Positions 1-25,042 of a stretch of DNA of 25,042 nucleotides are shown here, in pieces. The position numbers and the translations under genes are program-made. The DNA lies in IMG/VR virus record IMGVR_UViG_3300034062_002297, positions 1 through 25,042 of that record; one strand, 5' to 3'. How positions within the stretch are numbered: position 1 is the first letter of the stretch; each line of letters starts with the position of its first letter. This stretch comes from a virus. Lineage: Duplodnaviria; Caudoviricetes. The notes under the pieces were generated by a model. It was not told the DNA's origin, ran no database searches, and saw only the letters and a program-made list of their open reading frames with translations.

Positions 1-1
1 C

Positions 2-151
2 AAAGTTTGCTCGAATGAATGCCGCAGGAAAGCACCTAACATCACAGACTTGGATTACATCACTGGAGACTATAAATGCTCGGATGGTGGCAAAGTGGTA
101 AACGCTCATTGGGACGAATGGGATAATAAAACGGGGAGGTTTGCAAAATGA
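2..151 (+). CDS. 3' end of a hypothetical phage protein (truncated by window edge)
   Basis: Open frame from position 2 (KVCSNECRRK...TGRFAK*) ends in TGA at 149-151, overlapping the next ATG at 148 (ATGA coupling). Contains a CSxxCR motif. Confidence 0.6.
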   Translation, partial: KVCSNECRRKAPNITDLDYITGDYKCSDGGKVVNAHWDEWDNKTGRFAK

Positions 152-390
152 GCATGAGTGAACATACCGATGGCGTTAGCACATCAATGATATATACCTA
201 TGAAAGCAATGCATTTCAGCATATTAAAAATCACAAACACACGGGCGTTTGGTACATGAGGATTTGTGGAGGTCATTCTGGTTATAAAAACATTCGTCTT
301 AATTTCTATGATGGAGATAAACCCCATTGGTTCCATCGCTTAATAACTCGGCTGCTTCTTGGCTGGAAGTGGGAGGATAGGCATGAGTGA
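148..390 (+). CDS. hypothetical protein (80 aa)
   Basis: GGGGAGG SD upstream of ATG 148; coupled to the upstream stop; overlaps the next start. Confidence 0.7.
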   Translation: MSMSEHTDGVSTSMIYTYESNAFQHIKNHKHTGVWYMRICGGHSGYKNIRLNFYDGDKPHWFHRLITRLLLGWKWEDRHE

Positions 391-598
391 CTACTTAAGG
401 GCGTTAAAAGCCCTTGGCTGGCTCAACCTCAACACCGACTTTAGAGCGAACAATGTCAGCGGTGACTATCCGCAAAGTTATAAGCAACATGTTGGCGGGA
501 TGTTTGGGTTGTCAAAGTTCTCCAGTAAAGAAAGCCTCGACATCATCACTGGCAACGAGCTAGTAGCGGTGGCACTGAGGGAGGGTTGGAAGGAATGA
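383..598 (+). CDS. hypothetical protein (71 aa, MSDYLRALK...)
   Basis: ATG at 383 preceded by GGAGG; stop TGA 596-598 overlaps the ATG of the mom-like gene. Confidence 0.7.
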   Translation: MSDYLRALKALGWLNLNTDFRANNVSGDYPQSYKQHVGGMFGLSKFSSKESLDIITGNELVAVALREGWKE

Positions 599-1158
599 GT
601 TTATATTTTAGCGGTGATGGTGTACCAGTTGCACAACCATTGTTCCAAATGGATGGAGACGGTGCAATTCCGATCTCACCGCTCCAGTTTAAATTCATTT
701 CAATTGACGTTCCAACTGCAATAGAACTTAATAGATTTTGGCATAGCAAATTACCAAACGTAGTTCCGTCAAACATTTACCGAACTTATGGATTCTGTTA
801 TGCAGCGGAATTTGACAACAGGTTTTACGCTTGTGCCATTTGGTCAATGCCGGTTGCAAGGATGATCAAAGGAAACGTTTACGAACTTCGTCGTTTGGCA
901 ATTTCGGAGTTGTCCCCTAAAAATACAGCAAGCAGGTTTATATCATGGATGGTAAAAGACATTAAAAAACGATTTCCAGAACTGGATCGTTTGATTTCTT
1001 ACCAAGATACGGAAGTTCACTCGGGAACGATTTACAAAGCGTCTGGTTGGGAGATATCAGGCAATAGCGTAGGCGGGGAATGGACAAGAACCTCAAGGAA
1101 AAGAAATCCATCACAAGCAACCGCTCCAAAAGTGCGTTGGGAGAAGCAACTAAGATGA
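595..1158 (+). CDS. Mom-like GNAT-fold DNA adenine modification enzyme
   Basis: Motifs typical of Mom homologues: WHSKLP, ELRRLAI, PKNTASRFIS, LISYQDTEVHSGTIYKASGW, C-terminal KVRW. ATG 595 is coupled to the upstream TGA. Neighbours a DNA methyltransferase. Confidence 0.85.
   Translation: MSLYFSGDGVPVAQPLFQMDGDGAIPISPLQFKFISIDVPTAIELNRFWHSKLPNVVPSNIYRTYGFCYAAEFDNRFYACAIWSMPVARMIKGNVYELRRLAISELSPKNTASRFISWMVKDIKKRFPELDRLISYQDTEVHSGTIYKASGWEISGNSVGGEWTRTSRKRNPSQATAPKVRWEKQLR
611..686 (+). tRNA. atypical tRNA-Gly(UCC)-like element nested in the mom-like CDS
   Basis: 76 nt. Perfect 7-bp acceptor stem GCGGTGA/TCACCGC, U73, encoded CCA (684-686). D stem GTGT/GCAC. Anticodon stem CCATT/AATGG with loop GTTCCA containing TCC. 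T arm GACGG-TGCAATT-CCG(A)TC. Confidence 0.75.
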
Positions 1159-1292
1159 ATGAGGAAGAAGCATGGAACACAGCCAATGCTTTGACCGTTG
1201 GGTTTGGCGCATTATCGGTTGAATGTTTCTTTTTCTTGATAGTTTGTTTGTTGATCCTTGGGGAATACAGAGACTGGAGAAATAGAAAGTGA
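1155..1292 (+). CDS. small membrane protein (45 aa)
   Basis: ATGA overlap with the mom-like stop and GTGA overlap with the MTase start; one long hydrophobic segment followed by a basic tail. Confidence 0.65.
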   Translation: MNEEEAWNTANALTVGFGALSVECFFFLIVCLLILGEYRDWRNRK

Positions 1293-2062
1293 CTCACATG
1301 AGTCTATTCTCCGGAATCGGTGGTATAGACATTGCAGCGGAATGGGCCGGGTTTAATACTATTTGCATGGTCGAAAAGGACGAATTCTGCCAACGGGTAT
1401 TGAGAAAGAACTTTCCGGACGTGCCAATCTTCGGAGACATAAAAGAATTTGATGGAACACCCTATCGCGAACAAGTTACTTTACTCTCGGCTGGTTGGCC
1501 TTGTCAGCCTTTTAGTCAATCGGGCCAAAAGAAAGCCTCTGACGACGAGCGAAATTTGTGGCCCGACACCGTTAGGGTGTTGGAGCAAGTTAAACCAGCA
1601 TGGTTCTTGGGAGAGAACGTGTCTGGACTCTTTGCCGCTGAATCTGGATTCTTCTTCAGACGACTCCTTGATGACTTGGCCGCGTTGGGGTATAGCGTTG
1701 GATGGGCGAATTATGGAGCTTATCATATTGGAGCCACACATAAGCGTAAAAGACTCTTCATTCTTGCCCACGCCGCTCGCGAGCCAAGACTACAAACCGG
1801 TGAGGCGTTTGGCCCCGAGCGAAAAAGTAAAAGCCCACGGGAAGATGCTAGTCGCCGTCATTGGCAACCAATTAGAGGAGGTGACTGGAAACAATGGGAA
1901 GTCAACCCAACGGTTGTATCTCAACCCCGAGTTCGTAGAAACGTTAATGGGATTTCCGATCGGGTGGACAGAATAACCTCTTTAGGAAACGCGGTGGTTC
2001 CGCAACAGGTTTACCCATTGATTATGGCAATAAGGAACGCAATAGAAAATGATAGTAAATAA
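1289..2062 (+). CDS. DNA (cytosine-5)-methyltransferase, alpha (catalytic) chain
   Basis: Motif I SLFSGIGG, motif IV GWPCQPFS, motif VI ENV, motif VIII HKRKRLFI, motif X LGNAVVPQ. Short (257 aa) with no evident motif IX in this frame. Confidence 0.93.
   Translation: MTHMSLFSGIGGIDIAAEWAGFNTICMVEKDEFCQRVLRKNFPDVPIFGDIKEFDGTPYREQVTLLSAGWPCQPFSQSGQKKASDDERNLWPDTVRVLEQVKPAWFLGENVSGLFAAESGFFFRRLLDDLAALGYSVGWANYGAYHIGATHKRKRLFILAHAAREPRLQTGEAFGPERKSKSPREDASRRHWQPIRGGDWKQWEVNPTVVSQPRVRRNVNGISDRVDRITSLGNAVVPQQVYPLIMAIRNAIENDSK
1452..1976 (+). CDS. nested alternative-frame beta chain of the C5 methyltransferase (TRD-like region plus motif IX); start uncertain
   Basis: Stop-free +1 frame inside the MTase gene containing TWPRWG, LPTPLASQD and C-terminal LNPEFVETLMGFPIGWT (motif IX-like). 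Confidence 0.75.
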   Translation: MEHPIANKLLYSRLVGLVSLLVNRAKRKPLTTSEICGPTPLGCWSKLNQHGSWERTCLDSLPLNLDSSSDDSLMTWPRWGIALDGRIMELIILEPHISVKDSSFLPTPLASQDYKPVRRLAPSEKVKAHGKMLVAVIGNQLEEVTGNNGKSTQRLYLNPEFVETLMGFPIGWTE

Positions 2063-2333
2063 CGTAGAAGAATTGTTTAATTTGCTGGACGAAAGCGAAG
2101 TCGTCATCAAGTTCGATGGGCTGGATGCAGCCATTGTAGGAGTAGGAGAAGTCCACGGTCAAGGCCTAAGGCTTGTCTACTCGGCCGAGAGCATCATTCG
2201 TATCTTCATGGAAGAGGGAATGACCGAGGAAGACGCGGTCGAACACTTTGAATTCAACGTTGCTGGACTTTATGCCGGAGAACAAACGCCGTTGATCCTA
2301 AGGATGGAACTAGGAAAGGTAAATAGCGTATAA
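2049..2333 (+). CDS. conserved-looking acidic phage hypothetical protein (94 aa)
   Basis: Overlaps the MTase stop. Pattern DGLDAAIVG...VYS...GMTEEDAVEHFEFNVAGLYAGEQTP resembles a widespread small phage protein family. Confidence 0.8.
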   Translation: MIVNNVEELFNLLDESEVVIKFDGLDAAIVGVGEVHGQGLRLVYSAESIIRIFMEEGMTEEDAVEHFEFNVAGLYAGEQTPLILRMELGKVNSV

Positions 2334-2371
2334 TTGAATTGAGCTAGAAATGGTTCAGTTTGGTTGAAGAT

Positions 2372-2408
2372 GGCTCCCCGTGTCAGGTCAGCGGGGGGTT
2401 ATTTTTTT
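2372..2408 (+). terminator. rho-independent terminator of the modification operon
   Basis: Stem GGCTCCCCG/CGGGGGGTT (with G:U pairs) followed by ATTTTTTT, 40 nt after the last stop. Confidence 0.75.
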
Positions 2409-2427
2409 GATTGTTTGGATTGTGCTT

Positions 2428-2474
2428 GGATAGCAGGATGCATCCGGCGGGTTCGATTCCCGCCCTATCCTCCA
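2428..2474 (+). ncRNA. tRNA-like minihelix (acceptor stem + T arm + UCCA, no D or anticodon arm)
   Basis: GGATAG/CTATCC acceptor helix, GGCGGG-TTCGATT-CCCGCC T arm, T-CCA 3' end; the linker is the palindrome GGATGCATCC. Confidence 0.6.
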
Positions 2475-2478
2475 AGAG

Positions 2479-2484
2479 TATAAT
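2479..2484 (+). promoter_or_regulatory. candidate -10 box for a leaderless gp88-like transcript
   Basis: Perfect TATAAT 6 nt upstream of ATG 2491; no SD; no clear -35. Confidence 0.45.
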
Positions 2485-2490
2485 TTGGGA

Positions 2491-3222
2491 ATGAAGCTTC
2501 AACCTTCAAAGTTCTACTTACTTGGGGTCGGCAATGACCCTAAAACCTCTGTTGACCTGAAAAACGGATACATGGTCGGGATTCTGTACCTTGCTCCTGC
2601 TGATCTATCCGGCAAAGAGGTTTGCACTCACCGCTCGGCAGGCTGCACCGAGGCTTGCTACAATTCAGCCGGAAGAGGGGCGATGCAATCCGTACAGGAC
2701 GCACGGATCCGAAAGACCAATATGTTCCACGATGAGAAGGAGAAGTTCATGGAACTCCTTGACCACGATATCCAACTGCTCTGCAAGAAGGCGAAAGAAG
2801 GCGGTTATCTTCCTGCCGTTCGGCTGAACGGGACAAGCGATATCCCTTGGGAAGCCCATGCGAAGCACCTGATGGAGAAATACTCCGAGGTAGCTTTCTA
2901 CGACTACACCAAGATCCCCGTCCGGGCAAAGCGTTGGGCGCAGGGCAAATTGCCGTCGAATTATCACCTGACGTTTAGCCGAAGCGAGGAAAATTGGGGA
3001 ACTTGTTTGCGATTATTGAACGTGGGAGTCAACGTGGCCGCCGTGTTTCAAGATGCTATTCCAGAGTCTTACTATGGGTACGAGTGCGTAGTCGGGGATA
3101 AATCGGATCTTCGGTTCCTAGACAAACCTTCTGCCTCTCGCAAAGGGAAAATCATTGCACTCTTGTCCAGAGGAAAGGGCAAGAAAGACGAATCCGGTTT
3201 CGTCATCCAAGACCACAAATAA
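2491..3222 (+). CDS. GP88-family phage protein (Cys-cluster, radical-SAM-like)
   Basis: LYLAPA...VCxxxSxGCxxACY Cys triad, RLNGTSDIPWE, FYDYTK, YHLTFSRSE, GDKSDLRFLD, terminal SGFV. ATG 2491 preferred over TTG 2485. Confidence 0.8.
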   Translation: MKLQPSKFYLLGVGNDPKTSVDLKNGYMVGILYLAPADLSGKEVCTHRSAGCTEACYNSAGRGAMQSVQDARIRKTNMFHDEKEKFMELLDHDIQLLCKKAKEGGYLPAVRLNGTSDIPWEAHAKHLMEKYSEVAFYDYTKIPVRAKRWAQGKLPSNYHLTFSRSEENWGTCLRLLNVGVNVAAVFQDAIPESYYGYECVVGDKSDLRFLDKPSASRKGKIIALLSRGKGKKDESGFVIQDHK

Positions 3223-3247
3223 AAAAACCCCGTCATTTCTGACGGGG
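3221..3247 (-). terminator. rho-independent terminator of the late operon (possibly bidirectional)
   Basis: Minus strand reads CCCCGTCA-GAAA-TGACGGGG-TTTTTTT, at the convergence of the two operons. Confidence 0.9.
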
Positions 3248-3293
3248 AAGGAGAGGATCTTGAGAGAACACGGTGGAACGAATCCAACCGTTC

Positions 3294-3476
3294 TTATTCT
3301 ACCACAGTTTCAATATCCGGAGCGGTAGGATTTTCCAGCTTTTTTGCTAGTTGATCCACTTGCAGAAGAACGTTGATAAGTTCTTGCCGTTGACCGAATG
3401 TACCGTTGATAGGTGCGATATTGACGATGCTGACGAGCAATTGAGCTTCTTGAGGTGTTAGGTTGATGGTAATCAT
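3294..3476 (-). CDS. small protein after the tail fibre (possible fibre chaperone)
   Basis: 60 aa; AGGA SD; last gene before the terminator; amphipathic helices. Confidence 0.65.
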   Translation of the reverse strand: MITINLTPQEAQLLVSIVNIAPINGTFGQRQELINVLLQVDQLAKKLENPTAPDIETVVE

Positions 3477-3494
3477 CGTTTCCTAGTTTACTCC

Positions 3495-4628
3495 TTACGG
3501 CCACGTTGCAATCGCTACTCTTTTCCATGTATCTGTTGCGGTGCAAACATAAATGTAGTTAGCATCCCATCGAATTGCTCCAGCAGATCCAGTAGCCGTA
3601 GCAGAAGCTGGCGGGTTAGATAGAGAAATTCGCAACTGAGGAGCATTTACAAGGTTATAGAATGTTGCATTGCCACCACTTCTAGAAATACTTAATGCTG
3701 TAAAGTTATAAGCACCAGCATCGGTATGGGCATCCAATGCCCAGTCAGCTCCAACGTTACCTCCGCTCTCTGCTCCAGCAGTAGCTTGCATAGTCCATCT
3801 GGTAGAACCTGAACTTCTATACAGAATAGGTTTCGATGAGCCTGCTGGTCTATTAACTTGGAAGTATGGAGCTACTACATCGTTAGTAAATGTAGCAGTC
3901 GTTGCAGTTAATATAAACTGAAGAGTAGGAGCAGCAGTACCGTTTGCAGTTACGTTAAATAGTAACTGAGTACCGTTTGCCGTAGAAGTCCAAGTTTGAG
4001 CCGCTTGAGCTTGAATACTAGCTTTACCGTTAACTAAACTGCTACTATTATGCCCGCCAAAGTCTAACTGACCTAATAAATCTCCTGACTGTACTGCGGT
4101 TCTACTAGCGTAAGTTCCTCTACTTGTTCTAAATGCTAAGACGTGACCTTGAGCATTTCCTGTAGATTCGTAGAGAGTATATGGAAAGGCTGAAGATTCT
4201 TCTGCTATAAATTGCGCGACGAGGTTACTACCACCATAGCCAGCGGGAATAGTTGAAATAGTTCCTGACGATTGAAAAACTCCACCAGCTACCGTTGCGG
4301 ACGGTGACTTGAAGATGTTCTGAGCCGTGAACGTGTTTGACGCACCGGAACTAACGGGTATCCAAGTATAAGGGGTAAGAGTTACCGGCCCGGGGTATTG
4401 GGCTTCAACAAGAATAGCATTTTGCATTAACCCAAAAGCGGTATCCCCCGGATCTACTTGGCAAATAAACCCGTCAGAGTTTTCTTCCGATACGGTGATA
4501 ATGCCCGTAGTGTTGTTGACGATACGAAACGCAACGGTAGCGGAATCGAACACCATCCGTTGGACTGATGTTTGAGCGTTGAACGTAACCGGAGTTCCGG
4601 CGGTTAGATTATTGATGTTTAATGGCAT
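3495..4628 (-). CDS. tail fibre / receptor-binding protein
   Basis: Rich in T/G/S/A with beta character; SRGT...VQSGDLLGQLDFGG module; C-terminal WDANYIYVCTATDTWKRVAIATW typical of phage fibres; distal position in the tail module. Confidence 0.8.
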   Translation of the reverse strand: MPLNINNLTAGTPVTFNAQTSVQRMVFDSATVAFRIVNNTTGIITVSEENSDGFICQVDPGDTAFGLMQNAILVEAQYPGPVTLTPYTWIPVSSGASNTFTAQNIFKSPSATVAGGVFQSSGTISTIPAGYGGSNLVAQFIAEESSAFPYTLYESTGNAQGHVLAFRTSRGTYASRTAVQSGDLLGQLDFGGHNSSSLVNGKASIQAQAAQTWTSTANGTQLLFNVTANGTAAPTLQFILTATTATFTNDVVAPYFQVNRPAGSSKPILYRSSGSTRWTMQATAGAESGGNVGADWALDAHTDAGAYNFTALSISRSGGNATFYNLVNAPQLRISLSNPPASATATGSAGAIRWDANYIYVCTATDTWKRVAIATWP

Positions 4629-4637
4629 TTTTTGATC

Positions 4638-7600
4638 CTAAAGTGGTTGCCATGTTTGGCCATAGTCAACCGAGAAGAACGTGGTCGGGGTCGTGTCACC
4701 GTAAAGAATCGGTGACCAGACAAGACGATCCTGCATATCGTTGGCGGGAGTCACGTTGCACATTCCTCCGTCAGCGATATAAATGTTGTTTCCTCCACTA
4801 TCCTTGAACGTGAAGGTACTGCTCCAAGCTGTATCACCCGGATGCCGATATTGACCTTTAGCAATAGGTGGATTGACCGAATCGTCCATCCAGCATTGTA
4901 TCAGACCAAAACTATCTCCCCAAATAAAAGGCATTTTCCCCGCACCCAAGCTCGTTAACGTTGTCCAAGTAGCACCCTCGTCGTCCGAATAGGTAGAAAA
5001 GATCCCGAGCCTGTATTTTTCCACCAATGCATAAAGTCTCCAAGTGCGAATGTCTCGCCCGAAGGAAACTGCTTTTGCGTTTGCTATTGCAGATATAGAC
5101 GTATTGGTAGACCATATTTGATTTACCCCCGGCGTAACATTCGGTTGTGGAACGCTAAATTCTGATCCGTACCAACGACAACTGTTTCCTACGGTAGGGT
5201 CGGCACTAATCCAAGAAACGCCTAGTTGCGGATCAAACCGATAGATACCGTTCCATACGTTTCGACCCGGTAGCTTTTCTGCAAGGTTGCAAAACCAACC
5301 GTGCCACGGCCTCACCAAAGCATAGGTGACGGGTGGTGACGTGCTATCGCTGACCACCTTCCAGTTCAGCTCGTCATTGTAGAGAGTAGGGTTGAACTTC
5401 CAGATGCTCCAGCCGGGTTCCGGTGGAGAAAGGAATGAACCGGAATCTACCCCTGTCGAGGTCTGCAACTTGGCGGGTTCGGTGGTTTCCGAGATGATGT
5501 ACCGCCCGTCTTGGCAATGGTCGTAGACGACTTGGGCATAACTGCCCGTTGCAAGCCAAGTGGTAGTTGCTCGTTTCCTCCAAGGGAAGCAAGCCATAGG
5601 AGGCACTTCCGAGAACGAATTGACCAACGCAAACCGAAGGTCATGCCCGTTTCCTTTTGGCAGAATAAAACTGTTGGAGAACTTGTCCACCACCGCAATG
5701 CTTTGCCCTTCGTAGGAATCGTAAAGGCTAGAAAGGTCGGTGGTAATGGTTGAAGCAAGGCTTGAACCACCCGTCCCCTGAACAACCCGGTAATAGTACG
5801 CCAAAGCGTCAATGACCGTGTTCGGCAAGTCCATTCCTGCTGTTATCGGAGGATCCATGAACCCTAGTGACGGGCTATACCAAAGCAAGTTGCCCCACCG
5901 AATTGCACAAGTATTGTGCCAAAGCATGGTCAGATACTTGCTGTTCTCCCAATAGAGCATGGGGTGTGTATGCTCCAAAGAGAACTGAGGCCAATTAATG
6001 GTCACCGGGTTAGCGGGATTGATAGGGGTGACAACGAACCGAAGACGGGCGTATTGTTGCTGGGCTGCAAGCTGAAAGCCTACCGTCAATTCTGGATTCG
6101 CCATCACCGTGCTGGAGATTCCAGCCGGGTTGGTATCTAACCCAAGGTCGAACACCAGACCAGCACCGTTGTCAATCGCCCAAGACCCGGCATATTTCTT
6201 CTGCCACCCGGCAGGAAGGTCATAGGTGTTCGGTGTTGATCCAATAGGGGTCGAAACATTATCTGCTCCGACTAGCACAATCTTGATAGACTTGACGTTG
6301 GTAAGTGACCAGTTGAGCGTCATGCTATGCGCTCTAAGCAAAAGGAGATACGGATTCTCCGTCCAATCGGCAAACTGCAAGTCCACCAGTCCACTTGTTT
6401 TGGTAAACGTACTGACCGTTATCCCTCCGGCTCCAAGTGAAATAGAGCAGTCGGTTGCCGTCCATTTACCCGGACGAGTAGTTGAAAGGGTCAGCGTAGA
6501 CGGAGGAGATGCCACCCACGTCTTCCAACGGCTGACTCCTATCCAGCGGAACTTACCAAAAAATGCGTCCTGAAACGGTTGGTTACCGTTGTCAATATAG
6601 AGAGGAGACGCAATCATGCTGTTCCTCGTTCTTGGTGGTGACGTTAGGGCCGCATTGTACAGATACTGTTCTTTGATTGTTGACCAGTACAAGTCATTGT
6701 CAGTTGCAGCTCCGTCAACGTCCCAATCCTGACGATGATACGCCAATGCCCAATGAGGGTTAACCCAAGACCCGGTGTACCGCATCAACATATCGGCATG
6801 GCCTTGATAGGTCGAAAGCGTTCCTACATAGGACGGGAACTGATTGGTGATAGACTCCGATTGATTGGTTGAAGGGCTAGTGATAGGAATTAAAGTACAA
6901 GTTACAACTCCTATCGTTCCAGAAGGACAAGTAACTCCTTCTGGAAAAGCACAAGTGCAAACCGTTGTTCCCGCTTGGAAATCCCAAACTTTACTATACG
7001 CTTTGTTCTTGCTAACGGTTGATTGCGTATAAATAGTTGCAGGGAAGCAATCCTCAATGGCATTGGTAGCGTTCCGAACCAAACCAAGGTAATCGGTTCC
7101 GAGGTCGTTGTAGACGGTATACGCCCCACCCGTGGTAACGGTAGTTGCTCCAATCGTGCAGGTTCGGGATGCGGTTCCCCTGACTTCTGGAAAATGAAAC
7201 CTACGCCATAAGGCAGCGTAGTCGGAATTGATTCGGTAGATTGCCCGTTCTAGATTGGGAATTGCCCGTGCGGATCCTCCGTGGCCTTCTGTCCATGATT
7301 CAGTATAGTAAGCGTCAACGTAACCGTCAACTAGCGGCCCTGTTGGGTTACATGGGTCTATACATTTTAATCGTTGAGTTTGGTCGTATATGGTTGTGCA
7401 ATTTCCATCTACGTCACAACACTCAACCGTTACTTGGTGGTATTGCGCTCTTCGATTATCATAAGTTCTTTGAGTTTTAGTGTAGGAATAGCAATGAATC
7501 TCAATGGAGTTGGTATCGGTAACGGTGACTTCGTTGCTGAACGAAAGGTTGTACGGGCAAGATCCACCGCCACTAGGAATGCTATGACTCCAGACCGCAC

Positions 7601-8231
7601 AAGGCAATGTATACCACGACCCGGCAATCTTAAACCGCCAACCAGCATTAACCGTTGAGGCCGCATCCGCTTGAACCATGTACTCCATCCCTTCCGGGTC
7701 GCACGGATCATACGTTGGGGGCGTAAACACCTTCGATGCCGAACAAGTTCCCGTAGCGATAAGGGGCGCGCCGATATAGTTAACATAGTTTGGCCCGGTT
7801 CCGTTGCTGGTGACGTCTATGCCGGAGAGCGTTGTTTGATACGTTCCGTTGACATAAATTTCCATTCCCGTCCACAACGTCCGGAAAAGGGATCCAGTTA
7901 ACTTGCAGTAAAGTTTGACTCCAGTTGCCCGAGCAATAATAGAGACGCTAGAAAGATAGGTTGTCCCCGTAACTATGTAACCACCAAACGGTGCGCCGGG
8001 GCCATCGTACTTGGCTTGCCATGCGGTGGTTCCGGTTCCATTGTCGGAGCTGCTGACCTCCAGATAGATACCCGTATTGACGTTGATTGCATTCGGAACC
8101 CATTCGGTTCGGGCGTTGGCAGAATGACTTTTCGCTAGAGTTCCGGATCCTGACCCACTTGCGGAATTCATCGTCGAAGTCAGATTCCATTCGATTGCCT
8201 CCGCATCAAACAGCAGACCATTATTCGGCAT
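4638..8231 (-). CDS. large virion tail-tip protein, Cys-rich, with C-terminal Asp-box (BNR) motifs
   Basis: 1197 aa; YSDDEGATW and SVDYGQTW Asp-boxes; position between hub-like gene and fibre. Confidence 0.7.
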   Translation of the reverse strand: MPNNGLLFDAEAIEWNLTSTMNSASGSGSGTLAKSHSANARTEWVPNAINVNTGIYLEVSSSDNGTGTTAWQAKYDGPGAPFGGYIVTGTTYLSSVSIIARATGVKLYCKLTGSLFRTLWTGMEIYVNGTYQTTLSGIDVTSNGTGPNYVNYIGAPLIATGTCSASKVFTPPTYDPCDPEGMEYMVQADAASTVNAGWRFKIAGSWYTLPCAVWSHSIPSGGGSCPYNLSFSNEVTVTDTNSIEIHCYSYTKTQRTYDNRRAQYHQVTVECCDVDGNCTTIYDQTQRLKCIDPCNPTGPLVDGYVDAYYTESWTEGHGGSARAIPNLERAIYRINSDYAALWRRFHFPEVRGTASRTCTIGATTVTTGGAYTVYNDLGTDYLGLVRNATNAIEDCFPATIYTQSTVSKNKAYSKVWDFQAGTTVCTCAFPEGVTCPSGTIGVVTCTLIPITSPSTNQSESITNQFPSYVGTLSTYQGHADMLMRYTGSWVNPHWALAYHRQDWDVDGAATDNDLYWSTIKEQYLYNAALTSPPRTRNSMIASPLYIDNGNQPFQDAFFGKFRWIGVSRWKTWVASPPSTLTLSTTRPGKWTATDCSISLGAGGITVSTFTKTSGLVDLQFADWTENPYLLLLRAHSMTLNWSLTNVKSIKIVLVGADNVSTPIGSTPNTYDLPAGWQKKYAGSWAIDNGAGLVFDLGLDTNPAGISSTVMANPELTVGFQLAAQQQYARLRFVVTPINPANPVTINWPQFSLEHTHPMLYWENSKYLTMLWHNTCAIRWGNLLWYSPSLGFMDPPITAGMDLPNTVIDALAYYYRVVQGTGGSSLASTITTDLSSLYDSYEGQSIAVVDKFSNSFILPKGNGHDLRFALVNSFSEVPPMACFPWRKRATTTWLATGSYAQVVYDHCQDGRYIISETTEPAKLQTSTGVDSGSFLSPPEPGWSIWKFNPTLYNDELNWKVVSDSTSPPVTYALVRPWHGWFCNLAEKLPGRNVWNGIYRFDPQLGVSWISADPTVGNSCRWYGSEFSVPQPNVTPGVNQIWSTNTSISAIANAKAVSFGRDIRTWRLYALVEKYRLGIFSTYSDDEGATWTTLTSLGAGKMPFIWGDSFGLIQCWMDDSVNPPIAKGQYRHPGDTAWSSTFTFKDSGGNNIYIADGGMCNVTPANDMQDRLVWSPILYGDTTPTTFFSVDYGQTWQPL

Positions 8232-8421
8232 TACCGCACCCGCAAGGCTTTACCTCGCTTGGAGTAGGCGTCTTAGTGTCCGCTTGGTTTTTCCAATCGT
8301 TAGAGAACTTGACAATGGCAAGCACAAAGTCTTCCAGACGGCAACTGCAACCGACAAGCTTGACAGGGATTTCAACTTGTTCCCCTGATCCACCCATGTC
8401 AATCGCAATTTGGCTAATCAT
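8221..8421 (-). CDS. small Cys-containing hypothetical protein (66 aa)
   Basis: Fills the gap in the operon; CSC and PCGCG motifs; overlaps the next start. Confidence 0.6.
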   Translation of the reverse strand: MISQIAIDMGGSGEQVEIPVKLVGCSCRLEDFVLAIVKFSNDWKNQADTKTPTPSEVKPCGCGNAE

Positions 8422-8423
8422 TC

Positions 8424-8624
8424 TTATCTATCGTACAACGACTGAGCATTAAATGTTCCGTTGGTATTTTGCAAAAGAGGAGCAAACTGATAAGCGGAAG
8501 CCGAGATATTGATGTAGGAAAATTGAAAGAGTTGAGTCGCCTGAATAGGGGCGGGGGTTGGTTGGCAAAGGCGTTGTGACTGCATCCTTGCCATAGCGAT
8601 TCGATAATTTTCTATTCCTGTCAT
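8424..8624 (-). CDS. hypothetical tail-region protein (66 aa)
   Basis: ATGA overlap with the upstream stop at 8621-8624; 2-nt gap to the next gene. Confidence 0.6.
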   Translation of the reverse strand: MTGIENYRIAMARMQSQRLCQPTPAPIQATQLFQFSYINISASAYQFAPLLQNTNGTFNAQSLYDR

Positions 8625-11437
8625 TGGTGAGTCTCCGATACAATAGTCTTGTAAATTTGATTTGTTGATCCGGTGTAAGCTGCTTCAAACGCTGGGATAT
8701 TCATTACTTCAATCGCCATCATTTGGTTGTTCCCTTCCCCGGCGGCCCATTGGTAAGAACAAGACATAACAACGTAGAAAACGTCATCTACCGTAACCAC
8801 GTCCCCATACTTTAATGGACGAGGAGCAATCTGCAAAGTGTCCCCGGTGGTTGCTTGGTCAACAAACCAAAGAGGCGCGGTAAAACTCTTTTTCTTTTTT
8901 GTGTGGCAAGCATTGTCAAGTACGCGCCGAGCAATAAGATCTACCGCTGCTTGCGTTTGAAGCGATGCGTTAGAAATAAGAATAGGTATTTGTCGTCCGT
9001 CAACGTAATCCGGGTGAGTAGGATCCGGTTGCGGAAAATTGTTAGGCGGCCCCGACGGAAAACCAAAATTGGCCGCCGGATAGTTGAAAAGCGTTTGGGA
9101 CAAAGAAATAGTTTCGCCGTCGGTAGCAGAAGACAACGTGCTACCAGTAAAAGTAGAAGCGTATCCCGTTCCAGTAGCAATAACAAAGTTGCCCTCGGGA
9201 GGCTCTACCCACTCGGTCAAACTGTTTCGTTCAATCCATATTTGTTTGCAGGTTCCGCCGTTGTAATTGGTAACACTTGCCATTCGACCTTCGGCAACGG
9301 TAATCCCGGCGTCTGTTGTGTTAGTTGTCCTAAACGCCGCCAACCGAGTGTAATTCCCGGTAGACGGATTTGGGACGGGTGGCAATATCACCCTAAACAA
9401 TCCAGATGCCACACCCGTCTTAAAAGCGTTGTAATCGTAGGTGACGTAACTTCCTAAAAAGTTCCGAGCAAACTCAACAATAACATTCCCTACCTTGCTG
9501 TACGGTTCAATCCGTATGCTTGCAGCGGTAATAATGTTGACCGGGAAGCGGTTGGCTCCTACCCCCGTACCGGCATAATTGGGAACGTCAAAGCGTTCTA
9601 CCGGCCATCCAGATTTAGTAAACAGTTCTTCAATCGCTTGGCCCACCTTGTAAGGTTGGCCGGGAGCGTTGGGATCCTCCGCAAAGTTACTAAGAGTTGG
9701 AAGCGTAGACTCGTAGAGCGTCTGCCACATTCCCGTGCAATAAAGAGTGTATTTGCCCCAAAACCGTGCTTGGTAAGGGTCAACCGGATTAGTGTTGGAC
9801 GGGGAAGGGACACCGGGCTTTCTGCTACGCCCGATTGTTTTCTTCATTGCCCTTACGACTCTTCCTTCAAATACCCTTGTTGTAGAAATAACGGTATCGT
9901 TGGCATCAAGCGTATCTACTTCAACCTTAATCGGAAACCCGGCTTTGTTATCTAAAAGGTTTGCGTAAACACCAGAAAGGTCGTTAATGACGATCGAAGC
10001 GGTAGACGTAGTAAAGTCTCGACCTTCACCGCTTATGCTTACCGACTCTACTCCGTTCTGACCGCTACCCGTTACGGTGACCGGCGTAGGGTTAGAGTAA
10101 ACCGCCGCCGGACTCCGAGCATACAAAATGCTTTTGATGATAGGAGAAAAACTTCCCGTTGCGGAGTTTAGCGTGATCCTTGCAAAATATCCTCTTGCCG
10201 ATTGAACTCCGGTAAAGTCTCTAAAAGCAGCGTCTAAAAATTGGGTGGTTGCTCCGGTAGGAGTGCAAGCGGTTCCATCTCCAGCAAACAGTTCAATATC
10301 AATACTTGTCCCGGCAGGGAACGACCCGTAGCACGTTACTTTGATGGGTTGGGTCGTCGTACCCGTAAAAGTAAACAACGCAAATTGCTTGGTGGTAAAC
10401 GTTCCGGTCGGCTTGAATTGGCCAAAGTAAACATTAAACTTCATTCGGGTGTCCCGACGAATGTCTATTCTTACTTTTGATGGAACCGGTTGCCAGTTGG
10501 TAACATTGTTGAAACTGTAAGTATTGGTCGGAACCACTACTTGGTTGCCAATTTTTGCCGCCGGAATAATTCCTGATACAGCGTTGTTGACAATTAGATC
10601 CGAGTCAAGGTCTTCAAATCTAAGGTTGAGCGTCGTACCGTTGTATACATTATTTACACTATCGTAGTATATGTCGGAACCAATTCCGACCATGTGCCAA
10701 CGGCCTACTACGTTTTGAGGTTTGCACCACCTTCCGCTATACCTTGAAGTCCAAGTATTGTCGGTGAGCTTTTCCCGAAGAATAAATGTTGCGTCTCCGT
10801 ATAGGGATAAACAATACTGTCCGGTTGGTTGGTTTGCGGTTACGTTTGCCCTGTTTGACGGCATTGCCGTAAAGTAGAACCGGGCCACAAGTTGAACTGG
10901 AGTTTGACCAGACGAACCCGGGATATAGAACCGAAACCAATTTGGCCGGTGTGGTTCATCGTTGGCGGTCGAAACGTAAACTCTATCCAGCAAAACGTTT
11001 TCAGTTTCGGACGGAGGTGGGTAAGAAGTCTCATCTGCTGATAGCTTTGCAGCGTCCCAATTCCCACCGGCTGAAACCGTTTTTTGATAAAAGTTATCGC
11101 CCGACGTTCTTATGGTAGTCGTTCCAAGGTTGGTAAGTTCAGTAGGCCTTCTTTGGATCTTATTAAAAAGAACCCCCGTTGGAACCGCCCCGGCAATCAC
11201 CGAACCGTCGGCAACCGCAAGTTCATGCACATAAGATACCGTTTCATGGTACTGCTCTAGCATCCACCCGGTTCCCGGTGTAAATTTAACGTCTACGTTT
11301 TTTGAGTTTTTGACCGGCGCAATTTCATCGTATTGACGCTTGAGAGAAAAAGAAGGCGTGGTAATGTTTGGAACCGGATAATTCATTATCACCCGTGTTC
11401 TTCTTCTTGGAGTTACACCTCTGATTCTGCTAGGCAT
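8621..11437 (-). CDS. tail/baseplate hub-like structural protein (938 aa)
   Basis: Directly follows the tape measure; beta-rich; hub-like C-terminal half (VFEGRV..., LKYGDVVTV...YVVMSCSY). Confidence 0.7.
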   Translation of the reverse strand: MPSRIRGVTPRRRTRVIMNYPVPNITTPSFSLKRQYDEIAPVKNSKNVDVKFTPGTGWMLEQYHETVSYVHELAVADGSVIAGAVPTGVLFNKIQRRPTELTNLGTTTIRTSGDNFYQKTVSAGGNWDAAKLSADETSYPPPSETENVLLDRVYVSTANDEPHRPNWFRFYIPGSSGQTPVQLVARFYFTAMPSNRANVTANQPTGQYCLSLYGDATFILREKLTDNTWTSRYSGRWCKPQNVVGRWHMVGIGSDIYYDSVNNVYNGTTLNLRFEDLDSDLIVNNAVSGIIPAAKIGNQVVVPTNTYSFNNVTNWQPVPSKVRIDIRRDTRMKFNVYFGQFKPTGTFTTKQFALFTFTGTTTQPIKVTCYGSFPAGTSIDIELFAGDGTACTPTGATTQFLDAAFRDFTGVQSARGYFARITLNSATGSFSPIIKSILYARSPAAVYSNPTPVTVTGSGQNGVESVSISGEGRDFTTSTASIVINDLSGVYANLLDNKAGFPIKVEVDTLDANDTVISTTRVFEGRVVRAMKKTIGRSRKPGVPSPSNTNPVDPYQARFWGKYTLYCTGMWQTLYESTLPTLSNFAEDPNAPGQPYKVGQAIEELFTKSGWPVERFDVPNYAGTGVGANRFPVNIITAASIRIEPYSKVGNVIVEFARNFLGSYVTYDYNAFKTGVASGLFRVILPPVPNPSTGNYTRLAAFRTTNTTDAGITVAEGRMASVTNYNGGTCKQIWIERNSLTEWVEPPEGNFVIATGTGYASTFTGSTLSSATDGETISLSQTLFNYPAANFGFPSGPPNNFPQPDPTHPDYVDGRQIPILISNASLQTQAAVDLIARRVLDNACHTKKKKSFTAPLWFVDQATTGDTLQIAPRPLKYGDVVTVDDVFYVVMSCSYQWAAGEGNNQMMAIEVMNIPAFEAAYTGSTNQIYKTIVSETHQ

Positions 11438-11439
11438 GG

Positions 11440-12924
11440 TTAATAGACCGGAAAGGCTCCTATGCGCATGGCTTGTTCCAACCCGTAGGCATTAGACGCG
11501 CTCATGGCTTGACTTATATTAGCAGAACTTTGAACCCGAGTACCACCGCCAGAAATTTCATTCCTTGGGGTTCGTTCGTTTAACGGATCCATGTTTCTGT
11601 TGTTGTCTCTTCTTGTTTGTTTTTGCTCGGCGTTTTCTTGGTTGGTAAAAAGGTCATACATCCTTTTAGTGAAACCCCATGCAGACATCCCGGTCGCTCC
11701 AGATACAGTTCTTGCAAGATTTTCTTTATTCATCCCGTAAACAAGAGAAGTAAGATCTTGTACTATTCCGGCCGCCGCGCCAAGCGGAAGACCCGCCGTT
11801 ACTGTAGCAAGGTCGCCAAACTGTTTCTTTTGAATGTCTAACGCTACTTCAAAATCTGAAATACCTCGCTGACCTGCTTTCAATGCTTTTTCGCCAACGA
11901 TACTTCCTTTTGTTTCCCTTGCAAAATCGTTAAACATTCTTTCGCTTGCGTCAACGTAAGCAGATTGATTCGACAAACCTGATTCTCTTATGATGATGGA
12001 CTTCAGATCTCTATTCTTTTCTCTCCTGATAATATCAATCGCATTGATAAAATTATCAGCTTTGTTGACGGTAAGAGAACCGTAATCAATCAACCCACGG
12101 TTTCTAAAGTAAGCACCAGAAAAAGTGCCGCTTCTAAGAACGTCCCCAAACCCCGCCGCTTGCCCAGCCGCGTTGTTACCCATAGCTACTAGGCCTCCAG
12201 CTTGAGCAGCGGTTGAACCGGTAGCATACATAGCCTCCCGGCGTTCTGCTCCGATGGATCTACCCATTGCCGCCGTTGCAACTAATCCCGCCGCTCCGGC
12301 CGCTCCAAGAGCCGCAGGAACCGAAATAGCCGCCGCACCAAACAAGAAAGCGTTTGCCGCTGTTCTTACCGCCGCAGGAACTCCACCTGCTTGCATTGCA
12401 CCTTGAGCAAGGCTAACCGCGCCTCGGGTAATAATCCGATACAGTTTATCCCGTTCCTTTTCTCTTCGTTCCGCGTCAATGTCGTCCGGACTTCTTGGAG
12501 GCTTAGACGGAGTTCTGCCACCACCGCCGCCACCGCCACCGCCACCGCCACCTCCACTTGGATCATATCCCGGAGGTGGTTGTGGCCGCCGGTGGTCAGG
12601 TATGTTTGGTGAGTGACCATGTTGCGGTATTCCGTATTTTGGAACGTACCCACCGCCGCCGCCACCGCCGCCACTTCGACCGCCGCCGCCACCACCACCT
12701 CGGCCACCACCGCCGCCGCCACCGCCGCCACGACCGCCGCCACCTCCATCACCACCTCGGCCGCCACCACCGCCGGGGAAAGACATATCGGGTCGTATCT
12801 TAGAACCGTTGAGTTTGTCAACTTTTTCTTGAAGCCTATCTACTGCTTTAGCTGCATCATCAAATTTCTTGATGAGTTTGTCCATATCGGACAAATCTAT
12901 AGGAATCTTGTAGCCTTCACTCAT
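11440..12924 (-). CDS. probable tape measure protein with poly-Gly tracts (494 aa)
   Basis: Follows the frameshifting chaperone pair; N-terminal coiled coil; Ala/Gly-rich hydrophobic helices. Confidence 0.75.
   Translation of the reverse strand: MSEGYKIPIDLSDMDKLIKKFDDAAKAVDRLQEKVDKLNGSKIRPDMSFPGGGGGRGGDGGGGGRGGGGGGGGGRGGGGGGGRSGGGGGGGGYVPKYGIPQHGHSPNIPDHRRPQPPPGYDPSGGGGGGGGGGGGGRTPSKPPRSPDDIDAERREKERDKLYRIITRGAVSLAQGAMQAGGVPAAVRTAANAFLFGAAAISVPAALGAAGAAGLVATAAMGRSIGAERREAMYATGSTAAQAGGLVAMGNNAAGQAAGFGDVLRSGTFSGAYFRNRGLIDYGSLTVNKADNFINAIDIIRREKNRDLKSIIIRESGLSNQSAYVDASERMFNDFARETKGSIVGEKALKAGQRGISDFEVALDIQKKQFGDLATVTAGLPLGAAAGIVQDLTSLVYGMNKENLARTVSGATGMSAWGFTKRMYDLFTNQENAEQKQTRRDNNRNMDPLNERTPRNEISGGGTRVQSSANISQAMSASNAYGLEQAMRIGAFPVY
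12517..12774 (-). repeat. (GGC/GGT)n low-complexity repeats encoding poly-Gly/GGR tracts
   Basis: Two CCA/CCG-rich tracts on the + strand at about 12517-12555 and 12649-12774. Confidence 0.9.
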
Positions 12925-13204
12925 TTCTTAATGCACCAAAGAAGCTCTCGGCTTCCATCATTTCAAGACGATCCATCTCGTCTATTTCGCTTGGAGTTAA
13001 ATACGCCAACTCTTTTATCCAGTCGGAAGTGTTTTCCGGGGGTTCGTTAGGTAAGTCTTTGACTCCTAGTTTTTCGGCAATCTGTTTCATTATGGCCCCC
13101 ATGTAAGCAAAGTGGTTAAGAGACTGAACAAACGGATACGGGTGAAACCCTTGATCCCGAACAACAACTAACGCCGCTTTACCTAAGGGGCTGGCTACTC
13201 CCCC
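12917..13204 (-). CDS. tail assembly chaperone, -1 frameshift extension (gpGT-like)
   Basis: The -1 frame is open from slippery G GGG GAG (13204-13198) through GVASPLGKAALVVVRDQGFHPYPFVQSLNHFAYMGAIMKQ... to the stop at 12917. Confidence 0.75.
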   Translation of the reverse strand, partial: GGVASPLGKAALVVVRDQGFHPYPFVQSLNHFAYMGAIMKQIAEKLGVKDLPNEPPENTSDWIKELAYLTPSEIDEMDRLEMMEAESFFGALRNE

Positions 13205-13605
13205 GATTCAGCGTAGAAAGAATTCATCAATTCATTCAACGCTCCAAAAGTATTGCCGTCTACCGCTGCAAGCGTTGCCAATTCGTCCCATGTGTACTTT
13301 TCTTCTTGGCATTGAATAAGTTCAAGTAAGCAACACTTGAAAAACAAAATTCTTGAAGGAGTGACAATTACATTTCCGGATTGCGGGTAAGCGTCTGGAA
13401 TCTCCGACCAAATACCGTCAGCGCGTCTCCAACCACCGGTAATGTACCTTGATTCAAGATCGTCGGATCTTGTAGACGTAGCGTCTAAGTCGGTGTCGTT
13501 TGGCTTTCGGAGCGTAAGTTCTAACCGTTGCCCGTTAGACAATTCTTGGGAGAACTGTTTAGGTTCTCCCGATTTTGCCAAAGTAATGAAGTTGATCTTT
13601 GCCAT
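13195..13605 (-). CDS. tail assembly chaperone (gpG-like)
   Basis: Between tail tube and tape measure; ends in GGGGGAG-TAG. Confidence 0.75.
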   Translation of the reverse strand: MAKINFITLAKSGEPKQFSQELSNGQRLELTLRKPNDTDLDATSTRSDDLESRYITGGWRRADGIWSEIPDAYPQSGNVIVTPSRILFFKCCLLELIQCQEEKYTWDELATLAAVDGNTFGALNELMNSFYAESGE

Positions 13606-13623
13606 TAACCTATTATGCCATCA

Positions 13624-14139
13624 TTAAGCTAAAGTATCAAACTTCAATGAAGATCCATAAGTTGCGTCATTGATGGACTGAAGCGTTAGCGTTGCAATGT
13701 TTTCACCAGCAGATGAAACACCAGTTCCTAAATCACCTCTAGTTCCTCTAAAAACGTATTCTCTTTTATTTGTTCCGCTTCCAACCAAAAGGTAAACAAG
13801 CGCAAAATCAAAACTACTGTAAATAGCTTGAAGAGCAATTACGCCAAGGCCAGTTCCCGTGTCGTCTTTCATTGTCATAATTTCTTGAATTTGACAAGTT
13901 GCTCCGTCCATAAGAATTTCTTCATGCACAACCAAATCGTCAATCGAATTGATTGTTGCACGGACGGTTGCCGCTGTAAATGAAACTCCAGCAAGTTTCC
14001 CAGTAAGCGAATAAACGCTTCCCGCTACGGGCGTTGTGGGGTCAGCAGGATAAGTAATAACCCCGGTGGAAGCTCTAGTGCCTCCAGAAATAGTGGCCTT
14101 TGTAATCAATCGGCCTTTAATAAACATTCTTGTTGCCAT
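13624..14139 (-). CDS. probable major tail (tube) protein
   Basis: 171 aa, beta-rich and T/G-rich; immediately upstream of the chaperone and tape measure. Confidence 0.7.
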   Translation of the reverse strand: MATRMFIKGRLITKATISGGTRASTGVITYPADPTTPVAGSVYSLTGKLAGVSFTAATVRATINSIDDLVVHEEILMDGATCQIQEIMTMKDDTGTGLGVIALQAIYSSFDFALVYLLVGSGTNKREYVFRGTRGDLGTGVSSAGENIATLTLQSINDATYGSSLKFDTLA

Positions 14140-14300
14140 TATTTAGTTACCTCTTTCCAGTCGTAGACCTCGGTATCGTCTGGCACTTTGACCGCACCAG
14201 CAGGAACCGGTTCTTGTTTTCCGATTTCAATGACACGCTCCAAGGTCACTTTTCGCAAAGAACCCCCGATAATGTCTGTTTGAACTTCCTTGATTTTCAT
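14139..14300 (-). CDS. small hypothetical protein (53 aa, MKIKEVQ...)
   Basis: ATG 1 nt after the upstream stop; TAATG overlap with the tail tube gene. Confidence 0.6.
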   Translation of the reverse strand: MKIKEVQTDIIGGSLRKVTLERVIEIGKQEPVPAGAVKVPDDTEVYDWKEVTK

Positions 14301-14301
14301 T

Positions 14302-14841
14302 TTATTTCCATTTGGATGCAATAATCTGCATAGATTTGTCTAATGCCTTTTTGACAAGATTAGGCAAAACTTCTTCGATTCGCTTGATAATATGCTGATC
14401 TATTTCCCGAGAAACGGTCAGGCCCGCAATCCCGTGTTCAAGCAAAGTTGCATACCAAGCAGTATTATGAATCCCAATTAGTCTGATTCCCATTGGAGTC
14501 ATTCCCGATTCATACTGATACCAAGAATTGTAAAACTCTCCGCTTTGTTTATTGATAACCCTTCGGTCGCCATAAGGGTAACCAGATGACTTGGGTGGGA
14601 TCTTGTCAAACGTCACCCTTTTTGACTTTCCAAAGTATTCAACTTTTGTAGTAAACGAATGTCTTTCCGCGTAAGGATGACCCATCTCGGCAAGGTCTTC
14701 GTAGCTATAAGTCCCGCTGGATTTTAACTTTGCCATTGAGATAGCCTTTTTTGCGGTCTGATCCAAAGCTATGTTTGTCTGTTGGGCAATTTTAGCCTTA
14801 GTGCGAAGCATATCCCGTCTCAAGTCTTTTAAGTTAGCCAT
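14302..14841 (-). CDS. HK97 gp10-like neck/tail completion protein
   Basis: Basic protein with HNTAWYATLLEHG (NxxxYAxxxExG) motif; TAATG coupling. Confidence 0.7.
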   Translation of the reverse strand: MANLKDLRRDMLRTKAKIAQQTNIALDQTAKKAISMAKLKSSGTYSYEDLAEMGHPYAERHSFTTKVEYFGKSKRVTFDKIPPKSSGYPYGDRRVINKQSGEFYNSWYQYESGMTPMGIRLIGIHNTAWYATLLEHGIAGLTVSREIDQHIIKRIEEVLPNLVKKALDKSMQIIASKWK

Positions 14842-15347
14842 TATCCAAACGGGGTAACGTGAAGCCCCGGGTTGTACGAAAGTTGAACTCCAAGCAATGG
14901 AGTTTTTGATTCCAACTTTAAGACGGAGTTGACGCCGTTGGAAGCACCAGAATTTATTTCGCCATCATCTTCCAATATAAAATTAGCAAAAGGCGTTGCC
15001 GATATTGCCTTGTTCCGAATCGCCAACTGAAGCGCGGCGGCGTTGTTTGACAACGTCGTTTGAGAAACCCCTGTAGTGCCGCCAACGTTTAGCGCGTTTG
15101 TTTGCTTGTCAACTCTGGAGATAACAATAGGCAAATAGTAAGACTGACGGTCAATCGAATAACTAGCGTTCATTTGATCGCCGTATTCTATGACCGCAAT
15201 CGGCAATAGAAGCGTTCCGTTTGCGGTTGCGCTGACAATGTTGCGTTCCAATGCCTGAAGCGTGGTAAACACTTGAGAATCGTTCATGCTCCAAGTGGAC
15301 TTGACAATAGTCTTAATCTCAAGGATTGCGTCCTCAAAGTAACTCAT
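14841..15347 (-). CDS. probable tail terminator protein
   Basis: Size and position in the neck module; LPIAVIEYG motif; TAATG coupling. Confidence 0.55.
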   Translation of the reverse strand: MSYFEDAILEIKTIVKSTWSMNDSQVFTTLQALERNIVSATANGTLLLPIAVIEYGDQMNASYSIDRQSYYLPIVISRVDKQTNALNVGGTTGVSQTTLSNNAAALQLAIRNKAISATPFANFILEDDGEINSGASNGVNSVLKLESKTPLLGVQLSYNPGLHVTPFG

Positions 15348-15742
15348 TAAGGAGTACCCCCGGGAGGAGGAGCAGCAACAAAAGTTCCGGGAGTAGGAGC
15401 AAGATTAAGATAAACCTTTGACCTTCCAAGCAAGTCTCTTCTTTTTGACTCACCCATCACCCGATACCAAGAATTAAGGTCAGCAAAGTAAATGTAATCT
15501 TCCGGTTCAATGTCGTAATTGTTGTCAAACGTTACCTTGTCCGACGTTCTGATGTTGTTCTTTTTGTAGTTACCAACGCCGGCTTCGTTGTCATAGTTGT
15601 TGGTGAAATGACGGTTGCACGGAACGCCTGAATACACTTGAGTACAATGCTTGTAGTCGCCATTAGCGTCTCTCTCGGTATCAAAATACCGGTAAACGTC
15701 CATCGTGTACTTATCAAAAACTTTAGAGTGAATGGTAGGCAT
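15347..15742 (-). CDS. probable head-closure (stopper) protein
   Basis: 131 aa; DIEPEDYI...WYRVMG pattern of SPP1 gp16-like proteins; follows the adaptor. Confidence 0.65.
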   Translation of the reverse strand: MPTIHSKVFDKYTMDVYRYFDTERDANGDYKHCTQVYSGVPCNRHFTNNYDNEAGVGNYKKNNIRTSDKVTFDNNYDIEPEDYIYFADLNSWYRVMGESKRRDLLGRSKVYLNLAPTPGTFVAAPPPGGTP

Positions 15743-16422
15743 TAGATTAACGGAGGCTTATTCCTTCGCATAAAATCGCGAAGCGGTCGTTTAAGTTGCC
15801 GAGCAGCGGTTTCAAACAGATCGTCCCACCCAAGAGTCTTGGACGGCAAAGCATCCATAAACGTAATGTCTTGGTCTTCATCCCGAATAGTTTTAACAGT
15901 CCCCCCAAGATAAGAATTGGCTCTCGCGGAGTTAATTACCGTTCCAGCCGCTCTTGCCCGAACCGCCGTCCATGCAATCGCCGGAATCGCGTTTGCGTAA
16001 CCCCAAGTTGCTGTTACACCAATGTTGGATCTCCCTTGAGGAAAGAACGAGTAGTAGCCGTAAGGTACGTTGGGCGGGCCTTGTAGAATTTGTATTTGAG
16101 TTTTAGGATACGGTTTGCGCTCCACTTCGTGCCATTGGGTAAGAGTGACAACGCCAAGCGCGGGAACCGAGAAAAATTCAATTGCCGTGACGTCAACGTA
16201 TTCTTCAACGTCTAGCAGACCCGTTCCGGAACCGTCAAAATACCGAGTTTCCGTTACAGGCTTTAAGGTTCGACCGGTGCGGCGGCTAAGTTCTTCAACC
16301 GCCGCATCAATCGCGTTTTGGATCATGTCCGTGGTAATGCCCGCGTTTAGCGTTAGCCCACTAGCAGTAATGTAATTAGACACTTCTGTCGTGGTGGGCC
16401 AATTAGCATAGGATACGGGCAT
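15742..16422 (-). CDS. head-tail adaptor protein
   Basis: WPTTTEV..., AAVEELSRRTGR, ETRYFDGSG, VTATWGY..IP motifs; position after the capsid genes. Confidence 0.75.
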   Translation of the reverse strand: MPVSYANWPTTTEVSNYITASGLTLNAGITTDMIQNAIDAAVEELSRRTGRTLKPVTETRYFDGSGTGLLDVEEYVDVTAIEFFSVPALGVVTLTQWHEVERKPYPKTQIQILQGPPNVPYGYYSFFPQGRSNIGVTATWGYANAIPAIAWTAVRARAAGTVINSARANSYLGGTVKTIRDEDQDITFMDALPSKTLGWDDLFETAARQLKRPLRDFMRRNKPPLI

Positions 16423-16432
16423 GATTCAAACG

Positions 16433-16819
16433 TTATGGTCGTGCGCCGACTACGTCAGCGAAGTAAGTGATCGTTGGGGTTGATCCCGCACCAGCAATAG
16501 TTGCGGTCAATCGAACCTTAGCCGCTGTACCAGCACCAAGAGGGAAATCAATCGGAATGAAGATTTCGTTTGCTTGGGCGGTTGTGGTAAGGGTGATTGT
16601 TGGAGCGGTGGTGGAAGAAACATAGTTTGTTCCGTCAAGGCTCATATCAACCGAGAACACAACGGTATTGGAGCCGGAAGCGTTTGTTGCAGCCGAGTAA
16701 ATTACCCGTGCGAACAAAGGCTTTGGCCCAATGCCGTATGGAACCGTGATCGCTGTTCCATTAGTTGTTGAGGTAACAGTTGTTACCGTTTGTAGAGTTA
16801 AGAGTCCATCTGCTGCCAT
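16433..16819 (-). CDS. probable capsid cement/decoration protein
   Basis: 128 aa, Thr/Ala-rich all-beta protein directly after the major capsid gene. Confidence 0.6.
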   Translation of the reverse strand: MAADGLLTLQTVTTVTSTTNGTAITVPYGIGPKPLFARVIYSAATNASGSNTVVFSVDMSLDGTNYVSSTTAPTITLTTTAQANEIFIPIDFPLGAGTAAKVRLTATIAGAGSTPTITYFADVVGARP

Positions 16820-16820
16820 T

Positions 16821-17837
16821 TTAGCTCACCTTAATGTTGTAGACGCGAGCGATTGCACGGGTGTACGCTTGGTACAGACCGGTTGGCCACTCAAGGAAGA
16901 TTCGGTACATGGACGGTGCGTCTGGTCGCAATCCAATGTTGATTGCTTGCAGAGGAGTCATCTGCCATCCGCTGAACTTATCTTCGCCGTAGTTAACTGC
17001 ATACATGGAAGTGAAGGTGCTAGCACCGTTTGCTCCCGCAGCTGTTTCGGTCGAAGTAATGATTTCAGTTGTCTGGTCAGCTTTCACACCAACGCTTCGT
17101 ACCACCGCGTTTCGGTAGGTCATAACTCGTCGGCCAAAGGCGTCTTGAGTCATGTCGAAACCGCCACCAGCACCAAGTTGCCGAACAGCAGCTGCAAACC
17201 GTCGTCGAAGATCCCGGTTCATGTAGATAACTACATTGTCTCCGTCGGGGTTGCCCATTTCGTCCAACATTTGGTCGGTAAGTCGAATGAGAGTGTTTGC
17301 GTTAGCGGTCGAAAGACCAGCGTTAGAAACGTCAACACCGTTACCGTTGATCTTGCAAGCCGCGTTAGTTCCCCATTGGGTTGTATCGTCCAATCGTTGT
17401 CGAATACCCACCCAAGCGTCAGCATTACCGGTGACGTGGTTGTTGTTGAAGAACTTGTCGGTCATGTCGTAAGACCATGACTTGAGCATCATATCCGATT
17501 GAACCGAAGCAGGGTTGCCCACCGCATTTTGATCCATAAGAATCAATCGGTCAATGTCAATGAGGTTTGACAAGATGTAAGCTTGCTCTTGGAAAGGTGA
17601 AGCGGTTCCGCTTGCAACTACCGAGTCAGCGTTGAGCTTTCTCCAGTTAGCGGCAGGGAGGCCACCGACGATCCGTGCGCCGTTAGCTTTGAGAGTGCCT
17701 TTCGTAGCGAAAGGGATGTCATTGAGAACACTAGACACATCAAGCAGCGAGTAGACGATTTTTTGAATCAAAGGCTCATTGCTTTGAAACGCATACTGCT
17801 GGAGTGTTAGTGATGCTGAGGAAATACCTGTAGGCAT
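16821..17837 (-). CDS. major capsid protein (HK97 fold)
   Basis: 338 aa after the scaffold; SSVLNDIPF, LPAANWRKLN, IDIDR, TSMYAVNYGE, AIARVYNI patterns; GGAG SD. Confidence 0.88.
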   Translation of the reverse strand: MPTGISSASLTLQQYAFQSNEPLIQKIVYSLLDVSSVLNDIPFATKGTLKANGARIVGGLPAANWRKLNADSVVASGTASPFQEQAYILSNLIDIDRLILMDQNAVGNPASVQSDMMLKSWSYDMTDKFFNNNHVTGNADAWVGIRQRLDDTTQWGTNAACKINGNGVDVSNAGLSTANANTLIRLTDQMLDEMGNPDGDNVVIYMNRDLRRRFAAAVRQLGAGGGFDMTQDAFGRRVMTYRNAVVRSVGVKADQTTEIITSTETAAGANGASTFTSMYAVNYGEDKFSGWQMTPLQAINIGLRPDAPSMYRIFLEWPTGLYQAYTRAIARVYNIKVS

Positions 17838-17860
17838 AGTTTTATTGTTTCTCCATTAAG

Positions 17861-17904
17861 TCGTCTCCACGTAAGTTGACCCGCCGTGGGAGCGGGGATG
17901 ACGA
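17861..17904 (-). promoter_or_regulatory. structured RNA element in the scaffold-capsid intergenic region
   Basis: Outer helix TCGTC/GACGA, inner hairpin CCCGC/GCGGG; loop CCACG is complementary to downstream CGTGG. Confidence 0.45.
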
Positions 17905-17921
17905 GTCTGTCCTAAGACATT

Positions 17922-18524
17922 TTATTTCGGCTGAACTCCAGACATTGGAGTTCCCCCTACTGGAGTGACGGATGTAGTACCCGGTAACGATTCCCGAATA
18001 ACATCTCCCCACCCAATTTTGCCCCACTCCGAAGGTGCAGGGACTTTTGGCGGCTCGTATGGCGTTTGAATAACGCCGGGAGCCATTCCACCCGTTGGAG
18101 TTCCAGCACGATTGACTTCAACAGGTGTTGTTGGCAAAAGTGCTTTGGCATCTTGCAAAAGCGACAACCGTTCGGCATAAGTCTGACCGGACGAACTCAA
18201 TCGCTCCAATCGTCCTCTATGCTCCTCGGGAACGCTTGCTAGTTCGTTTGTATACTGGTTCTGCAAGTGCTGACGGTACTTTTCCGTCTCCGCTTGCAAA
18301 GGAGTAAGTTCCTGAACTTTCTTGAGTGCGTCTTCCCGCTCGGCGCGAAGTCTTTCGATCTCGCTCATCTTCTCGCGCTCCAATGCAGTTGCTTTATCTG
18401 CTTCTGCTTGGGCTTGCGCTTGGAACGCTTGGGCTTGCGCTTGGGCTTCCTTGAGTTGCGCTTCTAGGTTTTTAGCGTGATCCCGAATCTCTTTGATTGG
18501 AAGTGATTCTTCAATCTCACTCAT
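17922..18524 (-). CDS. capsid scaffolding protein
   Basis: Long E/Q/A coiled coil (EKMSEIERLRAERE), Pro/Gly-rich C-terminus, directly upstream of the capsid gene. ATG 18524 has a GAGG SD. Confidence 0.8.
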   Translation of the reverse strand: MSEIEESLPIKEIRDHAKNLEAQLKEAQAQAQAFQAQAQAEADKATALEREKMSEIERLRAEREDALKKVQELTPLQAETEKYRQHLQNQYTNELASVPEEHRGRLERLSSSGQTYAERLSLLQDAKALLPTTPVEVNRAGTPTGGMAPGVIQTPYEPPKVPAPSEWGKIGWGDVIRESLPGTTSVTPVGGTPMSGVQPK

Positions 18525-18924
18525 TGTCGGCCTCTGCTTCCGCGTTTGCAAGGTCTACAAGAGTAACTTCCGGAGTGACGCCCGGTGCATTGTCAAGAAC
18601 CGCTTCTTGCTTCTTTCCCTTTTTCTTTTCGACAACGCGAAGGTATACGTTGCAATGAGTTTCTTCGTCCCATTCCAACCACTTCACCTTAACGCCACCG
18701 AGTTCAGTTGAAACAAGATGATCTTCATACGGATTACCCTCATACGGTTGGCCGTAGAAAACAGGTGCGTCCTCGGGGCCGTCAAACGTGTTGGTAATCG
18801 GATCGTAGTTGCAAACGAATCCTCTTCGTTTTGCTGCTACCCAATCGTATGCTTTTTCTTCCGCAACTTGCAATGCCGCGTTTTCAGCGTCTTCAATGAT
18901 TTGTGCTTTTGTTTTGTTAGCCAT
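18517..18924 (-). CDS. hypothetical head-region protein (135 aa)
   Basis: ORF between portal and scaffold, overlapping the scaffold start. Confidence 0.7.
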   Translation of the reverse strand: MANKTKAQIIEDAENAALQVAEEKAYDWVAAKRRGFVCNYDPITNTFDGPEDAPVFYGQPYEGNPYEDHLVSTELGGVKVKWLEWDEETHCNVYLRVVEKKKGKKQEAVLDNAPGVTPEVTLVDLANAEAEADNE

Positions 18925-18980
18925 GATTTTTCTCTGCATTTAGCCACCGCAGGAGGTGGCTTGACCGTTTGGTCAAATTG

Positions 18981-20513
18981 TTATCCTTCTGTTGGCAAAA
19001 TAGGGATCTCGGTAAAACCTTCGTAGCCTTCTTCCTTCTTTTGCTCTTCGTCTTCTTTCTCTTCGACTTCCATGATTTGTGCTACGTTAGCCCCAATAGC
19101 CTTGAGAGCGAATTCTTTTTGGATTTCTTCTATCAATACGTCAACGTCAATAACAGAATCCTTAGCTGCAACATACCTGATTGCGCGGTCAATGGTGGTA
19201 AGGTTGTTTTGTACTAGATACACTTGACGCTCGGCAGCTTCCATCAATTCCGCTTCTGCAAGCGAGAAGTAAGCGGGCCACACGGCTTGAACGTCTTCGA
19301 CCTCATCCCATCCTTCAACCCCGGCGTTTCGCATTCCTATACCCATGCGCTCAAAGAACACGCAAAGTCCGTCTTCACCGTAGCATTGGCGTTTCTCTTC
19401 CGTTCGGTCAATAAGAGGAGCGTAAAGTTGGTGCATGACCGCCGCCGTCATGTACCCTTTGTTGGTAACGTCGGCGTAGTCAAGATCCACGCAACCGGTC
19501 GCGTCGTAAAGCTGACTCATCAGTTCCTCGGCGTACCGATTAAGATAAATTCGGAAATCCGGATCTTGCTCAAACTGCCAAATCTTACCTTGGTTGCTTG
19601 AGCCATCCTTGGTTTCGAGTACGTCAACCTCGGTGGGGCCGGCAGACGTGTTGGCTTCGTTCTCTGGAGCGGCAAGGTCAATAAACGCCTTGTTGGGGTT
19701 AACGATTTGCTGGTTTGACTTATGTTCCAGATCGCGGGTGAAGTTGATTAAGTCAACAATGTTGTAGAACCGCCAAAGATCGCCAAGACCGTATTGAGTG
19801 CCGTCCTCCCGGTTCTTGATGTACCAAAATGGGATAACCTTGAACGGGTTCTTTTCGGTGTACTCAATTTCCCAATGCTCGAAACCGTCAACTTTTCTTG
19901 CTGTTGTATACGGGTCTGAAATCTGATGTTCGCTAATTTGAGCTACCGGAACGGGTTTGTAAACAATGTGGGTTTTGTCCGTCCAGTCCTCCCTGCACCA
20001 TTCATAATGACCCTTGACGTGATTCCAGACGGGAACTTGGGTTCTGACCATCAGTAGACGGTCGGTATACATAGAGTCCCAATAAAAACGTGTTTGCTCG
20101 GCAGGATCCAGAACGTCAATCTTTACCCCACCTTCTTCTTTGTCGTACCACCATTTGAGCGCAACCCCGCCGGACAACGCACCAATTCGACCAATGACTA
20201 ACGACCGTCTGGTCATGTCGTTGTTTGTCCAAGTATCAGTTACCGTTTCCGTTCCAGAATTTGTCTCGCACCGAAACGTTAGCGGGCGGGCAAAAAGGAA
20301 CTGAACCCCTTTCTCAACAATGTGATTGACAAACGGTAAGCAGCGCGGGAACGGGCCTCTATCCTCAATCTTCCAGTCCCTTGTCATCTGAGAATATTGG
20401 GGATACGGAAAGAGGTCGTGATATGCCCTTGCAGCGCGGGAAATGTTACGAATCAATTCGTAGCCCGGTGGGTTATGCGGAGTCCCTAATAATAAATCTG
20501 GATTGGTGTGCAT
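18981..20513 (-). CDS. portal protein (SPP1 gp6-like)
   Basis: 510 aa after TerL; NPFKVIPFWYIKN...G.GDL...IVDLIN pattern; acidic C-terminus. Confidence 0.88.
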   Translation of the reverse strand: MHTNPDLLLGTPHNPPGYELIRNISRAARAYHDLFPYPQYSQMTRDWKIEDRGPFPRCLPFVNHIVEKGVQFLFARPLTFRCETNSGTETVTDTWTNNDMTRRSLVIGRIGALSGGVALKWWYDKEEGGVKIDVLDPAEQTRFYWDSMYTDRLLMVRTQVPVWNHVKGHYEWCREDWTDKTHIVYKPVPVAQISEHQISDPYTTARKVDGFEHWEIEYTEKNPFKVIPFWYIKNREDGTQYGLGDLWRFYNIVDLINFTRDLEHKSNQQIVNPNKAFIDLAAPENEANTSAGPTEVDVLETKDGSSNQGKIWQFEQDPDFRIYLNRYAEELMSQLYDATGCVDLDYADVTNKGYMTAAVMHQLYAPLIDRTEEKRQCYGEDGLCVFFERMGIGMRNAGVEGWDEVEDVQAVWPAYFSLAEAELMEAAERQVYLVQNNLTTIDRAIRYVAAKDSVIDVDVLIEEIQKEFALKAIGANVAQIMEVEEKEDEEQKKEEGYEGFTEIPILPTEG

Positions 20514-20514
20514 A

Positions 20515-21957
20515 TCAAATGTACGTTCTTTGCTTGGTTGGCAACCGTAGTTGCTTCTTAAACTTCAATGCTATGTCGGAAAACGCCCCGCTTGAAGCGT
20601 CTACCATATCGTCGTTCTTCCCGTTTGGAAACGTCCTATGCTCTTCAACGTAGTCCCGATTCCATGCCCCTTTTACTATTGTAACATTCCCGGCGTTTAC
20701 TTGCGAGGCAAAAGTATCGGCCCTTGTTGTCTTGCTTCCTGTTTCCCTTACCTTGGTTACCTTGTAGCCGGAAAACATTCGGATAAATCCCAACGCTTGG
20801 TCTTTGCCCGCGCTTCCCGGATCTTCCGGAACAATGATTTTGACTTTTGTTCCATCCCATTTGGCGGTAAGAAGCATCTTCTTGTTTCGTTCGTCCGTTC
20901 CTTCTTGGAAGCGTACACAATCTAAGACGTAATATCTTCCTTCCGCGTCTCTGCCAATTTTGACCCCGGCGGTGTAGTCACCTTTGCCGACGGACGCTGC
21001 AATGTCCCATTTCCTGACCTCGTACACCATTGGCGGTAACTCGGCTTCCGATATAAACTTGAACTGGTTAATCTGAAACAACGAGCCGCCCCGAGCGGTC
21101 GGAGATCCTTGGAACAAACTCTGAAAGTTGTAGTCCCCCATTTCGGCTCGTTGAGCTTCTAAAAAGTCTACTGGTTTTTGCTCCGGCCATAACGCTTCAC
21201 CCGGCAATCTGCCTAGAACGTCATCCTCTGTTGCGATTGCAGGAAGGTTAATGTGCGTCCAACTAGGATCCCCCTCTGCTTTGATTCGACCAATAAGATC
21301 GTCTTCATGCCACCTTGTAGCAATGACAAAGACGCGGGTTTGAGGCCAAAACCGTTGAACGATACTTCCCGTCCACCAATCCCAAATAATGTTTCTGATT
21401 GCTTCGCTTTCTGCTTGTTCCCTAGAATTGATAGGGTCATCGCAAACCAGCAAGCTAATCGGGTTAATCCCCGTCGGAGCGTTCCCTACGCCGCGAGCCA
21501 CTAGCCTTGCGCCGTTCTTCAAGTGCCAATCCGACATGGCGTTGGAACTTTTGTCTAGAACGCCTAGGTCGTCGGCTAGATTTCTTGTTGGACGGGACAA
21601 GTTCTTCTCGGCAAACTCTTGGTTGTAACCGGTAAATACAATAGCGTCATTGGGATTTCTCAGCCCCCAATAGATCGGCAACCTAACAGTCACCGTATCG
21701 GTTTTGGCGTGGCCGGGTGGCATGGATAACGTCACCCGGCGAAGATCGCCGCTGACCACTTGGTCAATGATCCTGCAAATGTAGTCTATGTGCCTAGCGG
21801 GGCCGTAGTACGCTGGAATGGTTGTCTTGTACCATTCACTAAACGTCGGATTCGCTCTCAGAAGTCTGTCCAGCTCTTCTCTTTCTTGCTTGGTCAAGTA
21901 TGGCAGACATTCTAGCAAGTCTTTCTTCATCTGTAAAGGATTCGATCGCTTTGCCAT
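20515..21957 (-). CDS. terL: terminase large subunit
   Basis: Walker A MPPGHAKT, Walker B LLVCDDP, ATRWHEDDL, nuclease motifs WDIAAS..GDYT and NDDMVDASS. Start at 21957 or 21930. Confidence 0.95.
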   Translation of the reverse strand: MAKRSNPLQMKKDLLECLPYLTKQEREELDRLLRANPTFSEWYKTTIPAYYGPARHIDYICRIIDQVVSGDLRRVTLSMPPGHAKTDTVTVRLPIYWGLRNPNDAIVFTGYNQEFAEKNLSRPTRNLADDLGVLDKSSNAMSDWHLKNGARLVARGVGNAPTGINPISLLVCDDPINSREQAESEAIRNIIWDWWTGSIVQRFWPQTRVFVIATRWHEDDLIGRIKAEGDPSWTHINLPAIATEDDVLGRLPGEALWPEQKPVDFLEAQRAEMGDYNFQSLFQGSPTARGGSLFQINQFKFISEAELPPMVYEVRKWDIAASVGKGDYTAGVKIGRDAEGRYYVLDCVRFQEGTDERNKKMLLTAKWDGTKVKIIVPEDPGSAGKDQALGFIRMFSGYKVTKVRETGSKTTRADTFASQVNAGNVTIVKGAWNRDYVEEHRTFPNGKNDDMVDASSGAFSDIALKFKKQLRLPTKQRTYI

Positions 21958-22330
21958 CTGTTGTTAAGTCTACTTGAGATTTTTCGCCGTAGATCTTTGG
22001 CAACACCTTACACGCTACCCATTTCCTTGTATCTACCCGCAATCTGGCGCGTTGGATATTCTCGTTGTCTACGATTCGCTTGCCGTCAATTACCTTGTAG
22101 TCTTTCGACGAATCGTCGGCAATGGTCATAATCTCGTCAACGTATTTTTCGGCTTGGATCTCCCTTGCCCGCTTGTACAACTCGGCAAACGGATGCTCTT
22201 TGTTGAACGCCCACCGGTAAATGGTATCCGCGCTTGGCATATCTTTATCCTTGCAGATAGTAATTACCGATTCACCCATGATCATTCGGGTGCAGATCGT
22301 TTGCGCTAATTTGTCAGAGTAAACAGGCAT
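21839..22330 (-). CDS. terS: terminase small subunit (Sf6-like)
   Basis: YSDKLAQTIC..GES...IC....MPS..TIYRW HTH, YKRARE..A, RARLRVDTRKW...K..PKIYG. ATG 22330. Confidence 0.9.
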   Translation of the reverse strand: MPVYSDKLAQTICTRMIMGESVITICKDKDMPSADTIYRWAFNKEHPFAELYKRAREIQAEKYVDEIMTIADDSSKDYKVIDGKRIVDNENIQRARLRVDTRKWVACKVLPKIYGEKSQVDLTTDGKAIESFTDEERLARMSAILDQARKRRAGQTSESESDV

Positions 22331-22346
22331 ACAGTTATTAGACGTC

Positions 22347-22544
22347 TCAGAGACGAATTTCGGCAATAAGTTTGTCAGCAACCTCGCCTTGGCCGCCTAG
22401 TATGAGAAGACGTTTGACCGCATTGACATACTTTACGATGTCAGGAATTAGGTCAGGGTCTATCTTGAACACCATGATGCCCATGTTTGGAAACAATGGG
22501 CCTCCAACCTTGATACCGAACCGAAAGTTAGCTTTCTTGTTCAT
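22347..22544 (-). CDS. hypothetical protein (65 aa)
   Basis: ATGA overlap with the upstream gene; fills the operon. Confidence 0.6.
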   Translation of the reverse strand: MNKKANFRFGIKVGGPLFPNMGIMVFKIDPDLIPDIVKYVNAVKRLLILGGQGEVADKLIAEIRL

Positions 22545-22729
22545 ACCAAGTTACCAAACCCGGCGGCTGCAACCGCCCCGGTCACCGCGCCCATGAAATA
22601 CCGCTTGATGGCAAGTTTCCAGTCAAAGACGTCTAACGCCGACTGCTTCCACTTGTCCAAATCTACCATTACCGCCGAAATGAAACCGGAAACCGCTCCG
22701 GCAATGATCTTCTTTACTAATTCGTTCAT
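22541..22729 (-). CDS. holin-like small membrane protein (two hydrophobic helices)
   Basis: 62 aa; AGGAG SD; IIAGAVSGFISAVMV and YFMGAVTGAVAAAGF segments; near the endolysin. Confidence 0.55.
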   Translation of the reverse strand: MNELVKKIIAGAVSGFISAVMVDLDKWKQSALDVFDWKLAIKRYFMGAVTGAVAAAGFGNLV

Positions 22730-22738
22730 TTGTTTCTC

Positions 22739-23602
22739 CTATTGTATCAGTCTGGAATCAATCCTCAAACTTTTCTTGTACTGTACCTGCTCTTCTGCCA
22801 TCTTTAGTTCCAGAATCGCGCCACCCGACATCTGAGGTGCTAAATTCCAGCCCATAGCATAACTTGGAGAGGCTTCACCCTCCCCGTAGGTCGAGAGGTA
22901 GCTTCCGGTCATAATGCAAGTCACTTTTTTGGTCTTGTGGGTGTTGGTACGGTTATCGTACACCACCTTTGTTGCGCCCGGATCCGAAATTCGATTGTGC
23001 TTGTGACCAATCCAAATGGCGTCAACGTCACCCTGCCAAATCATCATCCGCTGAAAGTCAATCATTCCTTTGGTCATGGGAGCTGACCCTCCTGCACCGT
23101 GGTGACGGTAGATGAGGTAATTGCTTCTCTTGGTATCCCGAATCAGCCTGATATTCCAGTACCCGCACCATCCACCGTTCTCTATCTTGACGTTTGGCAA
23201 CTGATTGAGCCGGTACAACAAAATAGATAGCACGTCAACGTGGTGACGCTTGTAGACGTGGGCTTCATGGTTTCCTATCCCAATAAATTTAATCTTGTGG
23301 GCATACGGTTTGATGAATTCGTAGGCAATCTCTATGGCCGCGTCAATCGGTTTGACCCCCTGCTGAATCATTGCCCTATCTAGTGCGTCTAGGTCGAACC
23401 GCTTGAGATCCGACGGCAATACGAGGTCAAACACGTCTCCGTTGATGCCAACGGTGCAGTCATTCTCCACCATGTACTCAAAATCGGCCTTGAGTGCTTT
23501 TTTGATAAGCGATGAACTACCAAAGTGAAGATCCGACATCAACCCTATCCGCACCCGATCACTTAACGAATCGGTATGGAATTCGGATACAAAGTGTTTC
23601 AA
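22739..23602 (-). CDS. calcineurin-like metallophosphoesterase
   Basis: Motifs SDLHFG, NGDVFD, GNHE, HHG, GHKH. TTG start 1 nt after the upstream stop. Confidence 0.88.
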   Translation of the reverse strand: MKHFVSEFHTDSLSDRVRIGLMSDLHFGSSSLIKKALKADFEYMVENDCTVGINGDVFDLVLPSDLKRFDLDALDRAMIQQGVKPIDAAIEIAYEFIKPYAHKIKFIGIGNHEAHVYKRHHVDVLSILLYRLNQLPNVKIENGGWCGYWNIRLIRDTKRSNYLIYRHHGAGGSAPMTKGMIDFQRMMIWQGDVDAIWIGHKHNRISDPGATKVVYDNRTNTHKTKKVTCIMTGSYLSTYGEGEASPSYAMGWNLAPQMSGGAILELKMAEEQVQYKKSLRIDSRLIQ

Positions 23603-23603
23603 G

Positions 23604-23849
23604 TTATCCCCTTCGGCGGTCTTCTAGCAAAATGTCCACTTTAGCGGACAAATCGGATATTTGTTGGGGAACTTGTCTTAGCGCGTCCCTATCAATCTCT
23701 AATTGATTGACTTTTTGGTGCAGTTTGCCCATGTGGAACACCCCGCCTACCATCGGAACCAACCAACCCCATACGGAGTTAATGAGATTACTGAAAAACT
23801 GGAACAGCTCAAAGCTGCTTGCTGGACTTTGGTCGGGAGGCGTAGGCAT
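23604..23849 (-). CDS. small membrane/coiled-coil protein (holin or lysis accessory)
   Basis: One hydrophobic helix then a heptad repeat (ISDLSAKVDILL); directly after the endolysin. Confidence 0.55.
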   Translation of the reverse strand: MPTPPDQSPASSFELFQFFSNLINSVWGWLVPMVGGVFHMGKLHQKVNQLEIDRDALRQVPQQISDLSAKVDILLEDRRRG

Positions 23850-23866
23850 AGGGCATCAATAAAAGG

Positions 23867-24397
23867 TTAGAGCGCAATGAAATGCGTCCATGACGTCTTA
23901 GACCGCGTTCTCCGGTAACACCCGCCACCGTCGCGCTGGTTGCCCACTACGCCCGGAGTCGTGTTCCCTTCGATACTGTCTAAAATTGCTCGTCCCGCTT
24001 GGTTGATAATGCCGATATGATTGCCTCCAGCCCGTCGCCAAAGACACAAATAACCGCGCTCGGGTTTATCGGTGATTCGACCGTTGGCTTTGGCCCATTG
24101 ATACCATGAATCAACCGCTGCACTTGCCCGATCACTTGGCCCCGCTTCATATTTCGCAACATCACAACAAAATTCTATTAACGCCGCGCACCAAGGGTAG
24201 CCACCGGGCAAATTAACCGCTCCAAGTATGGCTTCGACCCACTCACCGTGGTTGTTTGACGTCTCCCTGACCTTAATGTCGTCTGCAAGCACACTTGCAG
24301 CAAGTACCACGCGCTCTTTGCCTTCTAATTGCCAATAATTGGCATACCGGGCAAGCAAAATCTCTCTTACCTTGGCGATTGCTTCTTGCGTAGTCAT
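23867..24397 (-). CDS. CHAP-domain endolysin
   Basis: PWCAAL (catalytic Cys), NHIGII (His), SIEGNT. ATG 24397 (MTTQEAI) preferred. Confidence 0.85.
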   Translation of the reverse strand: MTTQEAIAKVREILLARYANYWQLEGKERVVLAASVLADDIKVRETSNNHGEWVEAILGAVNLPGGYPWCAALIEFCCDVAKYEAGPSDRASAAVDSWYQWAKANGRITDKPERGYLCLWRRAGGNHIGIINQAGRAILDSIEGNTTPGVVGNQRDGGGCYRRTRSKTSWTHFIAL

Positions 24398-24412
24398 TTT
24401 GAGTCCCGTGTC

Positions 24413-24456
24413 AATAAAAACGGGGCCGCAGAGAAACCGAAAACCCTGCAAGCCCC
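24413..24456 (-). terminator. terminator-like hairpin in the late-operon leader
   Basis: Minus strand GGGGC(T)TGCAGGG-loop-CTCTGCGGCCCC followed by GTTTTTATT, about 15 nt before the endolysin ATG. Confidence 0.6.
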
Positions 24457-24513
24457 AATGGTGGACACACACACCAACCAAGAGCGGACACAAAAACGCC
24501 CAAGATCCATTAC

Positions 24514-24519
24514 ATTATA
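24514..24519 (-). promoter_or_regulatory. candidate late promoter -10 box
   Basis: TATAAT on the minus strand with A/T tracts upstream; no well-spaced -35. Confidence 0.45.
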
Positions 24520-24863
24520 CTTGAACTTGGTCAAATTGGTTCCAAAATTTCAAAAATTTTATACCCCACCCCCATTTTTGATTTTTCAACTTTCAGGGGT
24601 AGGCCGATTGCTGTTTTGACCCGCCACCAGCAGCGTTTTCACTTTTGAAAAACGCCTACAAGCCAAAATTTATTGCTATCATATTGGGGTCTAATAAAGT
24701 AGCATCTTCGGCTCTACAGGGTAGTTTAAACTTTTTCAGGTTACTGTTTAAGCCATTTATAAGCGTACCGATTATTAGATAGTTGGCATATGAGCAGTGT
24801 ATAGGATTCAACCTCTCAGCGTTTTCTGAGCGTAGCGTAGGAAAACGCGAAATTTTTTTTTGG

Positions 24864-25042
24864 GGTCCAATTGGCGGTCCAATTGGCGGTCCAATTGGCG
24901 GTCCAATTGTCGGTCGGTCGGTCCTCGAGCGGTCCTCGAGCGGTCCAATTGTCGGTCGGTCGGTCCTCGAGCGGTCCTCGAGCGGTCCAATTGGCGGTCC
25001 AATTGTCGGTCGGTCCTCGAGCGGTCCTCGAGCGGTCCAATT
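24864..25042. repeat. modular tandem repeat array (GGTCCAATTG[G/T]C, GGTCCTCGAGC, GGTC), runs off the window edge
   Basis: Parsed by hand as A A A A' C C B B A' C C B B A A' C B B A(partial); non-coding. Confidence 0.95.

Follow-up and report, generated by a model that had tools for sequence, protein, structure and literature searches.

The stretch of DNA analysed here (the window; 25,042 nt of IMG/VR record IMGVR_UViG_3300034062_002297) covers the late region of a tailed phage together with some of its early region, recognised by terminase, portal, capsid and endolysin matches. At 595-1158 on the plus strand it encodes a Mom-family GNAT protein of 187 aa with a folded core from about residue 33, and the 5′ part of the same gene carries a 76 nt tRNA-Gly(UCC)-like cloverleaf (611-686, plus strand) that is read in frame as residues 6-31 (codons 6-31; nt 17-92 of the gene). 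The protein matches Pfam PF25680 (Mom) with an E-value of 2.5e-13 and 50.6 bits against a curated cut-off of 27.1, and phrog_1384 with an E-value of 1.6e-22. Mu Mom (8bv8) is its top PDB match by sequence and by fold, the latter from an AlphaFold2 model with a pLDDT of 87 for which Foldseek ranked 8bv8 first (E 3.2e-9, TM 0.67).

Mom modification has been reported in print to protect DNA from restriction. Mu Mom moves glycine from Gly-tRNA-Gly onto the N6 of adenine (Silva et al. 2026, PMC13219725), as the original prediction had supposed. According to the same source it accepts all three E. coli tRNA-Gly isoacceptors and rejects glycine on tRNA-Ala, and formation of 6-NcmdA from Gly-tRNA-Gly is demonstrated there for Mu Mom only, with two homologues mentioned (PMC13219725). 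The window protein has the GNAT fold in common with Mu Mom at 16-18% identity, and in the alignment its H50, R100, S113, D138 and Y147 correspond to Mu H58, R111, S124, D149 and Y159. Of the four residues essential in Mu (R111, S124, D149 and R151), the first three are kept, whereas R151, along with Y59, W48 and W181, is not; E140 occupies the R151 position, and an R151 equivalent is absent from all eight other proteins aligned with the window protein. The essential helix-turn-helix-like insertion of Mu Mom also appears to be missing, as the window model has no helices past residue 149 and the region is shorter in the alignment too. Because these residues are missing and the helical insertion seems to be so too, the activity and amino-acid specificity of the window Mom can only be assumed; we infer that its clade probably shares the chemistry of Mu Mom, for which the glycine identity of the partner RNA provides indirect support.

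The cloverleaf is complete. Its acceptor stem begins with G1, C2 and G3 and pairs 611-617 with 676-682 over 7 bp, so that G1-C72, C2-G71 and G3-C70 are all present, as are U8 and A14, and it is followed by the discriminator U683 and an encoded CCA at 684-686. The D arm (620-634) has a 4-bp stem and a 7-nt loop, ACCAGTT, whose A627 is the partner by covariation of G664 in the T loop. The anticodon arm (637-652) has a 5-bp stem, 6 bp in most relatives, and a 6-nt loop, GTTCCA, with TCC at 644-646, while the T arm (658-675) combines a TGCAATT loop with a stem of G49-C65, A50-U64 and C51-G63 interrupted by the unpaired A673, a bulge located between positions 63 and 64 of the canonical numbering. 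All the cloverleaf features that the original prediction had listed, deviations included, could be found in the sequence. The window family has the cloverleaf and the L-shape tertiary contacts of a canonical tRNA-Gly, and the window departs from that model in its 6-nt anticodon loop (canonically 7 nt) and in the bulged A673 that breaks the 5-bp T stem.

Detection by standard tools was threshold-dependent. At 611-686, ARAGORN called no tRNA at its default threshold and Rfam gave no tRNA match, but with the threshold relaxed, a check suggested with the original prediction, ARAGORN drew the same cloverleaf. The folding z-score of the window element is -3.2, with 1 of 200 shuffles equally stable. 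Its predicted minimum-energy fold, however, is another long hairpin, at -30.4 against -21.8 kcal/mol for the cloverleaf, a predicted advantage of 8.6 kcal/mol. Because the minimum-energy prediction is a different hairpin, the window by itself does not prove the cloverleaf, and energy alone gives this structure in just 27 of 90 cores of the window's subtype. An 8-nt frameshift-suppressor anticodon loop was considered and ruled out: the closing pair 31-38 forms in 87 of the 90 cores, with compensation, so the loop is 6 nt. The start codon and leader (595-603) are predicted to pair with 690-698 and extend the acceptor stem; this pairing has a z-score of -6.3 in the window, as compared with a family mean of 0.0 and values below -2 in only 7 of 120 relatives, and as a conserved switch it was therefore rejected. 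A scan for promoters and terminators returned counts no better than chance, and three metatranscriptome contig sets of 1.4-3.5 million letters yielded no match, a result that speaks neither for nor against expression.

Three other features of the window may be recorded here. At 2433-2474 (plus strand), just 5′ of a GP88-family ORF, lies a tRNA-like 3′ half with a T arm containing GTTCGATT and ending in TCCA. It is conserved in the close relative L181 exactly to the CCA and divergent beyond, gives partial Rfam tmRNA matches, and its exact pattern was found only in the window's own contig; it looks like an attachment-site core or a tRNA remnant. A 175-aa ORF at 1449-1976 (plus strand) is nested in a second frame of a C5 cytosine methyltransferase gene (1289-2062) for which the Pfam match covers residues 1-165 only, an arrangement that fits a two-subunit nested methyltransferase. 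Short tandem repeats, seen as repetitive translations, occupy the end of the window (24860-25042).

The case for the cloverleaf rests on homologues. The best 120 of 306 homologous proteins were aligned and 179 loci were fetched, in which ARAGORN, run at falling thresholds, called a tRNA within the 5′ portion of mom at 63 (default threshold), 102, 148 and 156 loci, as compared with 7, 10, 25 and 153 calls elsewhere in the same loci at matching thresholds. Three of the 179 loci were without the anchor motif and could not be counted, and the 5′ calls lay nearly all at a single offset. Since the homologues carry the cloverleaf, a chance origin can be excluded. A 76-nt segment was then excised from each locus at a constant distance from a protein motif, which left 173 usable loci with 138 distinct cores. 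Ninety of these belong to the window's type (subtype a), with a 7-nt D loop and a 6-bp anticodon stem bearing a 6-nt loop, and 30 to subtype b, with an 8-nt D loop and an anticodon arm of canonical length in which bases 32 and 38 are paired in 27 of 30. A pairing filter set aside the other 18 cores; a covariance model recovered the RNA, indel-shifted or upstream, in 10 of these loci and not in the other eight, so that 130 of the 138 distinct homologous loci of the window's clade carry the cloverleaf.

In an ungapped alignment of the 120 cores, 90.7% of cells are paired, a figure that counts subtype b rows as broken in two helices, as compared with 39-50% for structures slid along the same alignment. 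As the filter itself favours paired cores, the compensatory changes are the informative result. Two-sided changes occur in 17 of 22 pairs, and the consensus fold computed with RNAalifold contains the acceptor stem and the bulged T stem and, in part, the anticodon stem, although not the D stem. Changes were also mapped on a tree derived solely from the protein sequence that follows the element. Here the two members of a helix pair tend to change together on one branch, with ratios of 0.75-1.0 for 14 of the 15 variable pairs, the exception being a wobble pair at 0.14; for the background (n=1532 pairs) the mean ratio is 0.23, the 99th percentile 0.67 and the maximum 0.86. The tertiary contact between the D and T loops behaves likewise, positions 18 and 55 being G/U in 70 of 90 cores and A/G in 15 of 90 and co-changing 14 of 15 times. 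Four-fold degenerate sites, moreover, retain a single base at a frequency of 0.72 within the element (9 sites), as opposed to 0.39 for the protein core (22 sites). As judged from these comparisons, the cloverleaf is under selection at the RNA level, and the covariation on which the original prediction was to stand or fall is seen both in the stems and in the contact between the D and T loops. Because 18 and 55 covary, the A and G of the window can be read as a compensatory tertiary pair, and the replacement of GG by UU in the D loop, which had been put forward as a hallmark, loses that status.

The same nucleotides are likely to be translated as well, to judge from the reading frames. In the mom frame, 96 of 120 loci have an ATG no more than 8 codons 5′ of G1, as compared with 6 and 18 in the other two frames; the mom frame is open across the element in 120 of 120, compared with 13 and 15 for the other frames, although ranking the loci by full-length similarity biases these counts towards open frames. 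Changes in element length are of +3 or -3 in five loci and of +1 in two, where the start lies inside the element or the 5′ half is in another phase. In the structure model, residues 1-27 have no secondary structure and pLDDT values of 47, 53 and 77 for successive blocks of ten residues. Protein searches ranked by the core were also used (a single-sequence locus search with the core alone yielded just 7 loci), and under this ranking the element's peptide is present in 88 of 120 proteins at a cut of 10 bits, with a decoy maximum of 3.7; among the other 32, some gene calls begin past the element and others hold only traces of the peptide. Such N-terminal traces are seen in the fold-less relatives L055, L071, L072, L153 and L159 and in proteins such as P0101, P0262 and P0284. 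Because they persist after loss of the fold, the RNA-derived peptide may have gained some role. Individual loci show further arrangements: L149 has an intact in-frame copy with an ACC anticodon (717-792) upstream of a decayed copy at the usual site, in tandem, and a partial copy at the head of a short ORF farther upstream (292-351), and in L175 the RNA (3820-3895) lies 5′ of mom, out of frame and ahead of a separate ATG, so that the two are naturally unfused.

Linkage to mom was approached from the RNA side with a DNA pattern blind to Mom, which retrieved 119 viral loci, 109 of them with a Mom match downstream and 107 with that match in the same frame. Of the 10 loci with no downstream match, five were checked and all five have Mom in the record; in two of them mom carries the RNA in frame within its 3′ end, and these led to a second clade. 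A covariance model matches 74 of 80 core-ranked loci of this clade, and the remaining 6 weakly with filters off (19-26 bits). Seventy-one of the loci could be parsed by script and 9 could not, leaving 59 distinct RNAs, of which 6, 18 and 30 lie in the respective reading frames; five are situated after the stop codon and 6 across it. A looser DNA pattern found 120 loci. Among the 80 with full flanks, 71 have Mom on the same strand, with the RNA on the 5′ side in 25 and on the 3′ side in 46, and a Mom match was found in 23 of the 40 with short flanks. As for the nine full-flank loci without Mom, five end within 125 nt upstream, and the records of the other four hold one strong Mom match, two weak partial matches and none, respectively, although in the last a convergent ORF has motifs that look Mom-like. 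We estimate that about 900 IMG/VR stretches match one narrow pattern. At L404 a minus-strand copy (558-586) converges on an ORF with Mom-like motifs discernible by eye and unscored by PF25680, which is possibly a more distant partner enzyme. In the clade with a 3′ RNA (L316-L395, L517-L520, L528), mom often stands behind a ParB-like gene and, at some loci, ahead of terminase genes.

Cultured phages extend this range of positions. Of 14 loci chosen manually out of sets of 145 and 167 records, five carry the RNA: it follows the mom stop codon and is annotated as tRNA-Gly in Salinibacter phage B2_17, spans the stop in Arthrobacter phages Martha and Wyborn, occurs as two short intergenic copies in tandem in Psychrobacter phage Y8A, and in Microbacterium phage Appa lies on the opposite strand, annotated as tRNA-Gly and with a canonical T stem including G51-C63. 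The RNA was not found near mom in the other nine hand-picked loci or in Mu, Vegas, ICP1 and RaK2; the whole genomes of Mu, ICP1, phiEf11 and PM87 gave no match to the RNA model, and eight of the 138 distinct loci of the window's clade have no RNA nearby. Searches of the whole records of four element-free fragments found no copy, although at 14-34% completeness this leaves absence unproven. Because it is missing from several Mom loci, that of Mu included, the RNA must be dispensable, and its dispensability in many lineages agrees with the use of host tRNA by Mom.

This freedom of position bears directly on whether the RNA acts in cis, either by offering a processing site that restricts Mom synthesis or sets its timing, or by mimicking tRNA, so that Mom or GlyRS binds it and feeds back on translation. 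Such a role would suit an RNA found in or adjoining the mom transcript at nearly all loci and, in the window's clade, starting a few codons past the ATG, the more so as base pairing between trailer and start codon is predicted for the window, an alternative fold exists, and tRNA mimics are known from synthetase mRNAs (PMC9976931). The leader-trailer pairing is nevertheless not conserved, copies beyond the stop, tandem copies and a copy on the opposite strand also occur, and a mimic made only for binding has no obvious need for the CCA encoded in 107 of 120 RNAs of the window's clade and 48 of 59 of the second. An RNA that occurs in the coding 5′ end, in three frames at the 3′ end, beyond the stop, in tandem and on the other strand is better accommodated by action in trans, and we regard the cis reading as unlikely. 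Given the same positions, after the stop or on the opposite strand, the general purpose cannot be destruction of the mRNA, by which the original prediction had sought to couple enzyme and co-substrate supply.

What the RNA retains and what it has lost are both informative. The identity elements listed for glycine are G1-C72, C2-G71, U73, C35 and C36 (PMC9976931), a set that is complete in the window, as originally proposed, and conserved in its homologues: G1-C72 and C35/C36 are present in 120 of 120 RNAs of the window's clade and U73 in 107, the remaining 13 having A73. The wobble base is T in 119 of these 120, and CCA is absent from 13. In the second clade, for which the parser required the first three acceptor pairs, U73 is found in all 59 distinct RNAs and the anticodon is TCC in 38, ACC in 16, CCC in 2, GCC in 2 (one a visible mis-parse) and none in 1. 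A73 is the archaeal/eukaryal type of tRNA-Gly; it replaces U73 in 12 of the 30 RNAs of subtype b (for example L036:1922-1997), which may reflect hosts with a dimeric GlyRS.

In the T stem, by contrast with these retained marks, all 120 RNAs of the window's clade have a bulge (A in 119, G in one), as do 52 of 59 in the second clade, where it is A; it sits among pairs 49-65, 50-64 and 51-63, which set the affinity for EF-Tu (PMC7826273), and the bulged A would be expected to weaken EF-Tu binding. The second clade goes further, with an anticodon loop of 5 nt in 53 of 59, A at position 8 in 56 of 59 and, in 31 of 59, a reduced D arm and a total length of 67-71 nt. As far as the alignments reach, what is consistently unusual about the family is its bulged T stem together with an anticodon loop shortened to 5-6 nt. 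The GTGC T loop does not qualify as the hallmark it was first taken for, as the window's clade has TTC in 76 of 120 and TGC in 26; TGC or TGT, present in the window, is found in 27 of 120 RNAs of its clade and in 34 of 59 of the second.

The L-shape contacts that are kept and the wobble T of the window's clade would both suit a compact but otherwise ordinary phage tRNA-Gly, one that serves translation or makes up for host tRNA-Gly that Mom drains or host anticodon nucleases cleave, and it is in keeping with such a function that 63 of 179 loci pass ARAGORN at its default threshold and that the RNA is annotated as tRNA-Gly in two cultured phages. A bulge at the EF-Tu contact pairs and anticodon loops of 5-6 nt are nonetheless hard to reconcile with decoding, and in the second clade the D stem is lost in about half of the RNAs, the wobble base is free and U8 is lost. 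None of these deviations appears in the tRNA-Gly of phage A511, an ordinary one with no bulge and a 7-nt loop, which lies in a tRNA cluster far from mom. We consider a role in translation quite unlikely.

Unregulated Mom harms the host, and the RNA, uncharged or poorly charged, could instead inhibit or decoy the enzyme until late infection or in the prophage state. The near one-to-one linkage with Mom on phages would be explained in this way, as would the copies with no encoded CCA and the report of such RNAs on integrated islands (PMC3146451). Mom, however, is thought to read only the acceptor end of its tRNA (PMC13219725), and the fact that C35 and C36 are invariant all the same points to recognition by GlyRS, and hence to charging, which makes an inhibitor very unlikely. 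It is scarcely credible that the element is what remains of a tRNA gene or of an integration site, preserved by selection on its peptide and nothing else: the peptide traces in element-free relatives do allow the peptide a role, and the likeness to ordinary tRNA-Gly(TCC) does show where the element came from, but this reading is contradicted by the covariation results, with their repeated compensatory changes that also alter amino acids, as well as by constraint at synonymous sites, by the existence of two equally long stem registers and by the use of all three frames.

An RNA that keeps its synthetase marks and CCA, has dropped its decoding marks, is linked to Mom and is free in position, frame and strand is best explained as a trans-acting donor that escapes EF-Tu. 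Given that Mu Mom uses Gly-tRNA-Gly, we think it probable that the RNA is a dedicated glycyl donor of Mom, excluded from translation. This was also the interpretation favoured in the original prediction. Ribosomes would translate through the element to make Mom, and host RNase P, the enzyme that releases tRNAs, would together with 3′ trimming cut the RNA out of some of the transcripts. The host glycyl-tRNA synthetase would then charge the released RNA with glycine, EF-Tu and the ribosome would ignore it, and Mom would take the glycine from its own RNA to modify adenines in the phage DNA. The coding overlap would keep enzyme and donor together as one transferable unit, and could be tolerated in that the peptide it specifies is not part of the folded core. 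A point against such a donor is that excising it from a coding region costs the mRNA.

On balance, and more cautiously, we favour a wider proposal, in which these loci represent a widespread phage module whose single stretch of DNA specifies both a DNA-modifying enzyme and its private co-substrate. The latter would be a family of tRNA-Gly derivatives that are chargeable but invisible to EF-Tu and the ribosome, encoded in the enzyme's frame and released by host tRNA processing, and would form an aminoacyl-donor channel apart from translation. If so, phages would overcome the contest of Mom with EF-Tu over glycyl-tRNA by bringing a donor of their own, the tRNA-Gly genes annotated beside Mom in cultured phages would acquire a purpose, and a functional tRNA would be co-encoded in a translated coding sequence of bacterial type. 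The family would also offer a natural set of chargeable, translation-silent tRNA scaffolds.

Among known systems, Mu relies on the ordinary tRNA-Gly of its host, and the RNA model finds nothing in its genome, whereas the window phage has an embedded RNA. The main text of Silva et al. 2026 makes no mention of tRNA-like, overlap or cloverleaf (PMC13219725). Such an arrangement had been thought undescribed when the original prediction was made, but a tRNA-Gly-like locus embedded in mom is already in print: McMurdie et al. 2011 noted a 76-bp locus inside a mom homologue, within its initial 150 bp (PMC3146451). This Dehalococcoides pseudo-tRNA, reported in passing from 16 ssrA genomic islands and one marine fosmid with a 'DCC' anticodon in a 5-nt loop, is given no function in the relevant passages of that report (PMC3146451). 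Like the window element it is 76 nt long, lies in the first 150 bp of mom and has an NCC anticodon (TCC in the window), although the window loop is of 6 nt rather than 5; compared by description only, it very probably belongs to the same RNA family, and the donor reading, if correct, would explain it. The published passages on Dehalococcoides do not touch on how widespread the RNA is, on its variable placement, on a bulge in the T stem or on any connection with the co-substrate of Mom (PMC3146451). We found no paper in the open-access literature tying such an RNA to the co-substrate of Mom, nor any functional precedent there for this dual-coding, position-free architecture, and the sections consulted of a Mom preprint, PMC7824862, PMC5389517 and a 2026 ncRNA-mining preprint hold nothing further on a mom-embedded RNA.

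Transfer RNA shapes inside longer messages are known from the E. coli thrS operator, one of the tRNA mimics in synthetase mRNAs, and from viral tRNA-like structures (PMC9976931). The window element resembles these in its setting; as described there, however, the thrS operator lies in an untranslated leader and has no acceptor arm, whereas the window element is a complete cloverleaf with CCA in translated sequence. On the donor reading, a functional parallel is provided by the staphylococcal non-proteogenic tRNA-Gly(UCC) species NP1-NP3, which bind EF-Tu weakly and donate glycine to FmhB, FemA and FemB (PMC7826273). Like the window RNA, these are described as having glycine identity, a UCC anticodon, a short anticodon loop and T-stem features expected to weaken EF-Tu binding, and in each case the partner would be a tRNA-dependent GNAT transferase, as inferred for the window. 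The means differ, as the staphylococcal donors have A49-U65, U50-A64 and A51-U63 (the last a weak EF-Tu pair) and no bulge (PMC7826273), whereas the window has G-C, A-U and C-G with a bulge, and A51-U63 is confined to the unbulged minority, in which it is found in 5 of 7 second-clade RNAs. NP1-NP3 are, moreover, free-standing chromosomal genes, whereas the window RNA is phage-borne and overlaps the coding sequence of its partner. If the donor reading is correct, the phages would have adopted the strategy by which staphylococci supply glycine to their cell wall, but packed inside the gene of the enzyme that it serves.
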